A stretch of 64,000 bases of DNA from a phage, in NCBI GenBank assembly GCA_026209155.1, contig GCA_026209155.1_3056.1; one strand, written 5' to 3'. Below the pieces are notes generated by a model that ran no database searches, had not been told where the DNA came from, and worked only from the letters and a program-made list of their open reading frames with translations. Shown in pieces: positions 1 through 64,000 of this stretch. How positions within the stretch are numbered: the first letter of the stretch is position 1; the number at the start of each line of letters is the position of its first letter. The translations under genes and the position numbers were made by a program.

Positions 1-524
<524 letters not shown>

Positions 525-551
525 AATAAAATGGGCCTTGTGGCCCACTCC

Positions 552-1730
552 TTAAAAATATTTTTTAAAACTCATCATAACTTTATCATCAACATCATTA
601 TCAATCTGTGCTACAAGGTAAGATGACAGTTCTACTTCTTGTGGCGCGGATTGAACATTATCAGAATTAAGATATTCACGAATCCAAGGATACGGATGTT
701 TAACCGGAGCATCAGTAATTGGGCATGGAAGACCGCACTGTTTCATACGAGATACAGTTAAGTAATCAATAAAGCTCCACATGCTATTTGTATTTAATCC
801 AGGAACATCGCCATCTTTAAATAAATGAACTGCCCAGTCTTTTTCTTGACGGTTAACTTCCATGAAAATATCAACTGCTTCTTGTTCACACTCTTGAGCA
901 ATTTTAACCCATTCATCGCCATCAGTACCAGATTGAAGTTGACGAATAATATATTGGGTGCCTTTAAGGTGAAGCTGTTCATCGCGTGCAATGAACTTCA
1001 TAATCTTGGCATTACCTTCCATGATTTCCATGTTTTTATGGAAGTTAAAGGTACATGCGAAAGATACATAAAAACGAATAGCTTCCAATGCGTTGATTAC
1101 ATGCAAACAGAGGTAAAGAGATTTCATTAGCTCATGCTTCCAATATGTCTCATGCTCAATAGCATCTTCAATAACGTCTTCGTCTGCATTAATTTCTTTT
1201 TGGTATTCGATATCAGCTTTAGCGTTTTCCCAATAACGAGTTTTAATCAGAACATCATCATAATAACGTCCAATGGATTCAGCACGTTTCATAATAGCTT
1301 CATCTAATACAATCTCATCAAATACCTTTGACGGATCAGTATAAAGATTTCGCATGATATGTGTATATGAACGGCTGTGAATAGTTTCACTAAAAGTCCA
1401 TGTAGCAACCCATGTATCAAGACTCGGGTCTGAAATTAATGACATAAGTACAGCAGATGGCGCACGACCCTGAATGCTATCCAAAAGTGATTGATACTTC
1501 AGGTTATTAGTAAAAATATTTTGCTGATACTGAGGAAGCTTATTAAACTGTGCAGCATCCATCATTAAGTTTACTTCTTCAGGACGCCAGAAAAATGACA
1601 ATTGCTTTTCGGTTAAATCTTCAAAAACTTTATGACGTTGAATATCATAACGCGCAATACCAAGACCTGAACCAAAAAACATAGGTTCTTTTAAAACATC
1701 AACTGGATTTGTATTAAAAACTGTGCTCAT
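552..1730 (-). CDS. nrdB: Ribonucleotide reductase small subunit, uninterrupted
   Basis: 392-aa ORF with di-iron RNR beta character, immediately downstream of nrdA; no intron. Confidence 0.93.
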   Translation of the reverse strand: MSTVFNTNPVDVLKEPMFFGSGLGIARYDIQRHKVFEDLTEKQLSFFWRPEEVNLMMDAAQFNKLPQYQQNIFTNNLKYQSLLDSIQGRAPSAVLMSLISDPSLDTWVATWTFSETIHSRSYTHIMRNLYTDPSKVFDEIVLDEAIMKRAESIGRYYDDVLIKTRYWENAKADIEYQKEINADEDVIEDAIEHETYWKHELMKSLYLCLHVINALEAIRFYVSFACTFNFHKNMEIMEGNAKIMKFIARDEQLHLKGTQYIIRQLQSGTDGDEWVKIAQECEQEAVDIFMEVNRQEKDWAVHLFKDGDVPGLNTNSMWSFIDYLTVSRMKQCGLPCPITDAPVKHPYPWIREYLNSDNVQSAPQEVELSSYLVAQIDNDVDDKVMMSFKKYF

Positions 1731-1781
1731 AAATTTTCCGCTTAGTTAATAGATAGTGACTCGTCCATGAGTCAAATTATA

Positions 1782-4046
1782 TCATAATTTACAGGATGAA
1801 CAATCTTCAGCTTTTGGAGTTTCTATTTCATAATCATCAGTACCAGAACCATCACGGGTATTATGATAATAGAAATTTTTAATGCCATAATACCATCCGT
1901 ATAGCATGTCATCAATCATTATTGACATTGGAACCTTTCCTTTTGGAAAAATCTGCGGGTCATAGTATGTATTTGCTGAAGCTGATTGACATACCCATTT
2001 CAGCATAATAGCTACCTGTGTAAGATAAGGTTTATTACCTTTCTTAGCTAATTTCCACGTATAATCATATAGGTCTATGTTATGCTCAATATTGGGCACG
2101 ACTTGATTAAAGGAACCCTCTTTTGATTCTTTAACAGAGACTGGTCCACGTGGAGGCTCGATACCGTTTGTACTGTTAGAAACTTGGGAAGATGACTCAC
2201 ATGGCATAAGTGCTGATAATGTGCTATTACGGATGCCAAAGAGCTTAAGGTCTTCCCGCAGCGACGACCAGTCACAAACGTATTTTGGAGCTGCGATTTG
2301 GTCAATCTTTTTATTGTACCAGTCGATAGGTAATTCACCTCGAGACCAACGAGTGTCTGAATAATATTCGCAAGGTCCTTTTTCTTTGGCGAGCTTAATG
2401 GATGCTTTAATGAGTCCATACTGTAATCTCTCAAATAGTTCATGTGTTAAATCGTTGGCATCTTCATAAGAAGCAAAGTTACTTGCCAGCCAAGCTGCAT
2501 AGTTTGTAACACCTACACCGAGGTTACGACGCTTTTTAGCTTTTTCTGCTTCAGGAACTGGATATCCTTGGTAATCCAAAAGATTATCAAGAGCACGAAC
2601 TTGAACTTCTGCCAATTCATTAATTTTATCTTGGTCTTGCCAGTCAAAATTATCTAGTACGAATGCAGAGAGAGTGCACAATCCAATTTCAGCATCAGGA
2701 CTATTCACATCATTTGTTGGAATAGCAATTTCACAACACAAGTTACTCTGGCGAATAGGTGCCTTTTCACGAATAAACGGAGTATAGTTATTCGTATTAT
2801 CAATGAACTGTACATAAATCCTTGCTGTTCCTGAACGTTCAGTCATGAGCAATTCAAATAGTTCACGGGCTTTAATACGCTTTTTACGAATATTAGGGTC
2901 TTTTTCTGCCGCTTCGTATAATTCACGGAAACGGTCTTGGTCTTTAAAATAAGAATAATAAAGCTCTCCACCCATTTCATGTGGACTGAACAAAGTAATG
3001 TAGTCGTTCTTTCCAAAACGTTCCATCATTAGGTCATTCAGTTGAACGCCATAATCCATATGACGAATGCGGTTTTCTTCTACGCCTTTGTTATTTTTCA
3101 AAACGAGAAGATTTTCAACTTCCAAATGCCAAATAGGATAATAAGCAGTAGCAGCGCCGCCACGAATTCCACCCTGTGAACATGATTTAACTGCAGTCTG
3201 AAAATGTTTCCAAAAAGGAATAACACCGGTATGGCGTACTTCACCCATGCCAATCTTAGAACCTTCGGCACGAATCATACCAACGTTAATACCAATTCCA
3301 GCACGTTTGGAGATATATTCAACAATTGAAGCGGAAGCCTTATTGATAGACTTCAATGAATCTCCTGCCTCAATAACAACACATGAACTAAACTGTCGAG
3401 TCGGAGTACGGCAACCAGCCATAATAGGAGTTGGCAATGAAATCTGTCGAGTAGATACTGCTTCATAAAAACGGATAACATGTTTTAATCTATCAACAGG
3501 TTCGTCTTGATGCAATGCCATTCCAATAGCCATAAATGCAAACTGTGGAGTTTCATAAATTTGACCAGTGGTTTTATCTTTAACGAGATATTTTTCTTTT
3601 AATTGCATCGCCCCGGAATAAGTAAATTCCATATCCCGCTCGTGCTTAATTTTTGATTCTAAAAATGTAATTTCTTCTGCAGAATATTTTGACAACAATT
3701 CAGGGTCATATTTACCTTCATTTACACAGTAAGAAATATGGTCAATAAATGAACGTGGTTCATATTGTCCGTAAACATGCTTACGAAGAGCAAACATTAA
3801 ACAGCGTGCAGCTACATATTGATAATCAGGCTCTTCAACTGAAATAGAATTCGCAGCAGCCTTAATTACAATGGTTTGAATGTCATCAGTGGTCATTCCA
3901 TCACGGAGATATGATTTAATATTTTCATATAATTCATAAGGATCTACAGATGTTCCTTCGGCTGCCCAAGATAAAACTTTAATAATTTTTTGCGGGTCAA
4001 AGCTCTGAGAAACACCACTACTTTTGATAACATTAATTAATTGCAT
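1782..4046 (-). CDS. nrdA: Ribonucleotide reductase large subunit
   Basis: 754 aa, same length as T4 NrdA; class I RNR alpha motifs; end signature CSSCKL-like. Confidence 0.95.
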   Translation of the reverse strand: MQLINVIKSSGVSQSFDPQKIIKVLSWAAEGTSVDPYELYENIKSYLRDGMTTDDIQTIVIKAAANSISVEEPDYQYVAARCLMFALRKHVYGQYEPRSFIDHISYCVNEGKYDPELLSKYSAEEITFLESKIKHERDMEFTYSGAMQLKEKYLVKDKTTGQIYETPQFAFMAIGMALHQDEPVDRLKHVIRFYEAVSTRQISLPTPIMAGCRTPTRQFSSCVVIEAGDSLKSINKASASIVEYISKRAGIGINVGMIRAEGSKIGMGEVRHTGVIPFWKHFQTAVKSCSQGGIRGGAATAYYPIWHLEVENLLVLKNNKGVEENRIRHMDYGVQLNDLMMERFGKNDYITLFSPHEMGGELYYSYFKDQDRFRELYEAAEKDPNIRKKRIKARELFELLMTERSGTARIYVQFIDNTNNYTPFIREKAPIRQSNLCCEIAIPTNDVNSPDAEIGLCTLSAFVLDNFDWQDQDKINELAEVQVRALDNLLDYQGYPVPEAEKAKKRRNLGVGVTNYAAWLASNFASYEDANDLTHELFERLQYGLIKASIKLAKEKGPCEYYSDTRWSRGELPIDWYNKKIDQIAAPKYVCDWSSLREDLKLFGIRNSTLSALMPCESSSQVSNSTNGIEPPRGPVSVKESKEGSFNQVVPNIEHNIDLYDYTWKLAKKGNKPYLTQVAIMLKWVCQSASANTYYDPQIFPKGKVPMSIMIDDMLYGWYYGIKNFYYHNTRDGSGTDDYEIETPKAEDCSSCKL

Positions 4047-4363
4047 AAGTCCTCAACTTGAAAATCGTCTTTAAACAATCGGTTAACTATATGAGCTATT
4101 ATATCACCATGACACGGCTTTGGTTTACATGTGCATCCTAGCCTCATTCCACGTAAAGGCTCTAAATGTGCTTTAGTTATTTCTCCGGATTTAATTCGAC
4201 GTATAAAATCTTTTTTGAATAATTCAATGGCAGCCTCCCGGCTGCCAGCATCTTTACCGACGTAATTTCCCCAAAATGTACCACGGTGAATATTAACATC
4301 AAAGTCGGATTTATATTTATTCACTACCCGACATAGACGGCCCGCGTGGTAATAATTCGTCAT
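4037..4363 (-). CDS. Hypothetical small protein upstream of nrdA (nrdA.1-like), Cys/His cluster [11 protein letters not shown]
   Basis: 108-aa ORF, same strand, start overlaps next ORF, stop overlaps nrdA start. Confidence 0.55.
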
Positions 4364-4592
4364 ATTGTTTTTCCGTTAAAACAGTAATATCATAATAACA
4401 ATCAGAAGAAGTTTTAACTGTAGAAATTTTATTATCAAAATACTCACGAGTCATTTTATGAGTATAATATTTTTTGCCATAAATGATAATAGGCTGATTT
4501 GGTCCTGGAACTTCTAACTCACTTGGGTTAGGAAGTGTAAAAAGAACTACACCAGAAGTATCTTTAAATCGTAAAATCATATATCCTCGCAA
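4317..4592 (-). CDS. Hypothetical small protein (nrdA.2-like)
   Basis: 91-aa ORF in operon context between td exon 2 and nrdA. Confidence 0.5.
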
Positions 4593-4603
4593 TTAATAAT
4601 TAA

Positions 4604-4915
4604 TTACACCGCCATTTTTCCTTTAATAGGAGGGTGTGATTCGTAACCTTTAAGAACGAAATCTTTAGGCCTGAGTTTAAGAACATATTTTAATTGTTCT
4701 TTAGTAGAAAGATAACGGAATTTATAAGGCAATCCGCTTATTACCAGTTCACAAAGCTCTTTAGGTTCACGACGTAAAATTTCTTTACATTGTTCTACGT
4801 GATTCATATAGATATGAGTATTACCGCCAGAAAATATCAAATCTCCAGGAATAAGATTACACATCTTAGCTACAATATGAACTAACGCAGCATATGATGC
4901 AATATTAAATGGAAG
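4604..4915 (-). CDS. td: Thymidylate synthase exon 2 (C-terminal 103 aa, begins LPFNIASY)
   Basis: TS motif LPFNIASYAALVHIVA; the track ATG at 4916-4918 is the last three intron nucleotides, not a real start. Confidence 0.9.
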   Translation of the reverse strand, partial: LPFNIASYAALVHIVAKMCNLIPGDLIFSGGNTHIYMNHVEQCKEILRREPKELCELVISGLPYKFRYLSTKEQLKYVLKLRPKDFVLKGYESHPPIKGKMAV

Positions 4916-5931
4916 CATTATGTTCAGATAAGGTCGTTAATCTTACCCCGGAATTATATCCAGCTGCATGTCACCATGCAGATCAGACTATATCTCCAAC
5001 TTGTTAAAGCAAGTTGTCTATCGTTTCGAGTCACTTGACCCTACTCCCCAAAGGGATAGTCGTTAGGCATTTATGTAGAACCAATTCCATTTATCAGATT
5101 TTACACGATAAGTAACTAATCCAGACGAAATTTTAAAATGTCTAGCTGCATCTGCTGCACAATCAAAAATAACCCCATCACATGAAATCTTTTTAATATT
5201 ACTAGGCTTTTTACCTTTCATCTTTTCTGATATTTTAGATTTAGTTATGTCTGAATGCTTATGATTAAAGAATGAATTATTTTCACCTGAACGATTTCTG
5301 CATTTACTACAAGTATAAGCAGAAGTTTGTATGCGAACACCGCACTTACAAAACTTATGGGTTTCTGGATTCCAACGCCCGTTTTTACTTCCGGGTTTAC
5401 TGTAAAGAGCTTTCCGACCATCAGGTCCAAGTTTAAGCATCTTAGCTTTAACAGTTTCAGAACGTTTCTTAATAATTTCTTCTTTTAATGGATGCGTAGA
5501 ACATGTATCACCAAACGTTGCATCAGCAATATTGTATCCATTAATTTTAGAATTAAGCTCTTTAATCCAAAAATTTTCTCGTTCAATAATCAAATCTTTC
5601 TCATATGGAATTTCTTCCAAAATAGAACATTCAAACACATTACCATGTTTGTTAAAAGACCTCTGAAGCTTTATAGAAGAATGGCATCCTTTTTCTAAAT
5701 CTTTAAAATGCCTCTTCCATCTCTTTTCAAAATCTTTAGCACTTCCTACATATACTTTATTGTTTAAAGTATTTTTAATCTGATAAATTCCGCTTTTCAT
5801 AAATACCTCTTTAAATATAGAAGTATTTATTAAAGGGCAGTCCTACAATTTAGCACGGGATTGTCTACTAGAGAGGTTCCCCGTTTAGATAGATTACAAG
5901 TATAAGTCACCTTATACTCAGGCCTCAATTA
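4916..5931 (-). mobile_element. Group I self-splicing intron in td (1016 nt) carrying the I-TevI gene
   Basis: Exon 1 ends ...CTTGGGT; intron begins TAATTGAGGCCTGAGTATAAGG (minus strand), ends ...AATG before exon 2 CTTCCATTTAAT; matches remembered T4 td intron ends and length. Confidence 0.9.
5063..5800 (-). CDS. Intron-encoded GIY-YIG homing endonuclease I-TevI (245 aa)
   Basis: N-terminal GIYQIKNTLNNKVYVGSAKDFEKRWKRH GIY-YIG motif; NUMOD3-like and Zn-finger region (CKCGVRIQTSAYTCSKC); lies inside the td intron. Confidence 0.92.
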   Translation of the reverse strand: MKSGIYQIKNTLNNKVYVGSAKDFEKRWKRHFKDLEKGCHSSIKLQRSFNKHGNVFECSILEEIPYEKDLIIERENFWIKELNSKINGYNIADATFGDTCSTHPLKEEIIKKRSETVKAKMLKLGPDGRKALYSKPGSKNGRWNPETHKFCKCGVRIQTSAYTCSKCRNRSGENNSFFNHKHSDITKSKISEKMKGKKPSNIKKISCDGVIFDCAADAARHFKISSGLVTYRVKSDKWNWFYINA

Positions 5932-6480
5932 ACCCAAGAAAACATCTACTGATCGTTGATACCACTGCAAATCCAAATAGCCATTACGCACATTAAACTG
6001 ATAGAACATATGACAAGGCGGTAATGCCATTTGCTTGAGTTCAGCTGGATTCCATGCTGAAACAACTTGACGTCTATCATTTGGCAGTTTTTTAATACGA
6101 TCAATAACTTCTACAATTTGGTCTACACCGCCAAAATCACGCCATTGTTTTCCATAAATTGGACCAAGTTCACCGCTATGGTATCCTAAATCTTTTGCTT
6201 GATTTTCGTAATTTTCATCCCAGACTGTTTTGCCTTGAATTAATGAATCATGCTGAATTAATCGTAAATCATTTACGTTAGTACTTCCTGACAAAAACCA
6301 TATTAGCTCAGCAATACAAGCTTTCCAGGCGAGCTTCTTAGTCGTTACTGCAGGAAAACCTTTAGTTAAATCCCAGCGTAATTTAGTACCGAACAAAGCA
6401 ATTGTTCCTGTGCCTGTTCGGTCATCGGTTTCATAGCCATTTTCAAAAATGTCTTTAATTAAATCTTGGTATTGTTTCAT
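5932..6480 (-). CDS. td: Thymidylate synthase exon 1 (N-terminal 183 aa, ends DVFLG)
   Basis: TS motifs (RTGTGT, active-site region PPCH); in-frame TAA is the first intron codon. Confidence 0.9.
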
Positions 6481-6525
6481 TTAGTACCTTATATAAATTA
6501 TAATACATTTTATGAAGCTAAATAA

Positions 6526-6885
6526 TCAATACGGTTTAGCATCAAATTTTCTTTCAATTTCAGGCGTGAAATACAATTCTTTACCGCGTTTGGAAAAGCG
6601 ACCAATAATATGATAATTATTCTCATCAAACGTAATATTGCCAATATCCATAGCTTTCAACCAAATATCGATATTTCTATCCAGTTTTATATCAAAATTC
6701 CAATACGGAGAACTATTACCGAAAATACTGCAAGCGGATTCAGTGAAACAACTACTATAAATCTTGTCTTTAGGAACTACTAATTGATAGACGCCTTTAA
6801 TAAACTGAGGACCCTGCCATTTTGGTTGTTTCGCGTCTTTTTCTAATAGAATAGGGTAATAATTAAAATTCATATTTTCCGCCAC
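6526..6885 (-). CDS. Hypothetical protein, 119 aa, between frd and td
   Basis: ORF in the frd-td interval; I remember frd and td as directly overlapping in T4, so likely an insertion. Confidence 0.5.
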   Translation of the reverse strand: MAENMNFNYYPILLEKDAKQPKWQGPQFIKGVYQLVVPKDKIYSSCFTESACSIFGNSSPYWNFDIKLDRNIDIWLKAMDIGNITFDENNYHIIGRFSKRGKELYFTPEIERKFDAKPY

Positions 6886-6893
6886 GTGTTATT

Positions 6894-7720
<827 letters not shown>

Positions 7721-7731
7721 ATCATCTCCAA

Positions 7732-8064
7732 TTAAAAAGGATCAGGAACGTATCCGCTAGCTTTAATCATTTTAATTAACGTTAACATTCCTTTGTTAAC
7801 TGCTCGTGAGATTTCATCAAAAGCTTCAGGATTAAAAAGTTCTAACACGCCCTTCTGAACTTTTAATTTACAGCCAACAATTTCTTCATCGCCTATAGTA
7901 AATTCATTACCACCAATTCCTCCGAAAAACTTAATTACACCAGTTAACTGTCTTCCACGAGAATATGGGTCGTGTGATAAATTAATATGAGTCACCCCGG
8001 GTACAGTTTTAAATTGGCAGCGAATGTTTACTTGGGAAATTCCAGTTACATGAATATCAGACAT
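7732..8064 (-). CDS. Hypothetical protein (frd.x-like)
   Basis: 110-aa ORF in same-strand array. Confidence 0.5.
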   Translation of the reverse strand: MSDIHVTGISQVNIRCQFKTVPGVTHINLSHDPYSRGRQLTGVIKFFGGIGGNEFTIGDEEIVGCKLKVQKGVLELFNPEAFDEISRAVNKGMLTLIKMIKASGYVPDPF

Positions 8065-8074
8065 AATATTTTCC

Positions 8075-8374
8075 TCAAACAGACTTTTTCACAATTTTCC
8101 AATCAGCTTTAAACTGTTCAACGTCAGAATGGTAAATCCAGAATCCTGCGCTTTCTCCATCCTCATAAAGAGGGCATCCATCACATTCATCTTCCCATCC
8201 CATATCACGCAAAAGACGTTCAGCTTTTTCAACAAGTTCAGAATCTTTACCAATAATATTAAAATACCATTTACCTCTAACTTCTGAATCTTTGATACTC
8301 TGACGTTGTAATCTCATTTTATTCTCCTTAGTTGATAAGGCTATAGTATCACTACCATAGCCTGTTGTAAACAA
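8075..8374 (-). CDS. Hypothetical protein (frd.x-like)
   Basis: 99-aa ORF. Confidence 0.5.
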   Translation of the reverse strand: MFTTGYGSDTIALSTKENKMRLQRQSIKDSEVRGKWYFNIIGKDSELVEKAERLLRDMGWEDECDGCPLYEDGESAGFWIYHSDVEQFKADWKIVKKSV

Positions 8375-8668
8375 TTATTTTTGAATTTTATCGAGCCACT
8401 TACCAAGCTTAATCATTTCTTTAGTAGCCTTTTCCATACTTCTGAACTTAACCAATAGAGGATAGGTATCGACACCCATAACTAAACTGGTTACAAGACT
8501 GTGTTCACCCACAAGCCATAACGAATACGTTTGAATATCGAGCCCGTAATTTCTGTCTTTGTGGACCCGTACACCCATCACTTCAAATTTCTCACTAGCT
8601 TTTTCTACCGCATCCAGGAAATCATCTTTAGTCATATTAGGCCTTAAAAGTTTTTCGCAAAAGTTCAA
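8375..8668 (-). CDS. Hypothetical protein (frd.x-like)
   Basis: 97-aa ORF abutting previous ORF. Confidence 0.5.
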   Translation of the reverse strand: MNFCEKLLRPNMTKDDFLDAVEKASEKFEVMGVRVHKDRNYGLDIQTYSLWLVGEHSLVTSLVMGVDTYPLLVKFRSMEKATKEMIKLGKWLDKIQK

Positions 8669-9017
8669 TGATTTCGTCTACATTGTTTTCATCTACAATG
8701 CAGTGAATTTTTGTTACGCCAGAAACCTTGTCTTTGACTTCATCTTTTTCAGAAGTCGGTTCTTTATACTCACGAAAACAATGAAATTCGTCTTCGCAAA
8801 TTTCTAAAAGTCTATCTTTGAGGTAAAAATGCTTTCCATTTGCGCATTCAATGTGTTTTACTGCTTTATATCCGTTAGCGACGGAAACTTCTTTAACTTC
8901 AAACCATCCGCCATTATCTCGAATGGCTTTAACTATTGATGAATTAGAACGTGGGCTATAATTAATAAATGTATCAATAAGTCTTGGAACAAGTTCATAC
9001 TTTTTACCAGTATACAT
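8637..9017 (-). CDS. Hypothetical protein (frd.x-like)
   Basis: 126-aa ORF. Confidence 0.5.
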   Translation of the reverse strand: MYTGKKYELVPRLIDTFINYSPRSNSSIVKAIRDNGGWFEVKEVSVANGYKAVKHIECANGKHFYLKDRLLEICEDEFHCFREYKEPTSEKDEVKDKVSGVTKIHCIVDENNVDEIIELLRKTFKA

Positions 9018-9061
9018 TACGGTTTCCTCATTTTGATAGGGGCTTGATAGCCCCTTGATAA

Positions 9062-9292
9062 TTATTGTTCAATCAGTCCCATGTAAAATTCTGCGTCTTC
9101 AGAATCCATGCCATCACAATATTCATTAGCCATAAAGCGGGTGAGGTCTTCAAGAGGACCTTCAATGACAATAGAAAAATTGCAATAATTGGGATCATCG
9201 TGAATACTTGTGATGCTAAGTTCAGGATAACGATTACGAATAATTTCTTCGATATATTTAAAATCAACGATGTCAATATCAACTTTAGCCAT
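9062..9292 (-). CDS. Hypothetical small acidic protein, first gene after an early promoter
   Basis: 76-aa ORF directly downstream of promoter element at about 9325-9370. Confidence 0.5.
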
Positions 9293-9324
9293 ATTATTTT
9301 CCTCTTTAATTATCAGCAGTATTG

Positions 9325-9370
9325 CCGATAGTTGTATAGTACCATAGAATGCTTTGGTTGTAAACAGTTT
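9325..9370 (-). promoter_or_regulatory. T4-type early promoter (-35 GTTTAC, 17-nt spacer, -10 TATAGT-like) with conserved leader
   Basis: Minus-strand GTTTACAACCAAAGCATTCTATGGTACTATACAACTATCGG...; same block recurs at 26560, 30420, 56510. Confidence 0.5.
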
Positions 9371-9383
9371 TGTGAAAAATTTT

Positions 9384-9415
9384 TAAAATAAAAAAAGGGG
9401 ACCCTAGAGGTCCCC
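9384..9415 (-). terminator. Rho-independent terminator downstream of gene 32
   Basis: Minus-strand hairpin GGGGACC-ucuag-GGUCCCC followed by UUUUUUUAUUUU. Confidence 0.7.
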
Positions 9416-9437
9416 AATTAATTAGTAATATAATCTA

Positions 9438-10343
9438 TTAAAGGTCATTCAAAAGGTCATCCAGGTCCGTGTCATCAGCACTAGATGAACTGCCAGAGCT
9501 TGAGCTCATAAAATCATCTTCAGTTTTTGTATTGAAGTCATCAACATTGAATGCATCCAAATCATCAGCAACTTTATCGGCTTTCTTAGCAGCCGTTGCC
9601 GCAGCACCACCCATAATAGCAGTTCCCATAACTTGACTGAACTTAGTGCTCAGTTCTTCAAACGATTTGAACTTATCTTTAGAAGTCATTTCAGAAAGGT
9701 CAACCATTTGTTCGAACAGTTCTTTCTGGAAAGATTTATCGTCAATGTTTGGAATCGCAGATTGATTCAGGAATTTAGATTCATCGTAGTTACTAAATCC
9801 AGAAACCTGTTTAACTTTCAGTACAAAGTTAGCACCTTCCCACGGACAAGTTACATCAACCGGAGTTTCACCCATTTCAACATCAACTGCAATCATCGCG
9901 TTGATTTTATCCCAGATTTTCTTACCGAAACGGTATTTAAATACTTTACCTTCGTTTTCTGGAGCAGCTGGGTCTTTTACTACAAGAATGTTAGCCCAGT
10001 AAGAAGTTTTACGTTTAACAAGACTGTACTCTTTATTGTCAGTGTTGTACAGATCATTTTTACTGATGTATTGACATACTGGGCAAGAATCATAATCACC
10101 ATGGGTAGATGAACATGTTTCAATATACCATTTACCATTTTTCTTGAAACCGTGATTTACAAGAATTGCGAATGGTGCTTGTTCATCATTTTTAGACGGA
10201 AGAAAACGAATTACTGCTTGACCGTTACCCGCATTATCGAGTTTCAGTTTCCACTCGCCTTTATCTTCAGAAGAAAAACCTTTATTGCCATTCAGTTTAG
10301 CCATTTGTGCAGCAAGTTCAGCAGTAGATTTACGTTTAAACAT
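9438..10343 (-). CDS. 32: Single-stranded DNA-binding protein gp32
   Basis: 301 aa, same length as T4 gp32; Zn-binding region [12 protein letters not shown]; acidic C-terminal tail. Confidence 0.95.
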
Positions 10344-10415
10344 TTTATTTCCTTTTTAATTTAATTTAATTTAATTAACAGTTGGTGCTATGACACTTTA
10401 CCTCATAGCTGGCAT
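10344..10415 (-). promoter_or_regulatory. Gene 32 translational operator: UUAAA-repeat leader plus upstream pseudoknot-like element
   Basis: Minus-strand ...GCCAGCUAUGAGGUAAAGUGUCAUAGCACCAACUGUUAAUUAAAUUAAAUUAAAUUAAAAAGGAAAUAAAAUG; matches remembered gp32 autoregulatory site. Confidence 0.65.
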
Positions 10416-11035
10416 AATTCGCAATACTCTGGGTCTTCGAGAGGTATCCAACCTGAGTTGAAATACTTTACCATCGATTTAGCAGTTGTATCAGTTATAT
10501 TTATATTACCTTTAACTCTTCGCCATCCAGGAGTTTTACCGTACAGATTAGAGGATAATAATAACACATAATTCTCGTAAGCAATATGAGATAATTTCCA
10601 AGACTCTATATTAGCTCGTGATGTTTTCCAAGGTCTAAAATCGTCACGGTTCATATAATTAGCCAATCTCATATGCTCTCTAACTTCCGGGTCTTTGGCT
10701 GGATGAGTTTCACCACTCACACCAAATCCACCACCAGCATATACCAGATTAAAATAGTCTGGATTATCTCTGGCATTTACTTCAAGTTGGTATTTTCGTT
10801 CTGCTTCAATAACATCCAAGTCATCATCAATTTGAATTATTTTAACGCTCGGTTTTTGAAGCATTAGCGCATTCAAAAATCTTTTTTGTTTACATGAGCT
10901 CCAGTATTCCTTTCCGGAAGAGTCATATATTATTCCGTTCTCAAATGAGCAATTTAATTTACTACCGATATAGTAGTATGGCGGAGTCTTATTTTTGACA
11001 CGGTCTTCAAATGTAAACCAATATACTATATTCAT
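10403..11035 (-). CDS. Free-standing GIY-YIG homing endonuclease, segG-like (between genes 32 and 59)
   Basis: N-terminal VYWFTFEDRVKNKTPPYYYIGSK (GIY..YIG spacing); locus equals T4 segG position; paralog of ORF 62077..62964. Confidence 0.65.
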   Translation of the reverse strand: MNIVYWFTFEDRVKNKTPPYYYIGSKLNCSFENGIIYDSSGKEYWSSCKQKRFLNALMLQKPSVKIIQIDDDLDVIEAERKYQLEVNARDNPDYFNLVYAGGGFGVSGETHPAKDPEVREHMRLANYMNRDDFRPWKTSRANIESWKLSHIAYENYVLLLSSNLYGKTPGWRRVKGNINITDTTAKSMVKYFNSGWIPLEDPEYCELCQL

Positions 11036-11036
11036 A

Positions 11037-11690
11037 TCAATACTTACAAGATTTCACAGTTTCAATGAAAACACTTTTAGCTTTCTGTGAATCAATATTT
11101 AAAATTTTTCTATAAGCCTTTAACTTTATAGAATAATTATTCCAGACTAAATTATCAGTCTGTTCATCATGTTTATCAATTATATTTAAAAACGAATCAA
11201 GCAAGATAAACGTCTCAAACGAAATTATGTTCGATTGCAGAAGTTTAAAAATATAACTTGATTGAACTTTTGGATTATACTCAAAGATTTCTTTAAAAGC
11301 AGAAACTTCAACTTTTTTACTAAAATAATAAATGTTGCGAATATCTTCTTCAAACTTAAACTTAATTTGCTTTAAGCGTCCGATATATTCACGATAAAAC
11401 ACAAGTGCATCAGCGTCAGAGATGTCACCAATCCAAGCATCTTGGTTAGCAACCAAATTACTTATAAAGATTAAAGCAAGTTCCTTTAATTTATATTTTT
11501 CTGATAACTTCTGGAAAAAATACTTATCCCTTCGCTTTTGATAAGCGGCATCAGACACCCGCATGCACCAATTATACTTAATTACATCATACTTTCCATT
11601 CATATGCTGTTTTATCATTAAGTATAATTTATAAACTGATTTACCATCAATGTATCTTTCACCACCAGCAGGCATGCGGAGTTTAATCAT
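11037..11690 (-). CDS. 59: Helicase loader gp59
   Basis: 217 aa, same length as T4 gp59; N-terminus MIKLRMPAGGERYIDGKSVYKLYLMIKQHMNGKYD. Confidence 0.88.
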   Translation of the reverse strand: MIKLRMPAGGERYIDGKSVYKLYLMIKQHMNGKYDVIKYNWCMRVSDAAYQKRRDKYFFQKLSEKYKLKELALIFISNLVANQDAWIGDISDADALVFYREYIGRLKQIKFKFEEDIRNIYYFSKKVEVSAFKEIFEYNPKVQSSYIFKLLQSNIISFETFILLDSFLNIIDKHDEQTDNLVWNNYSIKLKAYRKILNIDSQKAKSVFIETVKSCKY

Positions 11691-12025
11691 AGCAGAAAAT
11701 CTAATGTATTAGTTTTTTCACAACGAACAACAGAAGGACGTAAAAGATTTTCGTCAATAGCTTCTGACTGAATTTTTTCAATTATACCCGAAGGAATAAA
11801 TTTAGCAAATTGAGTTTCAGGAATAGAATTTTCTTCCAAGAATGCTGTTGTAGCTTCAAGATAACTCATTCCAAACTCTTCTACCATTTTTTCAATAATA
11901 AATCCGTTTTCTTGACGATCAAGAAGCTTTGCTATTTCATCCTTTTCTTTCTTGATTGAAAGTTCTTTTTCTGAAAGACCGGTCTCATCGACCGGACGAA
12001 TATCATTTAGAGAAAACTGTGTCAT
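11687..12025 (-). CDS. 33: Late transcription co-activator gp33 (112 aa from internal Met MTQFSLND; track ORF to 12034)
   Basis: Length and position match T4 gp33; overlaps dsbA 3' end. Confidence 0.75.
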   Translation of the reverse strand: MTQFSLNDIRPVDETGLSEKELSIKKEKDEIAKLLDRQENGFIIEKMVEEFGMSYLEATTAFLEENSIPETQFAKFIPSGIIEKIQSEAIDENLLRPSVVRCEKTNTLDFLL

Positions 12026-12272
12026 AAAGTTCAACTACCTCTTCAGTTTCAGCTTCAAACACATCACGGTTATCTTTATGATACAAAGCTAATAGACGAT
12101 TAAACATCTTACCATCAACGCCAAGTTCATCTTTAGCACGAATTCGAATATCTTTAATTAGTTCATTATAACCGGAAATTTTCAGTTTATGATCAGATGC
12201 TTCTTTAATAAATTTAGCCAAGTCTTCGCCATGGATAGCTTCATCAAATTCAACCATTTCTTTTTTAGCCAT
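12003..12272 (-). CDS. dsbA: Double-stranded DNA-binding protein DsbA (late transcription)
   Basis: 89 aa, same as T4 DsbA; between rnh and 33. Confidence 0.8.
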   Translation of the reverse strand: MAKKEMVEFDEAIHGEDLAKFIKEASDHKLKISGYNELIKDIRIRAKDELGVDGKMFNRLLALYHKDNRDVFEAETEEVVELYDTVFSK

Positions 12273-12280
12273 TATTCACC

Positions 12281-13198
12281 TCAAAATTCATTAATGCTAT
12301 TAGTTAATTTAGAAAGACCCGCTTTTACAAAATATGAATAAATTTTGCCACGCGGTGGTAATTTATATGAATTATAGTAATTCACAATGTTTGAAGCAAT
12401 ATTATCAGGAATATAATCAAAATCAATTAGAACTAAATTTTCTTTATATCGATTATATTCAGATTCAGTGAGAAGCACTTTAGCTTGCTCACGGTCATTA
12501 GCGATAGCTTCAACAATAGAGGTTTTCATTGAAGGAGTTCGTTCACCTTCAACTCTGGTAAACCAAAAGTCAGATCGTACTTTAACTGAAGCAACGTTAT
12601 CCTTTTTATCACCCTTAAGAATTTTAGTCATACAGTCAATTTCAGCAGAACCGCTTTTAATTTTAACCCATTTCTTATGCATCGGTGACCATTGCTTAAC
12701 ATTTGGATACTTGTGAAGTTGAGTAAAGTCACCATCCGATGAAATGATTAAAATCTTGTGTCCTTCTAAAGAGAACTTTTTAACAAGAACAGCGATATGG
12801 TCATCTGCTTCATACTTATCAATATCCATAACAGTGTATGGCATATAAGCTTTCAATTCATCTATAACTTTATGACTGGATTCAAAATAACCTTCCCAGT
12901 CCCAAGTAGATTCTTCTCGTGCTTTTCCGCGGTTTTTCTTGTAATAGTAAGCAAAATCACGACGCCAATATCCAGATTTCGCATTATCAATACACAGTAC
13001 AATTTTAGTGTATCCAAGAGTTTTTGCTTTTTTGACATTAAACTTAATTGAGTTCAATATCAAATGACGAACCATTGATAAATTAATTTTTTCTTTATCT
13101 GGGAAGTTTACTAGAGCAGTCGAAAGCGCAATTTGACTAAAGTCAATTAAGCAAATTCCTTCTTTATAATCTTCATCCAGCATCATTTCTAAATCCAT
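12281..13198 (-). CDS. rnh: RNase H / 5'-3' exonuclease, FEN-1 family (305 aa from Met MDLEMML with GAGG Shine-Dalgarno)
   Basis: FEN-like acidic motifs (CIDNAKSGYWRRD, ISSDGDFTQL); length equals T4 RNase H. Confidence 0.9.
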   Translation of the reverse strand: MDLEMMLDEDYKEGICLIDFSQIALSTALVNFPDKEKINLSMVRHLILNSIKFNVKKAKTLGYTKIVLCIDNAKSGYWRRDFAYYYKKNRGKAREESTWDWEGYFESSHKVIDELKAYMPYTVMDIDKYEADDHIAVLVKKFSLEGHKILIISSDGDFTQLHKYPNVKQWSPMHKKWVKIKSGSAEIDCMTKILKGDKKDNVASVKVRSDFWFTRVEGERTPSMKTSIVEAIANDREQAKVLLTESEYNRYKENLVLIDFDYIPDNIASNIVNYYNSYKLPPRGKIYSYFVKAGLSKLTNSINEF

Positions 13199-13260
13199 AT
13201 GAACCTCGTTCAATTAGTGAGATTTCTATTATATACCATCCAAATCTTAAAGTAAACAAG

Positions 13261-13268
13261 TATAAATA
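13261..13268 (+). promoter_or_regulatory. Late promoter TATAAATA upstream of gene 34
   Basis: Exact TATAAATA about 35 nt upstream of gene 34 ATG with AGGAG Shine-Dalgarno. Confidence 0.7.
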
Positions 13269-13302
13269 CTTATTATTGAAAACACAATAGGAGCCCGGGA
13301 GA

Positions 13303-16300
13303 ATGGCCGAGATTAAAAGAAAGTTCAGAGCAGAAGATGGTCTGGACGCAGGTGGTGATAAAATAATCAACGTAGCTTTAGCTGATCGTGCCGTAGGAAC
13401 TGACGGCGTTAACGTTGATTACTTAATTCAAGAAAACACAGTTCAACAATATGATCCAACTCGTGGATATTTAAAAGATTTTGTAATCATTTATGATAAC
13501 CGCTTTTGGGCTGCTATAAATGATATTCCAAAACCAGCAGGAGCTTTTAATAGTGTACGCTGGAGAGCATTACGTACTGATGCTAATTGGACAACTGTTT
13601 CATCAGGACCTTATCAATTAAAGTCAGGCGAATCAATTTCAGTTGATACTGCAGCTGGTAATGACATTACATTTACTTTACCATCTTCCCCAATTGATGG
13701 AGATACTATCGTTCTCCAAGACATTGGAGGAAAACCTGGAGTTAACCAAGTTTTAATTACCGCTCCGGTGCAAAGCATTGTAAATTTTAGAGGTCAGCAA
13801 GTACGATCAGTACTAATGACTCATCCAAAATCGCAGATAGTTTTAATTTTTAGTAATCGTCTGTGGCAAATGTATGTTGCTGATTATAGCAGAGAAGCTG
13901 TAGTCGTAACACCGGCAAGTCTTTATCAGGCGCAATCTAACGATTTTATCGTGCGCAGATTTACTTCAGCCGCGGCGATTAATATTAAACTTCCGAGATT
14001 TGCTAATCATGGCGATATTATTAATTTCGTCGATTTAGATAAACTAAATCCACTTTATCATACAATTGTTACTACATACGATGAAACTACTTCAATACAA
14101 GAAGATGGAACTCATTCCATTGAAGGCCGTACATCGATTGACGGTTTCTTGATGTTTGATGATAGTGAAAAATTATGGAGATTGTTTGACGGGGATAGTA
14201 AAGCACGTTTACGCATTATAACGACTAATTCAAACATTCGTCCAAATGAAGAAGTTATGGTATTTGGTGCGAATAATGGAACAACTCAAACGATTGAACT
14301 TCAGCTTCCAACTAATATTTCTGTTGGTGATACTGTTAAAATTTCCATGAATTACATGAGAAAAGGACAAACAGTTAAAATCAAAGCTGCCGGTGAAGAT
14401 AAAATTGCTTCTTCAGTTCAATTGCTGCAATTCCCAAAACGCTCAGAATATCCACCTGAAGCTGAATGGGTGACTGTTCAAGAATTAGTTTTTAACGGTG
14501 AAACTAATTATGTTCCAGTTTTACAGCTTGCTTATATTGAAGATTCTGACGGAAAATACTGGGTTGTACAGCAAAACGTTCCAACTGTTGAAAGAGTCGA
14601 TTCTTTAAATAATTCTACTAGAGCAAGATTAGGCGTAATTGCTTTAGCTACACAAGCCCAAGCTAACGTCGATTTAGAAAATTCTCCACAAAAAGAATTA
14701 GCAATTACTCCAGAAACATTAGCTAACCGTACTGCTACAGAAACTCGTAGAGGTATCGCAAGAATAGCAACTACTGCTCAAGTAAATCAGAACACTACAT
14801 TCTCTTTTGCTGATGACCTTATCATCACTCCTAAAAAGCTGAATGAAAGAACTGCTACAGAAACTCGTAGAGGTGTCGCAGAAATTGCTACGCAGCAAGA
14901 AACTAATGCAGGTACTGATGATACTACAATCATTACTCCTAAAAAGCTTCAAGCTCGTCAAGGTTCTGAGTCATTATCTGGTATTGTAACTTTTGTATCT
15001 ACTGCAGGTGCTACTCCAGCTTCTAGCCGTGAATTAAATGGTACGAATGTTTATAATAAAAACACTAATAATTTAGTTGTTTCGCCTAAAGCTTTGGATC
15101 AGTATAAAGCTACTCCAACGCAGCAAGGTGCAGTAATTTTAGCAGTTGAAAGTGAAGTAATTGCTGGACAAAGTCAGCAAGGATGGGCAAATGCTGTTGT
15201 AACGCCAGAAACGTTACATAAAAAGACATCAACTGATGGAAGAATTGGTTTAATTGAAATTGCTACGCAAAGTGAAGTTAATACAGGAACTGATTATACT
15301 CGTGCAGTCACTCCTAAAACTTTAAATGACCGTAAAGCAACTGAAAGTTTAAGTGGTATAGCTGAAATTGCTACACAAGTTGAATTCGACGCAGGCGTCG
15401 ACGATACTCGTATCTCTACACCATTAAAAATTAAAACCAGATTTAATAGTACTGATCGTACTTCTGTTGTTGCTCTATCTGGATTAGTTGAATCAGGAAC
15501 TCTCTGGGACCATTATACCCTTAATATTCTTGAAGCAAATGAGACACAACGTGGTACACTTCGTGTAGCTACACAGGTCGAAGCTGCTGCAGGAACATTA
15601 GATAATGTTTTAATAACTCCTAAAAAGCTTTTAGGTACTAAATCTACTGAAGCGCAAGAAGGTGTTATTAAAGTTGCAACTCAGTCTGAAACTGTAGCTG
15701 GAACGTCAGCAAATACTGCTGTATCTCCAAAAAATTTAAAATGGATTGTGCAGAGTGAACCTACTTGGGCAGCTACTACTCTGGTAAGAGGTTTTGTTAA
15801 AACTTCATCTGGTTCAATTACATTCGTTGGTAATGATACAGTTGGTTCAACACAGTCATTAGAATTGTACGAGAAAAATAGTTATGCAGTATCGCCATAC
15901 GAATTAAACCGTGTATTAGCAAATTATTTGCCGTTAAAAGCAAAAGCTGTAGATAGTAATTTACTGGATGGTCTAGATTCATCTCAGTTCATTCGTAGGG
16001 ATATTGCACAAACGGTTAATGGTTCACTAACCTTAACCCAACAAACGAATCTGAGTGCCCCTCTTGTATCATCTAGTACTGCTACGTTCGGTGGATCAGT
16101 TTCAGCAAATAGTACACTAACCATTTCTAATACTGGAACAGCAACTCGTCTGATTTTTGAGAAAGGACCTCAAACTGGAACGAACCCGGCTCAAACGATG
16201 ACAGTCAAAGTGTGGGGAAATCAATTTAGTGGTGAATCAGACACAACGCGTTCTACTGTATTTGAAGTTAGTGATGAAACGTCTAGTCACTTTTATTCTC

Positions 16301-17172
16301 AGCGCAATAAAGCTGGTAATATAACATTTAATATCAATGGTACAGTAACACCGATAAATGTGAATGCTTCAGGAACATTGAATGCGAATGGCGTTGCAAC
16401 ATTCGGTAGTTCAGTTACTGCTAATGGCGAATTTATCAGTAAATCGTCGAATGCTTTTAGAGCAATAAATGGTGATTACGGATTCTTTATTCGTAATGAT
16501 GGTGCTAACACCTATTTTATGCTTACTGCATCTGGTGATCAGACTGGTGGGTTTAATGGATTACGTCCATTATCAATTAATAATCAATCTGGTCAGGTTA
16601 CAATTGGTGAAAGCTTAATCATTGCCAAAGGTGCTACTATAATTTCAGGTGGTTTAACTGTTAACTCGAGAATTCGTTCTCAGGGTACTAAAACCTCTGA
16701 TTTATATACCCGTGCGCCAACATCTGATACTGTAGGATTCTGGTCAATCGATATTAATGATTCAGCCACTTATAACCAGTTCCCGGGTTATTTTAAAATG
16801 GTTGAAAAAACTAATGAAGTGACTGGGCTTCCATACTTAGAACGCGGTGAAGAGGTTAAATCTCCTGGTACGCTGACTCAATTTGGTAACACACTCGATT
16901 CGCTTTACCAAGATTGGATTACTTATCCAACGACCCCAGAAGCGCGCACCACTCGCTGGACGCGTACATGGCAGAAAACCAAAAATTCTTGGTCAAGCTT
17001 TGTTCAGGTATTTGATGGAGGTAACCCTCCTCAGCCATCTGATATCGGTGCTTTACCATCTGATAATGCTATAATGGGGAATCTTACTATTCGTGATTTC
17101 TTACGAATTGGTAATGTTCGCATTATTCCTGACCCAGTGAATAAAACGGTTAAATTTGAATGGGTTGAATAA
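13303..17172 (+). CDS. 34: Long tail fibre proximal subunit gp34
   Basis: 1289 aa, identical length to T4 gp34; repetitive fibre sequence. Confidence 0.95.
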   Translation: MAEIKRKFRAEDGLDAGGDKIINVALADRAVGTDGVNVDYLIQENTVQQYDPTRGYLKDFVIIYDNRFWAAINDIPKPAGAFNSVRWRALRTDANWTTVSSGPYQLKSGESISVDTAAGNDITFTLPSSPIDGDTIVLQDIGGKPGVNQVLITAPVQSIVNFRGQQVRSVLMTHPKSQIVLIFSNRLWQMYVADYSREAVVVTPASLYQAQSNDFIVRRFTSAAAINIKLPRFANHGDIINFVDLDKLNPLYHTIVTTYDETTSIQEDGTHSIEGRTSIDGFLMFDDSEKLWRLFDGDSKARLRIITTNSNIRPNEEVMVFGANNGTTQTIELQLPTNISVGDTVKISMNYMRKGQTVKIKAAGEDKIASSVQLLQFPKRSEYPPEAEWVTVQELVFNGETNYVPVLQLAYIEDSDGKYWVVQQNVPTVERVDSLNNSTRARLGVIALATQAQANVDLENSPQKELAITPETLANRTATETRRGIARIATTAQVNQNTTFSFADDLIITPKKLNERTATETRRGVAEIATQQETNAGTDDTTIITPKKLQARQGSESLSGIVTFVSTAGATPASSRELNGTNVYNKNTNNLVVSPKALDQYKATPTQQGAVILAVESEVIAGQSQQGWANAVVTPETLHKKTSTDGRIGLIEIATQSEVNTGTDYTRAVTPKTLNDRKATESLSGIAEIATQVEFDAGVDDTRISTPLKIKTRFNSTDRTSVVALSGLVESGTLWDHYTLNILEANETQRGTLRVATQVEAAAGTLDNVLITPKKLLGTKSTEAQEGVIKVATQSETVAGTSANTAVSPKNLKWIVQSEPTWAATTLVRGFVKTSSGSITFVGNDTVGSTQSLELYEKNSYAVSPYELNRVLANYLPLKAKAVDSNLLDGLDSSQFIRRDIAQTVNGSLTLTQQTNLSAPLVSSSTATFGGSVSANSTLTISNTGTATRLIFEKGPQTGTNPAQTMTVKVWGNQFSGESDTTRSTVFEVSDETSSHFYSQRNKAGNITFNINGTVTPINVNASGTLNANGVATFGSSVTANGEFISKSSNAFRAINGDYGFFIRNDGANTYFMLTASGDQTGGFNGLRPLSINNQSGQVTIGESLIIAKGATIISGGLTVNSRIRSQGTKTSDLYTRAPTSDTVGFWSIDINDSATYNQFPGYFKMVEKTNEVTGLPYLERGEEVKSPGTLTQFGNTLDSLYQDWITYPTTPEARTTRWTRTWQKTKNSWSSFVQVFDGGNPPQPSDIGALPSDNAIMGNLTIRDFLRIGNVRIIPDPVNKTVKFEWVE

Positions 17173-17180
17173 GAGGTATT

Positions 17181-18299
17181 ATGGAAAAATTTATGGCAGA
17201 GTTTGGACAAGGATATGTCCAAACGCCATTTTTATCGGAAAGCAATTCAGTAAGATATAAAATAAGTATAGCGGGTTCTTGCCCGCTTTCTACTGCAGAA
17301 GGACCATACGTTAAATTTCAGGATAATCCTGTTGGAAGTCAAACATTTAGCGCAGGACTTCATTTAAGAGTTTTTGACCCTTCTACAGGAGCATTAGTTG
17401 ATAGTAAGTCATATGCTTTTTCGACTTCAAATGATACTACATCAGCTGCTTTTGTTAGTTTCATGAACTCTTTGACGAATAATAGACTTGTTGCTATATT
17501 AACTAACGGAAAAGTTAATTTTCCTCCTGAGGTAGTATCTTGGATAAGAACCGCAGGAACGTCTGCTTTTCCATCTGATTCTGTATTGTCAAGATTTGAC
17601 GTATCATATGCTGCCTTTTATACTTCTTCTAAAAGAGCTATTGCATTGGAACATGTTAAACTAAGTAATAGAAAAAGCACAGATGACTATCAAACTATTT
17701 TAGATGTTGTATTTGATAGTTTAGAAGACGTTGGAGCTACAGGATTTCCTAAAAGAACATACGAAAGCGTTGAGCAATTTATGTCAGCGGTTGGTGGAAC
17801 TAATAACGAAATTGCACGTTTACCAACTTCATCCGCGATAAGTAAACTCTCTGATTATAATTTAATTCCTGGCGATGTTCTTTATCTTAAAGCACAGCTA
17901 TATGCTGATGTCGATTTACTTGCGCTTGGAACTACAAATATATCTATCCGTTTTTATGATGAATCGAATGGATATATTTCTTCAACACATGCTGAGTTTA
18001 CTGGACAAGCTGGGTCATGGGAATTAAAGGAAGATTATGTAGTTATTCCAGAAAATGCAGTAGGATTTACGATATATGCACAAAGAACTGCTCAAGCTGG
18101 TCAAGGTGGCATGAGGAATTTAAGCTTTTCGGAAGTGTCAAGAAATGGAAGTATTTCGAAACCTGCTGAATTTGGTATCAACGGCATTCGTGTTAATTAT
18201 ATCTGTGAATCTGCTTCACCTCCAGATATAATGGTACTTCCTACGCAAGCATCGTCTAAAGCTGGTAAAGTATTTGGGCAAGAATTTAGAGAAGTATAA
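17181..18299 (+). CDS. 35: Long tail fibre hinge protein gp35
   Basis: 372 aa as in T4; position after gene 34. Confidence 0.9.
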   Translation: MEKFMAEFGQGYVQTPFLSESNSVRYKISIAGSCPLSTAEGPYVKFQDNPVGSQTFSAGLHLRVFDPSTGALVDSKSYAFSTSNDTTSAAFVSFMNSLTNNRLVAILTNGKVNFPPEVVSWIRTAGTSAFPSDSVLSRFDVSYAAFYTSSKRAIALEHVKLSNRKSTDDYQTILDVVFDSLEDVGATGFPKRTYESVEQFMSAVGGTNNEIARLPTSSAISKLSDYNLIPGDVLYLKAQLYADVDLLALGTTNISIRFYDESNGYISSTHAEFTGQAGSWELKEDYVVIPENAVGFTIYAQRTAQAGQGGMRNLSFSEVSRNGSISKPAEFGINGIRVNYICESASPPDIMVLPTQASSKAGKVFGQEFREV

Positions 18300-18304
18300 A
18301 TTGA

Positions 18305-18330
18305 GGGAGCCTTCGGGTTCCCTTTTTCTT
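18305..18330 (+). terminator. Hairpin with UUCG loop plus U-tract after gene 35
   Basis: GGGAGCC-UUCG-GGUUCCC followed by TTTTTCTT. Confidence 0.6.
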
Positions 18331-18338
18331 TATAAATA
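18331..18338 (+). promoter_or_regulatory. Late promoter TATAAATA upstream of gene 36
   Basis: Exact TATAAATA 24 nt upstream of gene 36 ATG. Confidence 0.65.
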
Positions 18339-18361
18339 CTATTAAAATAAAGGGGCATACA

Positions 18362-19039
18362 ATGGCTGATTTAAAAGTAGGTTCAACAACAGGAGGCTCT
18401 GTCATTTGGCATCAAGGAAATTTTCCATTGAATCCAGCCGGTGACGATGTACTCTATAAATCATTTAAAATATATTCAGAATACAATAAACCACAAGCTG
18501 CTGATAACGATTTCGTTTCTAAAGCATCAGGTGGCACATATTTAAACAAAGTATCATTTAATGCAGGTGTACAAATCCCGTTTTCTAAAGACGGCGTAAT
18601 TCAAACAGGGAACATTAATGGTATTTTTCCTGGAGTTGATGATGGGGCCGATTTTACAGCAAACAACCTAGATATCGTTTCTTGGTATGGTGTTGGATTT
18701 AAATCTTCATCAGGTAATTCAGGATATACGATATCCATTAATACTCGTACAGGCACAATTAATACTAAAGGCGGTGTTTACGCCTCTGGACAAGTTCGTT
18801 CAGACATGGCTGCACCTGTTGCGGTTAACGATCTTACTCGTAAAGATTATGTTGATGGAGCAATAAATATTGTTACAGCAAACGCAAACTCTAGGGTATT
18901 ACGCTCTGGAGACACTATGACAGGAAATTTAACTGCGCCAAACCTTTTTTCACAGAATCCTGCGTCTCAACCTTCACATGTTCCACGATTTGATCAAATT
19001 GTTATTAAGGATTCTGTTCAAGATTTCGGCTATTATTAA
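18362..19039 (+). CDS. 36: Long tail fibre distal connector gp36
   Basis: 225 aa; position between 35 and 37. Confidence 0.9.
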   Translation: MADLKVGSTTGGSVIWHQGNFPLNPAGDDVLYKSFKIYSEYNKPQAADNDFVSKASGGTYLNKVSFNAGVQIPFSKDGVIQTGNINGIFPGVDDGADFTANNLDIVSWYGVGFKSSSGNSGYTISINTRTGTINTKGGVYASGQVRSDMAAPVAVNDLTRKDYVDGAINIVTANANSRVLRSGDTMTGNLTAPNLFSQNPASQPSHVPRFDQIVIKDSVQDFGYY

Positions 19040-19047
19040 GAGGACTT

Positions 19048-22000
19048 ATGGCTACTTTAAAACAAATACAATTTAAAAGAAGCAAAACTGCAGGAGCACG
19101 TCCTGCCGCTTCAGTATTAGCCGAAGGTGAATTGGCTATAAACTTAAAAGACCGCGTACTTTTTACTAAAGACGACCAAGGAAATATCATTGATCTTGGT
19201 TTTGCTAAGGGCGGTAGTATTGACGGGAATGTTATTCATAAAGGCAATTATAACCAAACTGGCGATTATACTTTAAACGGTACATTCACCCAGACTGGTA
19301 ATTTTAATTTAACCGGTATTGCTCGAGTAACTCGTGATATTATTGCTGCTGGGCAGATTATGACTGAAGGCGGAGAACTTATTACAAAAAGTTCAGGAAC
19401 GGCACACGTTCGTTTTCATGATTCCGCCGACCGTGAACGCGGTATTATTTTTTCTCCTGCTAATGACGGTTTAACTACACAAGTAATTAACATCAGAGTT
19501 CAAGATTACAAAGCCGGTTCAGAAAGCACTTTCGCTTTTAATGGAAATGGTTTGTTTTCTTCACCAGAAGTTTTTGGGTGGAAATCTGTATCAACTCCGG
19601 TAATTTATACCAATAAAGTTATCACCAATAAAAAAGTTAAAGATGATTATGACATCTATTCGATGGCAGACAATGTTCCATTGTCTGAAAGCACTACTGC
19701 TATTAATCATCTTCGTGTTATGCGTAATGCAGTTGGTTCTGGTATTTTCCATGAAGTTAAAGATAATGATGGAATAACATGGTATAGTGGAGATGGATTA
19801 GACGCTTATCTTTGGTCATTTACTTGGAGCGGCGGAATTAAATCAAGTCACTCAATTTCCATCGGTTTAACACCCGGACCTAAGGATTACTCAATATTAG
19901 GACCGTCTAGTATCGCTTTAGGAGATAATGATACTGGATTTAAATGGCATCAAGACGGATATTATTTCAGTGTTAACAATGGCACAAAAACGTTTTTATT
20001 TAGTCCAAGCGAAACAACTAGCCTAAGAAAATTTATAGCTGGATATTCTACTAACGGAACCGATTTAACTACTCCTCCAACTGAAAATTATGCTCTTGCT
20101 ACTGTAGTGACATACCATGATAATAACGCGTTTGGGGATGGTCAGACTCTTTTAGGATATTATCAAGGCGGTAACTATCATCATTATTTCCGCGGCAAGG
20201 GCACTACAAACATTAATACTCATGGCGGTTTGTTAGTTACTCCAGGCAATATTGACGTTATTGGTGGTTCTGTTAATATCGATGGTAGAAATAATAATTC
20301 AACTTTAATGTTTAAAGGCTATACCATGGGTCAAAGCTCCGTTGATAACATGTATATAGCTGTTTGGGGAAATACTTTTACTAATCCAAGTGAAGGCACC
20401 CGTAAAAATGTCATGGAAATTTCTGATGATATTGGATGGATGCATTATATTCAACGTAATAAAGATAATACGGTTGAAGCCGTGTTAAATGGTCAACAAA
20501 CAATTAATGAAAATATTATTGCGAAAAAGGATATTTGGGTTGACCGAGCAGTTCATACCATTGGCGAAATCACTACAAATGCTGTTAATGGTCTTCGTAT
20601 TTGGAATAATGATTATGGAGCCATTTTTAGACGTTCAGAAGGCAGTCTTCATATTATTCCAACTGCTTACGGTGAAGGTAAAAATGGTGATATCGGTCCA
20701 CTTCGCCCGTTTAGTATAGCTTTAGATACTGGTAAAGTTACTATTCCAGATTTACAATCAAGTTACAATACGTTCGCGGCAAACGGCTATATTAAATTTA
20801 CTGGTCATGGCGCTGGCGCTGGTGGTTATGATATTCAATATGTTCAAGCGGCTCCTATTTTCCAGGAAATCGATGATGATGCTGTAAACAAATATTATCC
20901 GATTGTTAAGCAAAAATACCTTCAAGGTAAAGCAGTTTGGTCTTTAGGTACTGAAATTAATTCAGGTACATTCGTGATACACCATATCAAAGAAGATGGA
21001 ACACAGGGCCATACATCAAGATTTAATGCTGATGGTACAGTTAACTTCCCGGATAACGTTCTGGTCGGCGGTGATATTAACATGAAAGGCTTGCTGACTT
21101 TTGATGCCGGACGTTTAGGATCACGAGATTATTTTAAATTTAACCATTGGGGTGATAGTAATAATGCTCGTGATAACATCATCCAGTTAGAAGATAGTCA
21201 AGGCGCCCATTTTTTCACTGAACGTACTTTAGCGACAGGTGCAATTAAAACTCGTTTCTTTGGCGAAACATTTACTGATGGTACATTATACCTAAATCAG
21301 ATGAATAATAGCTCTGAACAATTCCATATCAATAATTGGGGAAATTCAGAAGTTGGTCGCGCGGCAGTGATGGAAGTCGGTGATTCCAAAGGTTATCACT
21401 TCTATACAGAACGCAGGACAGATAACAGTTTGACGTTTGATGTTGCTGGCAATTTTACTGTGCATGGATCTGGCGGGATCACTATCAAAAACTCTGCTGG
21501 TGCACGACATATCTGGTTTAGAGATGATAGTGATGCGGAAAAGGCTGTTATCTGGGCTACAGATGATGGTATTTTACATATACGAAATAATTATGGGGGT
21601 TCATTTAGTCATCACTTCCGGGGTGCAATGATTCTAGCGGGAGAGCGTGTTCCATATAATAGTGAATACGCTCTTATCCGTGGTAATATTTCCGGTGGTG
21701 CATGGGTAGACTGGCGAGATCGTCCGGCTGGATTGTTGGTAGACTGTCAGGACTCACGAAATCAAGCATATAACATTTGGAAAGCTACTCATTGGGGCGA
21801 ACAGCACCTTGCGGCGATGGGTGTTCATGCTGGCGGTGGTAATCCTCATGTTGCATTGCATGTGGGTGGGAGTGATTATGCATTTGCAGTTAACGGTGAT
21901 TTTACTGCTGGTGCTGCTGTATATTGTAACGACGTTTATATTCGTTCTGACCGTCGTCTGAAAATTAATGTTGAAGACTACGAAGAGAATGCGGTGGATA

Positions 22001-22299
22001 AGGTAAATAAACTCAAAGTTAAAACCTATGATAAAGTTAAATCTCTTTCTGACCGCGAAGTTATCGGCCATGAGATTGGTATTATCGCACAGGATTTGCA
22101 AGAAGTATTACCGGAAGCTGTTAGCACCTCTAGTGTCGGATCTCAGGATAACCCAGAAGAAATTTTAACAATTTCAAACTCTGCTGTGAACGCGCTTTTA
22201 ATTAAGGCCATTCAGGAAATGAGCGAAGAAATTAAAGAATTGAAAACGCCTCTCTTTACTAAAATTGCTCGCAAAATTAGTAAATATTTTAAATTCTAA
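19048..22299 (+). CDS. 37: Long tail fibre distal subunit gp37 with C-terminal intramolecular-chaperone-like domain
   Basis: 1083 aa; N-terminus conserved with fibre proteins; C-terminal about 117 aa after the SDRRLK motif. Confidence 0.9.
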   Translation: MATLKQIQFKRSKTAGARPAASVLAEGELAINLKDRVLFTKDDQGNIIDLGFAKGGSIDGNVIHKGNYNQTGDYTLNGTFTQTGNFNLTGIARVTRDIIAAGQIMTEGGELITKSSGTAHVRFHDSADRERGIIFSPANDGLTTQVINIRVQDYKAGSESTFAFNGNGLFSSPEVFGWKSVSTPVIYTNKVITNKKVKDDYDIYSMADNVPLSESTTAINHLRVMRNAVGSGIFHEVKDNDGITWYSGDGLDAYLWSFTWSGGIKSSHSISIGLTPGPKDYSILGPSSIALGDNDTGFKWHQDGYYFSVNNGTKTFLFSPSETTSLRKFIAGYSTNGTDLTTPPTENYALATVVTYHDNNAFGDGQTLLGYYQGGNYHHYFRGKGTTNINTHGGLLVTPGNIDVIGGSVNIDGRNNNSTLMFKGYTMGQSSVDNMYIAVWGNTFTNPSEGTRKNVMEISDDIGWMHYIQRNKDNTVEAVLNGQQTINENIIAKKDIWVDRAVHTIGEITTNAVNGLRIWNNDYGAIFRRSEGSLHIIPTAYGEGKNGDIGPLRPFSIALDTGKVTIPDLQSSYNTFAANGYIKFTGHGAGAGGYDIQYVQAAPIFQEIDDDAVNKYYPIVKQKYLQGKAVWSLGTEINSGTFVIHHIKEDGTQGHTSRFNADGTVNFPDNVLVGGDINMKGLLTFDAGRLGSRDYFKFNHWGDSNNARDNIIQLEDSQGAHFFTERTLATGAIKTRFFGETFTDGTLYLNQMNNSSEQFHINNWGNSEVGRAAVMEVGDSKGYHFYTERRTDNSLTFDVAGNFTVHGSGGITIKNSAGARHIWFRDDSDAEKAVIWATDDGILHIRNNYGGSFSHHFRGAMILAGERVPYNSEYALIRGNISGGAWVDWRDRPAGLLVDCQDSRNQAYNIWKATHWGEQHLAAMGVHAGGGNPHVALHVGGSDYAFAVNGDFTAGAAVYCNDVYIRSDRRLKINVEDYEENAVDKVNKLKVKTYDKVKSLSDREVIGHEIGIIAQDLQEVLPEAVSTSSVGSQDNPEEILTISNSAVNALLIKAIQEMSEEIKELKTPLFTKIARKISKYFKF

Positions 22300-22335
22300 C
22301 AACAAGGGGGAAATGCCCCCTTTGGAGTATAAATT

Positions 22336-23118
22336 ATGGCAGTAGTTGGAGTTCCTGGCTGGATTGGAAGTTCAGCCGTAAATGAAACGGGTCAGCGCTG
22401 GATGAGTCAAGCAGCTGGTCAATTAAGATTGGGTGTTCCTTGCTGGATGAGTCAATTTGCAGGTCGCTCAAGAGAAATAATTCACACGCTTGGAGCAGAC
22501 CATAACTTCAATGGCCAATGGTTCCGAGATAGATGTTTTGAGGCAGGTAGTACACCTATAGTGTTTAATATCACTGGAGATTTAGTATCATATTCTAAAG
22601 ATGTTCCTTTATTCTTCATGTACGGAGATACACCGAATGAATATGTTCAACTGAATATACATGGTGTAACGATTTTTGGCCGTGGCGGGAATGGCGGTAG
22701 CAATAGTCCTGGCTCAGCTGGGGGTCATTGTATTCAAAATGATATTGGTGGGAGACTAAGAATTAATAATGGTGGAGCTATTGCAGGCGGCGGTGGCGGC
22801 GGTGGAGGCGGATATTATTCTCCTTTTTCACAAATGAGATTGACCTTTGGCGGCGGCGGTGGGCGTCCGTTTGGTGCACCTGGCGGATCTATTGATATGC
22901 AATCAGGCGCGACTGGCGGTACTATTTCTGCACCTGGCTCAGGATCCGTGAATGGTATTTATAATGGTGGAAACGGTGGTGAAGTAGGTTCCGCGGGAGG
23001 TAGATGCAATATTCGCGGTCAAGGATCTGAATATAATGGCGGCGATGCTGGTTATGCTGTTATAGGGTCTGCTCCAACGTGGATAAATGTTGGAGCAATA
23101 TATGGTCCAAGAGTATAA
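22336..23118 (+). CDS. 38: Receptor-recognising adhesin gp38, long Gly-rich-motif type
   Basis: 260 aa with several poly-Gly motifs ([29 protein letters not shown]) between variable segments; immediately after gene 37. Confidence 0.85.
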
Positions 23119-23148
23119 TTTGAATAAATATCCTTAAAAGGAGGGTCT

Positions 23149-23805
23149 ATGGCAGCACCTAGAATATCATTTTCGCCCTCTGATATTCTGTTGGGTGTTC
23201 TAGATCGCTTGTTCAAAGATAACGCTACCGGGAAAGTTCTTGCTTCCCGGGTAGCTGTCGTAATTCTTTTATTTATGATGGCGATTGTTTGGTATAGGGG
23301 AGATAGTTTCTTTGAGTACTATAAGCAATCAAAGTATGAAACATACAGTGAAATTATTGAAAAGGAAAGAAATGCACGCTTTGAATCTGTCGCCCTGGAA
23401 CAACTCCAGATAGTTCACATATCATCTGAGGCAGACTTTAGTGCGGTGTATTCTTTCCGCCCTAAAAACTTAAACTATTTTGTCGATATTATAGCATATG
23501 AAGGAAAATTACCTTCAACAATAAGTGAAAAATCACTTGGAGGATATCCTGTTGATAAAACTATGGATGAATATGCAGTTCATTTAAATGGACGTCATTA
23601 TTATTCCAACTCAAAATTTGCTTTTTTACCAACTAAAAAGCCTACTCCCGAAATAAACTACATGTACAGTTGTCCATATTTTAATTTGGATAATATCTAT
23701 GCTGGAACGATAACCATGTACTGGTATAGAAATGATCATATAAGTAATGACCGCCTTGAATCAATATGTTCTCAGGCGGCCAGAATATTAGGAAGGGCTA
23801 AATAA
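23149..23805 (+). CDS. t: Holin T
   Basis: 218 aa as in T4; single N-terminal TM segment and large periplasmic domain. Confidence 0.9.
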   Translation: MAAPRISFSPSDILLGVLDRLFKDNATGKVLASRVAVVILLFMMAIVWYRGDSFFEYYKQSKYETYSEIIEKERNARFESVALEQLQIVHISSEADFSAVYSFRPKNLNYFVDIIAYEGKLPSTISEKSLGGYPVDKTMDEYAVHLNGRHYYSNSKFAFLPTKKPTPEINYMYSCPYFNLDNIYAGTITMYWYRNDHISNDRLESICSQAARILGRAK

Positions 23806-24078
23806 TTATTTGTTCGTATACATCTCTAGATATCGATATACACCCTCAAAACCCTCGTTGAATTCGTCGATGAGGGTTTTCTTATCTTCTTGAGTTAATT
23901 CAGAAACAATTTTACGGAATGAATTCTGATTTAATTTTCTACCTTCATGCGTTACTCCAATCTCATTCAGAAATGCAATAAAATTAGCACGATTTTCAAC
24001 AATATCTTCTCTGGAAAATTTAATTAAAATAGACGCAACAGTAATAATTTCACGAACTGTATCAATATTTTTATTCAT
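23806..24078 (-). CDS. asiA: Anti-sigma-70 factor AsiA
   Basis: 90 aa; sequence MNKNIDTVREIITVASILIKFSREDIVENRANF recognised as AsiA. Confidence 0.9.
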   Translation of the reverse strand: MNKNIDTVREIITVASILIKFSREDIVENRANFIAFLNEIGVTHEGRKLNQNSFRKIVSELTQEDKKTLIDEFNEGFEGVYRYLEMYTNK

Positions 24079-24090
24079 TAACTATACCAC

Positions 24091-24243
24091 TCAATTAGTT
24101 GACTTTGTTATAATATCATCAGACGCTTGATTTGTAAACTGGTCTGTGTTATTTTCTTCAAAAATTTTTTCTACGAATTCCTTGAACGACTCGCGTTCCT
24201 GAGCTACATTATGCTCGATTACCTTTTCAAGATTATGACTCAT
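24091..24243 (-). CDS. Small acidic hypothetical protein (50 aa), not in ORF track
   Basis: ATG overlaps arn stop (ATGA); hand-translated MSHNLEKVIEHNVAQERESF... Confidence 0.35.
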   Translation of the reverse strand: MSHNLEKVIEHNVAQERESFKEFVEKIFEENNTDQFTNQASDDIITKSTN

Positions 24244-24518
24244 TCGAAATAATCTTCAATTTCGTAATCATGGACATAAATCATTATAGTTTCTAATACA
24301 TCATCAATACTTTTTCCTGGAGCTGGAATTACGTAAAAATATCCTGCTTTTGAGAGGTCTTTATAAGTTCCAATCAAGAAATCATTATTCTCAAGATGTA
24401 ACTCTTCAACTAATTCATTGACAATTGAATGGTATAGGTTTGGTAGAAACTTATATAGCTTTTCTAGAATATCAATTTTGATTGTGTATTGAACCACGGA
24501 CTGAGAATCAATAATCAT
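24240..24518 (-). CDS. arn: Anti-restriction nuclease Arn (McrBC inhibitor)
   Basis: 92 aa, acidic; length and position next to asiA as in T4. Confidence 0.8.
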   Translation of the reverse strand: MIIDSQSVVQYTIKIDILEKLYKFLPNLYHSIVNELVEELHLENNDFLIGTYKDLSKAGYFYVIPAPGKSIDDVLETIMIYVHDYEIEDYFE

Positions 24519-24601
24519 AGACCTTCCCCTTATGTTTCTGTTTGCGATTAGATTCTTTAAACGCTTTCTTCTTATCCTTATGGACAGAAGCTTTATTAAA
24601 A

Positions 24602-24820
24602 TTATGTTTTGCGACTAAATTGTTCATAGTGCTGAATTACCTCTCTTAGACATTTGCATGTGAATGAAAACTTTTTAGCTACACCACATTCAAATATATG
24701 TTCTCTTAAATCATGCGTGTCAGTATATCCCATCTCAACAATAAAATGTCTTATTAGATTTTTATCTTTATCATTGAGAGAATTAAAATAATCGGATTTT
24801 GAATTAATTTCCCTGGCCAA
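24602..24820 (-). CDS. Hypothetical protein with Cys cluster (FECGVAKKFSFTCKC)
   Basis: 72-aa ORF (arn.x-like). Confidence 0.5.
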   Translation of the reverse strand: MAREINSKSDYFNSLNDKDKNLIRHFIVEMGYTDTHDLREHIFECGVAKKFSFTCKCLREVIQHYEQFSRKT

Positions 24821-25100
24821 ATTGAATCACCTTCAGTTGACGTTTTAGTTCTTTTATCATTTCTTCGTTCATCGCAATATAAAGATCGCGTAAAGCAGGT
24901 TTTAACATTCCATTTACTGGAGAACTAAATGGACATACATAATCTTTTCCTACGAGCTTTTTGGTGAATTCCATATCACAGAACTGAAATGCCGGTTCAT
25001 TGGAATAAATTCCCCAATTAGTTGACATCATTTTATTGGCATATTCCAATGCTTGGATTTGATTAGTAATTCCATCAATTTGAAACTTTTTAATATTCAT
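24804..25100 (-). CDS. Hypothetical protein
   Basis: 98-aa ORF (arn.x-like). Confidence 0.5.
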   Translation of the reverse strand: MNIKKFQIDGITNQIQALEYANKMMSTNWGIYSNEPAFQFCDMEFTKKLVGKDYVCPFSSPVNGMLKPALRDLYIAMNEEMIKELKRQLKVIQFGQGN

Positions 25101-25561
25101 TAGTAAAGGTCCTCAGAGTAAAGTTCTTTTTCACTACCACCGCGTTCAATACGTACTTGTCCAGCGTAAGTTGCAATAATCATTGCTTCTTCACGTGTCC
25201 AATAATTACTATATTGGTCAATAAACCCTTGGTCATCATCACAAACTTGCTGAGTAACTAATTGGGGTTTAACTACATCTAAAACTTCTGCCATATCTTT
25301 AGAATAATGACGAGCACCCGGAATAATAAGAGTTCGTCCATCTTTTAATTTAAAACGGTTGGCTGCGCAAACAATTCGTCGTTGATACTTTTGGTTTTCA
25401 TCCCAGTATGCAGACTGCCAGCAAATTTCAGGAACTTCTTTCAGAATATCTTCTTCTGTGCATTTATAACCATGTGCTTTAAATTTTTGAACAAGACTTT
25501 CTGGAGTCTCACGAGATAAAGGAACATTCAACATTTTTAAACGATTAATAAATGGGTTCAT
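25100..25561 (-). CDS. Hypothetical protein
   Basis: 153-aa ORF, start/stop overlap with neighbours. Confidence 0.55.
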
Positions 25562-25887
25562 TTAAACCATCCTTTAATACGCTGCCACAAAGTTTTCTGT
25601 TGAGCTTTGTTAACACCAATTGAACGAATAACCGGTTGAGATTCCTGGAATTCTTTATAATCAGCAAGGTAAATTTCGTAAGCTGAATCCGTAAAGGAAC
25701 TTATCGCTGCCATGAAATTATTGCGAATACCTACTGGAGCATCTTTACTTTCACGAATAATCATGTATTTGCCAGTCTTAATCTTTACAATAGTTCCAAG
25801 ATAAGCCCCATGGTACCAAATGTCCCATCCCTCTTGAGTAGGTTCTGCGCAACGACGAAGTTCATTGACAATTTCTAACTTGTTCAT
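25558..25887 (-). CDS. Hypothetical protein (motA.1-like)
   Basis: 109-aa ORF directly downstream of motA. Confidence 0.5.
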
Positions 25888-25897
25888 TATTTATTCC

Positions 25898-26533
25898 TCA
25901 CAGTTCAGATGCTACGGTGATTACAGCTTCAATGTTTTCTGCTGAGCGTTTAATGTCAAGATACACATTACCGTTTTTAGCGATTTTACATGACATTCCG
26001 ATATCAATAAATTTCTGAATATGATGTTCCATCATTTTGTATCCAAAAATTCGCATATTTCCATTATTGTTAATTTCAAAATTGCGAATTCCGTGAGTGC
26101 GTTTTTCTAAAATGGCAAGATAATTACTACGATAAGTTTCAACCTTTTTAAGAACAAATCCATTTTCATCTAAAAGTTTTAGCATGTGGTCTTTATCTTC
26201 TTCCATATCGGAAGTAATCTCACGAGCTTTACGAGTTGCTCGTTTTTTCAGTAGTTCCGGAGCATTTTCTTGCGCGTATAAAGTTGCTGCATTTGAAATA
26301 ATATCCTGAGCTTCACCAGTAATGATTAATCCATCACCAGATTTCTCCACCAGGCCTTTTTTAATCAATACCCCAATATTACTATTAACTACTGCGTTAC
26401 CTAAATCTGGATGCACCTCACGAACTTCTGCAGCTGTAATGAAATCTTTCTTAGCAATAGTAATTAAAATCGCAGCAGTTTTTTCATTCAGAACATCGTT
26501 AGAAGCTTTGATGATGTAAGTTACTTTAGACAT
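25898..26533 (-). CDS. motA: Middle-transcription activator MotA
   Basis: 211 aa as in T4 MotA; N-terminus MSKVTYIIKASNDVLNEKTAAILITIAKKDFITAAEVREVHPDLGN. Confidence 0.9.
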   Translation of the reverse strand: MSKVTYIIKASNDVLNEKTAAILITIAKKDFITAAEVREVHPDLGNAVVNSNIGVLIKKGLVEKSGDGLIITGEAQDIISNAATLYAQENAPELLKKRATRKAREITSDMEEDKDHMLKLLDENGFVLKKVETYRSNYLAILEKRTHGIRNFEINNNGNMRIFGYKMMEHHIQKFIDIGMSCKIAKNGNVYLDIKRSAENIEAVITVASEL

Positions 26534-26559
26534 TTTCTAATCTCCGTAATTCTGTATCA

Positions 26560-26605
26560 GTAGTTGATAGTTGTATAGTACCACAGTATGCTTTGGTTGT
26601 AAACC
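26560..26605 (-). promoter_or_regulatory. T4-type early promoter for motA
   Basis: Minus-strand GGTTTAC-17 nt-TACTATAC, conserved leader, Shine-Dalgarno GGAG then motA ATG. Confidence 0.55.
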
Positions 26606-26623
26606 GTTTTGTGAAAAAATTTT

Positions 26624-26655
26624 TGAAATAAAAAAGGGAGAGCCTCGGCTCTCCC
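26624..26655 (-). terminator. Rho-independent terminator downstream of gene 52 / small ORF
   Basis: Minus-strand GGGAGAGCC-GAG-GCUCUCCC followed by UUUUUUAUUU. Confidence 0.65.
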
Positions 26656-26660
26656 TAAAA

Positions 26661-26810
26661 TTACTGCATGACTGTGATAACTGTCATGATAACACGTTGA
26701 ATTCCGAACGCAAGAAGACCTCCTGCTACGGCTGGAACAACGCCTAAACCCGCTAGTAAAATGCCGCCAGATACTAATGCTGCGCTTGTAATACCTATAA
26801 ATGGACTCAT
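26661..26810 (-). CDS. Small hydrophobic Gly-rich membrane peptide (49 aa), not in ORF track
   Basis: ATG overlaps gene 52 stop (ATGA); hand-translated MSPFIGITSAALVSGGILLAGLGVVPAVAGGLLAFGIQRVIMTVITVMQ. Confidence 0.45.
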   Translation of the reverse strand: MSPFIGITSAALVSGGILLAGLGVVPAVAGGLLAFGIQRVIMTVITVMQ

Positions 26811-28135
26811 TTGATTTCCTCTAAATCTTTGGTGTATTCAGTAACTACATCAGTAGTTTTCCAATATTCGTTTTCTTCTTTTTTAGCTTTAGCTTCTTCA
26901 GCAAGTTTCTTTGCTTCATCGGAAGTCATATGAAAAATATTCATTCCAACTAGTTTATCAACATAAGAAGAATACATCTCAATTTTAGAAAGTTCTTCGG
27001 TCAGTTCTTTGCGAGTTTTACCCTGTACAACGATTTCACCTGAAATTACTTTCTTAATGAAATGTGCCTTGGCAAAGGCTAAACGAAATGCTGATTCAGT
27101 TTCTTTGATTTTGTTATCAATTCGTTTTTGGACATAAGTTTTACGAACTTCAACAAAGTCTTTAATTAAATCAACTACGTTATCGTAAACTTGCAGCTTT
27201 CCTTTCTCATTAATGACTGTAATATTCTGAGAACGACGCTCAATCAACCCGAAGTCTTTCATAATTTTTGCATGGCGTTCTTCTTCGTTATCGCTCAAGG
27301 AATATTCTTTGCGGAATTTAACTTTAAAGCCAAAGCCATGCTCACCGCAAGCATCATCCCATGTAATGAAGCCTTTATCTTCAAGCGGATCTAAGATTTT
27401 ACTCACGTAAGTTTCACGATCATACTTATACGGAATCTCAGTGATATTCATTTGAGTTCGTGAAGTAAACTTGTACGTTCCACGAATTTCATATTGACCG
27501 TCAATTTCAACGACTTCACCACGAAATTCTGGGAATTCTACCTTCGGTTTAGTTACTTTCTTTCCTTGAAGAGCTTGTAGTACAGCTTTCTTGACAGAAG
27601 AAACACTATGAGGAAGAATGTAAGTTGCATAACCAGTTGCAATACCGGAAACACCATTAAGAAGAACAGTAGGAATAATAGGCAAATAGAAAGCAGGAGG
27701 AATGTGTTCTTTATCTTGATGTACCGGAGCATATTCAGTATCTTTATATACGTTATAGAAATTTTTACTTACACGAGCAAAAATATAACGGCTTGCCGCT
27801 GCTTTTTGAACGGTACGAGAACCAAAGTTTCCTTGACCATCTAACAAAGGAAAGTTATTATTCCAAGTATTAGCCATCAAAGCCCCCGCATCTTGTGCAG
27901 AGTTTTCGCCATGATGATATCCAAGGTCAGCTACACCACCTGCAATAGAAGCGAGTTTGTGAAACTTATCTTTATTTCCCCGTGCCAAATCAAGAGCTCG
28001 AGCGATAACAAATCGTTGAACTGGCTTAAATCCATCAATCATATTTGGAATAGCACGGTTTTCAACCGTGTACATAGCATAAGCCAATGCTTCATTATCA
28101 ATGATACTTTTTAAATCGCGATTATTCAGTTGCAT
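26807..28135 (-). CDS. 52: DNA topoisomerase II medium subunit gp52 (GyrA-like)
   Basis: 442 aa as in T4 gp52; GyrA-like N-terminus. Confidence 0.93.
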   Translation of the reverse strand: MQLNNRDLKSIIDNEALAYAMYTVENRAIPNMIDGFKPVQRFVIARALDLARGNKDKFHKLASIAGGVADLGYHHGENSAQDAGALMANTWNNNFPLLDGQGNFGSRTVQKAAASRYIFARVSKNFYNVYKDTEYAPVHQDKEHIPPAFYLPIIPTVLLNGVSGIATGYATYILPHSVSSVKKAVLQALQGKKVTKPKVEFPEFRGEVVEIDGQYEIRGTYKFTSRTQMNITEIPYKYDRETYVSKILDPLEDKGFITWDDACGEHGFGFKVKFRKEYSLSDNEEERHAKIMKDFGLIERRSQNITVINEKGKLQVYDNVVDLIKDFVEVRKTYVQKRIDNKIKETESAFRLAFAKAHFIKKVISGEIVVQGKTRKELTEELSKIEMYSSYVDKLVGMNIFHMTSDEAKKLAEEAKAKKEENEYWKTTDVVTEYTKDLEEIK

Positions 28136-28139
28136 AAAT

Positions 28140-28280
28140 TTACCATACTAGTGAATGTAGTGCCATAATAACATCAGAAATGAAAAGCACGACTTGAATT
28201 AATCCGAACATTACTCCATAATATAGTGCTACCAATAAAGCAGCAAGGGCTAATGAATAGCCCAAGATTTTCTTAATCAT
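28140..28280 (-). CDS. Small hydrophobic membrane peptide (46 aa), not in ORF track
   Basis: Hand-translated MIKKILGYSLALAALLVALYYGVMFGLIQVVLFISDVIMALHSLVW; between ac and 52. Confidence 0.4.
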   Translation of the reverse strand: MIKKILGYSLALAALLVALYYGVMFGLIQVVLFISDVIMALHSLVW

Positions 28281-28428
28281 TAGATAACAACGCAAATGTT
28301 AAATATGCACACATACCCTGAGCTAAAGCTTGCGAAAACACGCTGCTGACATCAATACAGATAGTTAAAACACATGCTACTATCCAACAAATAAATGAAA
28401 TAACTCCTAATAATTTTGCGATATTCAT
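28273..28428 (-). CDS. ac: Small membrane protein, 51 aa, probable Ac (acridine sensitivity)
   Basis: Hand-translated MNIAKLLGVISFICWIVACVLTICIDVSSVFSQALAQGMCAYLTFALLSND; 51 aa equals T4 Ac length; between stp and 52. Confidence 0.5.
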   Translation of the reverse strand: MNIAKLLGVISFICWIVACVLTICIDVSSVFSQALAQGMCAYLTFALLSND

Positions 28429-28435
28429 ATTTTCC

Positions 28436-28516
28436 TCACTGGCGTCCGAAGACGCCTTTAGTTTTAAGATTGTTACGATAGAACTGCATCACATGTTCAT
28501 TATGGAAATTACTCAT
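28436..28516 (-). CDS. stp: Stp peptide (26 aa), not in ORF track
   Basis: Hand-translated [26 protein letters not shown]; ATG overlaps ndd stop (TAATG); 3' end contains a CUUCGG hairpin. Confidence 0.8.
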
Positions 28517-28971
28517 TAATATGCCTGCAAAACAAATTTAAAGTTATCAGCCAACATACGGTTCATTTCTTCAAGTGTTTGATACTCAGAATGATGATTA
28601 CGAGTAAACGCTAAAGCTAACTGACCCTTTCCAAATCCCGTCGTCAGAGGTTTCATCTTAGAAGCAGGCAAATAAAATACCGTGTATGGAACATTGTTAT
28701 TTGCAATAGTACGCGCAAGCTGAGACCGACGCTGGCGAATATGACTTAGAACTGCACTGAATCCTTGTTTAGAACGCTGATTACCTACATAAAATCGTGC
28801 AGATACACACGGACTATCAAATGGACCACCAAATTTACTCACTAAAAAGTAAAATCCAGGGTTAGACAAAATGTCTTTATGCGGAGTTCCAAAAACCCAT
28901 TCACCGCCCTTGATTGTACCAATAACAGTTGCGCCTGCATTATTCAAATCAGTAACAGTCATATATTTCAT
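28516..28971 (-). CDS. ndd: Nucleoid disruption protein Ndd
   Basis: 151 aa as in T4 Ndd; position between denB and stp. Confidence 0.88.
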
Positions 28972-29030
28972 GTTAATTTCCTCTAATTATTTTCTACTCC
29001 AAGGCCGCATGAATACATACGGCCGATAAA

Positions 29031-29246
29031 TTAATCGTCGCAGTCGACGCTCAATTCCCAGAACTCTTCTACAGTATAAGTTTCAGTATCATTTTCAATA
29101 CAGAAACGTTCATTACTGTTATTTGCTAAAGTAGCGTTAACTGTCATTTTCTCGCTAGTGCTTTTAAGAGGTGAAATACGAATTAACTGATCACCATTAT
29201 CTAAACAGAAAATTTCACCAACTTTTACATCTTTAAAAATTTTCAT
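29031..29246 (-). CDS. Hypothetical small acidic protein (ndd.x-like)
   Basis: 71-aa ORF. Confidence 0.5.
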   Translation of the reverse strand: MKIFKDVKVGEIFCLDNGDQLIRISPLKSTSEKMTVNATLANNSNERFCIENDTETYTVEEFWELSVDCDD

Positions 29247-29361
29247 AATTCACCTCAAGGAGTATAAAATCCAAATGCAGTTGTTGACCATCCCATCCAA
29301 TATGGGAAATTTGCGCCAATGTAAAACATGAGAATATAAAACCAACCGCTCAGCAAATTCA

Positions 29362-29580
29362 TCATTTTACACCATTCCAAATTGTTTCAACCACAGATTT
29401 CAAACCATTTTGGTGAATATCCATTCCGACAACTGCCATCAAATAGATTCCAACCACAACTGAACCCAAGGAGAAAATCAGCATGAAAATGAATAAAGCT
29501 GGAAAAATATTATCGAAAAACCATTCAATAAATGTAAAAGCACTGCGTTTACGCTTCATATTTTCCTCACATAAATCCAA
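29362..29580 (-). CDS. Hypothetical small membrane protein
   Basis: 72-aa ORF with hydrophobic core ALFIFMLIFSLGSVVVGIYLMAVVG. Confidence 0.5.
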   Translation of the reverse strand: MDLCEENMKRKRSAFTFIEWFFDNIFPALFIFMLIFSLGSVVVGIYLMAVVGMDIHQNGLKSVVETIWNGVK

Positions 29581-29680
29581 AGTAAGCGTTTAATACATCA
29601 ATCATTAAAACGATTGGGAATATACTCAAAACTACTAGTATTATAACTACATTCCATATAGCTTTAACAATCTTTTTCAT
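29567..29680 (-). CDS. Small membrane peptide (37 aa); track ORF 29567..29815 trimmed to the internal Met after the promoter
   Basis: MKKIVKAIWNVVIILVVLSIFPIVLMIDVLNAYFGFM; upstream part of track ORF is read-through of promoter DNA. Confidence 0.45.
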   Translation of the reverse strand: MKKIVKAIWNVVIILVVLSIFPIVLMIDVLNAYFGFM

Positions 29681-29923
29681 TTTCTGTTCCTCCGTAGTTG
29701 ATAGGGTAATAATACCACAGAGGAACAGTCTTGTAAACAACTTTTTTAAAAATATTCGTAATAAATGTGAATGCCAATCACTACTGCCGAAACTTGCGCA
29801 ACCCACCATGCACAAGCAATAAGTACAGAATTCAAAATTTTCATAATAACCTCATCACAAAAGTAAATGTTAAACAAATTAATGGAATACTAATTAACCA
29901 AATAAAACACCACCATAATGAAC

Positions 29924-30196
29924 TCATAGTTCAATCTCAGCGATTTTCATTTCATTACTATTAATAGCCGCTTTAAGACTATCTGAAAGAATTACATCCC
30001 AGTGGTCATTCATATGACCATTAACTAAACGTGTAATTTCTTCGGGAGTTGAAAAATAAGGCGTATCAGACTCCCAATGCGATAGTCCCAAGCGAGTATA
30101 AATCATACCTTCATCATCGCTAGAATATTCAACTGACACAAACTCATCAGTTATTTTATGTTTAGCGTAATAAAATTTAAATTTCATTTTACTCAA
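29924..30196 (-). CDS. Hypothetical protein
   Basis: 90-aa ORF. Confidence 0.5.
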   Translation of the reverse strand: MSKMKFKFYYAKHKITDEFVSVEYSSDDEGMIYTRLGLSHWESDTPYFSTPEEITRLVNGHMNDHWDVILSDSLKAAINSNEMKIAEIEL

Positions 30197-30399
30197 TAAT
30201 CCGCTAAAAGATCGACGATTGCATCACGAAGACACTTATTCGCAATACGTTTAAGAGCAATTTCAGTTTCTGGAGCATTTTGAATAATCATTGAATTCAA
30301 TTCAGCCTCAGCAAACTGAAGTTCTTTAACTAATTCAGCTTTATATTTTCCTTGCCCTTTCTTAGCTTTTGCTCGTTTTAATTCAGCTGTAGTAAACAT
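30193..30399 (-). CDS. Hypothetical protein (68 aa); track ORF 30193..30498 trimmed to the Met after the promoter
   Basis: MFTTAELKRAKAKKGQGKYKAELVKELQFAEAELNS...; upstream codons lie within the promoter element. Confidence 0.5.
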   Translation of the reverse strand: MFTTAELKRAKAKKGQGKYKAELVKELQFAEAELNSMIIQNAPETEIALKRIANKCLRDAIVDLLADY

Positions 30400-30419
30400 T
30401 TTATTCTCCAAATCCGTAT

Positions 30420-30465
30420 CAGTTGATAGTTGTATAGTACCACAGTCCTTGTGGTATGTAAACCA
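30420..30465 (-). promoter_or_regulatory. T4-type early promoter immediately downstream of denB
   Basis: Minus-strand GTTTAC-17 nt-GTACTATAC with conserved leader CTATCAACTGATAC. Confidence 0.5.
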
Positions 30466-30479
30466 CTTTGTGAAAATTT

Positions 30480-31037
30480 TTAAATGGAAAGATACCATCC
30501 GTTGTAGTTGCTTTTTCTTACAACCTTACGAAGGTCTTCTCTATCACCGATGAACTTCGGAGTGTACTGGATGACACCTGGATGAATTTCTTTAGTGTTG
30601 AATATAATTATACAGTCAGCGACTTGGTGATTCAGAATGGGCCCTAGATTTATTCCAGAACCGTATGGATACTCTCCGCTGCATCCGGTTGTTACCGAAA
30701 TCCAACGTGAGTCAGTTTGATGTGTTTTGACTTCTACACGAAGCCCGCAGTATTTTGGATGCGCCAGTACATCCCATGCATATGTATACGGGTCATTAAC
30801 ATCCTCTTGGCCTTTGTTAACATACCCGCTCAGCCAATCTGCTACAAAAAATTCTGCGTACACAGCGATACGACATCTTTCAATAACTTCTGCTTTATCC
30901 TGATTAGGATTTTGTTTTAAAGAGTATCTTGCTGTATCAGCAATTTTGACCTTCATTTCACTAGTCAAGTCACTGTTCGATAGGGTAAATGTCGGAATCT
31001 GAAATAGTCTCTGTAAACCTGGATTCGTTTTCTGCAT
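30480..31037 (-). CDS. denB: Endonuclease IV (cytosine-DNA-specific)
   Basis: 185 aa as in T4 DenB; between rIIB and ndd. Confidence 0.88.
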   Translation of the reverse strand: MQKTNPGLQRLFQIPTFTLSNSDLTSEMKVKIADTARYSLKQNPNQDKAEVIERCRIAVYAEFFVADWLSGYVNKGQEDVNDPYTYAWDVLAHPKYCGLRVEVKTHQTDSRWISVTTGCSGEYPYGSGINLGPILNHQVADCIIIFNTKEIHPGVIQYTPKFIGDREDLRKVVRKSNYNGWYLSI

Positions 31038-31089
31038 TAAACTTTCCTTTTACGTCGGAATCACTGATGTTAATATAATAAATCATAGT

Positions 31090-31120
31090 TTCCCTTAAAA
31101 CAAAAGGGCCGAAGCCCTTT
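31090..31120 (-). terminator. Hairpin with UUCG loop plus U-rich tract
   Basis: Minus-strand AAAGGGC-UUCG-GCCCUUU followed by UGUUUUAAGGG. Confidence 0.55.
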
Positions 31121-31123
31121 ACT

Positions 31124-31318
31124 TTATTTGAATTGTGCAATTCTTTTCTCTAAACAATCTGCGTAAGATTTCATTGAAATAAACTGCGAAAGCAGTAATT
31201 CTTGCTCAACTTCATTAATCGTTAGAAACTTTGTGCTTTCTAAAAATTTGCTCAGTGCATTAATTTTGAGCATTAATTGATCGTATTCTTCTTTTACTCG
31301 TGCTTGATAACCTAACAT
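31124..31318 (-). CDS. Hypothetical small coiled-coil protein
   Basis: 64-aa ORF flanked by two UUCG hairpins. Confidence 0.5.
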   Translation of the reverse strand: MLGYQARVKEEYDQLMLKINALSKFLESTKFLTINEVEQELLLSQFISMKSYADCLEKRIAQFK

Positions 31319-31346
31319 AATTTTCCTTAGTTAAGGGCCGAAGCCC

Positions 31347-32285
31347 TTATTTAAATTGTTCAGTAACGTCTTCAACTACTTCGTATTGACAGGTACGCAT
31401 TTTAGCATCGTTGTAATCAATCGGAATTGATACTACATCGCGAGGATGTACTTTAACTTTTACAACTCGGCTGGTTGAACTGCCAAAGTGACGAATATAA
31501 GATTTAGAACACACATGCAGACCACGAGAACAAGTTTGTGTATCATCGTCATTCACACGAGTACGTGGCATTTTAACTACTTTACCAGGACTGTTATCAA
31601 AGGTATTTGAGTGACAGTCAAAGTAATTGCTGCGAACTACTTTCCAAGCATAGAAGTAGCCGTCTTCTGTAATTTCAATATCGTTTGCTACCAAGAAATC
31701 AAAGAGTCGAGATACTGCTTTTTGGCTTGGGTTTTCCAGCAGATTTTCCAAGAACGGAAAATAAAATTCAAAGTTTTCACCTTTTTCCATCGAATCAAGA
31801 ATACGATCAACTAAACCAGACCGCAATTCAATATTTTGATAGAACAGGCTTCCACCTTCAATTCGAACATCACCGGAAATATATTTTTCAACAGCGCGAC
31901 GAACATTAATTTTTTGTGCCGCTTCTTCCAATTTATCTGCAACAAGCAGATTAAGAATTTCCTGGAAGTTTGAATGAGTATTAGGAGTTGCGTTATAAGT
32001 TACGCCATCAACAGTAATTGAAATGAATTTTTTAGATGCATTCCAAATAATGTCAGATTTAGCAACTGGAGCAATAGCTACATCACTCTTAACTTCAACT
32101 GTAATGTCACCGCTAATGGTAACTTTGGAGCGCTCAACTTCTTCAGCATTTTTCAAAACACGACGGATTGTGTCAACCGATACACCTTGCCAATCAGCCA
32201 ATTCCTGCTGGGTATAATTACCACTTGAATACAGTTTGACAATTTCAGCTTGTTCGTTTTTGGTCAGGCATTTAATATTGTACAT
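31347..32285 (-). CDS. rIIB: rIIB protein
   Basis: 312 aa as in T4 rIIB; N-terminus MYNIKCLTKNEQAEIVKLYSSGNYTQQELADWQGVS. Confidence 0.93.
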   Translation of the reverse strand: MYNIKCLTKNEQAEIVKLYSSGNYTQQELADWQGVSVDTIRRVLKNAEEVERSKVTISGDITVEVKSDVAIAPVAKSDIIWNASKKFISITVDGVTYNATPNTHSNFQEILNLLVADKLEEAAQKINVRRAVEKYISGDVRIEGGSLFYQNIELRSGLVDRILDSMEKGENFEFYFPFLENLLENPSQKAVSRLFDFLVANDIEITEDGYFYAWKVVRSNYFDCHSNTFDNSPGKVVKMPRTRVNDDDTQTCSRGLHVCSKSYIRHFGSSTSRVVKVKVHPRDVVSIPIDYNDAKMRTCQYEVVEDVTEQFK

Positions 32286-32296
32286 AATTTTCCTTA

Positions 32297-34474
32297 TTAG
32301 GCCGCAAGGGCCTTCATAGTTTTAGCGATTTGGGAAACTTCATCATCACTTAAAGAGTTGCGATAACCGATGAAGTCGGAAACAATACGGAATTTCTTGG
32401 TAAACTCAGCAACCATTTTATCACTGTTTTTTGAAGCATTATTTGATAATACATCAAAAAGATTAGTTACTGTCCAGATGTCATGACCGATGGTATCTTT
32501 TCCACCGTTGAAATATACACCCTGTAATGAACTAACCATATTAGCGAGTCGTGTATATTCTTCAGAAACTTCATCTACACTGAAGTACTTCATCATAAAA
32601 TCTAGTTCAGGATACTTAATAATTTTATCAATATATCGTTTAGCTGAACTTGAATAACCTACATACTTATCATAATCTACATCATCAAAAGCATCTACAT
32701 ATAAATCACGCAAAGTTTCAAAAATACATTGGCACTGACCAAGTTCTTTTACCTTTTTCTGCAAAAGCGGACGAATAACATAAAATTCATTAATGCCAAT
32801 AAGATTAGCCATACGAATCAAAATATTCGTAGATGGATGACAAAGCGATGTAGTACCATCCATAGAGAAAATATCAGAATGATGCATGTATGCTACATAA
32901 CCAGTAATTTCATCTGCTTCTGACGTAAGTGTAAACAATTCCTCTTTTTCCCAGCGCCCGTCTTTAATTTCAAACTTAAATGCGGTGGCAGCTTTAGGAC
33001 GAGGAGCTGTACTTTTTACTGCCTTTGGAATATAACTTTTAACTAAAGCTTCAATTTCTGACAAATAATGAATGTTAACTTCATCACTTTCAAACATTGC
33101 CATAATATCAGGAAGCAAATCAATCTGCGATTCTACTTCCGGATTAATAAACAGAAGACGCTCATTGTGATGAATATTCAAAGTGTTATTAAATTCACTA
33201 TCATCTAATGCACGTGCTAATCCACGGACAATATTAACACGATTTTTAATATTATCAATAACGATATTAATTTTTGTTGTGTTAATACCAAACAGACGAT
33301 AACTTGATGCAACGGCTGAAGTTTCATGACTTTGCTTAATGCGTTTTAGTCGAGGGTCAAGATTTACTTCATACACAACCCCTGCATTGCATAACTTACT
33401 GTCAGGTTCAAACATGCTTTGCATCTTCTTATATGACAGATTTTTAGTCGTGAATTTGACCGAATTACTAATCATATAATCTCGAGCAGAATATCCCATC
33501 TTCATCAATTCACGGTATGTATGACGAGGAGATGTAGATTCTTTAAATCGTTTTACATCTTCATTAAATGCCTTCTCACTGAGCTCTTTAACACGCTCAA
33601 TAATATTTTTACGAGTACGATCATCTAGTGAAAGAGCCTCACGCGATGGAGCAATATCAAGTGAACCCATTGGAAACTTAATGTAATTCACTTCATTACG
33701 AATGCTTAACCAGTTACGGTCTCTAATAACACCGTCGATAGGATAAACAATACCACCATAGATAGCATATAATCCACCACGATCTGGCCAGTATCTTTCT
33801 GGATTTACGCCGTAATAATCATCAAAATCAGGAAAATAATCAATTTCGCGGTCAAGACCATTAATGATAGCCAAATCTTTGAATGGTCGCATGATATAAG
33901 AAACTTCATAAGCAAAGTTTCTAAAGTCTTTTTCTTCAACTGGAACTACGATTTCAATACCAGTTTTATCGTCTGGACCCATTTCTTTTACGAATGTAGG
34001 TTTAATCTGCGGACCGTCACCATCCATGTAAGCTACATAACCACGAATTTCGCCTTTATGATATGAAGTGATACTAAACGTATCAGTATAACTAAACGGA
34101 GATTTAGAACCTAAACCAAATCCACCAATGAAATCATTAGATTCAGCCTTAGATGAACTGAAGTATGAATTATACAACCCAGGAGAATTATCATCACCCT
34201 GAATATCAAAATCGCTCATACCCGGACCAAAATCTCGACAAACAAATCGCGGATCTAATCGTCCTGGAACTTGAATGATAAATTTTTCAGGATTTCCATT
34301 AAGAGCATGGGCATCAATCATGTTGGTAATCAATTCACGGACTACTGCGCGAATCTTGTTTGTATACAAATCAGATGATAGAATTTTAAATACTTTAGGA
34401 GATGCTGTGATGCTAAATGCTTTTGATTTAGAACCATTACCAAGAATTGTTTCTTTTTCAGTGGTGATAATCAT
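32297..34474 (-). CDS. rIIA: rIIA protein
   Basis: 725 aa as in T4 rIIA; directly upstream of rIIB. Confidence 0.93.
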
Positions 34475-34484
34475 AATTTCCTCA

Positions 34485-34688
34485 TTAATTCATATTGCGT
34501 TTAATAACTTCAACAACTTCTAGTAGTTCATCTTTAGTTGCGGTGTCGGATTGAATTTTATCTCTAATATCCTTAAAGCGGTTTTTAAACTCTTCAGCTT
34601 CTCCCATATCGAAAAAGCGTTGAATGATTCTATATTCTCGATGAACTGCTTTATCAAAAAGTTCTAAATTTACTTTATATGATTTCAT
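34485..34688 (-). CDS. Hypothetical small protein (rIIA.1-like)
   Basis: 67-aa ORF downstream of a canonical early promoter. Confidence 0.5.
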
Positions 34689-34711
34689 TTCAATATCCTC
34701 ATTTGCCCAAT

Positions 34712-34745
34712 TAATTATACCACATCCTTGTGGTAAAGTAAACTA
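34712..34745 (-). promoter_or_regulatory. T4-type early promoter (-35 GTTTAC, 17 nt, -10 GTATAAT) overlapping the gene 39 stop
   Basis: Minus-strand GTTTACTTTACCACAAGGATGTGGTATAAT. Confidence 0.55.
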
Positions 34746-36563
34746 TTGGCTCATCCATTCTTTACGAAGGTCAGCATTATCTCCCATGAGCATTTCAAAA
34801 AGCTCTTTCCAGTTCTCAGGAAGTTTAACAACATCATATACTGGGTTTTGAATCATCTCACGATATTCAGATTTTTCCAAAGAGCCAAGTCCTTTAATAT
34901 AACGGATGCTATGTTTAGGTAGAGCATCTTTGGCACTCTCATATTCAGCGACTGTATAAAACCATTCTTGTTTTTTACCGACCTGAGCGATGATTACAGG
35001 AGTTTTGACAAAGCGAATTCTTCCTTGTTCAAACAATTCTGGCCAATTACTAAAAAATCCGAGCAGAGAAGGATAAATGCTTCCTAGACCATCATGGTCA
35101 GCATCAGTCATAATAGCAATATTATGATAATTCAAGTTTTCAGCCTTTTCACCAAGAACTAATCCAGTGATTGCACAAATATCGAACAGTTCTTTGTTTT
35201 TAAGCATATCAGCATATGACATGCCCCAACTGTTAAGAACTTTACCACGCAATGGATAACCACCATGAAGTTCTTTATCACGAACATCAATAAGATATCC
35301 GATAGCAGAATCACCCTCAGTCAAGAAAAGAGTAGTATCAGCATCTTTACCGCAAAGATTCGCTTTGATATGTTTATGAACCTTAGCTTTAGAAGCCTTT
35401 TTAGCTGCTTTAGTTTCTGCTGCTTTTTCTGCCGCCAATTTACGAGCCAAAGCAGCTTCAATAATCGGCATTAGAATTGCTTCATTATTTAGAATAGCGC
35501 GTGAAATCTTTTTAGCATCAAGCTGAATATGACTACGAATTTCGCCAAATGGAGAAGTCAAACGCTCTTTAGTTTGAGAATCAAATCGCATGTTTTTCAT
35601 ATCACGAACAAACATAACGATAGTCAAACATTCTTTAACACGTGCTTTAGTTACATCAATTTTGAACTTACGTTTGATTTGTGGAATAAGGTCTTCACAA
35701 ATATCATCCATAACGCAGTCAATGTGATGGCCACCATTCTTAGTATGAATGTTATTGACGTATGTTAATTGACGAAAACCATCCGGTGAACGACCAACCG
35801 CAATAGAACAATTTTCTTGTTCTTGAACAATAGCATGTTCATCATATTGGCGTGCATATTTCTTAAAATTACCCTGAACCTTTTTACCATTAAAGGTAAA
35901 TTGAATATCAGGATAAACTACTGCAAGTGTCTGGAGACGATCTAGCGTAATGTCAAGATAAACTTGAGATAGTTCATTAGTTTCAAATGACATAAAATCA
36001 GGAATGAAAGTAACACGAGTTCCTTTCCATTTTCCAGGAATAGTTTCCCATGATTTATTTTCCATGCCATTTGAACAACGAACTACAATATTATTTTGAC
36101 CATCGCCAGTTTCACCGACAAACATCACAGAAAAAATGTTAGTTAAACTAGAGCCAACACCGTTCATACCGCCAGTGACGCGTTCTTTATCATCACCAAA
36201 GTTACCACCTGCTTTTGGAATAGTCCAGGCAGCAACAGGACCAGGAATTTCTTCACCAGTAGGTGTTTTAACCATCGCTTGTGGAATACCACGACCGTTA
36301 TCTTCAACTGTTACTTGATTGTTTTTGATAGTAACATTAATTTTATTTGCGAATTTAAACTTAGTACGAATACCTTCATCTACTGAGTTATCGATAATTT
36401 CATCAATAAGCTTAACAAGACCAGGTACATACTGAACACTTTCCCATTTACCAAACAGAAAGCGCTCATGCATTTCATTAGCGGAAGAGCCAATGTACAT
36501 GCCGCTACGCTTTTTGATATGTTCAATATCGCTCAGAATTTTAATTTCATTCTTAATCATCAC
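34743..36563 (-). CDS. 39: DNA topoisomerase II large subunit gp39, uninterrupted (GyrB-like ATPase plus Toprim region that is gene 60 in T4)
   Basis: 606-aa continuous ORF; C-terminal IAIMTDADHDGLGSIYPSLLGFFSNWPELFEQGRIRF segment is contiguous. Confidence 0.9.
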   Translation of the reverse strand: MMIKNEIKILSDIEHIKKRSGMYIGSSANEMHERFLFGKWESVQYVPGLVKLIDEIIDNSVDEGIRTKFKFANKINVTIKNNQVTVEDNGRGIPQAMVKTPTGEEIPGPVAAWTIPKAGGNFGDDKERVTGGMNGVGSSLTNIFSVMFVGETGDGQNNIVVRCSNGMENKSWETIPGKWKGTRVTFIPDFMSFETNELSQVYLDITLDRLQTLAVVYPDIQFTFNGKKVQGNFKKYARQYDEHAIVQEQENCSIAVGRSPDGFRQLTYVNNIHTKNGGHHIDCVMDDICEDLIPQIKRKFKIDVTKARVKECLTIVMFVRDMKNMRFDSQTKERLTSPFGEIRSHIQLDAKKISRAILNNEAILMPIIEAALARKLAAEKAAETKAAKKASKAKVHKHIKANLCGKDADTTLFLTEGDSAIGYLIDVRDKELHGGYPLRGKVLNSWGMSYADMLKNKELFDICAITGLVLGEKAENLNYHNIAIMTDADHDGLGSIYPSLLGFFSNWPELFEQGRIRFVKTPVIIAQVGKKQEWFYTVAEYESAKDALPKHSIRYIKGLGSLEKSEYREMIQNPVYDVVKLPENWKELFEMLMGDNADLRKEWMSQ

Positions 36564-36629
36564 TTATCCTCGTTTGGTTTCGGGAATATTATACTCCGGT
36601 AATCATAAAGCTAAAGGCCCGAAGGCCTT

Positions 36630-36902
36630 TTATTTAAAACGGATAGTCGAATCCTTGAAGAATAGACCAGAACACACGGTTCCTTCTACTTTCTGCCCAG
36701 TAGGTCCAATAGCACGAAATCCAGTATGCTGGAAATCATTTTCAGAGCAACCGAACCAATTATATCCAGTGATTTCAATATTAGTAAAACCACTTGAAGA
36801 CAAAACTTTGGTTGCATTATCGGCATCAGTACATCCTACTAAAGATACTGCTAATACTAATGCCGCGATAGAACGATTAACATATTTCATAATTTCACTC
36901 AA
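36630..36902 (-). CDS. Putative lipoprotein (signal peptide plus lipobox LVGC)
   Basis: 90-aa ORF, N-terminus MSEIMKYVNRSIAALVLAVSLVGCTDADN; followed by UUCG hairpin. Confidence 0.55.
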   Translation of the reverse strand: MSEIMKYVNRSIAALVLAVSLVGCTDADNATKVLSSSGFTNIEITGYNWFGCSENDFQHTGFRAIGPTGQKVEGTVCSGLFFKDSTIRFK

Positions 36903-37272
36903 ATTTAATGGCTTGAAGAAGACTAATAATTCTCAAGCGACTTCTTTCATCTTTAACTGTAAAAGAAAGAGGGTCACCAGATTTCATAGTGATGGTGCAT
37001 CCAAAATCAAAATCTTCTGTAACTTCTTCGAATAGGTCAAATTCTTCATCATAAATTAGAACATTACTCTGAAAACTGTGAAGAATTTTTCCATCATTTC
37101 CAGATGCTGTACTAATCACTGTAACATTATTACCTTTCATATCTTCAACGATAAATTCGCTTGTAGATATTACATTACTAATAGAACCATTCCTATAAAT
37201 AGCAGAAAATAGATATTTCTTTTCTTCACCTTCGCGAATGCGATATTTCTTACCGATTTTAAACATAATCAC
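36895..37272 (-). CDS. Hypothetical protein (39.x-like); start may be GTG or the third-codon ATG
   Basis: 125-aa ORF. Confidence 0.5.
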   Translation of the reverse strand: MIMFKIGKKYRIREGEEKKYLFSAIYRNGSISNVISTSEFIVEDMKGNNVTVISTASGNDGKILHSFQSNVLIYDEEFDLFEEVTEDFDFGCTITMKSGDPLSFTVKDERSRLRIISLLQAIKFE

Positions 37273-37445
37273 CCTTTAAGTAAGTCGTAAAAACCGCCAT
37301 TTACATGCTTAGGAGCAGAAGGCCGACGAGTAGACAAACGATGACATTTAGGGCAAACATCATTTTCTCGTTCAGAAATCTTTTTAATTTTTTCATATTC
37401 ATGCCCACAATCTTCGGATTGGCATTTATAATCATACATTGGCAT
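37269..37445 (-). CDS. Small zinc-ribbon protein, FmdB-like (58 aa), not in ORF track
   Basis: Hand-translated MPMYDYKCQSEDCGHEYEKIKKISERENDVCPKCHRLSTRRPSAPKHVNGGFYDLLKG; two CxxC pairs. Confidence 0.5.
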   Translation of the reverse strand: MPMYDYKCQSEDCGHEYEKIKKISERENDVCPKCHRLSTRRPSAPKHVNGGFYDLLKG

Positions 37446-37447
37446 AA

Positions 37448-37867
37448 TTATTCCTTAAAATGTGCTTTCAACATCTGATACAAAGACCATGCATGTTCAT
37501 TATTTTCAATAGTAACTTTCATTACCGGGAATTCTGTGAAATCTTCTATTTGTTCTTGCTCTTCCTGCTCTTGTTCTTCAGCAGCCTGATATGGATTTTC
37601 AACTTCATCAAAGAACCCAGCTTCACTTTTTGAAAGCCAAATAAAGTCTTCATCCAAAACATCTTTATCAGGAGATAGTACTAAATTTCCAGTAGATGAC
37701 AAAATTTTAATAGGACGCCCAAGAGCGTCCACATCTAAAATTTTAAAAGGATACATACCTAAACGGCGCGCATAAATTCCGTTATTAATATGGTCTTTAA
37801 TAAAATTTTCTTGAGCTTGTTTATTTTTAAATTGATACCATTTATTAACTTCAAATCTAATAGCCAT
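37448..37867 (-). CDS. Hypothetical protein with acidic [10 protein letters not shown] segment (possibly goF-like)
   Basis: 139-aa ORF. Confidence 0.5.
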
Positions 37868-38082
37868 TAATAAATTTCCTTCCAGTAAGTTGTACCGTCT
37901 TCAGTGATTTCACGGAATACACCGTAAATTGGCTGTTTATCACCAACCTTTTCATACACATAAACCGAAGTCAAGTGAGTAAACTTAATGGTGTGTTCCT
38001 TTTGAACCACTACCAAATCTGGATCGAATAATACATCTTCAAATTCGTCATTAGTGCATTTCTGAACAGTTTTACGTTTCAT
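37867..38082 (-). CDS. Hypothetical small protein (possibly cef-like)
   Basis: 71-aa ORF downstream of inverted-repeat/promoter region. Confidence 0.45.
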
Positions 38083-38175
38083 TACAATTTCCTCATTAAT
38101 TGAACAGTGGAGCGATGCGTTTCAGAAGAGTAGCAGCACCTTTGGCAAATTTTCCATTTTATTCTCCAAGTTGTT

Positions 38176-38222
38176 TTCTGTATCAGTAGTTGATATTGAT
38201 ATAATACCATAATCAACTACTG
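38176..38222. repeat. Perfect 13-bp inverted repeat (ATCAGTAGTTGAT / ATCAACTACTGAT) around a 17-nt AT-rich spacer, inside an early-promoter-like region
   Basis: Read directly; the left arm is the conserved early leader block, the right arm is its exact reverse complement. Confidence 0.6.
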
Positions 38223-38253
38223 ATGTATATAGTTTTATGAAAAAATTTAAACT

Positions 38254-38751
38254 TTATGCACAGCGGGCTTTGCTATAGTGTTTAATCCAACTTTCGGGAA
38301 TGACTTTGTATGTTCCTAAAAATACCGCGTTGTACAACTTAACGCCATCTTCTACCCATTGATCGGTAATGTATGCACACATAGCACGAGTACGGTGTTT
38401 TTGAACAACCCCTTCCTCATCTTCAGTAAATTCGAATTCATAAGGAGCAATGAACTTAATAGCCTGACCGAGTTTCCACTTAAAGTCTACACCTACATGC
38501 GAAGTATCAATCGTTTCAATTCCTTTAGCAGGAACAGCTTTCAAAAACGCAGATTCAAGAAATTTCGCACGAACATAGCCAAACTGAGGTTTAGACTTTC
38601 CATCTTTAGGAATGATACGCACTTTTACTTCAGAATCTTCATCTTTAACGCCATGTTTAAGCTGAATGCTTACAATTTCGACCAATTTTCCTGCTGCTTT
38701 AGAACGGGATTTATCAGATACACGAGCAATTTCACCAATATTAATAATCAT
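38254..38751 (-). CDS. Hypothetical protein, paralog A of tandem pair (possibly MotB-like)
   Basis: 165 aa; C-terminal motif AYITDQWVEDGVKLYNAVFLGTYKVIPESW shared with next ORF. Confidence 0.55.
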   Translation of the reverse strand: MIINIGEIARVSDKSRSKAAGKLVEIVSIQLKHGVKDEDSEVKVRIIPKDGKSKPQFGYVRAKFLESAFLKAVPAKGIETIDTSHVGVDFKWKLGQAIKFIAPYEFEFTEDEEGVVQKHRTRAMCAYITDQWVEDGVKLYNAVFLGTYKVIPESWIKHYSKARCA

Positions 38752-38827
38752 AGTTATCTCTCACTTGTTAAAAAGATTTTATACTCCACAGGACCATTAT
38801 ACTCTGGTCCCAAGAGTTTGTAAACTA

Positions 38828-39370
38828 TTAATTCAAAATAGCTACCACCGCACTACGAGGTACTACACTAAAATCACCTGCATGAACAACGTTCAGAAGT
38901 TCAACACCATCTTCAATCCACTGGTCTGTTACCCAACCGCAGACTGAAATAAATGGAGTCTTGATAGCTACCGCACGAGTTAGAAGGTCTGTAGGGTCTT
39001 GTTCTTCAACTTCTTGGAACAGGATGAACTCTGCTTCATAAACCAGGATTTTCTCTATTTTGTTATTGTCTAAACGACGACCGTGTACAATATAAGATTT
39101 AGTAAACCATTTACTTTTTTCAAAGTCTTCAACAGTAAATTCGCCTTCGCCAAAAACATCAGTCAGAGTTTTATGGCCGGAAATCAAGGCATTAGTTTTA
39201 ATTTCAGGTTCAACCAGTTTGTAGGTTTTGCCGATTTCAATAGCGGTAGTCATAGTAGGTTCCTTAATTTCCAGTGGTTTAACAGGGCATACATAAGTGC
39301 TTACAACATCAAAATCAATCAGTTTAGCTACCGGATTTGGTATGTATTCAGGATTATAATTAAATTTCAT
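38828..39370 (-). CDS. Hypothetical protein, paralog B of tandem pair
   Basis: 180 aa; C-terminal motif GWVTDQWIEDGVELLNVVHAGDFSVVPRS. Confidence 0.55.
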   Translation of the reverse strand: MKFNYNPEYIPNPVAKLIDFDVVSTYVCPVKPLEIKEPTMTTAIEIGKTYKLVEPEIKTNALISGHKTLTDVFGEGEFTVEDFEKSKWFTKSYIVHGRRLDNNKIEKILVYEAEFILFQEVEEQDPTDLLTRAVAIKTPFISVCGWVTDQWIEDGVELLNVVHAGDFSVVPRSAVVAILN

Positions 39371-39372
39371 AA

Positions 39373-39912
39373 TTATCTCATTTCAATAAAATCTATGAGT
39401 TCAGCATGCGATTTGCGGAACATTACTTGGTGCCCGCCAATGATAACTTCATCTTCAGGAACTTCGTATACAGCGAGATAAAATCCTTTAGAAGATAATT
39501 CTTCCCGCTCTTCTCGTGTGAACCATCTCATCATATCATATTCACTAGCGAAAGCAAAATGATAAAGAGCTATAAACCATCCTGGAATATGATATTCTAC
39601 TCCAACATAATCTTTCTTGAACTTAGTATTAATTACTATATTAGCGTTTTTAACTAATAGTTTATCTTCGTGTGGTAAAGGAATTCTTTTATTATTATCG
39701 CTATGATGCATAAAATTAGGTCTGTCATAACCTACGTGTAATAGCCACTCTTCGCTCCATGAATCTATTATACTCCTGTACGGCGTTATTTGAACACAAA
39801 GATTTCGACGTATTGTTATAGCATCTTCATAATCAAGAATACTAAACGATGATTCAACACGATAAATTTTCATTTTATTATCCTCAGTAGCTATGGTGTT
39901 ATAATACCACAA
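39373..39912 (-). CDS. Hypothetical protein
   Basis: 179-aa ORF immediately downstream of early promoter after dexA. Confidence 0.5.
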   Translation of the reverse strand: MWYYNTIATEDNKMKIYRVESSFSILDYEDAITIRRNLCVQITPYRSIIDSWSEEWLLHVGYDRPNFMHHSDNNKRIPLPHEDKLLVKNANIVINTKFKKDYVGVEYHIPGWFIALYHFAFASEYDMMRWFTREEREELSSKGFYLAVYEVPEDEVIIGGHQVMFRKSHAELIDFIEMR

Positions 39913-39932
39913 CTAACCGAGGAAGTAAACAA
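39895..39932 (-). promoter_or_regulatory. T4-type early promoter (-35 GTTTAC, 17 nt, -10 GTATTATAA)
   Basis: Minus-strand GTTTACTTCCTCGGTTAGTTGTGGTATTATAA. Confidence 0.55.
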
Positions 39933-39936
39933 CTTT

Positions 39937-40620
39937 TTATCGTTTTGTTGGAAGAGAAAGAGGATCGCACTCTTCTTCTGACGGAGCATCTTCAAGACCC
40001 ATAGCATATCGCAAAGCATACTTCATCATCAGGATGTCTTTCGCACAGTCATGAATAGAATCATGTGCAACGAATCCATCTAAAGTTCCCTTTGGAAGAG
40101 GACACGTGGTCATATCACGAACAAGGAGAAGTGCTTCAATTCTGGTACGAATATCACGCTGATTCCAGAATTTACACGGTTCTAACTTAAATGTGTCAAG
40201 TTCATTCTCAGAAACGCCATTAAGACGTTGAATATCGCGAATGAGATCGACTAAAATTGGAAAATCAAACGACATTCCACGGCACCAGCCTTGAGATTTC
40301 CAAGGATCGATGTTATGTGCATTGATGTAATCATTAAATTTTGCAATACCATCGATAGTGCTTACATCTTCATCTGATGGTGCAATATTTTTTCGAGCTT
40401 CGGGAGACTGATTTTTCCACCATTCGATAGTGCTTTTAGTAAAAAGACGATGTCCTTTTTGGCTTTTTAAATCAAATTTGATTTTAATGCCGCGCGAAAC
40501 TAATTCATCAAATGATTCAACTACTTCTGGATTAGGGTCAAAGGCAATAACAGCCAAATCAATAACAGCTGCCTTTTCACCGCTTCCCATTGTTTCAAAA
40601 TCTATAATAAAATCAAACAT
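39937..40620 (-). CDS. dexA: Exonuclease A (DEDDh 3'-5' exonuclease)
   Basis: 227 aa as in T4 DexA; N-terminal FIIDFETMG exo motif. Confidence 0.88.
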   Translation of the reverse strand: MFDFIIDFETMGSGEKAAVIDLAVIAFDPNPEVVESFDELVSRGIKIKFDLKSQKGHRLFTKSTIEWWKNQSPEARKNIAPSDEDVSTIDGIAKFNDYINAHNIDPWKSQGWCRGMSFDFPILVDLIRDIQRLNGVSENELDTFKLEPCKFWNQRDIRTRIEALLLVRDMTTCPLPKGTLDGFVAHDSIHDCAKDILMMKYALRYAMGLEDAPSEEECDPLSLPTKR

Positions 40621-40895
40621 TAAATTTTCCTCGCTAAATCGCGAATTTGACCTACAGTATAATCTTGGATATAAACTTTATTAATGGGCTCATCAATAAA
40701 TTTTGCCATAGATTCAATATCTTTTTGTATCTCTTCAAGACTGTATACTATCTTTAAAGCTTTTTCGCGAATAGTAACATTATCAGGTCCTAGATTTTCC
40801 TCAATGACAGCTTTAACATTTGTCATAAGAGATTTAAATTGATGCAAACTTAATTCAATCATTAATAACCGCCTTATAAAGATGGCTAATTTCAC
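40620..40895 (-). CDS. Hypothetical protein (dexA.1-like)
   Basis: 91-aa ORF. Confidence 0.5.
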   Translation of the reverse strand: MKLAIFIRRLLMIELSLHQFKSLMTNVKAVIEENLGPDNVTIREKALKIVYSLEEIQKDIESMAKFIDEPINKVYIQDYTVGQIRDLARKI

Positions 40896-41115
40896 CTAAA
40901 ATGTAATCACTGATTGTGACAGTTTTCACTTCACCACAAAAGAATTCTAACGCAATCAAATCTCGTTCAATTTCTTCCAATTGAAGCATTAACTTGCCTG
41001 ATTCAATTTTCACGTTTTTGCGATTTTTACTATAAGCTATTTCATAAATTTCGTTCACTTTATCTTGAAGTAGATAAAACTGGTCTTTAGTTATTTCCAC
41101 GAATAGCTTCCTCAA
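40855..41115 (-). CDS. Hypothetical protein (dexA.2-like)
   Basis: 86-aa ORF. Confidence 0.5.
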   Translation of the reverse strand: MRKLFVEITKDQFYLLQDKVNEIYEIAYSKNRKNVKIESGKLMLQLEEIERDLIALEFFCGEVKTVTISDYILGEISHLYKAVIND

Positions 41116-41121
41116 ATTTAA

Positions 41122-42441
41122 TCATACATAAAACACATCATAACGACCACGTGTTACACCAACATAAAGAAGCTGCTGAGCTAGTTCAGCATCTGCATAA
41201 TGAATACAAGGCGTATAGATAAAAGCACGGTCTACAGACATGCCCTGAGCTTTATGGAATGTTGATGCGGGAAGTGCTTTCACTTTACTAAACTGTGATT
41301 TAGCATCCCAAAAATCACTCCACGGAGCTTTTCCACCTTTATTCCAATTTTTATAAGTTTCTGCCGTTTTACCTAAAAATAAGTTAAACTTATACAGCTC
41401 TTCATCAGATGAAATTATTTTAATCTTTTCACGATAATATTCATCATCGCCGTAAGTTTCTACTGTTAAATCCCAATGACGAATTAGATATTCTCCAGAA
41501 ACACCACGAGCTTTAACAAATGTTGATGTATACTCTGCTTCTATAATACGAACTAATTGTCCGTTATTAAAAATAATTTCTGACACAGGCTTTCCATCAA
41601 TTTTATATGTTTTAATTAATGGTTCCTGCATTACAATAATTTCACCAACGATAAAATCTTTATCAGTTTCAAAAATCTTTTTGCGAATAATGCTATTCAA
41701 CTTATCAACAGATTTATTCGTAAATGCCATTACGCGATTTTCAAACAAATCATCTAGTGATTTAACGATTGAAAAATAATTTACCATAAAATCGCGTAAA
41801 GCGGTATCACCAGTAAATCCACGTACTCCGTGTCCGTCAACAATTTTATCATAAATCCACTTACCGTTACGAACATCAGTAGCTACATCAATAATAGGAG
41901 CATTACTGCGTTTAACTTCAGTGAGTTCACACTGATAAAAGTCTTTGTGTGTAAAGAATGGACTGATATAAGCAGTGTTTTCTCCTGGGTCAACAGGTCT
42001 AATTTGCTTATTATCGCCTATTCCAATTATAGTACACCACGGCGGAATAGTTGAAAGCAGAATTTTAAATAGCTTTCTATCATACATTGACACTTCGTCG
42101 CAGATTAATACTCTGCATTTAGCCAAATCCGGTACTTCTTTTTGCTCAAAAAGAACGTTTTCTTCGTATGTTACTGGGTTAATTTTAAGAATACTGTGAA
42201 TAGTACTCGCTTCTTTCCCTGATAGTTTTGAAAGAATCTTTTTAGCTGCGTGTGTAGGAGCTGCTAAAATAATTCCAGTTTCGCCTGTAGATATTAAGGC
42301 TTCAATGATGAACTTAGTAAGAGTAGTCTTACCGGTACCAGCAGGTCCATTAATAGTTACATGATGTTTCTTTTCTTTAATAGCCCTCATAACAATGTTA
42401 AAGGCATTTTTCTGGCCTTCGGTCAAATCATCAAATGTCAT
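41122..42441 (-). CDS. dda: Dda DNA helicase (SF1)
   Basis: 439 aa as in T4 Dda; Walker A GPAGTGKTT. Confidence 0.92.
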   Translation of the reverse strand: MTFDDLTEGQKNAFNIVMRAIKEKKHHVTINGPAGTGKTTLTKFIIEALISTGETGIILAAPTHAAKKILSKLSGKEASTIHSILKINPVTYEENVLFEQKEVPDLAKCRVLICDEVSMYDRKLFKILLSTIPPWCTIIGIGDNKQIRPVDPGENTAYISPFFTHKDFYQCELTEVKRSNAPIIDVATDVRNGKWIYDKIVDGHGVRGFTGDTALRDFMVNYFSIVKSLDDLFENRVMAFTNKSVDKLNSIIRKKIFETDKDFIVGEIIVMQEPLIKTYKIDGKPVSEIIFNNGQLVRIIEAEYTSTFVKARGVSGEYLIRHWDLTVETYGDDEYYREKIKIISSDEELYKFNLFLGKTAETYKNWNKGGKAPWSDFWDAKSQFSKVKALPASTFHKAQGMSVDRAFIYTPCIHYADAELAQQLLYVGVTRGRYDVFYV

Positions 42442-42749
42442 CGTAAATTCCCTGCAATTGGTATACTAACAATACGCCCAGTATCTAAAATTCGCCGATA
42501 TAATCTTTGTGTGTCTACATCAGGCTTAACGTGTTTAACTTCTATTTTATTAAACCAAAACTTGCGTGGAGTCTCAACTAATCTCGGAATTCCCATACCT
42601 AAAGCTAGTTGATACTGCTCTTTAAGAGTTGTAAATACTTTATCAGCAATCTCCCTTTCAAAAAATACAGCAGGGCGATGTTCATCAAGAGGAACAGGCA
42701 CCGCAAATCCATCTTTATCTCTATACACTATCGCATATACATAAAACAT
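42438..42749 (-). CDS. Hypothetical protein (dda.1-like)
   Basis: 103-aa ORF. Confidence 0.5.
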   Translation of the reverse strand: MFYVYAIVYRDKDGFAVPVPLDEHRPAVFFEREIADKVFTTLKEQYQLALGMGIPRLVETPRKFWFNKIEVKHVKPDVDTQRLYRRILDTGRIVSIPIAGNLR

Positions 42750-42750
42750 A

Positions 42751-43497
42751 TTATCCTCGGATAAGTTTAAAAATTGAACAATTTAGCGGGTATCCTCTTT
42801 TCAGTTTAAGTTTATCAATAAAAGACAAGTTTTGATACCGCTCTACACCTTGAATAATTTTATCACACATATCATATTGCATTTCTGCTTCTGACAACTT
42901 TTTCACAGTTTTCCAATCCGAGCCTTTAAGAAGAACGTTCAATTTAACAACTTCAGCGCCTTCTGCTATACGAGAACCATCAATACGAGCTTTAAGTGCT
43001 ATAATCGTTAGCTTAACGTCAGAGGTTTGTTTTGATTTAGAAAGCTGAGAAATGTGCTCAATTCGGTTTTCGCGTTTTTTCTGTATAGCTTTAATTTGAT
43101 TATAAGTCTTTTTGATTTTAGCCCATTTCTTTTCATCTAAATTTAGTTTATGAACTTTTTTCGCAGATGAACGACCAATTCGCAAAGCAAATAAATCACG
43201 CTTTTCAATCAACTCTTCTAAAGTATAATCAGAACGAAATGTATTATACTTTTTCTTTACTGCAATAACATTCCCTTTAATGTATCCAACGTTATTATCA
43301 AAACGTTCTAATGATAATTTCTCTCCTTCAATACGATTATCAAAAGGTTCTCCCGAGTAAGCGCAAACTTTCTGATCTAAAATGTTCTTAATGTAATTGA
43401 AGTCTAAGTTAAAATCTTTAGAACGTCTTTTAGCTGATGCCTGAGTATGCTCTAGACGACGTGTAATTTTACGAATTTGATTTTTAGACAGTTTCAT
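42751..43497 (-). CDS. srd: Srd-like protein (putative sigma-factor-related early protein)
   Basis: 248-aa basic ORF at the srd position between modA and dda; assignment by position and length only. Confidence 0.55.
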   Translation of the reverse strand: MKLSKNQIRKITRRLEHTQASAKRRSKDFNLDFNYIKNILDQKVCAYSGEPFDNRIEGEKLSLERFDNNVGYIKGNVIAVKKKYNTFRSDYTLEELIEKRDLFALRIGRSSAKKVHKLNLDEKKWAKIKKTYNQIKAIQKKRENRIEHISQLSKSKQTSDVKLTIIALKARIDGSRIAEGAEVVKLNVLLKGSDWKTVKKLSEAEMQYDMCDKIIQGVERYQNLSFIDKLKLKRGYPLNCSIFKLIRG

Positions 43498-43612
43498 ATT
43501 TTTCTCACGGACGATTAACTACTTATACTATATCATTTTTACTTCAGCTTGTAAACAACTTTATGAAAAATGCTTTAAAACTTTCATGGTATAATGAATC
43601 TAAGTCCTTCCA

Positions 43613-44215
43613 TTATAGATTAAATCCTTCAAAGTCAAGAGTATAGATAGTGTATGTTGAATACTTTTTATACTCATATCTATCCGCAATTCTAAATACA
43701 CTTCCAGCTGGTATCATTACTTCTTGTTCATCTGAAACTAATTCCATATTACGATAGCGATGACTATCCGGAAACTTAAAACTTGGACTGTATTCTTTAC
43801 AGCGTAGAGCTTTTATAGCATACTCCTGGAAATTAAATACCATAGGAGCTTTGAATTCAAAAATAACTTGTGTGTTATACTCTAAACCGGAAGCAAAATG
43901 TAGAGCTATATTTTTATCATATGAAGCTGATACTACTTTATCAAATGTAATAATATCAATTCCTTGATTTAATGCTTGTTTAGTCTCAGCTGGAACACCT
44001 CTCCAAAGAGGTTTATCGTTTGGAACCAAACGAGATTTGATTATTTCATTTAACCAAGTATGGTCATCTGGTTTATTAGTAATACAATGAATTAAAAGTT
44101 CAATTTCAGATAAATTAAACCCTTCAGAAAGTAATTCTTCACGAATAGAAGCACGCACCGATGCATCCATTGATTTTATTTTAAAATCTTTTAGTTGCAT
44201 TACTGAGTATTTCAT
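43613..44215 (-). CDS. modA: ADP-ribosyltransferase ModA
   Basis: 200 aa as in T4 ModA; R-S-E ART motifs (LWRGV, SAS, EQEVMIPAGS). Confidence 0.85.
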   Translation of the reverse strand: MKYSVMQLKDFKIKSMDASVRASIREELLSEGFNLSEIELLIHCITNKPDDHTWLNEIIKSRLVPNDKPLWRGVPAETKQALNQGIDIITFDKVVSASYDKNIALHFASGLEYNTQVIFEFKAPMVFNFQEYAIKALRCKEYSPSFKFPDSHRYRNMELVSDEQEVMIPAGSVFRIADRYEYKKYSTYTIYTLDFEGFNL

Positions 44216-44847
44216 TCAACTACCTCAATATCATAAACTTTAAATGTTCCAAATGAATTGTGTAATTTTTCTTTTGAAATAGAAGTTATTTTATACTTTC
44301 CAATTGGAATCATCCATTCTTGTTCACGCACAATCATCATTAAGTTATCAGTACGCTCTGAATCTAGCCCATCAGTATCTTCATATGTGTACTTAAACTC
44401 AGTATTAGGAGAAGAAAGTATAATATCGCTGATATGGTCAGAATAATTAAAAGCTTTATCAGTTTTTAAGCGAAATATTATTTCAGTGAAATACTCAAAA
44501 TAAGAAAAACCACATGCTGTGTGCAAACTAGTAGTAAATGAATCTACTCTGTTCGTTGAAAACACTTCTCCAACTTGTAAATCTTTAATGAGTTCTTTTG
44601 TCGATTTTGATATACCACGATATAGCTGATAAGGCGATTTAGTTAAATGTTTTTTAACGATTTTATTCAACTGCTGATGAAGAGCTTCATTCTTTTTGGC
44701 TTCCATACATTGCCAAAGAACTGACTGTTCAAAGTCAGTAAATTTTTCACAGACCTTTTTATACATATCATATTGAAAATCAACGCTTTCAGCTTTTATA
44801 GATAACTGTTCAACATCTACAAGATTAATAATCATGATAGCCTCCAT
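44212..44847 (-). CDS. modB: ADP-ribosyltransferase ModB
   Basis: 211 aa; tandem paralog of ModA with LYRGIS ... EQEWMIPIG. Confidence 0.8.
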   Translation of the reverse strand: MEAIMIINLVDVEQLSIKAESVDFQYDMYKKVCEKFTDFEQSVLWQCMEAKKNEALHQQLNKIVKKHLTKSPYQLYRGISKSTKELIKDLQVGEVFSTNRVDSFTTSLHTACGFSYFEYFTEIIFRLKTDKAFNYSDHISDIILSSPNTEFKYTYEDTDGLDSERTDNLMMIVREQEWMIPIGKYKITSISKEKLHNSFGTFKVYDIEVVE

Positions 44848-44902
44848 ATACTTCAGAAGCTATCATATCATTGTTAGGAAGGAAAGTAAACAACTTTTTG
44901 AA

Positions 44903-45085
44903 TTATTTTGCCCAGGGAGCCCAGGGCGGAGGGTCAAGATGGTATGAAGCTAGTTCTTCTAAAAGAGCATCTGGGGCTTCAATTCCATAATTCTGTAATA
45001 CTATACGGTACTCTTTCTTATAATCACTAGAATCATTCTGGATATTCGTAGAATGATTATCTTCTAACATCTCAAATAAATCCAT
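44903..45085 (-). CDS. Hypothetical small acidic protein
   Basis: 60-aa ORF. Confidence 0.45.
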   Translation of the reverse strand: MDLFEMLEDNHSTNIQNDSSDYKKEYRIVLQNYGIEAPDALLEELASYHLDPPPWAPWAK

Positions 45086-45093
45086 ATTAATTC

Positions 45094-45564
45094 CTAGCGA
45101 TAAAAACCAAAATAACGATTAGCTTCAATAATTTTTCTTTCTTCTTCGGACATTCTCCAGCGTAGTCCAACATCAAAATGAGCCCAGACCATCTTAACAA
45201 ATGCATTTATATCTTTAATATCTTCAATAATGAATGTTTTACTTTTAAAAGGTTGACTCGCTAATTTAACTTTATCATCTTCAAACAGGTCAAAAAGACC
45301 ATATTCATGAGCTCTTTTATATCCTTTAATAGTTAAAGCTTCAGAAGAAGAAAATGGTGAATCAGTATTCTGCAAAATATCTTCAGTATGCTTTATAATT
45401 AGAATAACATTTTCTGGATATTTTCTTTCTTTTATATCTTTAATTAAAAGATCCGGATTTTCTGCTAAAGGAATAATTAATGAGCACTTTTTGTCAAGCG
45501 TATTTACTGATTTACCGTCTTTAGACATAAATTCTATTGAATATAGTTTTGCTACTTCAATCAT
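45094..45564 (-). CDS. Hypothetical protein (possibly mrh-like)
   Basis: 156-aa ORF. Confidence 0.5.
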
Positions 45565-45717
45565 GCGATTTCCTCTTGCCTACTAATGGGCCGTCAGGAA
45601 TTTTGTTTTCCTGGATATATTTCTCATTTTCTTCCATCATTTTACTGCCAATTTTAAGAAGCAAATCCAGTGCTTCATTTGCTTTAGCCTTGGCCTCTTC
45701 TAGCGTCATATCTTTGT

Positions 45718-45921
45718 TCATGATTTATCCCCATAGATGTCTCTCATCAATTTAAGCGCTGAGCGTTCTAATTTCTTTTCTTTCTCAGCGCTAATCATTG
45801 ATTTCATCCATTCTTCTGATTCGTTCTGCATTTCTTTATTTGCCTGTTCAACCCAACCATCGTCAATATACATTGAGTTTGGTCTACTGAACCATTCAAG
45901 CATTTTCTTCAGAACTTTCAT
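45718..45921 (-). CDS. Hypothetical small protein
   Basis: 67-aa ORF. Confidence 0.45.
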
Positions 45922-46414
45922 TTACTTTACCCAAAACAACAGTAGGAGCATCATCAAATTCATGAATTTTTAGCAAATTTGGATGTAAACTATTCCATAC
46001 AGAAGAAATAAAGTATGATAAAGCATCTTCACTCGCAATTATAAATTTGTTTCCTTTATCTATTTTCCAGTTATATACTGAATCGTACGAATAAAAAGAT
46101 AAGGGTTTATCATTATATTGTTCTGCGCTAACATTAATGTATTCGGATTTAGTAAATGCTTCAATTGCTCTAAACGGAATATTTGGTACAGTTTCAATAA
46201 TACCAATCTTTTTAAGTTTTATTTCAGCATCTTCTGGAACTGGCATTGAAACGAAATTTTCTACGAGATACATTGGGTCACAATAACCCTTATCAATCAT
46301 TACTGCTACTGTAATTGGAACATCTTTAGCAAACGACATACTATTACTGCTAATATACATTTCAAACAAAATCGCTTCCATAATTTTCCTCAATCGCAAG
46401 ATGTAGATGAACAA
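45896..46414 (-). CDS. Hypothetical protein
   Basis: 172-aa ORF. Confidence 0.5.
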
Positions 46415-46731
46415 CTAGAATCACAAGAACTTCCACACGAATCGCCCGTCCATACATGAACAGGAACATTAGTGTCATATGAATCAGAACTAGACTGTGT
46501 ATTCTGCGTATTAGATGATGTAGTAGGTGTTGACCAGCGCCAAGGATTTTTATAATATTCTTGGGCTTCTTCATAAGTCATAGTAACTGCTTCTACTGTT
46601 CCATCTCCCATATAAACATATTCAATTACGGTTAAAGGAAGGTAGTCATTTGAAATAGGAACTACACCTTCTCCAGGAGCTGTAGAGAAAAAATCCGTAA
46701 AGAAACTTTTAAACCAATTAAAGATAAACAT
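46390..46731 (-). CDS. Hypothetical protein with Ser/Thr-rich linker and Cys/Ser-rich C-terminal tail ([15 protein letters not shown])
   Basis: 113-aa ORF. Confidence 0.5.
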
Positions 46732-46937
46732 TACAAAAAGCCTCTCTTGAATTCAACTTGCTTCTCACCATAATCATATCGAATCTCTGCGTTAAATTCG
46801 ACAGAACCATCTGCGTACATCATAAATGAATGCACAACAACTTCTGTAGACCATGGCTGTAGTTCATATTTCTTCATTACATGCCGTGAAATGATAATAT
46901 CTAAATCTTCATTTGGTTTAATCCAACGATTTAACAT
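46731..46937 (-). CDS. Hypothetical small protein
   Basis: 68-aa ORF. Confidence 0.45.
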   Translation of the reverse strand: MLNRWIKPNEDLDIIISRHVMKKYELQPWSTEVVVHSFMMYADGSVEFNAEIRYDYGEKQVEFKRGFL

Positions 46938-46994
46938 AGTGCTCTCCTCTATAAGATAATTTTATTATACCATACTCATTTTGGAAAGTAAACC

Positions 46995-47028
46995 AGTAAA
47001 ATAAAAAAGGACTCCCGAAGGAGTCCTT
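46995..47028 (-). terminator. Rho-independent terminator downstream of soc
   Basis: Minus-strand AAGGACUCC-UUCG-GGAGUCCUU followed by UUUUUUAUUUU. Confidence 0.7.
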
Positions 47029-47034
47029 GAATTA

Positions 47035-47280
47035 TTAACCGCCAGTTACTTTCCACAAATCTTCGTTTGCAGCAATCCACGCAGCACGTTGATTTTCTTC
47101 ATATACAGTAGTATATGCTGCTTTTTCTGAAGGGAATGTCTGGTAATGAGCACCAGAAATTTTGTGAACGTCAGAATAAAGAGGGAAAGCTACAGAAATT
47201 TCCTTTCCTTCAATTTTCTTATTTCCATCTAATTTCTGCTCAAATGTTTTGATATTAACATAACCGCGAGTACTAGCCAT
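47035..47280 (-). CDS. soc: Small outer capsid protein Soc
   Basis: 81-aa ORF; N-terminus MASTRGYVNIKTFEQKLDGNKKIEGKEISVAFPLY. Confidence 0.88.
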   Translation of the reverse strand: MASTRGYVNIKTFEQKLDGNKKIEGKEISVAFPLYSDVHKISGAHYQTFPSEKAAYTTVYEENQRAAWIAANEDLWKVTGG

Positions 47281-47310
47281 GTAATTCTCCTTTTATTTAA
47301 ATTACATGAT

Positions 47311-47318
47311 TATTTATA
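47311..47318 (-). promoter_or_regulatory. Late promoter TATAAATA upstream of soc
   Basis: Plus-strand TATTTATA is TATAAATA on the minus strand, about 30 nt upstream of soc ATG. Confidence 0.6.
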
Positions 47319-47364
47319 ATAATAATTCTCGCGGCTTTTAAGTCGTCGTTAAAAAAACGAGCTA

Positions 47365-47883
47365 TTAATAACCTCGGTCTTGACGAGCGAAGTTTTCAGC
47401 ATTTTTCAGATAATAAAGTTTAAAGATTTCTTCAGCCGTAAGACCGAGACCTTGGAACATGTTCAGAACGAAATGAAGAATATCAATCATTTCGAATTTA
47501 ATTTCCAACTGGTCTTGCGGAGACAAATCAGTAATTAGAGTTTCACGACGTTCACCATGTTGAGCTTTCCAAGGCTTCCATACAGCAGATGCATCTTTTT
47601 CGCCATTGCTCATACCGCCAAGAGAAGTTAGAAGTTCACGGAATTCATCGTCAATATAATCTTTCTGATTACGCAGCCAATCAACAACTTCACCTGCAGT
47701 AGCCAAATCATCAGGATGACGGTTATATTCAGGTTTATCTTTAGCTAAACGAACTTGCAGAGATTTCTGCATATCAAGCATAACCTGCAGTGGGTCTTTT
47801 TCATCACCGAGAATATCCCAGTATTCATTTTGAGCTTTATCAGCGCCTTCGATCAGTTGTGAACATTCATTAAAGTATGCCAT
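47365..47883 (-). CDS. 56: dCTPase/dUTPase gp56 (MazG-like), from internal Met MAYFNE; track ORF 47365..47976
   Basis: 172 aa from internal Met; MotA-type promoter lies inside the track N-terminal extension. Confidence 0.85.
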   Translation of the reverse strand: MAYFNECSQLIEGADKAQNEYWDILGDEKDPLQVMLDMQKSLQVRLAKDKPEYNRHPDDLATAGEVVDWLRNQKDYIDDEFRELLTSLGGMSNGEKDASAVWKPWKAQHGERRETLITDLSPQDQLEIKFEMIDILHFVLNMFQGLGLTAEEIFKLYYLKNAENFARQDRGY

Positions 47884-47917
47884 TATTTTTCCTTTCAATT
47901 CATGGGTTAGTAGATTA

Positions 47918-47942
47918 ATTATACAATAAATATATAAAGCAA
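47918..47942 (-). promoter_or_regulatory. MotA-dependent middle promoter for gene 56
   Basis: Minus-strand TTGCTTTA, 11-nt spacer, TATAAT, about 30 nt upstream of gp56 ATG. Confidence 0.6.
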
Positions 47943-47954
47943 TAAGGAGGACAT

Positions 47955-48155
47955 ATGGTGCAAAAATTAATGGCACTTGTTGATGCCATCAAAGGTAATA
48001 AAAAACGTATAGCTTTTACTATTTCTGCTATGATAGGAATTTTACTTTGGAATTTTGTTTTATCGCCAGTTGCTATTGCTCATGGCGTTAGTATTCCAGT
48101 AATTACTCTTGATACATTCGTAGATTTAGCATTTGCTTTAGTTGGGTTAATTTAA
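47955..48155 (+). CDS. Small hydrophobic membrane protein (66 aa) on the opposite strand between genes 56 and 61
   Basis: AGGAGG Shine-Dalgarno 5 nt upstream of ATG; two predicted TM segments; stop overlaps gene 61 stop. Confidence 0.55.
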   Translation: MVQKLMALVDAIKGNKKRIAFTISAMIGILLWNFVLSPVAIAHGVSIPVITLDTFVDLAFALVGLI

Positions 48156-49180
48156 ATCTTAGCATATTTAGATAGCCGCATTTTAGCCATCAACCCCTGC
48201 GCAATATTATTTTTCATATATTCCATAATTTGTTCAGGGGTTGCACCTTCCTTTCTAATCATATCATTGACATCTTTTGATTTCCAGGGAGATTTATCCC
48301 AAAACATAACCCTTTCTCCTGCATCAACTAATTTAGTCATTCGTTTAATAGTGTCAGGGTGACGAGGTTCATTATCTAAAACCCATACACGTCTATCTTT
48401 AAATGGAACAATTTCTAGGTCTAATTGACCACCCGTAATAGCTATACCATTTTCAATAAAAAGTGAATCTATAGGTCCTTCTAGAACATATACATCACCA
48501 TCTTTAACCCGTTCGACTCCATAAATTTTTGTTGCCTCAGGATAAGCTTTGATGGTGATATATTTTTGGGGAGCGTCTTTCTTTAATGCACGTCCTTGAA
48601 AAGACTCAGCTTTTCCATTAGCATTATAAATTGGAATAACAAGACGAGGCTCAGGTATTTCCTTTTTATATGTTCCTGGCGCTATGCTATTAACTAATTT
48701 AGGCCATTCGGTTGTAAACCAAAGATATTTCCATTTATCCTTTGGAATACAGCGAGCTTTTACGTATTTTATAATTGGATGGTCTTCCGTCAGTTTATCT
48801 AATCTAATGCATGACGGAAGAGATTTAATTATTTTCTTCTCGGGTTGTTTAGGAAGTTCTTTAGGTTTTTCTACTGGACGACTTTTACCTTTTTCTTTTC
48901 TTATTTCAAAGATATACTCACGATATAAATCAGGTTCAAACTCCTTTAAATATATTCCGATTGGTGCATGATAGTTACAGTTATAGCAATGAATATTTCC
49001 TTCATTATTATCACCATAATACCATCCACGGGCTTTATTTTGGTCGGTTTTTGAATCTCCACAAACAGGGCATCTAAACCGTAATTTAAAAGTTGAACTA
49101 TTATTTACTTGTGTAAATTTAGGTAAATGAGCTAGCGCACGATATGCAAACTCATTATCAATCCAAGGTATTGATGACAT
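48152..49180 (-). CDS. 61: DNA primase gp61
   Basis: 342 aa as in T4 gp61; zinc ribbon CPVCGDSK...CYNC and Toprim region. Confidence 0.93.
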   Translation of the reverse strand: MSSIPWIDNEFAYRALAHLPKFTQVNNSSTFKLRFRCPVCGDSKTDQNKARGWYYGDNNEGNIHCYNCNYHAPIGIYLKEFEPDLYREYIFEIRKEKGKSRPVEKPKELPKQPEKKIIKSLPSCIRLDKLTEDHPIIKYVKARCIPKDKWKYLWFTTEWPKLVNSIAPGTYKKEIPEPRLVIPIYNANGKAESFQGRALKKDAPQKYITIKAYPEATKIYGVERVKDGDVYVLEGPIDSLFIENGIAITGGQLDLEIVPFKDRRVWVLDNEPRHPDTIKRMTKLVDAGERVMFWDKSPWKSKDVNDMIRKEGATPEQIMEYMKNNIAQGLMAKMRLSKYAKI

Positions 49181-49182
49181 TT

Positions 49183-49347
49183 TTACTCTTCTTTTTCTTT
49201 AGATTCCTCTTTTTTCTTTTTAGGAATCTGTTCAGGGCCTTTATTTACTACAGCACCTGATGTTGTTCCAGTGGAGATATTTTCAGGATTACCACCTGAA
49301 TCTCCAGCGACCATATCTTCTTTGATAAATTCTTTAAACGTTTTCAT
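49183..49347 (-). CDS. Hypothetical small Lys/Glu-rich protein (54 aa, 61.1-like), not in ORF track; coordinates +/-1
   Basis: Hand-translated MKTFKEFIKEDMVAGDSGGNPENISTGTTSGAVVNKGPEQIPKKKKEESKEKEE. Confidence 0.4.
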   Translation of the reverse strand: MKTFKEFIKEDMVAGDSGGNPENISTGTTSGAVVNKGPEQIPKKKKEESKEKEE

Positions 49348-49348
49348 A

Positions 49349-49975
49349 TTAACCTCTATTCATAAAAGCGTTAAAAATTTGGTCATCAATAGAAACATTT
49401 ACTTTAGACTGTTTTTCAGATGGCAATTCATATCCACATATTACAATTTTATGATCAATATCAAAATACACAGAAGCAATATGATTAATGATATTTTCAG
49501 TGAAGTCTAAATCGACATCAATATCTTTTTGACCAAAGCCAAAAGGATAAATAATGCGAGTAATTCGATTATCTTTAACAAAGATTCCACCGACATACTC
49601 TGTACTGCGTTTAAAGTCTACACGCCGACGAAATGAAAAATATTCAGGCTCTTTATGAGCTCGGCTCATAGGACACAACGAATAACTAGAATAAGAGATG
49701 TCAAATCCTACGCCTTCGATATGAGCCAAAGTGTCATGATTAAACCAATTATAATCGTACGCCAAATCCATTAGATTATAATATGTAAAAGGCACCGGAT
49801 TAACATCATTAGTCACAAGCATATAATTAGCAACTGCTATAATTTCATTGTTTTTAACGAATACAAACCGTGATTGATGCGAATGGCCTGAACCCGCGTT
49901 TTCACGATTAATGATATAACACTGGGCACCTTTATATTTGTATGTATCTTTGCACTTGTGCATTTGATAGAGCAT
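49349..49975 (-). CDS. Hypothetical protein (61.2-like)
   Basis: 208-aa ORF between 61.1 and sp. Confidence 0.55.
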   Translation of the reverse strand: MLYQMHKCKDTYKYKGAQCYIINRENAGSGHSHQSRFVFVKNNEIIAVANYMLVTNDVNPVPFTYYNLMDLAYDYNWFNHDTLAHIEGVGFDISYSSYSLCPMSRAHKEPEYFSFRRRVDFKRSTEYVGGIFVKDNRITRIIYPFGFGQKDIDVDLDFTENIINHIASVYFDIDHKIVICGYELPSEKQSKVNVSIDDQIFNAFMNRG

Positions 49976-50268
49976 TATTCACCTACCACTTCAGCGATGA
50001 TATTTTTGTTATTAAAGTTTTTATCGCAATACAGAACATAATTATACTGCATTACACCACCAGACTTAAGTTGTTTTTGCACTTCAGCTTTCATTTCAGG
50101 ACGATCGCGCTCAACGATATTCATAATATCCGCTTCAATTTGAGTTTCAACTTCAGTCTGATCCGCAGTCATAGACCATTCGCACAAATCTTTATCATAA
50201 CCTGCCATAGCAGGCTGAGCAGCACAAGAAGCTAAAGCAAAAATTGCGGCAAAGATAAATTTTTTCAT
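49975..50268 (-). CDS. sp: Spackle periplasmic protein (superinfection exclusion)
   Basis: 97 aa with N-terminal signal peptide MKKFIFAAIFALASCAAQPAMA; position matches T4 sp (61.3). Confidence 0.8.
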   Translation of the reverse strand: MKKFIFAAIFALASCAAQPAMAGYDKDLCEWSMTADQTEVETQIEADIMNIVERDRPEMKAEVQKQLKSGGVMQYNYVLYCDKNFNNKNIIAEVVGE

Positions 50269-50295
50269 GATAATCTCCTCAGTAGTTTATGTTTA

Positions 50296-50328
50296 TATAG
50301 TATCTCAATTTCCAACAAAAGTAAACAG
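50296..50328 (-). promoter_or_regulatory. T4-type early promoter upstream of sp
   Basis: Minus-strand GTTTAC-17 nt-TACTATATAA. Confidence 0.5.
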
Positions 50329-50628
50329 TTATTTTAAAACTTCTGCGTAATCACATGTTACAAACTGTTTCTCTAGCTTGACGATTTTACGAAAGTATCT
50401 TTTACATTGACGAATCTGTCGCTTAGTAGGGCGCACAGCAAACTTAATAAATTCCACTCGACCAAATGGAGGGCTTTCTTCTGATGGAATATCTAACACC
50501 AATTCCCACGTATCTGCAATAAGTGCTTTGAATTGAGTATTTTTCCTAACGTTATACGGAGTAGGTTTAAATAAAACAATATGCATATTATCCTCGGCAA
50601 TCCACTTCACATACTTTCTTGTCATCAA
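50329..50628 (-). CDS. Hypothetical protein (61.4-like)
   Basis: 99-aa basic ORF directly downstream of dmd. Confidence 0.5.
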   Translation of the reverse strand: MMTRKYVKWIAEDNMHIVLFKPTPYNVRKNTQFKALIADTWELVLDIPSEESPPFGRVEFIKFAVRPTKRQIRQCKRYFRKIVKLEKQFVTCDYAEVLK

Positions 50629-50770
50629 TGAAAGCTTTAACTAATGCTTTATTAACTTCAGCATACTGAGTAGTAGCCCATTGAACGTCATCTTTCATCA
50701 TTGTGGTTTCTTTAGTAAACATGCTTTCATTCTTAAACCACCCCATAAAAACTACCTTTACCAATTCCAT
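50588..50770 (-). CDS. dmd: Dmd antitoxin (blocks host RnlA/LsoA RNase toxins)
   Basis: 60 aa, same length as T4 Dmd; first gene after gene 41. Confidence 0.75.
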   Translation of the reverse strand: MELVKVVFMGWFKNESMFTKETTMMKDDVQWATTQYAEVNKALVKAFIDDKKVCEVDCRG

Positions 50771-50797
50771 AACAATCTCCTCATTTAACCAACAAGA

Positions 50798-50830
50798 CTA
50801 CTATACCATAGTCTCGTCAGCTTGTAAACT
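50798..50830 (-). promoter_or_regulatory. T4-type early promoter for dmd, abutting the gene 41 stop
   Basis: Minus-strand GTTTAC-18 nt-GTATAGTAG. Confidence 0.5.
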
Positions 50831-52256
50831 AAAATTTTAATTCATTCGCCAAAGCATCTAACTGAGCTCGAGTGGATTCATTTCTTTGATAGCGATTCTG
50901 CTCAGCCTGAATCTGTTGTGAACCTGCTACTTCGTTCACTTCAGTTGGAGTAGAATCTTGTTCAATTTCTACCCATTTCTGATTTCCCTTTTGAACACCC
51001 ATCAAAAACTTATTCCACTTATTCTTATCGCCATATCGTGATTTGATTTGCTTAATGAGTTGTTGTTCAGCAGCTGCTAGCTCCTCGGTTTCAATGACCG
51101 CAAGCATAAAATCAGCTGTTGCTGGAAGACCGGCAGATTCTGCGATATCACTCATGTTAACATCAGAAGAATCCCAAGCTTGTTTACCAACCTGTGCTGC
51201 AGTCCAAAGAACAGTTTCGGTTTCAACAGCCAGAGCACGCAATTCCTCTGCAATAGCTTTAACAGTTGTGTAACTATTTTCTGAATAAACTCTAATGCGG
51301 CAAGATTTACAAATACCTAGATAGTCGACAATAATGATTGTTGGAACAAAATTCTTCTTGAGCTTCAATTCGTTTAAAAGTGATCGAAATGTATTAGCAT
51401 CTGCTCCACCGGTAGGATACTGTTTAACGATTAAACGACCGAGAGTAGATTTCTCACGCCATTTTTCCATTTTTCCTTTATACTCAGCGTAAGAAATATG
51501 CCCATCATCAATGTCATCAAGAGAAACATCAAGCATATTAGCATCAATACGCTTAGCACAGACTTCTTCTGCCATTTCCATGGAAATGTAAAGAACGTTA
51601 TGACCAAGCTGCAAATAATCTGCTGCCAATGAACACAATCCTAATGACTTACCAACGTTAACGCCAGCCATTAAAACGTTCAGTGTTCCAGTCTCAGCTC
51701 CGCCTTTAGTAATTTTGTTTAGAATTCTGAGTTTAAATGGAACCTTACGAGCTTTATTCATATAAGATAGCCAACGTGCTTCGTAGTCATCCATCCAGTC
51801 ATGACCAACGTAGCTATCAAATGAAATTGATAATGCTTGCCGCATGATGTCAGGAATAGCACCAACATCCGGCATTTTCTTATTTCGTTTTTCCGGAGGA
51901 AGCTCAGCATTAGTTTGAATTTCGATTATTTTAGACGTAGCATTAAACATCGCCCTTTGCTGAACATATTTTTCTGTTTCTTTTACTAACCAGCTGTGGT
52001 CTTCCGGAGAATCAGCCAGTTTTGAAATAAGTGTTTTTACACCAGAATATTCTGTTTCAGTAAATGAACTATTTTCTAATGCAACATTTAACGCATTAAT
52101 AGATGGAACGCTATGATACTCATTAACATGAGATTTAATTAATTTGAATGTATTTTTAGCTGGACCACTTTCAAAATATTCTGAATCCATATATGGCCAA
52201 ACTTTTGAAAAATAAGCTTGATCAAATATGAGATGAGAAAGAATAATTTCTACCAC
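50829..52256 (-). CDS. 41: Replicative DNA helicase gp41 (DnaB-like)
   Basis: 475 aa as in T4 gp41; Walker A GVNVGKS. Confidence 0.93.
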   Translation of the reverse strand: MVEIILSHLIFDQAYFSKVWPYMDSEYFESGPAKNTFKLIKSHVNEYHSVPSINALNVALENSSFTETEYSGVKTLISKLADSPEDHSWLVKETEKYVQQRAMFNATSKIIEIQTNAELPPEKRNKKMPDVGAIPDIMRQALSISFDSYVGHDWMDDYEARWLSYMNKARKVPFKLRILNKITKGGAETGTLNVLMAGVNVGKSLGLCSLAADYLQLGHNVLYISMEMAEEVCAKRIDANMLDVSLDDIDDGHISYAEYKGKMEKWREKSTLGRLIVKQYPTGGADANTFRSLLNELKLKKNFVPTIIIVDYLGICKSCRIRVYSENSYTTVKAIAEELRALAVETETVLWTAAQVGKQAWDSSDVNMSDIAESAGLPATADFMLAVIETEELAAAEQQLIKQIKSRYGDKNKWNKFLMGVQKGNQKWVEIEQDSTPTEVNEVAGSQQIQAEQNRYQRNESTRAQLDALANELKF

Positions 52257-52265
52257 ACTTACTCC

Positions 52266-52634
52266 TTAAAAGAATTTAAATTTTTTCTTTGACCTTTTAT
52301 TAAATGCATCTTGTAGTTGCATTGTAATACATTTTTCTACATGAGGAGCTAACTCAGCTTTTCTTTCTTGGTCAAGAACAGCAAAGTCCATTACAACCTT
52401 TCCATCAACCCAATCCAGTTTAGTTACATACACTATATGTGTAGAACCATCTTCTAGTTTAATGACAATCTCCTGGATAACATTTTCCATAGCGGATTTA
52501 ATTATCTTAAGAGACTCATTAAAAAGACGTTCTTTTCTTTCTTCTTCCCCCTCCGAAGAGGGGGATTCATCGATAATTTCTAGATCTAAATCTAAATCTA
52601 AATCATCTTTATTCATTAAATTCTTCCATATCAC
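52266..52634 (-). CDS. 40: gp40-like protein (head assembly) with DLDLDLDLE acidic repeat
   Basis: 122-aa ORF between uvsX and 41. Confidence 0.6.
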   Translation of the reverse strand: MIWKNLMNKDDLDLDLDLEIIDESPSSEGEEERKERLFNESLKIIKSAMENVIQEIVIKLEDGSTHIVYVTKLDWVDGKVVMDFAVLDQERKAELAPHVEKCITMQLQDAFNKRSKKKFKFF

Positions 52635-53790
52635 TTAACTGTTCGAGGTCAGTTTCTAAATCAGCAGCTGATTTACTTTTACTTTCTGGAGATTTAAATT
52701 TTTCAACCTTTGAGTTAATCAATTCATCAACTTCAGCTTCAACAATTTCATTGCTATCAATAGCACCTAACTGATAAGCACGTTTAATAGCATCTCGGAA
52801 TGGTTGATGCTTAAATAAAGGACCCCAGAATGTAGTGCAGTTGGTATCTTTTGCACGCCAAGATTTTTCTTCGCGAATCATCTCACCGGTTTCTTCATCA
52901 AGAAATTCACGAGCATACCAACCGTTCTTAGGTTTTACCACGAATCCTAATTCTAGAGCCATATCTAACAATCCAGAATAAGGATCGATACCACCATCAA
53001 ATTTAACATCAATAAAGAATTTACTTTTTTCTTTAACGGTACGAGATTTTTCTACATTTAGAACAAATTGATACCCCTGAAGATCAGAACCATCTTTAAT
53101 CTGGCGTTTACCGATAATGAATACGGTATCAGCCGAATACATTACGCCTGTACCACCTGTCATCACGGTTTTACTAAACATTTCAATTGTTTCAATTGTA
53201 TGGTTAACCGCAACACATGGAATATTTTTAATGCTAAAATAAGGAGTAACAATACGGAATAATGACTTCAGTGATTTAGCACGAGTCATATCTGCCACAG
53301 ATTTTTCATTCAAGGCATCTTCCGTTTCTTTCTTAGAAGCCATATTACCAATTGAGTCGATGAATACAATAACTTTTTCACCACGCTCAATAGCTTCAAG
53401 CTGATTCACCATATCAATTTTCAGCTGTTCAACTGACTGGATTGGTGTATGAATTACACGTTCCGGATCAACTCCCATGGATCGCAAATAAGCTGGAGTA
53501 ATACCAAATTCGCTATCATAGAATAGACAAACCGCGTCAGGATATTTGTTCAAATACGCCGCAACCATAGTCAAAGACATATTTGATTTAAAGTGTTTAG
53601 AAGGCCCTGCGAAAATAGTTAAACCAGACTGCATTCCACCATCAATCGCACCAGAAATAGCGATATTGAGCATTGGGATTTTTGTACGGATTACATCCTT
53701 TTCATTAAAGAATTTAGATGTAGTCAGCTCAGCAGTCATTTTAGAAGTGGAAGCTTTAATCAAACGGGATTTTAAATCTGCAATAGACAT
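52609..53790 (-). CDS. uvsX: Recombinase UvsX (RecA-like)
   Basis: 393 aa; Walker A GPSKHFKS; RecA-fold. Confidence 0.92.
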   Translation of the reverse strand: MSIADLKSRLIKASTSKMTAELTTSKFFNEKDVIRTKIPMLNIAISGAIDGGMQSGLTIFAGPSKHFKSNMSLTMVAAYLNKYPDAVCLFYDSEFGITPAYLRSMGVDPERVIHTPIQSVEQLKIDMVNQLEAIERGEKVIVFIDSIGNMASKKETEDALNEKSVADMTRAKSLKSLFRIVTPYFSIKNIPCVAVNHTIETIEMFSKTVMTGGTGVMYSADTVFIIGKRQIKDGSDLQGYQFVLNVEKSRTVKEKSKFFIDVKFDGGIDPYSGLLDMALELGFVVKPKNGWYAREFLDEETGEMIREEKSWRAKDTNCTTFWGPLFKHQPFRDAIKRAYQLGAIDSNEIVEAEVDELINSKVEKFKSPESKSKSAADLETDLEQLSDMEEFNE

Positions 53791-53867
53791 TCATTTTTTC
53801 CATAGGCATCATTATATTTTCCTCACTGGTTAAAGATAGAGTAATTATAACACAATAAATTTAGGCA

Positions 53868-54716
53868 TTAATCAACTGCTATTGGATGAATAGCATTAAA
53901 CTTATGAAATGCTTCTGATTTTTCTTTACGAGAAATACACATGCGAAGAACCTTTAATGGCTCGTCTTCTTCACCCAACGATTTTCGTTTTTCAATATTA
54001 GAAGTTTTCCAACGAGCTTGCTCTGGAAACTCTCTATTGATTTGTTCAAGCGCTCTATTATGTTTAGAATTACTACGAATTGAACTGCACCCGCCGGGAG
54101 CGTGTGATTTTCCAGATACAACTAGATATTTGAACAAGGCCAAATGCGGATAACCTTGATTAATTAAATTGAGAAATGCGTACATATCTTCACATAAATC
54201 AATTTTTCCATACCCAATTTGTTCTGTCGTAAGTTTTCCGAGGTCATACCATGTATTCGTGAATCCATATGAGTTTTCACGATAATTACCCCAAGATGAA
54301 GTAATTTTAAAAATAGGTAGACGAGCATGGCCATGATAATACCCACAATCCATGGCATCCTCAACGTATTGAATTAATTCATAGAACTGTTCACGAGTTA
54401 ATTGATTAATTTTATCTACGCGCCGTTTATCGTCTCTCTTTCGTATTGAACTCATACGAATAGTAGTATCATCATCAATCATCCAGATTCGTTGACCTGC
54501 ATACATGTCAGTAATTGCTTTACGAGTACCGGCAATTCCGTTTACATCATCAGGAATAGTTATAATTTTAGCTCTAGACCCATAGGCATCATAATAAGCT
54601 TTTTCTTCGTGTTCACGCACTACAATATGTGGTTCATAATCAGTCGGAAACATATCAAGGGCAGAAACTGCCCCTACACGTTGATAGCTTGGAATTACGA
54701 ATTGAATCATTTCCAC
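53868..54716 (-). CDS. Putative DNA glycosyltransferase (DxD-type) at the beta-gt locus; likely beta-glucosyl-HMC alpha-glucosyltransferase
   Basis: 282 aa with IWMIDDDTTI DxD motif; does not resemble remembered T4 beta-glucosyltransferase; sits between uvsX and 42. Confidence 0.55.
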   Translation of the reverse strand: MEMIQFVIPSYQRVGAVSALDMFPTDYEPHIVVREHEEKAYYDAYGSRAKIITIPDDVNGIAGTRKAITDMYAGQRIWMIDDDTTIRMSSIRKRDDKRRVDKINQLTREQFYELIQYVEDAMDCGYYHGHARLPIFKITSSWGNYRENSYGFTNTWYDLGKLTTEQIGYGKIDLCEDMYAFLNLINQGYPHLALFKYLVVSGKSHAPGGCSSIRSNSKHNRALEQINREFPEQARWKTSNIEKRKSLGEEDEPLKVLRMCISRKEKSEAFHKFNAIHPIAVD

Positions 54717-55447
54717 TCACCGTTATAATCTTTTTTCACAATATGAGTTTCGCCAGTATTCCACCAATGATCAACCAAGTAAAAATGACGAGAATATACA
54801 TGAAGACTTCCAACATTCCATATAATAGAACCTGCTTTATACTGACGAGTTGAATCGCCTGCATTCAAATCAGATACTAATTTATCTAATACGTATTTTT
54901 GCCATGCATAATCATTACGGAATCCGAAGACCACGTCATTTGAGCGCATGCTTACTACTGCATTGACTTTCTTATCACGAATCAGGTACTGTACTGTATT
55001 AGTACACATGAAATCTGACATACCATCTTTATTGTAGTCAAATTGCATGGATGGACGAGTATAAATCATGATACCACGTCGAGAATCAGGATTTTGACCA
55101 AGTTCAGCTAAACACATATCATACTGAGCATAGTTATCTTCTGACCAGATAGCCCAACCGTAATTCGAGTTAATTTCACCTTTAGAAGATGCTACTTGTT
55201 GCCAAATCTTCGGTGTTTCACCCGGAATATCTTTAACGAACAAGCTCTTAGATTTATACCATTCAAGTTCACGCTGAATGTATTCATCATTAAGAGCGCC
55301 AAAAATAAACGGTTCATCTGCTACAAATGATGCGCCAATAATTTCAATAGTTTTAACACCAGTTTTATCAACTACGAAATCTTTTTCTTTTAATGCAAGC
55401 CCCAAATGAAGACGGATTTCTTCAACTGTCATAGAGTCACTAATCAT
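54707..55447 (-). CDS. 42: dCMP hydroxymethylase gp42
   Basis: 246 aa as in T4 gp42; TS-family fold. Confidence 0.92.
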   Translation of the reverse strand: MISDSMTVEEIRLHLGLALKEKDFVVDKTGVKTIEIIGASFVADEPFIFGALNDEYIQRELEWYKSKSLFVKDIPGETPKIWQQVASSKGEINSNYGWAIWSEDNYAQYDMCLAELGQNPDSRRGIMIYTRPSMQFDYNKDGMSDFMCTNTVQYLIRDKKVNAVVSMRSNDVVFGFRNDYAWQKYVLDKLVSDLNAGDSTRQYKAGSIIWNVGSLHVYSRHFYLVDHWWNTGETHIVKKDYNGEWK

Positions 55448-55454
55448 TTAAACC

Positions 55455-55604
55455 TCAATTGATACATTCATATTTAACTTGTAACAGTAATAAACTCCAA
55501 CCTAAAATAATAGTTGGAATCATAAGAGGAACCGTTACACTATAGTATATACTTATTATAACCATCAAGATTAAAAGCAACACTGCTATAATTTTGCTTT
55601 TCAT
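55455..55604 (-). CDS. Small hydrophobic membrane peptide (49 aa), not in ORF track
   Basis: ATG overlaps imm stop (ATGA); hand-translated MKSKIIAVLLLILMVIISIYYSVTVPLMIPTIILGWSLLLLQVKYECIN. Confidence 0.4.
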   Translation of the reverse strand: MKSKIIAVLLLILMVIISIYYSVTVPLMIPTIILGWSLLLLQVKYECIN

Positions 55605-55852
55605 TCTTTCTCTCTGATGATAATTACTTGATTTGGCTGTGCAGACTTTTTGGTTTCACCCGCAATTGACCAAATAAATGTAATAAACCAACCAATAATT
55701 GACCAGTTAAACAGTAAAGATGTGAAAAAGATTCCTACTGTCGATTTTGACCCACGCATCAAAGCAATAAACCATGGAAGCATGTATATAATAATAGCCA
55801 ACACGCCTGAAACTAAAACCATAAAAATTGAACCTGCTACTAAAGTTTCCAT
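55601..55852 (-). CDS. imm: Immunity protein Imm (superinfection exclusion, membrane)
   Basis: 83 aa as in T4 Imm; two TM segments. Confidence 0.88.
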   Translation of the reverse strand: METLVAGSIFMVLVSGVLAIIIYMLPWFIALMRGSKSTVGIFFTSLLFNWSIIGWFITFIWSIAGETKKSAQPNQVIIIREKE

Positions 55853-55859
55853 GTTTTCC

Positions 55860-56240
55860 TCACTTAGTCAAATTTTTTACGCATGAATTATAAGAATTCA
55901 CTACATACTCCATCGGAGCATTTTTACCGGTACGCCATTGGTAATTATTAGCCCAATTAGCCCAAATTTCGGCGCAGTAGTTTTCAATTTTTTCTTCGCG
56001 TGTAATTACATCAGAATTACGATATGCTTGAGCAGATTCATCTGGACGAATAGCTTCGTCAAAATTCGCCTGCATTTGTTCGACTGTTTGCTTTGGAGCT
56101 TCTTTATAACACTTGACATTAGGATTATAAAATTTGCTTGAACAGTTTACAATTTTTCCTACATCAGACTGATTTACTACCGGTCCTTGAGCTACACAAC
56201 CAGTAAGACCTAATGCAATAACCAAAATAGCGATTTTCAT
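55860..56240 (-). CDS. Putative lipoprotein (imm.1-like)
   Basis: 126 aa; signal peptide plus lipobox LTGC. Confidence 0.55.
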   Translation of the reverse strand: MKIAILVIALGLTGCVAQGPVVNQSDVGKIVNCSSKFYNPNVKCYKEAPKQTVEQMQANFDEAIRPDESAQAYRNSDVITREEKIENYCAEIWANWANNYQWRTGKNAPMEYVVNSYNSCVKNLTK

Positions 56241-56250
56241 AATAATTTCC

Positions 56251-56487
56251 TCAAATGCAAGTAGTAATTACTCCAGTAGTGCTTATGCAGGTATTACCCA
56301 TTTGCACACCTAAAGATCCATTTGTATTCACATGAAGATTATCATCAATTTTAACTGATATTTTACCATTAGTGTGAATAACAGTGCTAGATTCAATCAC
56401 AGGTTGAGTATCATTTTCAACACTAACAAATGGAACTGCTGTTAATGCAACTAAACAAACTGCTAAGCATCCCATAACAATTTTCAT
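56251..56487 (-). CDS. Small secreted protein (78 aa); track ORF 56251..56601 trimmed to the Met after the promoter
   Basis: MKIVMGCLAVCLVALTAVPFVSVEND signal-peptide-like N-terminus; upstream codons are promoter read-through. Confidence 0.5.
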   Translation of the reverse strand: MKIVMGCLAVCLVALTAVPFVSVENDTQPVIESSTVIHTNGKISVKIDDNLHVNTNGSLGVQMGNTCISTTGVITTCI

Positions 56488-56509
56488 TTTATTCTCCAAA
56501 TCTGTATCA

Positions 56510-56556
56510 GTAGTTGATAGTTGTATAGTACCATGGAAGAACAGTCTTGTAAACAG
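56510..56556 (-). promoter_or_regulatory. T4-type early promoter downstream of gene 43
   Basis: Minus-strand GTTTAC-17 nt-GTACTATAC with conserved leader. Confidence 0.5.
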
Positions 56557-56631
56557 TTTTGTGAAAAAATTTTTTAATGAATCCAAAAGGTCCAGAATCA
56601 TCTGTTTTTCACAAGTATAGATTTATATTAC

Positions 56632-56660
56632 TTGTATGAAAAAGGGACCCGGAGGTCCCT
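56632..56660 (-). terminator. Rho-independent terminator downstream of gene 43
   Basis: Minus-strand AGGGACC-UCCG-GGUCCCU followed by UUUUUC. Confidence 0.65.
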
Positions 56661-56672
56661 AGATTTATTCTA

Positions 56673-59369
56673 TCAGCCAAACAGGAAGTCTAACGAAGCT
56701 TTTTCTTCATAGTCCATACCAGCCGATTCACACATACCCGCAAGCGGTTTAACAAACGATTTTTGGAACAAAGTTGAGTAGTCAATCCAAGACAGTACAT
56801 CAGAACGAATTTCTTTTGGAAGTTCTGTGCCCGACGGCCAAGCAATGCACTTGTCACCAAATGGATTTCCTTCACGCAATGGAAGAACCATTACCTTATT
56901 TCCATCCAAAATTGGAGCTACACCTAAACCGCTAACAGCTCGACGATAAGTTAGCACACCACGAATATGGAACGGGCATTTAAATCCTGGCCAACCTTTA
57001 TCATCATATTTCGCTATATCGTTCGCAGTTTTTACTTCAGCAATAACTTTATAGTCAAGTTGACGATATTCTTTCTCGAAGTTCTTGTAATATTCTTGGA
57101 CAGACTCTTCACCTTCCTGAAGAATACGACGAATACTTTCTTCGAGAGCTTCTTGCACTGCCTTTGGTGTTGAACTCTGCTGAGTTTCCATACCCATGAT
57201 TTTTAGATGCGGTTCAGCAAATCGCTTATCTTCCATATCATAAACGTTCAGAGCATAACGCTTTTTCGCTTTCCAAAATCCACCAACGCCCTTTGAACCA
57301 AGCGGAGGGCAAGAAATAGCTTCACGGTCCATATGCATCAGATGCTCGCGGTTATTCATATAATCACATAACTCACGATATGCAACATCAATCATAGGTT
57401 CCATCTTTTTCTTACCGAACTGATTCATGAATTCAACTAAATCGTTCTGCTCTTTGAATCGGTCAAGACCAACTTTTTCAATAACTTTATCTACACAAAC
57501 ATATACCGAATCAGTATCACCTGCTGCAATGAAATCTTCACCATTAGTTCCGCATACTTTATTCAGATATTCATTAATTTTACGAGCAATCCACTGAATA
57601 CCAACTTGGCCGAAAATTGTGATAGCAGTAGCATTTCGCAAATCATAGTAACGGAAATGAATATTACCAAGAGCACCATAAAGACTGTTAATAAGAATTT
57701 TACGGTTCAGCTGATTTGTGTTAGCAAGTGTAGCCGCTTTTTCGCATTCCTCAATCAGACTATTGAGAACAGATTCAGTATAATTCGATAGTTCATTTAA
57801 GAAATCATCACTGAACTTAACATATCGTTCAACTTCTGGTTTAGTTGAACAGGACCCTGCGCCTTTCATAATAATCTTTTTAATAGCTTCGGCATTCATT
57901 TCTTCAGCGAACATTTTCTTTTTCCAATCTTTACGCTGGAAAAATACTTTAGCGATTTCCTTTGGAATGATACCTTCTTGATGCTTATCATACATCCATC
58001 CATTCGGAGAACAAGAATATTCATCACTCGGTTTAGGAGCTGTTCCTGCGATATATTCATGAATTGGATGAACTTTAAACTGCCCACGAATAGTCTCAGG
58101 ACTAATGTTAACCTGACGAATAATGCTCGGATACAGAGACGTCAAGTCAAAACTCATAATATATCGACGAGCAATTGGTTTAGGTTCAAATACAAATGCA
58201 CCCGGAAAACTTTGTTTAACGTGCGAACCTTGTTGAGGAATAACCTTGTGTTCACCTTTCAATGAGTTAAAAATAATAGCATCCCAAGTTTTAATAGGAC
58301 TCATTACACCAGAAAAAGGCATTTTAGCGTAATAAGACATACTTAAAACTAGATCGATAAACCCGCGAATTTTATCAATTGCTTGAACTGATTCTACGTC
58401 AATGATGTTATAACTAATGTATCGTTGATGATTAGTCTCACGAAGTTTATTAATAGGACCGTCGTATGGTAATTTACCTTTTTTGGTTTCATGTTGAGCA
58501 ACTGATTCCAAAGAGAATGACGGCAAATTAGTAAAAGCGAATTTCTTGTACAAATCTAAATAATCAAGAATAGATACGCCATCAATAGAATAAATTTCTT
58601 TGCTACCGTACATATTTTGAATTAGTTTAGATTTTACTCGACCGATTGGAGAGAAGCGTTTCATACTGCGTTCGCCCAGAACCATTTTAACACGATTCAT
58701 GATATACGGAACGTCAAATCCCTCAATATTCCAGCCGGTAAAAATAGCAGGTCTTTTCTGTTCCCAGAGATTAATATATTCCATGAGCATATCACGCTCA
58801 TTATCAAATGGCATATAAATTACTCGGTCAAGAATTTCTTGAGGAACTTCATCACCACCTTCACAGTCAAGCTTAGCAGCTAACTTTGCATCCCATTTTG
58901 ATACTGAACCATACATTGAATTCAAAAGGTCGAAAACATAAAAACGATCGTCAATTGAATCATAATGAGTGATAGCATCAATTTCATATTCTGCTTTCAT
59001 TGGGTCAGGAAATTTATCACCAGTAACCTCAATGTCACAGTTAGCTACACGAACAAATTTTCGGTCATAAACAATTTCTGAACCATACGTATCACTGATA
59101 TAAGCGAGTTTAAAATCGTTCATACCGAGAGCTTCGAGACCGATGTCTTCCATTCGCTTCATCCAATCTCGAGCATCTTTCATTGATGGAAATTTTTGAG
59201 GAGCGCAGTTTTTACCATAAATGTCTTTGTATTTTGACTCTTCCTTACAATGCCTAAACATAGTTGGAAGATATTCTACTTCACGAGTACGTTCCTTTCC
59301 GTTTTCATCAATATAACGTTCAACAATGTTATTTCCGACTGTTTCAATAGAGATATAAAATTCTTTCAT
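56673..59369 (-). CDS. 43: DNA polymerase gp43 (family B)
   Basis: 898 aa, identical length to T4 gp43; exo and pol motifs (FDIE, YGDTDS). Confidence 0.95.
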   Translation of the reverse strand: MKEFYISIETVGNNIVERYIDENGKERTREVEYLPTMFRHCKEESKYKDIYGKNCAPQKFPSMKDARDWMKRMEDIGLEALGMNDFKLAYISDTYGSEIVYDRKFVRVANCDIEVTGDKFPDPMKAEYEIDAITHYDSIDDRFYVFDLLNSMYGSVSKWDAKLAAKLDCEGGDEVPQEILDRVIYMPFDNERDMLMEYINLWEQKRPAIFTGWNIEGFDVPYIMNRVKMVLGERSMKRFSPIGRVKSKLIQNMYGSKEIYSIDGVSILDYLDLYKKFAFTNLPSFSLESVAQHETKKGKLPYDGPINKLRETNHQRYISYNIIDVESVQAIDKIRGFIDLVLSMSYYAKMPFSGVMSPIKTWDAIIFNSLKGEHKVIPQQGSHVKQSFPGAFVFEPKPIARRYIMSFDLTSLYPSIIRQVNISPETIRGQFKVHPIHEYIAGTAPKPSDEYSCSPNGWMYDKHQEGIIPKEIAKVFFQRKDWKKKMFAEEMNAEAIKKIIMKGAGSCSTKPEVERYVKFSDDFLNELSNYTESVLNSLIEECEKAATLANTNQLNRKILINSLYGALGNIHFRYYDLRNATAITIFGQVGIQWIARKINEYLNKVCGTNGEDFIAAGDTDSVYVCVDKVIEKVGLDRFKEQNDLVEFMNQFGKKKMEPMIDVAYRELCDYMNNREHLMHMDREAISCPPLGSKGVGGFWKAKKRYALNVYDMEDKRFAEPHLKIMGMETQQSSTPKAVQEALEESIRRILQEGEESVQEYYKNFEKEYRQLDYKVIAEVKTANDIAKYDDKGWPGFKCPFHIRGVLTYRRAVSGLGVAPILDGNKVMVLPLREGNPFGDKCIAWPSGTELPKEIRSDVLSWIDYSTLFQKSFVKPLAGMCESAGMDYEEKASLDFLFG

Positions 59370-59386
59370 AGATATTCCTTAGTTTA

Positions 59387-59406
59387 TAGCCCGAGTTATT
59401 AGGCTC
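59387..59406 (-). promoter_or_regulatory. gp43 translational operator hairpin (5-bp stem, loop AAUAACUC) next to the Shine-Dalgarno
   Basis: Minus-strand GAGCC-UAAUAACUC-GGGCU then AUAAACUAAGGAAUAUCUAUG. Confidence 0.65.
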
Positions 59407-59420
59407 TTGATATATTATAC

Positions 59421-59446
59421 TCCAAATAAGGGGCCGAAGCCCCTTG
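59421..59446 (-). terminator. CUUCGG hairpin terminator/stabiliser downstream of regA
   Basis: Minus-strand AAGGGGC-UUCG-GCCCCUU followed by AUUUGG; -10-like TATAAT follows. Confidence 0.55.
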
Positions 59447-59447
59447 C

Positions 59448-59816
59448 TTAATTACCAATCGTATATTTAGGAACGAGTTTCCATTCATGTTTTTGCTTAA
59501 AAGAAATAACTCGGAAGTTATTAGTTAAATCTTTCATAAAAGTTCTTTGACCGGGAGCGATTTCAATCAGTCCCCAATCTTCTAACAGCCATGCAATCGA
59601 ATCACGACGAACTTCATCTTCTTCTGTCATTTCAACCTGGCGACCATCCATACGAAGCATTTCTTTAAAATGAACGATATAGTATAGTCCTTTTTTCTGG
59701 AGAATATGGCAGGATTGATACAGAACTTTATCTTTATTATTAGCAATTCCCATACGAGTCAGAGTTTCTTTAACTTTCAGAAAATCTTCAGGTTTTTTAA
59801 GAGTAATTTCAATCAT
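59448..59816 (-). CDS. regA: Translational repressor RegA
   Basis: 122 aa as in T4 RegA; N-terminus MIEITLKKPEDFLKVKETLTRMGIANNKDKVLYQSCHILQKKGLYYIVHFKEM. Confidence 0.9.
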   Translation of the reverse strand: MIEITLKKPEDFLKVKETLTRMGIANNKDKVLYQSCHILQKKGLYYIVHFKEMLRMDGRQVEMTEEDEVRRDSIAWLLEDWGLIEIAPGQRTFMKDLTNNFRVISFKQKHEWKLVPKYTIGN

Positions 59817-59817
59817 T

Positions 59818-60381
59818 TTACCATTCCAATGCTAGTTTTTTGAGTTGTTTCTGTTCTTTTACATTCTTAGTCACTTCTTTCAAAAAATCATCCGTGACTA
59901 AACCTTTTAGTTCTTTTAATACTAAAGGAAGTTTTCCATTTTTAGTAAGAATTGATTTATAGTTAATTGCATCGTTTGTATTAACTTGATACCGCTTAGC
60001 AAGTAACTTAATAATCAATACTTCAGTAGAATCTTCGACCAGTTTTGCCCATTTACCATATCTTTTACCCCGAGGAACAGCAGCCATCAGATAATTAAAA
60101 TGGGCTTCATCGCTTAAACCTGATCCAATTAAATTCATAGCATATACAGCTGGCATGCACTCAGGAAATTGTGATAATGCATTCTCAACCATGTATTTTG
60201 AATAATCTTTTTGAGCAATAGAGCATTTAGTTTTATTATTGATAGCCCCAATTATTTCAAAAAATTCATTTTCAGCTTTTTCCTTAAAAGAATCAGCAGC
60301 AGATTGGACAGCTGTCCAATCTTTTGAATACCAAGCAACTTGATGCTCGTTTAATTGAATATCATCTTCAAATAAGCTCAT
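59818..60381 (-). CDS. 62: Clamp loader small subunit gp62 (187 aa from internal Met MSLFEDD; track ORF to 60402)
   Basis: Position between regA and 44; length matches T4 gp62. Confidence 0.8.
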
Positions 60382-60382
60382 A

Positions 60383-61342
60383 TCACTTCCACTGCATTTC
60401 ACATGCTAATTGAATGAAAAGATAAGCTAGATGCAATTCAGTATTAGCTGCAATACCATGATACTGATTATTTTCGCCGACAATTTCGTACATACGAATA
60501 ATACTCTGCGGAGTTACACGTGAATAGATTTCTTCGGCAAGTTTACCCACGAACCACGAATAATCAGCTGCATATTTTGGTGCTAAAGCTCTGAGTTGTT
60601 TAACATCTTTATTTTTGAGAGACTCAAGAACATCATCAATAGCACCACGATCGTTAGTAACCAGTGATAAAATACCAGCATCCAAAACACCTTTAGATGA
60701 ATAACTATCGAGCTCGCCAATAGTTTTACGAAAATCAGGAAAATTCTTTTTAACCAAAGCTGCTACAACTTTCATATCAGCTATAGCAATTCCTTCGCGC
60801 TTACAGATTTCAGTCAATCGCCGAATCATCTGCTTCATCATTTCAATTTTATCTTCATCGGTCGGTTGACCGAATGTAATAACTCGACAGCGTGACTGAA
60901 GTGGTTTAATAATACCATCAATATTGTTAGCAGTAATAATAATACTACAGTTTGAACTATAAGCTTCCATAAAGGAACGAAGATGTCGCTGAGACTCTGC
61001 TAACCCTGAGCGGTCAAATTCATCAATAACGATTACTTTTTGACGACCATCAAATGAAGCGGCGCTGGCAAAATTAGTCAAAGGACCACGAACGAAATCA
61101 ATTTTACAATCTGATCCATTCACAAACATCATATCAGCATTTACATCATGACACAATGCTTTTGCCACAGTTGTTTTACCTGTTCCTGGAGAAGGAGAAT
61201 GAAGAATAATATGTGGAATCTTACCTTTACTTGTAATAGATTTAAAGGTTTCTTTATCAAAGGCGGGAAGAATACATTCATCGATAGTAGATGGACGATA
61301 TTTCTGTTCAAGAATGTGTTCTTTTTCATTTACGGTAATCAT
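60383..61342 (-). CDS. 44: Clamp loader large subunit gp44 (AAA+), 319 aa from internal Met MITVNEKE
   Basis: Walker [11 protein letters not shown]; DEFD Walker B; length equals T4 gp44. Confidence 0.9.
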
Positions 61343-61365
61343 AATTTCCTCATTCAAGTTTTAGT

Positions 61366-61390
61366 GTAAATTATAAAGGGCCGAAGCCCT
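61366..61390 (-). terminator. CUUCGG hairpin between genes 45 and 44 (partial terminator / RNA stabiliser)
   Basis: Minus-strand AGGGC-UUCG-GCCCU followed by UUAUAAUUU. Confidence 0.5.
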
Positions 61391-61393
61391 CTA

Positions 61394-62080
61394 TTAAAAA
61401 TCGTGGGTAGAATCAGCTTCAAGAGCTACTACATAATTCGCATGTTCACCTTCAAATTTAGCAGCACCTTGTTTACCTTTTGCCCAGAGCAGAAGTTTAT
61501 AATTTCCTGGTTGCATTTTCATATTTGCCATATTGATAATGAAATTAAATGTATTTTCACCATCATAATCACCAAGAGTCAAAGAATATTTAACACGGGT
61601 TAAAGCAGAATCTTCTACTTTATTAAAACCGTTAATTACGATTTTACCTTCTTTTACCGTGATAGCAATTGTATCAATTTGCAGACCACGGGATACACGC
61701 AACAGTTGTTGAAGGTCTTCAGCTTTAATTTCAGTAACAACAGATGCTACCGGGAATGGAATTGGTTTATTAGGAGCAACTACTGTACTCGGATCGGCTG
61801 CTGGCCAAAAAATTGTTGAACGAGCATCAGCAATTTTAATATTTCCATCTTCTGACTGGGAAATTTCTGCATCATCATTAACTAGAGACAGAATACCGAG
61901 AAAACCGTTCAAATCGTAAATTGCTACATCAAAATCAATAACGTCAGAAATATTTGCTTCCGCATAAGTTGTACCATTAACTGCACGAGTCATAATAAAT
62001 TGACCAGATTTAAGCATAATACCGGAGTTAATAGTAGCGAAATTTTTCAAAATATTCAGTGTGTCTTTAGATAATTTCAT
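61394..62080 (-). CDS. 45: Sliding clamp gp45
   Basis: 228 aa as in T4 gp45; N-terminus [46 protein letters not shown]. Confidence 0.93.
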   Translation of the reverse strand: MKLSKDTLNILKNFATINSGIMLKSGQFIMTRAVNGTTYAEANISDVIDFDVAIYDLNGFLGILSLVNDDAEISQSEDGNIKIADARSTIFWPAADPSTVVAPNKPIPFPVASVVTEIKAEDLQQLLRVSRGLQIDTIAITVKEGKIVINGFNKVEDSALTRVKYSLTLGDYDGENTFNFIINMANMKMQPGNYKLLLWAKGKQGAAKFEGEHANYVVALEADSTHDF

Positions 62081-62964
62081 TTCAATTTCCTATTTACATA
62101 ATAGTTAGACCAGGACCGTACAGCACCCTGATAAGATTCGTCGTTAAACCCATTAGCTACTGCAATTTTACGAAATTTATTATAACTCGGTTTTCCGTAA
62201 GCATGCCATAAAGTTTTTAATTCATCTTCATGTTCAATCCAAGTTCCTCTAGCTTTAGATTTTCTAAATTTTGATTTGAATTCCGGTAAATTATTTCTAA
62301 CAGTTGCTTGAATTGAAGCTCTCTGTCTTCTTTCAGCATTATTCCATAACTCTTTTTGAGATTTAGAAATTTTTGATCTTACACTTTCTGAATTCATTAT
62401 ATCACTAAACTTTTTAGCATAACTACAATCAAGATATTTCAATTTCATCTTATTTGAAAGTTTAAGCTTTTTCTCATCGGTCCAGTGATTCTTCATTGAA
62501 TTAGATATTTTATATTTTACGCCAGAACTATGTTTGTAACCTTTACGAATACCAACATAATCGGGCGTAATTTCAGATTGCGAAAGCTTTACAATTTTTC
62601 CAGTTAAAACATTTTTATATGTTCCATATCCTTTAGCGCCAATTAAAGTATTTTCATCTGCGTATGCTTTATTAAAATATTTTATATTGCTTTTTGCTTT
62701 AACTTTTAATTGAAAAAATCTTTCCAATTTTCTTGGATCTAATATAGTTTCAGCTAAAATTTTGACGGTATATTTAGTGGTTTTAATAAGCTCAAAATAT
62801 TCATCACTATAACTCGATGACACGCTTCCAGTATAAATCTTTCCAGCTGAATCAATTATATTTGTTCCATCGAAAATTGCGTTAATTTTTGAACCTATAT
62901 AATAACACGGAAAAATATTTTTAGCTTCCCGCTCTGGAAAGCTAATAAGATATACTAAATTCAT
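62077..62964 (-). CDS. Free-standing GIY-YIG-like homing endonuclease candidate with NUMOD3-like repeats, inserted between rpbA and gene 45
   Basis: N-terminal [26 protein letters not shown], paralogous to the segG-like ORF; basic C-terminal half with SxxxKxKIS-like repeats. Confidence 0.6.
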
Positions 62965-63350
62965 TTATTAAACTCGGCCACAATTGTTTCCGCAACAATT
63001 TGAGCAGCAACAATCAGACGTTCATCTGCATTACCGCAATATTCATCTTCAAGGCGTTCACCACATGAAGTCATAATAAATTTAGCACCAGCGTTTAGGG
63101 ATTCTGTAGTATGTTTGCGCATTAGTTCAATCCATTTATTACTTACTTCACGATCGATAGCTTCATAATACGCATGACGAGCAGGTGCAGATTTAATTTT
63201 GTTCTGAATAACTTCCATTGCGTTATCAGAAAGAGACAAAACCCATGCTCGACGAATTTTATTTTGGTTTTGTGGATTTGATTCAGAACGCACGTGTTTT
63301 GGCTGAATATCTTTTACGTCAACAGTATAATTCACAGTAATTTTAGTCAT
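62961..63350 (-). CDS. rpbA: RNA polymerase-binding protein RpbA
   Basis: 129 aa as in T4 RpbA; position between 46 and 45. Confidence 0.75.
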
Positions 63351-63359
63351 AATACACCT

Positions 63360-63548
63360 TTAGTCATAATAATCAGTAACAGTCCAAGCTTCATTTCTAT
63401 TGGACATTATTTTTGTATATTCTGATTTAAATGCATTCCTAAGCATAGATTCAGTAACTATATGCTCTTCATTAGAAAAATTATTTCTCAGAATATATCG
63501 TTTTATTTCAGGAATAGTTAATAGATGCTGTCCAGTTGAATATTCCAT
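63360..63548 (-). CDS. Hypothetical small protein (45.2-like)
   Basis: 62-aa ORF. Confidence 0.5.
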   Translation of the reverse strand: MEYSTGQHLLTIPEIKRYILRNNFSNEEHIVTESMLRNAFKSEYTKIMSNRNEAWTVTDYYD

Positions 63549-63603
63549 GTTTTTCCTCCATAGAGATTATACTCTAATAAATTAAAGCATAATCTCTTAT
63601 AAA

Positions 63604-64000
63604 TTAAACCATTACAGTAAATCGACCAACTTTCTTCATTTGAAGATGCTGACCATATTCTTGCGGGTCATGGTCTTTATGCGAAATTATAAAAACATTA
63701 GTATTTTTCATTGAATTTATAATATTAGCTACACCTTTAATACCTTCGGCATCAAATGACCCATCAAACACTTCATCAAGAATTAATGTACTAATACTAA
63801 CACCAGATACGATAGAAGCAATATCACGCCAAGTAAATAAAAGAGCAATATCGATTCGTGCCTTTTCACCTTCACTAAATGAAGCATAACTAAAATCTTC
63901 ACGACCACGGGATTTAATTGTCTCATTAAATTCTTCATCTAATGTAAACACATAATCCGCTTCCATTATTTTAAGATAATGGTTAATCTGCTTATTAAAT
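63604..64000 (-). CDS. 46: Recombination endonuclease subunit gp46 (SbcC/Rad50-like), C-terminal part; gene continues past the window end
   Basis: ABC ATPase signature and D-loop (LILDEVFDGSFD) and H-loop (FIISHKDH) at C-terminus; open to window edge. Confidence 0.85.
   Translation of the reverse strand, partial: FNKQINHYLKIMEADYVFTLDEEFNETIKSRGREDFSYASFSEGEKARIDIALLFTWRDIASIVSGVSISTLILDEVFDGSFDAEGIKGVANIINSMKNTNVFIISHKDHDPQEYGQHLQMKKVGRFTVMV

Follow-up and report, generated by a model that had tools for sequence, protein, structure and literature searches.

The question raised by this locus is whether the short plus-strand open reading frame (ORF) that separates genes 61 and 56 of a T4-like phage is a gene and, if so, what its product does. 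The ORF is present at 47955..48155 (+) of the window, i.e. the whole 64,000-nt stretch of phage DNA that was analysed, just as originally predicted, with the ATG at 47955, 66 codons, and the TAA at 48153-48155 included in these coordinates. The window belongs to a T4-type (Tequatrovirus) genome, and the region around the 66-aa ORF is 94-98% identical to many Escherichia/Shigella T4-like phages. Its convergent neighbour is gene 61 (DNA primase, 48152..49180, −; phrog_47, E=6.8e-107) and its divergent neighbour is gene 56 (dCTPase/dUTPase, 47365..47883, −; phrog_173, E=1.1e-46), the spacer between the two being 270 nt long. The start of gene 56 is placed at 47883 (−), and a 203-aa ORF with a GTG start represents an upstream extension of the same gene. 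The stop codon of the 66-aa ORF shares the tetranucleotide TTAA with that of gene 61, which confirms the predicted overlap of the two stops on opposite strands and sets its length at 4 nt. The ribosome-binding site also proved strong, being read directly as AAGGAGG at 47944..47950 (+); its distance to the ATG, however, is 4 nt and not 5 nt as had been claimed.

With respect to the strand setting, positions 23806-64000 form a minus-strand gene block of ~40 kb, and the plus strand carries tail-fibre genes and holin gene t at 13.3-23.8 kb. The 66-aa ORF lies on the same strand as these genes, i.e. the late-gene strand. The other plus-strand ORFs of at least 50 aa within the block, located at 26571, 45537, and 49942, have no credible family match and were rejected. 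Those at 45537 and 49942 also overlap real minus-strand genes, and the one at 26571, which starts with TTG, is spurious and overlaps the spot of a 49-aa ORF and a palindrome. Since the rest of the plus-strand ORFs are not credible, the claim that the 66-aa ORF is the only well-supported plus-strand gene of the block stands. The spot near 26571, situated between motA and gene 52, comprises an unlisted and very hydrophobic 49-aa ORF at 26661..26810 (−), which begins MSPFIGITSAALVSGGILLAGLGVV..., and an adjoining hairpin at ~26633-26657, a GC-rich palindrome that resembles a two-way terminator.

According to profile searches, the 66-aa protein belongs to PHROG 2024 (E=5.5e-30, residues 2-66 aligned to profile positions 1-65 of 65). 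Orthologues in this family include RB32ORF030w, annotated in its record as "similar to RB69ORF029w", as well as RB69ORF029w itself, VR7ORF033w, S16 gp16.1, and Moon gp35, and an annotated protein of phage BF15 is 100% identical to that of the window. The tblastn search found the protein in 693 phage records, 686 of which cover at least 80% of its length and 503 of which have at least 80% identity; a primase at least 95% identical to the window's is found in 502 records. Remoter copies (46-68% identity) come from Gaprivervirus VR7, vB_YenM_P8, and several viral and metagenomic contigs. A distant subfamily contributes 169 further records in Jiaoda-, Moon-, Gelderland-, and Kanagawavirus, with 22-34% identity to the window protein. 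Its members match PHROG 2024 with E=1e-24 to 1e-26, and hhalign links the two subfamilies with a probability of 98.3% and E=1.8e-14. Protein length varies from 63 to 69 aa across the family. A HMMER profile run against 1.84 billion representatives returned 6 proteins, all from the same family, and no bacterial or distant relatives. The search of T4-like genomes proposed along with the original prediction thus reveals a conserved protein, in 693 and 169 records for the two subfamilies. The novelty that the prediction implied is not borne out: the gene is an ordinary one, already catalogued as a PHROG family and listed under "hypothetical protein" by hundreds of records. No published literature on it was found.

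As for genomic position, the ORF lies on the strand opposite to gene 61 in every case and, in most lineages, directly adjoins the gene 61 stop codon or overlaps it. The same placement (opposite strand, 3' end of gene 61, gene 56 side) was found in the window, RB51, fPS-90, T4, VR7, metagenomic contigs, KP182, S16, Moon, and IME523. In VR7 a gap of ~200 nt separates the ORF from gene 61, and in vB_YenM_P8 an endonuclease gene lies between them. The gene is absent at the gene 61 position in three Tevenvirinae, namely Karamvirus ZX13, Krischvirus KFS-EC, and Serratia phage 92A1, and is therefore dispensable in some backgrounds. It is an accessory gene of T-even-type phages.

Regarding T4, the original suggestion that it has no equivalent at this position is wrong. 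An orthologous ORF with 91% identity occupies 17738..17938 of NC_000866, between dam and gene 61, and simply lacks annotation there; this record leaves 309 nt between the two genes (17626-17934) without any annotated feature. A newer, pipeline-annotated T4 record from the 2020s does have the ORF called. The exact protein of the reference T4 has no NCBI accession in a collection of 15 billion proteins. Kanagawavirus IME523 (NC_070777, locus 1456-1665) is a second RefSeq genome in which the ORF is left unannotated.

On the evidence of sequence comparison, the 66-aa ORF is established as a real gene that is coding, conserved, and syntenic. Ten lineages, representing at least seven named genera and three unassigned lineages, were compared frame by frame: the frame of the ORF has no stops in 10/10 of them, and each other frame is interrupted in most. 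Indels among relatives comprise whole codons only (1 or 3), and the numbers of variable alignment columns at codon positions 1, 2, and 3 are 47, 26, and 61 of 66, respectively. Between the window and T4 there are 10 synonymous and 6 non-synonymous differences (omega 0.16); between lineages, pS ranges from 0.56 to 0.85, i.e. synonymous sites are saturated, and pN ranges from 0.23 to 0.38. This substitution pattern is, as judged from the alignments, that of purifying selection. In addition, each of the 12 loci compared has a GGAG(G) motif whose end is 5-9 nt ahead of the ATG. Membership in PHROG 2024, selection, and the frame kept open together support the original prediction that the opposite strand carries a genuine gene encoding a small membrane protein.

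In T4, L016, and L013, antisense frame −2 likewise runs through the ORF without a stop, whereas the remaining seven lineages have 1-4 stops in it. It is probably a by-product of hydrophobic codon content and not a second gene. A minus-strand reading frame was also considered as the cause of the conservation and rejected, frame −2 being open in only 3 of 10 lineages. A search of the ORF region against Rfam at a permissive threshold yielded no RNA family.

The region upstream of the ORF contains signals on both strands. Gene 56 has a MotA-type middle promoter at 47918..47941 (−), read directly as TGCTTTA, an 11-nt spacer, and TATAAT; read on the minus strand, 47935-47941 give the MotA box and 47918-47923 the −10 element. 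The nearest base of this promoter is 13 nt from the ATG of the 66-aa ORF, close to the ~12 nt claimed, and the homologous site of fPS-90 is annotated as a predicted middle promoter. On the plus strand, late promoters were sought as a TATAAATA-type box spanning −13 to −6, which requires no −35 element. The canonical TATAAATA has no match within 400 nt of the ORF start in 13 loci; the variant NATAAATA emerged instead. In the window, the predicted gp55-type late promoter is the variant AATAAATA (A at −13, 7/8 match) at 47925..47932 (+), 22 nt before the ATG, and the predicted late start near 47938 would give a leader of ~17 nt. The window phage has no dam, and in it this box falls almost entirely within the 11-nt spacer of the middle promoter of gene 56. 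The back-to-back arrangement of expression signals suggested in the original prediction is supported.

The variant NATAAATA is kept in 9 of the 12 loci compared, and its background frequency is 0.5% of 45-nt stretches taken from the window sequence. Within the block, it stands upstream of only 2 of 68 minus-strand ORFs, one of them being soc, which is a true late gene. Considered locus by locus, the box reads AATAAATA in the window and in two metagenomic lineages, GATAAATA in T4 (at 17,709-17,716), CATAAATA in VR7-type phages and in KP182, and a perfect TATAAATA in IME523. It is more deviant in three lineages, with ATTAAATA in S16 and Moon and TATTAATA in L016. The closest box in KP182 precedes the ATG by no more than 12 nt, and transcripts initiated from it would lack part of the Shine-Dalgarno sequence. 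The stretch from the box to the ribosome site varies from lineage to lineage. When the sequences upstream of the ORF in T4 and the window are compared, homology sets in at the box, even though T4 has a different gene, dam, on its far side. The spacer between the ORF and gene 56 appears as an insertion hot spot, holding dam in T4, a homing endonuclease in many relatives, and other genes in some, and the small ORF with its upstream box survives every insertion arrangement (loci L002 of fPS-90, L003 of T4, L010, and L022 of vB_YenM_P8).

Across the 64 kb, AATAAATA occurs on the plus strand 3 times, at 18862, 23123, and 47925, where it precedes gene 37 (by 186 nt), the ATG of holin gene t (by 18 nt, with AAAGGAGG as the ribosome site), and the 66-aa ORF (by 22 nt), respectively. 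That all three copies precede plus-strand genes suggests that the variant is functional in the window phage. Of 50 T4 late promoters listed in PMC2988020, 9 have A at −13, more than have any other deviation, and the same variant is common in T4 relatives (Nolan et al. 2006, PMC1524935).

As for the time of expression, early and middle transcripts of T4 all have the polarity opposite to that of the 66-aa ORF (PMC2988020). Since transcription at these stages uses the other strand only, late expression is the best inference, and the ORF is probably transcribed late in infection, as far as promoter motifs and strand can indicate. For T4, a dRNA-seq study reported 150 phage start sites, 22 of which are antisense (10.1101/2024.04.04.588121). 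No sigma-70-like promoter was scored on the plus strand near the ORF start. Because no convincing plus-strand terminator was found after the ORF, transcription begun at the late box would proceed antisense into gene 61. Elsewhere in the block, a perfect TATAAATA at 37194-37201 (+) falls within a minus-strand ORF (36895..37272). It has no plausible plus-strand ORF downstream and may be an antisense late promoter.

Alternatively, an unrecognised plus-strand promoter could direct synthesis of the membrane protein early or all through infection, the protein then serving Imm/Sp-like exclusion or host take-over. The ORF does sit among early accessory genes, some of which are envelope-directed (the Sp gene is 1.8 kb away), and its late box is only a variant. 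This reading is, however, unlikely, given that neither a sigma-70 nor a MotA-type promoter is seen upstream on the plus strand, that the late-type box is the sole conserved upstream element, and that the polarity of T4 early and middle transcripts is the opposite one.

Late transcription being the preferred reading, the properties of the protein come next into question. The original prediction described two hydrophobic segments, and both are present; only the first (~residues 19-42), however, scores as membrane-spanning. A crude Hessa-scale sum amounts to about −0.9 to +4 kcal/mol for segment 1, near 0 and thus predicted to insert, and to +5 to +12 kcal/mol for segment 2, which is predicted not to insert in any lineage and is especially poor in the distant subfamily (e.g. 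LPPMPLEKVV). The AlphaFold2 model, built from a shallow alignment, has a mean pLDDT of 80 and helices at residues 2-12, 16-42, and 52-62. According to both, a single span followed by a short amphipathic periplasmic tail is more likely than the two membrane segments originally proposed. In all lineages the N-terminal flank carries a charge of +2 to +5 and the tail 0 to −2. From these data we infer a protein of the inner membrane with one span and N-in/C-out topology.

The predicted layout starts with a cytoplasmic amphipathic N-terminal helix and a basic KGNKKR cluster, followed by the transmembrane helix at ~19-42, the centre of which holds an invariant Trp-Asn-(Phe/Tyr). A Pro/Gly turn would then mark the periplasmic face, and a periplasmic tail of ~22 residues, predicted to be amphipathic and acidic (neutral in some lineages), would complete the protein. 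W32, N33, P38, G44, and P48 are invariant in the family, A40 is nearly so, and position 53 is always Asp or Glu. Small residues make up 5-9 of 19 positions of the membrane helix. The last 22 residues are hydrophobic and acidic, with a net charge of −2 and no basic residue, and end in ...ALVGLI. The conserved Asn in the middle of the membrane points to helix-helix association. Neither Pfam nor NCBIfam has a match to the 66-aa protein, and the best match of a sequence profile search against PDB, YejA with E=0.05, is noise. A Foldseek comparison of the AlphaFold model with viral models retrieved only its own family at E<=0.001, plus weak hits to 63-aa T4-like proteins.

Residues 1-42 could also be regarded as a long signal peptide, cut after A40-I-A42 to free a hydrophobic and acidic periplasmic peptide of 24 residues. 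Signal peptidase I substrates were taken to have a basic n-region, a core of 7-15 residues, and a small-x-small pattern at −3/−1, and all 10 lineages indeed combine the KGNKKR n-region and a hydrophobic core with Pro at −5 and a small-x-small pattern (A-x-A or A-x-T). The core, however, is ~20-24 residues long, which is the length of a signal anchor, and it holds the invariant W-N-(F/Y), an odd feature for a signal peptide that is to be discarded, so that a secreted peptide precursor seems quite unlikely.

Retaining the single-span reading, we consider it reasonably probable that the product is a late inner-membrane protein that acts by binding a partner and thereby modulates a late membrane process. 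In the proposed sequence of events, gp55-RNA polymerase would start at AATAAATA and AAGGAGG would drive translation. The single-span protein would then bind another membrane protein or itself, helix to helix, through the conserved W-N-(F/Y) face and the short periplasmic tail, and this binding would tune a late membrane-associated process. Partner binding is proposed because the protein is too small to house an enzymatic domain and carries a polar Asn in mid-helix. The leading candidate for the process would be control of lysis timing or envelope integrity, in the sphere of holin T, RI, or the spanins; prohead assembly at the membrane would be a weaker one. A lysis-timing or envelope role is a guess that builds on the timing signals, the membrane location, and a promoter and ribosome-site layout like that of gene t. 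More specifically, it is rather doubtful that the protein is a late component of the T-even programme of lysis, lysis inhibition, or envelope control, e.g. a modulator of holin T or a membrane-active factor.

Among the known members of this programme, the antiholin RI binds holin T through a periplasmic domain of ~70 residues. The ORF product resembles RI and other small bitopic phage proteins in its predicted N-in/C-out single span, the enrichment of small residues in the membrane helix, and likely late expression. In contrast, it is not homologous to RI, and its tail is much shorter.

A terminator-like hairpin of 10 pairs with a T-run was found at 47962..47992 (−), inside codons 3-13 of the ORF (the scan match covers 47992..47967 plus the T-run), and in fPS-90 this hairpin is annotated as a terminator. 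It is predicted to end gene 61 transcripts after an antisense run across the ORF. The hairpin is conserved in Tequatrovirus only; L018 carries another hairpin, and none is present at the VR7-like and L013 loci. Being kept in Tequatrovirus alone, it was rejected as the cause of the conservation of the ORF. In this genus, the same 31 bp (47962-47992) encode residues 3-13 on one strand and form the terminator-like hairpin of gene 61 on the other, and a similar peptide is encoded in the genera where the hairpin is missing.

Such an arrangement would suit a type I toxin-like peptide gated by antisense RNA, which would be made only as early and middle transcription fades. Gene 61 mRNA is predicted to run antisense over codons 5-66 and to end at the hairpin in codons 3-13, and the product is small and hydrophobic, so that the ORF shares with the Hok/TisB/Ldr class a small hydrophobic peptide whose coding region lies under an antisense transcript. 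Unlike in that class, however, the antisense RNA would come from gene 61 read-through, as the 3' portion of an mRNA, and not from a dedicated antisense RNA gene, and the overlap is not conserved: the position of the hairpin is not kept beyond Tequatrovirus, and the ORF is parted from gene 61 in VR7 (~200 nt) and in YenP8 (endonuclease gene). With 63-69 aa, a conserved cytoplasmic helix, and a tail, the proteins of the family also exceed typical type I toxins in size and structure and have conserved soluble flanks. Finally, strand polarity already accounts for late-only expression. Antisense gating of a toxin is thus very unlikely.

The partner-binding reading has further to be weighed against the possibility that the protein is itself a holin or pinholin, forming membrane lesions at the end of infection. 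The labels "Holin" (OE5505, UniRef) and "putative holin" (KP1079) are attached to family members, and the protein is small, membrane-embedded, and probably late, with a polar Asn and many small residues in its membrane helix. Its gene also parallels holin gene t in having AATAAATA at a similar distance from an ATG with a strong ribosome site (22 nt and AAGGAGG versus 18 nt and AAAGGAGG), in being on the same strand, and in encoding a small membrane protein. However, holin T is already present in the window (Pfam Phage_holin_T, E=7e-117), and it differs from the ORF product in having 218 aa and a large periplasmic domain in place of a ~22-residue tail, with no sequence similarity between the two. 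No holin family of Pfam or NCBIfam matches, no membrane span is predicted for the second segment, and the C-terminus is hydrophobic and acidic, in contrast to the charged hydrophilic tail typical of holins. As for the labels, they are unreferenced, automatic, and few among hundreds of "hypothetical protein" entries, and a holin function therefore seems highly improbable. The weakest alternative, namely that the 61-56 spacer is regulatory DNA only (a gene 61 terminator and gene 56 promoters) with an accidentally open frame, could appeal to the minus-strand hairpin and middle promoter in or beside the ORF, to the missing annotation in the T4 reference, and to the antisense frame −2 that is stop-free in 3 lineages, but it is effectively refuted by the substitution pattern, with the protein conserved despite saturated synonymous sites, and is next to impossible given also a frame open in 10/10 lineages from at least seven named and three unassigned groups, a conserved Shine-Dalgarno sequence, a hairpin restricted to Tequatrovirus, and the negative Rfam result.

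A partner-binding membrane protein made late thus remains the favoured reading of the 66-aa ORF. In terms of genome organisation, it is a rare clockwise gene within the counter-clockwise early region, and with the putative late promoter inside the middle-promoter spacer, a single stretch of 24 bp would serve transcription in either direction, at different times. The RefSeq record of T4, the reference phage of this group, does not include the gene, which is clearly under purifying selection and occurs in about as many records (503) as the Tequatrovirus-type primase (502), and in at least seven named genera of enterobacterial T4-like phages. Current understanding is unchanged by the analysis, the family being already catalogued. 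Lysis regulators have come from the class of small late membrane proteins, which makes the gene a cheap knockout target. If the proposed role in the lysis or envelope programme is true, its product would be a new player in one of the best-studied phage systems, missing so far from the T4 gene list.

Follow-up and report, generated by a model that had tools for sequence, protein, structure and literature searches.

A probable Tequatrovirus copy of the T4 'anti-TA island' between helicase and primase genes, adjoining a primase-linked gene with apparent likeness to the capsid protein gp23

In bacteriophage T4, the region of small genes that separates the helicase gene 41 from the primase gene 61 was named the 'anti-TA island' by Srikant et al. 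2022 (PMC9391042), and genes of this region beyond those characterised were called attractive antitoxin candidates in the same work. The product of gene 61.4, TifA, is an inhibitor of ToxN, the endoribonuclease encoded by the type III system toxIN, and this activity has been demonstrated for the TifA proteins of T4, T2, T6 and RB69 (PMC9391042); mechanistically, TifA binds both ToxN and RNA (PMC10853763). The product of gene 61.2, AdfA, neutralises DarT1 of the DarTG1 system (PMC11825919; LeRoux et al. 2022, as cited in PMC9391042 and PMC11825919). An early promoter located 5' of dmd transcribes dmd and tifA together in T4, and amplifications of these two genes arise at microhomologies of 6-10 bp that flank the locus (PMC9391042). 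Like the anti-CRISPR and anti-restriction islands of other phages, an analogy drawn in PMC9391042, the region groups small inhibitor genes that are early and evolve fast, and close relatives differ in their complement of such genes.

Here we describe the corresponding region of the window, that is, the entire 64,000-nucleotide stretch of phage DNA that was analysed. With a probability of about 0.93, we interpret it as the Tequatrovirus copy of the T4 'anti-TA island', with two early units between genes 41 and 61. The interval 49183-50770 (minus strand), between gene 41 and gene 61, is filled exactly by five ORFs that keep the T4 order, namely, 41, dmd, 61.4, sp, 61.2, 61.1, 61; this is the dmd-61.4-sp-61.2-61.1 module that a first-pass annotation had placed between helicase and primase. 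The features, in the direction of transcription, are as follows:

50829-52256, minus strand: gene 41, replicative helicase, flanking gene, 100% identical to T4
50800-50828, minus strand: promoter-like element 5' of dmd, TTTACA-17-TATAGT with an upstream TG, 10/12 matches
50765-50783 and 50263-50281, strand not applicable: direct repeat of 19 nt, 84% identical
50588-50770, minus strand: dmd (61.5), 60 aa, PF17587, antitoxin-like inhibitor of RnlA/LsoA RNase toxins
50329-50586, minus strand: tifA (61.4), 85 aa, PF23945 (DUF7279) and phrog_2375, ToxN inhibitor, RNA-binding protein
50297-50325, minus strand: promoter-like element 5' of sp, TTTACT-17-TACTAT, 8/12 matches
49975-50268, minus strand: sp (spackle, 61.3), 97 aa including a signal peptide, PF25676, inhibits the gp5 tail lysozyme of superinfecting phage from the periplasm
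49349-49975, minus strand: adfA (61.2), 208 aa, anti-DarT factor A, PF23813
49183-49347, minus strand: 61.1, 54 aa, with the leader MKTFKEFIKE, a gp23-N-arm-like segment at residues 10-39 and a Lys/Glu tail, phrog_1823
48152-49180, minus strand: gene 61, primase, flanking gene, 336/342 residues identical to T4

Full-length family matches were obtained for four of the five proteins (Dmd, TifA, Spackle and AdfA), and the fifth, gp61.1, has a PHROG match (phrog_1823, E 6.8e-34); PADLOC and NCBIfam returned no matches for any of the five, and an Rfam scan of positions 48000-52500 gave none at E up to 0.1. The amino acid identity to T4 amounts to 59/60 for dmd, 83/85 for 61.4, 95/97 for sp, 201/208 for 61.2 and 53/54 for 61.1, and the 1.8-kb stretch around the locus is matched in 533 phage records. 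The gene identities and boundaries, the operon-like junctions and the TifA Phe41 and AdfA His164 alleles discussed below were read from the window sequence, and the biochemical activities come from the literature on T4 proteins that are 97-98% identical. Genes 61.4 and 61.2 had been singled out from their position as counter-defence candidates; comparison with T4 identifies them as orthologues (98% and 97% identical, respectively) of genes that have been established experimentally as encoding the ToxN inhibitor and an anti-DarT1 factor. The evidence supports the positional inference as correct, but it had been published in 2022, so the analysis rediscovers the island in a T4 relative, with position alone having picked the right genes.

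The T4 island itself (PMC9391042; LeRoux et al. 2022) agrees with the window region in gene content, order, strand and junctions and also in the promoter-like elements, and a few substitutions separate the two. Only two intergenic gaps are present in the window region, 58 nt between 41 and dmd and 60 nt between tifA and sp, and both hold a (G)TTTAC-17-TAxxxT element that is the same as in T4 or nearly so, the 58-nt gap having two substitutions compared with T4 and the 60-nt gap being identical. The other junctions measure 1 nt (dmd/tifA and adfA/61.1) and 2 nt (61.1/61), and sp and adfA overlap by 1 nt (TAATG). The earlier description of the small genes as each separated by early promoters must be amended: the region has only two gaps, each with an element, and all remaining junctions are of 2 nt or less. 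This arrangement points to two transcription units, dmd-tifA and sp-adfA-61.1-61, with junctions of 0-2 nt inside each, the second being headed by the element at 50297-50325 as a putative promoter. With only 8/12 matches, this element is absent from the output of a generic sigma-70 scan, which yielded 11 sites against 9.0 +/- 3.3 in shuffled sequences; given this lack of excess, we based the promoter assignment on the elements in the two gaps and on their agreement with T4. Scans of the region found no terminators and no late-promoter motif TATAAATA. The T4 genes dmd, 61.4, sp and 61.2 are expressed early, as judged from RNA as well as protein.

In the mechanism that we propose, Dmd would bind and block the RnlA/LsoA RNases, TifA would bind ToxN together with RNA, so that the RNase becomes trapped on bulk cellular RNA, and, from the second unit, AdfA would bind the DarT1 ADP-ribosyltransferase so that phage DNA stays unmodified. 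Spackle would move to the periplasm, where the tail lysozyme of later-arriving T-even phages would be blocked, and gp61.1 would be made as the third small protein of this unit, ahead of the primase. Sp is a superinfection exclusion protein, not a counter-defence protein, and because it counters no host defence, the island is functionally mixed. The inclusion of such a gene, the targeting of TA toxins and the location between core replication genes distinguish the window region from anti-CRISPR and anti-restriction islands.

The 60-aa ORF after gene 41, previously described as Dmd-like, matches PF17587 from end to end (E 1.8e-45, residues 1-60 on profile positions 1-60) as well as PDB entry 5hy3_B, 'Antitoxin Dmd' (E 9.6e-37), and a single change, Ile22Thr, separates it from T4 Dmd. 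At 98% identity to the crystallised T4 protein, it is predicted to bind and inhibit RnlA/LsoA. Spackle, likewise recognised in the first pass, shows a full match to PF25676 (E 5.5e-45) and to a solved structure, 6x6o_A (E 4.2e-61); in another structure, 7cn6_A, residue 23, which follows MKKFIFAAIFALASCAAQPAMA, is the first of the mature chain.

TifA (E 2e-20 for PF23945 and 8.2e-38 for phrog_2375) retains the basic cluster K55, R56 and R59, which is needed in RNA binding, and has Phe, the weaker T4-type state, at residue 41, which is located at the interface (PMC10853763). In single copy, T4-type TifA (Phe41) is too weak against plasmid-borne toxIN (PMC9391042, PMC10853763); the RB69 protein, which is shorter and a stronger ToxN inhibitor (PMC9391042), has His41 (PMC10853763). 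Phe41 in the window TifA predicts weak inhibition of ToxN unless the gene is amplified, and a possible seed of amplification is present in the window. The two copies of the 19-nt direct repeat lie on either side of the dmd-tifA unit and share an exact 10-mer, TGAGGAGATT, which coincides with the ribosome sites of these genes, dmd in one copy and sp in the other; by analogy with the T4 microhomologies, this repeat may have a role in dmd-tifA amplification.

AdfA aligns with PF23813 over residues 1-208 (profile positions 1-211, E 8.6e-136). The T4 and RB69 alleles have been compared in bacterial two-hybrid and plating experiments, in which binding to DarT1 was found to depend on His164, with Arg164 of RB69 being inactive; the binding of T4-type AdfA to DarT1 is weak, and T4 can do without this protein, since AdfN (gene 30.3) carries most of the load (PMC11825919). 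The window protein has His164 (ENIINHIASVY, against ENNINRIASVY in RB69) and differs from T4 AdfA at 7 positions, with the RB69 residue at 4 of these 7, so its strength against DarT1 could differ from that of T4 AdfA; His164 and the four RB69-like residues predict binding at least equal to that of the T4 protein. The window alleles can thus be read against published structure-function data, and we would expect them to act like those of T4, TifA being weak and AdfA binding DarT1 alongside other factors that back it up. Given that AdfA is dispensable in T4 and that wild-type TifA fails against plasmid-borne toxIN, the natural targets of these proteins may be other toxin variants. A PDB sequence search with AdfA retrieved no relative, and a model of moderate quality (AlphaFold2 from an alignment of 14 sequences of this narrow family, 68-97% identical; pLDDT 70.5, pTM 0.55) had no match in a Foldseek comparison with the PDB (best E 0.12, TM 0.22 or below). 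This null result agrees with the literature, in which AdfA is described as lacking structural relatives.

Gene content changes already among close relatives. The closest ones, Bas41 and G10400 (99.2% DNA identity), have an extra gene for a 118-aa protein between adfA and 61.1, which is missing in the window. The RB69 region (NC_004928, 16.2-21 kb) follows the order of the window, 41 ... dmd, 61.4, sp, 61.2 ... 61.1, 61, with additional genes, namely, ORF041c, ORF040c, imm.1, imm, ORF033c and ORF032c. Across 66 related loci, the presence of dmd, tifA, sp, adfA and imm between 41 and 61.1 varies, and dmd, tifA, sp and adfA, which are present, missing or replaced depending on the locus, show the accessory-gene pattern of variable content between the fixed flanks 41, 61.1 and 61. 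By contrast, the 61.1 module adjoins gene 61 on its upstream side in nearly all gene-61 loci of this set, including those in which it is all that separates 41 from 61, the exception being a locus with about 1.9 kb between the two (L069). Gene 61.1 is a core-like, primase-linked gene and not an accessory gene of the island with which it had been counted; it should be dropped from the 'island' candidates, and it has a clear, testable link to the maturation site of the capsid protein.

Residues 10-39 of gp61.1 match residues 65-94 of the major capsid protein gp23 in a PDB search, agreeing at 15 of 30 positions, and Glu10|Asp11 of gp61.1 is aligned with the gp23 maturation site Glu65|Ala66. The profiles of the two families align over 51 columns in hhalign, with a probability of 98.1% (E 9.5e-14), and the common motif is GD-x-G-[GY]-x3-(N)IA-x-G-x-(T/N)SG-x4-GP. 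On these grounds, together with a shuffle test and the recovery of capsid genes by tblastn, we regard 61.1 as a homologue of the part of gp23 that comprises the cleavage junction and the N-terminal arm. The HK97-like fold that follows in gp23 is lacking in gp61.1; after the Gly-Pro, gp61.1 has a Lys-rich tail, whereas gp23 has the conserved VMGMVRRAIPN. When 1.84 billion representatives were searched with the profile of the 61.1 family, 54 proteins were retrieved, with no full-length capsid protein at E <=0.001. The similarity to gp23 otherwise appears only in automatic annotation, as 'major capsid domain-containing protein', and we found no paper on it in the literature searched.

The decapeptide that precedes the gp23-like segment, MKTFKEFIKE, agrees at 7 of 10 positions with each of the leaders of the T4 internal proteins, IPI (MKTFKEF...) and IPII/III (MKTYQEFIAE), and it keeps the aromatic residue at position 4 and Phe7, which serve in targeting, and Ile8 and Glu10, which serve in processing, among the determinants of the capsid-targeting sequence, or CTS (PMC9026906). 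No other CTS-like N-terminus is found in the 64-kb window. A possible explanation, which we offer tentatively, is that gp61.1 is targeted to the head by this decapeptide and cut after Glu10 by gp21, leaving a 44-aa product in the head, injected, or bound to a partner of the gp23 N-arm; less probable by a small margin is the specific version in which gp61.1 enters proheads and, once cut, provides a free 'gp23 N-arm' that would take part in assembling the head or be injected as a peptide. In addition to the leader and the alignment at the maturation site, head targeting is favoured by the retention of [LIMVF]-x-Glu directly before the gp23-like module in 56 of 61 family members, by purifying selection on 61.1 (dN/dS 0.03-0.13) and by the early RNA that 61.1 shares with the bona fide internal proteins of T4. 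However, the body of gp61.1 is gp23-like, unlike any internal protein, and the ip genes are variable, in contrast to 61.1; in the T4-like phages examined, 61.1 is linked to the primase and never to head genes, and no late-promoter motif lies near it. Furthermore, gp61.1 was not detected in T4 infected-cell proteomics, and the literature searched contains no report of gp61.1 in virions or of its processing by gp21. Most 61.1 homologues, moreover, are 130-165 aa long, with an unrelated N-terminal domain instead of the 10-aa leader, so the CTS likeness could have arisen secondarily, through truncation of such a protein at its amphipathic helix. In these long homologues, Pfam searches gave only noise and PHROG searches gave families of unknown function; in RB69, where 61.1 encodes 92 aa and is preceded by ORF032c, the two together correspond to the long form. 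If head targeting is correct, gp61.1 would be an unrecognised head component encoded within the replication module; cleavage by the prohead protease, if it occurs, would make gp61.1 a new part of one of the best-studied systems of virus assembly.

The fixed location of 61.1 could conceivably reflect a role with the primosome, as a small partner or regulator of the primase or as a coupling leader for gene 61, the likeness to gp23 then being an old domain capture. The gene lies immediately 5' of 61 in T-evens, in RB69-like and JS98-like phages and in 230-245-kb contigs of the Vibrio/Aeromonas type, with gp41 identity falling to 44%; a distance of 2 nt separates its stop codon from the ATG of gene 61, which suggests translational coupling, its RNA is early, as for replication genes, and its Lys-rich tail could bind nucleic acid. 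Nevertheless, we regard this role as doubtful: strong purifying selection and the conserved [LIMVF]-x-Glu junction would be unexpected if only coupling mattered. To our knowledge, no component of the T4 primosome corresponds to gp61.1.

An anti-defence function of 61.1, for example, as a decoy of the gp23 N-region that blunts a Lit-like or other capsid-triggered host sensor, appears improbable. Such a role would be in keeping with the resemblance of gp61.1 to part of the first quarter of gp23, a region tied to EF-Tu binding and Lit activation, with the location of 61.1 next to adfA in the same transcription unit and with the published view, cited above, of the region's other genes as antitoxin candidates. 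However, unlike dmd, tifA, sp and adfA, 61.1 is fixed in distant T4-like phages of other hosts, a pattern of core function and not of accessory counter-defence, and it has no match to PADLOC or anti-defence families.

At the DNA level, the first 21 nt of 61.1 are identical to those of ipI at 20 positions; such agreement would follow from the shared residues and AT-rich codons and allows no conclusion on the origin of the leader.

As for the extent of tifA, the size of 99 aa given for 61.4 in the first-pass annotation corresponds to a TTG-initiated reading (50329-50628), the longest ORF in its frame, which we reject as extremely improbable because it would share 41 nt with dmd, PHROG coverage starts only at its residue 15, the ATG at 50586 is located 1 nt past the dmd stop with GAGGA 4 nt upstream, and the 85-aa protein is that of the T4 annotation and functional work, in which deletion of the ATG abolishes activity (PMC9391042, which also states a size of 85 aa for T4 TifA). 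A PDB sequence search with TifA retrieved no relative. In the published fold, a three-stranded sheet packs against the C-terminal helix and a long loop is present (PMC10853763); a single-sequence AlphaFold2 model, unreliable at pLDDT 44, matches this description in its secondary structure, with strands at residues 2-6, 27-32 and 44-49 and a helix at residues 55-70.

The minus-strand interval 49183-50770 of this T4-like phage (Tequatrovirus) is filled exactly by five small ORFs between genes 41 and 61, and the order 41, dmd, 61.4 (tifA), sp, 61.2 (adfA), 61.1, 61 is that of T4. Full-length family matches of Dmd (PF17587, E 1.8e-45), gp61.4 (DUF7279, PF23945, E 2e-20), Sp (T4_Spackle, PF25676, E 5.5e-45) and gp61.2 (AdfA, 'Anti-DarT factor A', PF23813, E 8.6e-136), together with the T4 order and the protein identities to T4 (Dmd 59/60, gp61.4 83/85, Sp 95/97, gp61.2 201/208, gp61.1 53/54), identify the ORFs delineated in the first-pass annotation as real genes, far beyond chance. 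In the family searches, 61.1 matched only the unnamed phrog_1823; PADLOC, NCBIfam and Rfam added nothing for the region. The 1.8-kb stretch is matched by 533 phage records, with a top identity of 99.2%, and over the surrounding 20 kb no single record exceeds 97.2%.

Flanking genes, promoter-like elements and junctions of the five-gene module
50829-52256, minus strand: gene 41, helicase (gp41 475/475 identical to T4)
50828-50800: promoter-like TTTACA-17-TATAGT with TG, gap between 41 and dmd
50325-50297: promoter-like TTTACT-17-TACTAT, gap between tifA and sp
48152-49180, minus strand: gene 61, primase (gp61 336/342 identical to T4)
Junction 41 to dmd: 58 nt
Junction dmd to tifA: 1 nt
Junction tifA to sp: 60 nt
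Junction sp to adfA: 1-nt overlap (TAATG)
Junction adfA to 61.1: 1 nt
Junction 61.1 to 61: 2 nt

Two details of the original description require correction. Early promoters had been placed between all of the genes, but promoter-like elements occur in the only two real gaps and the other junctions are tight, so the module comprises two units, dmd-tifA and sp-adfA-61.1-61. The gap ahead of sp matches T4 base for base, and that ahead of dmd has two base differences from T4; in a generic promoter scan, promoter-like sites were not in excess and no terminators were found. In T4, a single early promoter upstream of dmd drives dmd and tifA (Srikant et al., PMC9391042), and dmd, 61.4, sp and 61.2 are early in both the RNA and the protein data. 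Furthermore, the supposed 99-aa basic ORF is the 85-aa gene 61.4, starting at the ATG at 50586, which lies one base past the dmd stop with GAGGA four bases upstream. The family profile starts at residue 15 of the 99-aa reading, 61.4 is annotated as 85 aa in T4, and functional work on TifA concerned the 85-aa protein, the activity of which was lost once this ATG was deleted (PMC9391042). The 99-aa version is the longest TTG-started ORF (50329-50628) and was rejected for its 41-nt overlap with dmd.

With these corrections, the interpretation of the region as an anti-defence island, with the products of 61.4 and 61.2 as counter-defence proteins, is supported and already known: near-identical T4 TifA and AdfA have been shown to inhibit ToxN and DarT1, respectively, and Srikant et al. 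(PMC9391042) explicitly named the region a possible 'anti-TA island'. These activities are established for the T4 proteins and would be expected of their counterparts here; nothing in the PDB, Foldseek and family checks pointed to a housekeeping function. Dmd, represented in the PDB by 5hy3_B ('Antitoxin Dmd'), inhibits the RnlA/LsoA toxins according to literature cited in PMC9391042. Gene 61.4 has been renamed tifA. Amplification of dmd-tifA lets T4 escape the type III toxIN system; ToxN toxicity is rescued by the TifA protein and not by tifA RNA, TifA co-precipitates with ToxN, and the homologs from T2, T4, T6 and RB69 all inhibit ToxN, that of RB69 most potently (PMC9391042). TifA binds both ToxN and RNA, apparently trapping the toxin on abundant RNAs, 16S rRNA among them; the RNA-seq control was the K55A/R56A/R59A mutant, which we take to be the RNA-binding-deficient form, and T4 TifA is strengthened by F41S and F41H (PMC10853763). 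Given that K55, R56, R59 and Phe41 are all present, the TifA encoded here is probably the weaker, T4-type allele. The published T4 amplifications arise at 6-10-bp microhomologies flanking the locus (PMC9391042). Here, dmd-tifA is bracketed by a 19-nt imperfect direct repeat (50263-50281 and 50765-50783, 502 nt apart) that contains the exact 10-mer TGAGGAGATT and coincides with the sp and dmd ribosome sites, a plausible seed for such tandem amplification, so that the substrate for the toxIN escape route would be present.

AdfA (49349-49975, minus strand) differs from its T4 ortholog at seven positions, at four of which (Pro62, Tyr66, Thr82, Ala84) it has the RB69 residue, and carries His164. 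The R164H replacement confers DarT1 neutralization on RB69 AdfA, T4 naturally has His164, and a two-hybrid assay detects binding of AdfA to DarT1; the T4 allele is a weak binder that the phage can do without, since protection against DarTG1 comes mainly from AdfN (gene 30.3) (PMC11825919). The four RB69 residues combined with the activating histidine suggest that the present allele may bind DarT1 better than that of T4. The structure predictions proposed for both proteins gave for AdfA a mostly beta AlphaFold2 model with three helices (pLDDT 70.5), without a PDB relative by sequence or in Foldseek (best E 0.12), in agreement with the published description of AdfA as lacking structural homologs (PMC11825919); TifA has no PDB relative, and its single-sequence model was too poor for use. 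In the closest relatives, an extra 118-aa gene (1750-2106 of locus L002, from phage Bas41, MZ501067), missing here between 49347 and 49349, separates adfA from 61.1. The gene (phrog_4122) is paralogous to the AdfA C-terminal half and has the same terminal SIDDQIFNAFMNRG, and these shared ends look like a recombination site for gain or loss.

Spackle blocks the tail lysozyme (gp5) of superinfecting phage, so Sp, which matches solved Spackle structures and has a mature chain beginning at residue 23, serves exclusion rather than counter-defence. In RB69 (3318-6900 of locus L004, from NC_004928), the region is larger, with four additional unnamed ORFs and with imm and imm.1 beside sp.

The one lead that merits a bench test concerns 61.1 (54 aa; 49183-49347, minus strand). 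Unexpectedly, a PDB sequence search matched residues 3-39 to residues 58-94 of the T4 major capsid protein gp23 (E 0.0039). Between residues 10-39 (EDMVAGDSGGNPENISTGTTSGAVVNKGPE) and gp23 65-94 (EAEIGGDHGYNATNIAAGQTSGAVTQIGPA), 15 of 30 positions are identical, and the local score of 83 was reached in none of 5000 shuffles (29 +/- 4.4). A 34-member 61.1 family profile aligned with eight gp23 N-termini over 51 columns (hhalign probability 98.1%, E 9.5e-14), and the family DNA pattern recovered three full-length gp23-like genes from one viral contig. The low in-register nucleotide identity (49/90; third positions 10/30) indicates that the likeness is old and maintained at the protein level; 61.1 is under strong purifying selection (dN/dS 0.03-0.13 against relatives). 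Glu10|Asp11 aligns with Glu65|Ala66 of gp23, the junction at which solved mature chains start and the maturation site of the prohead protease gp21, with its Leu/Ile-x-Glu motif; [LIMVF]-x-Glu immediately precedes the module in 56 of 61 family members. The 61.1 protein is homologous to the part of gp23 that spans the maturation-cleavage junction and the N-terminal arm. Some databases auto-name its homologs 'major capsid domain-containing protein', and no paper on gp61.1 was found in the literature searched. The gp23-like genes (537, 541 and 519 aa) lie in tandem at 2458-7413 of the 10-kb contig IMGVR_UViG_3300033696_000001. A 1126-aa protein from the homolog search (P0017) matches profile positions 28-48 in 15 separate stretches, probably through repetitive or Lys-rich low-complexity sequence.

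Synteny separates 61.1 from the island genes. Among 66 viral loci with the family, from T-evens to 230-245-kb contigs, the module immediately precedes gene 61 in almost all that carry this gene, including the large contigs, where gp41 is just 44-46% identical; in one exception (locus L069) ~1.9 kb intervenes. Several loci have nothing but the 61.1 module between 41 and 61, and dmd, tifA, sp, adfA and imm come and go. Most homologs are 130-165 aa, with an N-terminal phrog_2086 domain ahead of the same module, and in RB69 the long form is divided between two ORFs in different frames with a 4-nt overlap, ORF032c and a 92-aa 61.1; the 54-aa T-even protein thus represents a core-like gene in its minimal form.

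What gp61.1 does can be proposed only tentatively. In the unexpanded prohead, the N-terminal region of gp23 is internal and probably sits on the scaffolding core, and after cleavage and expansion it becomes the external N-arm and N-fist; by copying the junction, gp61.1 could be recruited and cut like gp23. Its capsid-targeting-like leader MKTFKEFIKE, shared in kind with the internal head proteins (IPI has MKTFKEF; IPII/III have MKTYQEFIAE, 7/10 in common) and starting no other ORF in the 64-kb window, covers the positions on which head targeting (4, 7) and processing (8, 10) reportedly depend (PMC9026906). Early transcription is no bar to a head role, as ipI, ipII and ipIII RNAs are early too; however, gp61.1 was not detected in T4 infected-cell proteomics, a late promoter motif is absent nearby, and the fixed primase linkage points equally to the replication side. 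We give head targeting a probability of about 0.3. The primase linkage would fit a role in the primosome, which we consider rather unlikely, and a decoy or anti-defence function is more doubtful still.

On the far side of gene 61, T4 has the methylase gene dam between 56 and 61, whereas dam is absent there in the window; a 66-aa hydrophobic ORF (47955-48155, plus strand) lies between the dCTPase gene 56 and gene 61, opposite in strand, and is annotated also in RB69 (ORF029w) and Bas41 (bas41_0145).

Follow-up and report, generated by a model that had tools for sequence, protein, structure and literature searches.

The locus between uvsX and gene 42 encodes a 351-aa beta-glucosyltransferase in phage T4, and the DNA analyzed here raises the question of which enzyme occupies that position in its phage. 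The window, meaning the whole 64,000-nt stretch that was analyzed, belongs to a Tequatrovirus; over 10 kb, it shares 98.7% identity with Escherichia phage vb_EcoM_bov9_1 (bov9_1). The sugar pattern on hmC determines which bacterial defences can hit a T-even phage. An earlier note made from the letters of this DNA proposed that a different glycosyltransferase sits at the locus, probably the gentiobiosyl enzyme of T2 and T6. With high confidence, the gene product is indeed the T2/T6-type beta-glucosyl-HMC-alpha-glucosyltransferase (ba-gt, ggt, or TAGT), a reading that takes in the full pathway set out below.

The Gene Between uvsX and Gene 42

An uninterrupted minus-strand ORF spans 53868..54716, in the interval between uvsX and gene 42 to which the earlier note had assigned it (Table 1). 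Counted from its GTG, the ORF encodes the 282-aa protein of that note. The ORF is real, and its length is to be corrected: translation probably begins at ATG 54710, two codons downstream of the GTG, which yields a protein of 280 aa. This ATG is preferred because it overlaps the gene 42 stop TGA (54709-54707) to form ATGA, because a 5-nt spacer separates it from a GGTGAG element, and because the same start position is annotated in T2, T6, bov9_1, NR1, EL, and other records. The upstream GTG was rejected as a start since it falls within the Shine-Dalgarno-like element, which leaves no spacer, and relatives all annotate the ATG. The ATGA junction is kept in T2 and in both T6 records, and the overlap suggests co-transcription of the glucosyltransferase gene with gene 42 and translational coupling of the two. 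A promoter and terminator scan around the gene returned 12 sites, with 10.6 expected from shuffled sequence, and thus no excess.

Table 1. Positions of the features discussed, numbered from the first letter of the window.
Feature	Position	Strand	Description
Gene 56, dCTPase/dUTPase	47365..47883	-	tblastn with T4 gp56: 74% identity over 172 aa (full length), 3.6e-84; PHROG 173
uvsX	52609..53790		Neighbour of the glucosyltransferase gene
CDS, very probably of beta-glucosyl-HMC-alpha-glucosyltransferase (ba-gt / ggt / TAGT)	53868..54710	-	280 aa; likely start ATG 54710, stop TAA 53868-53870
Mosaic patch 2, ~codons 195-215	54070..54130	-	Just before the invariant GG of PGGCSS; 4 nt differ from bov9_1
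Mosaic patch 1, ~codons 75-115	54350..54490	-	Basic hairpin after DDD; 15 differences in 120 nt from bov9_1
DDD (DxD), putative metal/nucleotide-sugar motif, codons 79-81	54468..54476	-	GATGATGAT; IWMIDDDTTI
PSYQR, codons 7-11	54678..54692	-	N-terminal strand-loop; model strand E3-7
Junction with gene 42	54707..54721	-	GGTGAG Shine-Dalgarno-like element 54716-54721; 5-nt spacer; ATG 54710-54708
Gene 42, dCMP hydroxymethylase	54707..55447	-	246 aa, intact, 97% identical to T4 gp42

The identical 280-aa protein is already public (HCS5775761.1, from a 167.9-kb contig), and tblastn detects a homologue in 689 of 50,697 phage records, which together show that the ORF is not a chance frame. The protein is 97% identical over 280 aa to the T2 gene product and 96% identical over 280 aa to the T6 gene product, both from the same uvsX-42 locus, and 97% identical to the NR1 copy. 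The window, T2, and T6 proteins fall into one 90%-identity cluster, whose T2 and T6 members are named beta-glucosyl-HMC-alpha-glucosyltransferase by the sources. A Pfam search returns a single match, PF20691 "TET-associated glycosyltransferase" (TAGT), at 39.8 bits against a curated gathering cut-off of 27.5. This match spans residues 5-209 of the protein and positions 2-205 of the 205-position profile. PHROG 842, "beta-glucosyl-HMC-alpha-glucosyltransferase", is matched at 3e-88, and top matches to a non-glycosyltransferase family were not seen.

The lack of resemblance to T4 beta-gt that the earlier note stated is borne out by direct comparison (BLASTP E = 4.1). The protein has no match to the Pfam beta-gt family (PF09198) even at E values up to 10. 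A tblastn search over the whole window for beta-gt, alpha-gt, dam, and segA found none of the four.

Homologues at 95-99% identity account for 471 of the 689 records, and about 200 more lie at 60-80% identity in Klebsiella, Enterobacter, and similar phages. The T2/T6-type gene is the usual occupant of the uvsX-42 locus in T4-like coliphages, and T4 beta-gt is the exception. The emphasis of the earlier note is adjusted accordingly, with the T2/T6-type gene as the genus norm and T4 beta-gt as the rarity (PMC13216743). Every feature of family membership that is checkable here is present, and the gene represents an already known, common state in Tequatrovirus. It is no new discovery, as the second-glucose gene of T2 and T6 has been known for decades. 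The T2 and T6 genes were reportedly cloned by Winkler and Rueger in 1993 (Nucleic Acids Res).

Fold, Conserved Residues, and the hmC Pathway

A PDB sequence search with the glucosyltransferase protein gives chance matches alone (E above 1), so its fold is assigned from a predicted model. Two database searches supplied a 41-member family alignment that extends to ~20% identity, and the AlphaFold2 model built from it has a pLDDT of 90.9 and a pTM of 0.90. The model adopts a GT-A fold, a single Rossmann-like alpha/beta/alpha domain that is structurally similar to solved GT-A enzymes. Eleven residues are invariant in the family (I6, R11, R63, D79, D80, D81, D175, G186, G206, G207, and R212), and all are present in the window protein. 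The DxD motif reported by the earlier note is found as described; its D79-D81 directly follow strand beta-4 (residues 74-78) in the model and are invariant in the 41 family members.

In the PSYQR region, I6 and R11 are invariant and P7 and Y9 are nearly so across the same alignment. The PSYQR loop would bind nucleotide, as is typical of GT-A/GT2 enzymes in general, and the catalytic roles of individual residues are likewise predictions from the model. An inverting GT-A enzyme that uses UDP-alpha-glucose produces a beta linkage. A beta linkage is therefore expected from an inverting GT-A fold, and it fits the known product of the T2/T6-type enzyme.

A decaying or inactive gene copy is extremely unlikely. 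Public T6 records do show lesions in ba-gt (MH550421; AP018814/NC_054907), yet the window copy is full length, keeps all family-invariant residues and the start junction, and encodes a protein that is recorded identically elsewhere.

The T6 lesions are of two kinds. MH550421.1 (gene 1317-2159) carries TAG at codon 10, where CAG or CAA stands elsewhere, and an internal Met was taken as the start of its annotated CDS. AP018814.1, which equals NC_054907.1 (gene 7135-7974), is missing one Asp of the DDD at codon 79 through a 3-nt deletion that occurs in this one sequence only of 474 records. RefSeq has the resulting shorter protein, YP_010067197.1, as its representative, and a 2026 paper used it as a query. 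Both lesions may be stock-specific mutations or sequencing errors. The idea that the DxD is dispensable, drawn from the single-Asp deletion, was rejected because the deletion has a single T6 source in 474 records and the DDD is intact in the other T6 record.

The window gene order is 41-40-uvsX-[glucosyltransferase]-42-imm-43, the same as in T6, T2, bov9_1, NR1, and EL. By homology, gp42 would provide hydroxymethyl-dCMP, with the base that is glucosylated afterwards. Together, gp42, gp56, and a kinase would make hydroxymethyl-dCTP and exclude dCTP, such that hmC is built into the DNA. An alpha-gt is present in all seven relatives checked (bov9_1, NR1, EL, Geo, BGP, T2, and T6). In relatives it lies ~7.6 kb past gene 43, at a place beyond the right end of the window (~8 kb beyond it in all of them), and in NR1 it lies between genes 47 and 55. 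By analogy with these seven phages, the window phage is expected to carry alpha-gt outside the window, and its product would place glucose on hmC in alpha linkage. The 280-aa GT-A enzyme, with UDP-glucose as donor and the DDD as its metal site, would then attach a second glucose through a beta-1,6 linkage, producing gentiobiosyl-hmC. This transfer to alpha-glucosyl-hmC is predicted from the 96-97% identity that the protein shares with the T6 enzyme, for which genetic tests exist. The second sugar would shield alpha-glucosyl-hmC from the Brig1 glycosylase and from BapA. As there is no T4-type beta-gt, no beta-glucosyl-hmC is expected in the DNA of the window phage.

Several other features of the surrounding region differ from T4. 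The gp56 of the window is 74% identical to T4 gp56, while neighbouring genes are ~97% identical, and gene 56 is not flanked by the homing endonuclease segF as it is in T4. The dam gene was not found between gene 56 and primase gene 61 (47365..49180) or elsewhere in the window; it occupies the gene 56-61 position in T4, T2, EL, Geo, and BGP and is missing there in T6 and NR1. The window phage is thus probably without its own GATC methylation, unless dam is located elsewhere in the genome. A 295-aa homing-endonuclease-like ORF (62077..62964, minus strand; PHROG 655 at 7e-32) has weak similarity to T4 SegA and lies between gene 45 (61394..62080) and rpbA (62961..63350), with a 4-nt overlap with each. 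This ORF also occurs in bov9_1, whereas T4, T6, T2, NR1, EL, and Geo lack it at the same spot, and a mobile insertion of the seg type is the probable explanation. Two minus-strand ORFs lie between genes 42 and 43. One encodes 116 aa (56251..56601; PHROG 4189 and 28140) at a site where the T4 annotation is empty from imm.1 to gene 43 and relatives have smaller annotated ORFs or none. The other encodes a hydrophobic 49-aa product (55455..55604; PHROG 3610) without a counterpart in the T4 table, although NR1, JK1, and EL each have an annotated ORF of the same size (150 nt) at that place.

The chemistry and the defence phenotype come from published work on T6 and relatives, while identity, synteny, fold, motifs, and the intact frame were established here. 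The T2/T6 beta-glucosyl-HMC-alpha-glucosyltransferase belongs to PF20691, and the T6 protein has been modelled as a GT-A enzyme that is sister to GT2 (PMC13216743, NAR 2026). The same study places TAGT in a position syntenic with T4 beta-gt, and it finds that nearly all phages with such enzymes pair an alpha-GT or beta-GT with TAGT and that the combination of alpha-GT with beta-GT is confined to T4 and five relatives. Deletion of ba-gt from T6 leaves alpha-glucosyl-hmC only and raises sensitivity to the Brig1 glycosylase (PMC11078745, Nature 2024), and deletion of T6 ba-gt / g-gt exposes the DNA to the glucose-removing enzyme BapA (bioRxiv 10.64898/2026.02.25.707755). HPLC-MS of nucleosides from ten Durham Tequatrovirus phages, which carry alpha-GT and TAGT and no beta-GT, detected hmC, alpha-glucosyl-hmC, and gentiobiosyl-hmC in all ten and found no beta-glucosyl-hmC (PMC13390438, AEM 2026). 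Its authors also place TAGT at the site syntenic with T4 beta-gt. The measured phages NR1, QOTSP, and EH2 are among the close relatives of the window, as are EL, Geo, and BGP.

The gentiobiosyl assignment made in the earlier note is thus supported by the 97% and 96% identities to T2 and T6, PHROG 842, PF20691, the T6 deletion, and the LC-MS of relatives. None of the evidence contradicts a T2/T6-type identification.

Two other reactions were weighed against beta-1,6 transfer. In one, the protein is a TAGT-family enzyme whose acceptor is bare hmC itself, or whose donor sugar is not glucose but, for example, arabinose. The family is diverse: 288 of 753 phage genomes encode a TAGT homologue without an alpha- or beta-GT (PMC13216743), reactions of this sort are suspected for solitary homologues in other phages, and metagenomic members fall as low as 20-30% identity. 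The window protein is instead 96-97% identical to the T2/T6 enzyme of known deletion phenotype, and relatives with 97% identical enzymes have gentiobiose and no other sugar (PMC13390438). The window also encodes an hmC synthase of the gp42 type (97% identical to T4 gp42), which is distinct from the 5-hydroxy-dCMP synthase that arabinosylating phages of the Mosigvirus group use, and a different reaction is accordingly very unlikely.

In the other, the enzyme stands in for T4 beta-gt and adds a single beta-glucose to hmC that alpha-gt has left bare. The gene does occupy the T4 beta-gt position, and an inverting GT-A fold would yield a beta linkage. This role is highly improbable given that there is no sequence similarity to beta-gt, that the fold class differs (GT-A versus GT-B; model and PMC13216743), and that relatives leave ~1/4 to 1/3 of their hmC unglucosylated with no detectable beta-glucosyl-hmC (PMC13390438).

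Transfer of the second glucose onto alpha-glucosyl-hmC, the preferred reading, bears on which defences the phage would meet. Bare hmC is attacked by McrBC/McrA. Alpha-glucosyl-hmC is the Brig1 target and is exposed by BapA, and gentiobiosyl-hmC resists both. DNA with gentiobiosyl-hmC is still cut by type IV enzymes of the GmrSD/BrxU type (for these defences together: PMC13390438, PMC13216743, PMC11078745, bioRxiv 10.64898/2026.02.25.707755). The presence of ba-gt and absence of b-gt make host range against such defences predictable, which is useful in the choice of therapeutic phages.

A Mosaic Allele and the Ratio of hmC Sugars

The fraction of doubly glucosylated hmC varies among phages with near-identical enzymes and is not readable from sequence. 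Gentiobiosyl-hmC makes up ~5% in T2 and ~72% in T6 (PMC13390438; bioRxiv 10.64898/2026.02.25.707755), ~40% in EL, Geo, and BGP, and ~67% in the NR1 group (PMC13390438). Variable sites were tabulated for the enzymes of 8 of the 10 measured Durham Tequatrovirus phages, T2, both T6 records, bov9_1, and JK1.

At the DNA level, the window equals bov9_1 through gene 42 (100%) and the first ~220 nt of the glucosyltransferase gene. Two patches within the gene depart from it. Counted per 60 nt, the differences show that window DNA in patch 1 is identical to the Geo/BGP allele, which encodes I89, K95, R97, and I101. In patch 2, window DNA is again identical to Geo/BGP and encodes S202 and H203, as in EL, Geo, and BGP, versus A202 and Q203 in the others. 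Thus, I89, K95, R97, I101, S202, and H203 are common to the window, EL, Geo, and BGP, with M, R, C, V, A, and Q at these positions in T2, T6, bov9_1, JK1, NR1, TB37, QOTSP, CP, and EH2. The patch-1 allele occurs in 52 of 449 records, including PST, slur03/08/14, HY03, G50, and Lutter. These patterns indicate that the gene is a fine-scale recombination mosaic with a minority allele, in which a bov9_1-type backbone carries two PST/Geo/BGP-type patches. Both patches stand at ~12% DNA divergence from the otherwise nearly identical bov9_1.

A tentative refinement of the main reading is that this allele works only partially, giving hmC, alpha-glucosyl-hmC, and gentiobiosyl-hmC at ~1:2:2 instead of a T6-like ~2/3 gentiobiosyl. 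Its six patch residues are exactly those of EL, Geo, and BGP, the five two-thirds-gentiobiosyl phages checked have the other six, and the LC-MS ratios of EL/Geo/BGP and the NR1 group differ (PMC13390438). In the model, patch 1 follows the DDD and patch 2 lies beside the invariant GG, where contacts with acceptor or DNA are plausible. The correlation comes from three closely related phages (EL, Geo, and BGP) that are also dam+, whereas the window is without dam, and the ratio could just as well be set by differences in alpha-gt, in the level of expression, or in its timing. At all six positions T2 agrees with the "high" phages, yet it has ~5% gentiobiosyl-hmC, the lowest ratio. A more general role is doubtful still: that the patches tune the completeness of second-glucose addition, with allele shuffling setting the mix of hmC, glucosyl-hmC, and gentiobiosyl-hmC that is presented to defences. 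The relation between patch allele and sugar ratio is a testable lead rather than a finding.

The absence of dam was considered as a pointer to the "two-thirds gentiobiosyl" Durham group and was set aside. It is at odds with the evidence from the allele and lacks a mechanistic basis, and no ratio is predicted from it.

The T2 gene carries changes of its own. In AP018813.1 (gene 7283-8125), codon 11 encodes His where Arg is invariant in the 41 aligned family members, and P251S is also present. The exact 91-nt T2 segment is found in seven T2 records and SV76 only, among 462 records. From these sequences, H11 (with P251S) is a candidate explanation for the low (~5%) gentiobiosyl content of T2 relative to T6, and no paper addressing this link was found.

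Comparison with Known Systems

Cellular GT2-like GT-A enzymes (WrtF 9omh, AvpGT 9jma, TarS 5tze, and SpsA 1h7l) share 8-16% sequence identity with the window protein, and their acceptors are lipid, teichoic acid, or polysaccharide, whereas its acceptor would be a sugar on DNA. Distant metagenomic members of PF20691 have the same invariant R11, DDD, D175, GG, and R212. The TAGT family is named after members beside TET/JBP dioxygenases; unlike these, the window phage makes hmC at the nucleotide level via gp42, and no TET-like gene is involved at its uvsX-42 locus.

T4 b-gt and the window gene share a genomic position downstream of gene 42. Both enzymes take glucose from UDP-glucose and join it in beta linkage to phage DNA that contains hmC (PMC13216743). 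The homing endonuclease segA adjoins b-gt in T4 and is absent in the window. The fold is GT-A here, as predicted, and GT-B in T4, and the acceptor is bare hmC for T4 b-gt and would, by analogy with T6, be alpha-glucosyl-hmC for the window enzyme.

The closest likeness is to ba-gt of T2 and T6, with the same locus, ATGA junction, Pfam family, and PHROG (T6 RefSeq YP_010067197.1). Length is equal as well, except for one residue in one T6 record. Nine substitutions separate the window protein from that of T2, among them R11H and P251S (window residue first), and ten substitutions plus one indel separate it from that of T6, including Y40N, D55G, and R106H. Relative to both, it carries the minority patch allele I89/K95/R97/I101/S202/H203, plus I259.

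What the first reader, a model, noticed from the sequence alone, without database searches (positions are those of the whole stretch)
59387..59446. gp43 translational operator hairpin preceded by a regA-terminator hairpin
Upstream of the gene 43 ATG the minus strand reads GGAGUAUAAUAUAUCAAGAGCCUAAUAACUCGGGCUAUAAACUAAGGAAUAUCUAUG. The GAGCC/GGGCU stem with loop UAAUAACUC matches the known autogenous operator bound by T4 DNA polymerase. The CUUCGG terminator of regA and a TATAAT element lie just upstream, giving a compact control region.
Basis: partly seen in the sequence, partly recalled or inferred. Interest (0 to 1): 0.4.

Follow-up and report, generated by a model that had tools for sequence, protein, structure and literature searches.

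The report
Known T4 DNA polymerase translational operator
This is the textbook RNA hairpin through which phage T4 DNA polymerase shuts off its own translation, present base-for-base in a close T4 relative, so it is real but already known.

Summary
The window comes from a T4-like phage (Tequatrovirus). The 78-nt spacer between regA (59448-59816, minus strand) and gene 43 (56673-59369, minus strand) is 78/78 identical to the T4 reference genome. The flanking genes are 96-98% identical. The spacer therefore carries the experimentally characterised gene 43 autogenous translational operator.

The real helix is AGCCU/GGGCU (5 bp, 59405-59401 with 59392-59388). The loop is the 8-nt AAUAACUC (59400-59393), the loop randomised in the first SELEX experiment. 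The operator also continues 3' through the Shine-Dalgarno AAGGA (59380-59376), outside the stated coordinates.

Across 11 leaders from 10 Tevenvirinae genera the hairpin covaries: 95.7% of cells pair and 3 of 5 pairs show compensatory changes.

The TATAAT (59419-59414) is the -10 of the mapped MotA-dependent middle promoter P43. Its start site lies about 59409, 3-4 nt before the hairpin.

The upstream C(UUCG)G hairpin (59445-59428) is also strongly conserved (100% paired, 6 of 7 pairs compensatory). Its role as a terminator is only predicted. In relatives it follows whichever ORF sits upstream of gene 43, not regA specifically.

Verdict: already known, low interest.

The parts
59448..59816 (-). 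regA (translational repressor, 122 aa), the gene upstream of the control region; stop codon TAA at 59450-59448
   Evidence: ORF list. Pfam PF01818 Translat_reg, E = 1.5e-74. 96.2% nt identity and 1 aa difference to T4 regA.
59428..59445 (-). C(UUCG)G tetraloop hairpin AAGGGGC-UUCG-GCCCCUU (7 bp), followed by AUUUGG. Putative intrinsic terminator or 3'-end-protecting hairpin of the upstream transcription unit. Its DNA also carries a MotA-box-like GCTT (59440-59437).
   Evidence: Folded alone: -12.1 kcal/mol, pair probability ~1.0. Covariation in 10 genera: 100% paired, 6/7 pairs with compensatory changes, 0/500 shuffles reach the score. Annotated as a rho-independent terminator by others. Not called by the local scan.
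59413..59423 (-). GGAGUAUAAUA, a candidate RegB endoribonuclease site (consensus GGAGRAYARAA) that overlaps the -10 element. It would be present only on read-through transcripts.
   Evidence: Sequence. Consensus from PMC1702504: 9/11 match, with the tolerated U at position 5. A review states that RegB processing stimulates gp43 synthesis. Cleavage at this particular site was not verified.
59414..59419 (-). TATAAT, the sigma-70 -10 element of the MotA-dependent middle promoter P43
   Evidence: Annotated '-10 region (g43)' in T4 record X00769 at the equivalent position. A predicted middle promoter in phage fPS-65 spans the equivalent of 59440-59414. P43 is listed among the mapped T4 middle promoters.
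59407..59409 (-). Approximate transcription start of P43, 38-40 nt upstream of the A of the AUG
   Evidence: P43 start site is T4 coordinate 29933 (PMC2988021 Table 1). Gene 43 ATG is at T4 29893. The sequence is identical, so 29933 maps to window 59409.
59388..59405 (-). gp43 operator hairpin: stem AGCCU (59405-59401) / GGGCU (59392-59388), loop AAUAACUC (59400-59393)
   Evidence: MFE and pair probabilities. Identical to T4. Covariation: 95.7% paired, 3/5 pairs compensatory, slid registers at most 43% paired. RNAalifold finds the same register. An 18-nt hairpin with an 8-nt loop is what the literature reports.
59370..59387 (-). Single-stranded 3' part of the operator, AUAAACUAAGGAAUAUCU, including the Shine-Dalgarno AAGGA (59380-59376)
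   Evidence: UAAACUAAGGAA is nearly invariant in the 18-nt-hairpin class. A review states that the operator includes sequence overlapping the ribosome binding site. The Shine-Dalgarno sequence is annotated in X00769.
56673..59369 (-). Gene 43, family-B DNA polymerase (898 aa). It is both the regulated gene and the repressor protein.
   Evidence: ORF. Pfam DNA_pol_B and DNA_pol_B_exo1. 98.0% nt identity and 3 aa differences to T4 gp43.

Best explanation
This is the gene 43 control region of a T4-type phage, identical to that of T4.

Mechanism known for the identical T4 sequence: free DNA polymerase (gp43) that is not engaged on primer-template DNA binds its own mRNA leader. It recognises the 18-nt hairpin (5-bp stem, loop AAUAACUC) together with the adjacent single-stranded stretch that runs into the Shine-Dalgarno sequence. 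Binding blocks ribosome access, so polymerase synthesis is held to the level that replication needs.

Shown here: sequence identity to T4, the fold, the covariation of both hairpins, and the positions of the elements relative to each other.

Taken from the literature: gp43 binding, translational repression, and the P43 start site. The message is made mainly from the MotA/AsiA-dependent middle promoter P43, whose -10 is the TATAAT. It starts 3-4 nt before the hairpin, so the operator hairpin is the 5' end of that mRNA.

Inferred: the upstream C(UUCG)G hairpin closes and/or protects the 3' end of the preceding 45-44-62-regA transcripts, acting as a weak intrinsic terminator. Read-through transcripts carry a RegB-type GGAG site between the two hairpins that could release a gene 43 message.
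For: - Spacer plus flanks 96/96 identical to T4 NC_000866.4.
- Gene order 44-62-regA-43, supported by Pfam.
- More than 400 phage records are at least 99% identical over 141 nt.
- The hairpin folds with pair probabilities of 0.90 or higher, both in the P43-length leader and in the read-through leader.
- Operator hairpin covariation across 10 genera: 95.7% paired, 3/5 pairs compensatory, score 0.473 against 0.192 for shuffles (0/500), slid registers at most 43% paired. RNAalifold gives the same register.
- The loop is invariant except at position 4 (A/U/C).
- The Uzan & Miller review describes the operator, the 18-nt (T4) versus 16-nt (RB69) hairpins and the UAAC loop. Gold 2015 gives the 8-nt loop and its overlap with the ribosome binding site.
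- P43 start site at T4 29933, with gene 43 coordinates.
- UUCG hairpin covariation: 100% paired, 6/7 pairs compensatory. Others annotate it as a terminator.
Against: - No binding or repression was or could be measured for this phage. Its gp43 differs from T4 gp43 at 3 residues.
- Single-sequence thermodynamics are unremarkable (z = -1.02).
- The terminator role is weak on sequence grounds. The tail after the full stem is AUUUGGAG and the local scanner does not call it.
- The MotA-box-like GCTT lies 15 bp from the -10 rather than the consensus 12 +/- 1.
- Whether the GGAG here is cut by RegB was not found in the papers I could read.
Confidence: 0.93

Rival explanations
1. The upstream C(UUCG)G hairpin is not a transcription terminator. 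It would instead be a stability or processing element that blocks 3' exonucleases after cleavage, for example by RegB at the adjacent GGAG. It could also matter mainly at the DNA level, as the MotA-box region of P43.
For: - The weak U-tract is not called by the terminator scan.
- GCTT, the core of the MotA box, lies inside the hairpin. In phage fPS-65 the predicted middle promoter begins at exactly this GCTT.
- A GGAG with 9/11 match to the RegB consensus follows immediately.
- CTTCGG hairpins are generally over-represented in the window, 29 observed against 13.2 expected.
Against: - Six of 7 stem pairs covary while pairing is kept at 100%. This indicates selection on an RNA or single-strand structure, not on a DNA protein-binding sequence.
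- In Jiaodavirus, Karamvirus and Gelderlandvirus the hairpin lies 27-32 nt from the -10, too far to serve as the MotA box.
- A short U-rich run follows the hairpin in every genus examined.
- TransTermHP/WebGeSTer call it a terminator.
Confidence: 0.3
2. The 18-nt hairpin acts mainly as a 5'-terminal stabiliser of the P43 mRNA, protecting it from RNase E or 5'-end-dependent decay. On this reading gp43 binding would be secondary in this phage.
For: The mapped P43 start is only 3-4 nt upstream of the stem, a position where 5' hairpins are known to stabilise E. coli mRNAs (general knowledge). Stem covariation is equally expected under this reading.
Against: - A pure stabiliser would not need an invariant loop. 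The loop AAU-N-ACUC and the 3' flank UAAACUAAGGAA are conserved across genera whose stems vary.
- All 6 natural T4-type leaders found in IMG/VR keep the exact loop.
- The identical T4 RNA is a documented gp43 ligand.
Confidence: 0.05
3. The hairpin is a chance 5-bp inverted repeat in AT-rich spacer DNA and has no function.
For: The short stem gives only -5.2 kcal/mol alone. Regional folding is no better than shuffles.
Against: - Identity to the experimentally defined T4 operator.
- Compensatory changes in 3 of 5 pairs across 10 genera.
- The spacer shows zero substitutions while the flanking genes differ by 2-4%.
Confidence: 0.01

Closest known systems
Bacteriophage T4 gene 43 autogenous translational operator (Andrake et al. 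1988; Tuerk et al. 1990; the SELEX target of Tuerk & Gold 1990)
   Same: Everything that can be read from sequence is the same. The 78-nt regA-43 spacer is 78/78 identical, with the same hairpin, loop AAUAACUC, Shine-Dalgarno sequence, spacing to the AUG, and P43 -10.
   Different: Nothing in the RNA differs. The host genome is not T4 itself: regA is 96.2%, gene 62 is 96.3% and gene 43 is 98.0% identical, with 3 aa changes in gp43. The closest record over 701 nt is Salmonella phage F13076 at 99.1%.
RB69-type gene 43 operator (Mosigvirus; also seen here in Marfavirus and Tegunavirus)
   Same: The same position in the gene 43 leader. The same loop AAU(A/U)ACUC closed by a pair to G. Autogenous repression by gp43 is reported for RB69.
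   Different: A 4-bp stem AGAC/GUCU gives a 16-nt hairpin, and the hairpin abuts the Shine-Dalgarno sequence without the UAUAAACU spacer. The literature reports a different RNA-binding specificity for the two polymerases.
T4 gene 32 autogenous translational operator
   Same: A replication protein represses translation of its own mRNA when it is in excess over its DNA ligand. RNA binding and DNA binding are mutually exclusive.
   Different: The gene 32 operator is a 5' pseudoknot plus an unstructured A/U-rich tract that is bound cooperatively. The gene 43 operator is a simple hairpin with no evidence of a pseudoknot.
C(UUCG)G hairpins of T4 intercistronic regions (Tuerk et al. 1988, cited from memory)
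   Same: A GC-rich stem capped by the UUCG tetraloop in an intergenic spacer on the coding strand. The motif is over-represented in this window.
   Different: This copy is superimposed on the upstream part of promoter P43 and is followed by a GGAG. Its function (terminator or stabiliser) was not established here.

Membership tests
T4-type gp43 translational operator | Lies in the 5' leader of the phage family-B DNA polymerase gene (gene 43), downstream of regA | tested here: met
   ORFs and Pfam assignments. Same gene order as T4.
T4-type gp43 translational operator | Hairpin with a 5-bp stem and the 8-nt loop AAUAACUC (18 nt in all) | tested here: met
   Fold and pair probabilities. Identical to T4. 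Literature description.
T4-type gp43 translational operator | The helix is under selection, shown by compensatory substitutions in relatives | tested here: met
   95.7% paired, 3/5 pairs with changes on both sides, 0/500 shuffles reach the covariation score, slid registers at most 43% paired. RNAalifold gives the same register.
T4-type gp43 translational operator | A single-stranded 3' extension that overlaps the Shine-Dalgarno sequence | tested here: met
   The segment 59387-59370 is unpaired in the P43-length fold. UAAACUAAGGAA is conserved. The requirement is stated in the review.
T4-type gp43 translational operator | Specific binding by the cognate gp43, and translational repression in vivo | not testable with these tools
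   Documented for the identical T4 RNA. This phage's gp43 differs from T4 gp43 at 3 of 898 residues.
MotA-dependent middle promoter (P43) | A strong sigma-70 -10 element, TAtaaT | tested here: met
   TATAAT at 59419-59414. Annotated as the gene 43 -10 in T4.
MotA-dependent middle promoter (P43) | A MotA box (a/t)(a/t)(a/t)TGCTTtA positioned 12 +/- 1 bp upstream of the -10 | tested here: inconclusive
   AGGGGCTTCG (59444-59435) keeps the GCTT core but matches only about 6/10 positions and lies 15 bp from the -10. The review notes that MotA tolerates deviant boxes.
MotA-dependent middle promoter (P43) | An experimentally mapped, MotA-dependent start site | not testable with these tools
   The literature lists the P43 start at T4 29933, which maps to window ~59409 by identity. 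Gene 43 expression is reported to be highly MotA-dependent.
Intrinsic (rho-independent) terminator | A stable GC-rich hairpin | tested here: met
   7-bp stem with a UUCG loop, -12.1 kcal/mol.
Intrinsic (rho-independent) terminator | A U-tract immediately 3' of the stem | tested here: inconclusive
   After the full stem the tail is AUUUGGAG (3 U). Counted from the GC core it is UUAUUUGG (5 U of 8). The local scan makes no call. TransTermHP/WebGeSTer do call it in a relative.
Intrinsic (rho-independent) terminator | RNA 3' ends form at the site | not testable with these tools
   The primary mapping paper (Hsu & Karam 1990, cited) is not held in the library.
RegB endoribonuclease site | An 11-nt single-stranded GGAGRAYARAA in an intergenic region | tested here: inconclusive
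   GGAGUAUAAUA matches 9/11, with U at position 5 tolerated and U at position 10 rare. It is partly paired in the MFE fold of the read-through leader. Cleavage at this site was not documented in the papers I could read.

The most novel reading that the evidence does not exclude
The block formed by the UUCG hairpin, the GGAG and the TATAAT is a multiply overlapping module conserved across genera. It would combine a 3'-end hairpin, a MotA-box core, a RegB site and the -10 within about 32 nt. This module stays fused to the gene 43 operator, while the slot between regA and the hairpin acts as a hot spot that has accepted at least three unrelated small ORF families in different genera. The hairpin would then mark the true boundary of the gene 43 regulatory cassette rather than the end of regA.
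Probability: 0.35. Interest if true: 0.2.

Novelty: already known. Interest (0 to 1): 0.06.

Why it matters
It matters mainly as a calibration point. The scan correctly rediscovered one of the classic RNA-protein regulatory sites: autogenous control of T4 DNA polymerase, the RNA on which SELEX was invented. Nothing new about the operator is learned from this window. The comparative data gathered here are a minor addition: formal covariation support for both hairpins across about 10 Tevenvirinae genera, two hairpin classes (18 nt and 16 nt), an invariant loop apart from position 4, and no natural occurrence of the SELEX variant loop among the T4-type leaders sampled.

Tried and rejected
- **Rfam.** A permissive E-value scan of 58800-60200 found no family for either hairpin, only chance snoRNA, CRISPR and sRNA hits below their thresholds.
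- **Promoter and terminator consensus scan.** It called neither P43 nor the UUCG hairpin. P43 has no -35 because it is MotA-dependent, and the hairpin has a weak U-tract.
- **Full-text search for AAUAACUC.** It returned only unrelated siRNA and miRNA papers. A search for T4 cappable-seq or terminator mapping found nothing.
- **Primary papers not held in the library.** Petrov & Karam 2002, Miller et al. 2003, Trojanowska 1984 and Yeh 1998 could not be read. Footprint limits and termination data could therefore not be checked at source.
- **IMG/VR scan with AGCCT-N8-GGGCTATAAAC.** This looked for natural loop variants, including the SELEX major variant. It gave 17 hits: 6 true gene 43 leaders, all with AATAACTC, and 11 in unrelated contexts.
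- **Motif search in more distant leaders.** The T4-type loop motif was not found in Krischvirus MIZ3, an Acinetobacter phage, Pseudotevenvirus PF-CE2, Pectobacterium POP12 or Aeromonas ZHF. I did not pursue whether these have a different operator.
- **Possible second gp43 site in the window.** Rejected: of 6 AATNACTCG matches, only one lies in a hairpin.

Full report
**What is in the sequence**

On the minus strand, the 122-aa regA ORF (59816-59448, stop TAA at 59450-59448) is followed by a 78-nt spacer (59447-59370). Next comes the ATG (59369) of an 898-aa ORF. Pfam identifies the two ORFs as the phage translational regulator RegA (E = 1.5e-74) and a family-B DNA polymerase. The clamp-loader genes 62 and 44 lie upstream.

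The coordinates given (59387-59446) include the CUUCGG hairpin and the second hairpin. They stop short of the Shine-Dalgarno sequence and the AUG.

**Source**

A 701-nt query matches 625 phage records, nearly all Tequatrovirus. The best is Salmonella phage F13076 at 99.1%, and T4 itself scores about 97%. The window is therefore a T4 relative and not T4. Against T4 NC_000866.4, regA is 96.2% identical, gene 62 is 96.3% and gene 43 is 98.0% (3 aa changes). The 78-nt spacer has no difference at all. Over a 141-nt query centred on the spacer, 410 records are at least 99% identical.

**Structure of the operator**

The MFE fold pairs 59405-59401 (AGCCU) with 59392-59388 (GGGCU) around the 8-nt loop AAUAACUC (59400-59393). 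Pair probabilities are 0.90-0.997, both in an RNA starting at the P43 start site and in a read-through RNA starting at the regA stop.

The literature describes an 18-nt hairpin with an 8-nt loop (PMC3014915; PMC4661202).

Thermodynamics alone would not single out this region (z = -1.02; hairpin alone -5.2 kcal/mol).

**Comparative test**

I collected gene 43 leaders from Tequatro-, Mosig-, Jiaoda-, Karam-, Moon-, Winkler-, Muldoon-, Gelderland-, Marfa- and Tegunavirus (folded). All have a hairpin at the same place with loop AAU(A/U/C)ACUC.

On an 11-sequence alignment the five T4 pairs are 95.7% paired. Three of the five show changes on both sides (for example C-G to A-U to U-A at the third pair). 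The covariation score is 0.473 against 0.192 +/- 0.047 for shuffles (0/500). All registers slid by 1-3 columns drop to 18-43% paired. RNAalifold independently recovers the three loop-proximal pairs in the same register.

There are two classes. One is an 18-nt hairpin followed by (A/C)UAAAC(U/A)AAGGAA. The other is a 16-nt hairpin (AGAC/GUCU) that abuts the Shine-Dalgarno sequence in Mosig-, Marfa- and Tegunavirus. This matches the published T4 versus RB69 difference.

The motif was not found in the Krischvirus, Acinetobacter, Pseudotevenvirus, Pectobacterium or Aeromonas leaders sampled.

An IMG/VR scan that left the loop free found six T4-type leaders, all with the wild-type loop. The SELEX major variant did not appear.

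**Promoter**

TATAAT (59419-59414) is the element annotated '-10 region (g43)' in the original T4 record. It is also the 3' end of a predicted middle promoter in phage fPS-65.

Hinton's review lists P43 among the mapped MotA-dependent middle promoters, with its start at T4 29933. Gene 43 starts at T4 29893. By identity this places the start at about window 59409, 3-4 nt before the hairpin. The operator hairpin is therefore the 5' end of the P43 mRNA.

The MotA-box core GCTT (59440-59437) lies inside the UUCG hairpin DNA. It is 15 bp from the -10 rather than the consensus 12 +/- 1. I leave the exact MotA contacts open.

**Upstream hairpin**

AAGGGGC-UUCG-GCCCCUU (59445-59428) folds at -12.1 kcal/mol. 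In ten genera the equivalent hairpin is 100% paired, with 6 of 7 pairs showing compensatory changes. It is therefore a selected structure.

Its function as a terminator is not established here. The local scan does not call it. TransTermHP/WebGeSTer do call it in a relative's annotation. A short U-rich run follows it in all genera. I could not read the primary transcript-mapping paper.

In fPS-65, Moon, fGh-Ecl01 and ValerieMcCarty01 a small ORF sits between regA and the hairpin. The hairpin therefore belongs to the boundary in front of gene 43 rather than to regA as such.

Between the two hairpins, GGAGUAUAAUA matches the RegB/S1 consensus GGAGRAYARAA at 9/11 positions. A review states that RegB processing stimulates gp43 synthesis. 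Cleavage at this particular site is an inference.

**Mechanism**

For the identical T4 RNA it is established that gp43 binds the hairpin plus the adjacent sequence overlapping the ribosome binding site and represses its own translation. RNA binding and DNA binding are mutually exclusive. By sequence identity, and with a near-identical polymerase, the same mechanism is the best explanation here (confidence about 0.93).

Binding and repression themselves were not and cannot be tested with these tools.

**Verdict**

The feature is already known. Interest is low.

Noticed in passing
window, whole; for example 61394-61373(-), 52565-52546(-), 47028-47007(-), 36630-36613(-), 31349-31332(-), 31120-31103(-), 28456-28441(-), 18303-18324(+): CTTCGG is over-represented: 29 copies against 13.2 +/- 4.2 expected, and no shuffle reached 29. 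About a dozen copies cap stems of 5-9 bp, mostly on the coding (minus) strand. One sits at the gene 45/44 junction. This looks like the known T4 habit of using C(UUCG)G hairpins in intercistronic regions.
   Followed up: partly
L002:755-976, L007:179-403, L009:201-362, L010:165-365 (relatives; absent from the window between 59447 and 59446): Many relatives carry a 53-74 aa ORF of unknown function inserted exactly between the regA stop and the UUCG hairpin. The ORFs belong to three different PHROG families (phrog_3826, phrog_24729, phrog_19562). This suggests a recurrent insertion slot.
   Followed up: partly
L001:755-775 (T4 record X00769) versus window 59445-59428: The 1984 T4 sequence record lacks two G residues in the 5' arm of the UUCG hairpin. 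The T4 reference genome and all other relatives have them. This is most likely a gel-compression sequencing error at this very stable hairpin.
   Followed up: yes
window 59370-59447 versus flanks 56673-60381: The non-coding spacer is 78/78 identical to T4, while the flanking coding sequences differ by 2-4% (regA 14/369, gene 62 21/564, gene 43 53/2697). The control region is at least as constrained as the proteins around it.
   Followed up: yes
L020:300-400 (Krischvirus MIZ3), L015, L018, L019, L021: More distant T4-like phages (RB49-like, Acinetobacter, Pseudotevenvirus, Pectobacterium, Aeromonas) lack the AAUNACUC hairpin in their gene 43 leaders. In PF-CE2 the upstream ORF even overlaps the gene 43 start. 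Whether they use another operator or none was not examined.
   Followed up: no
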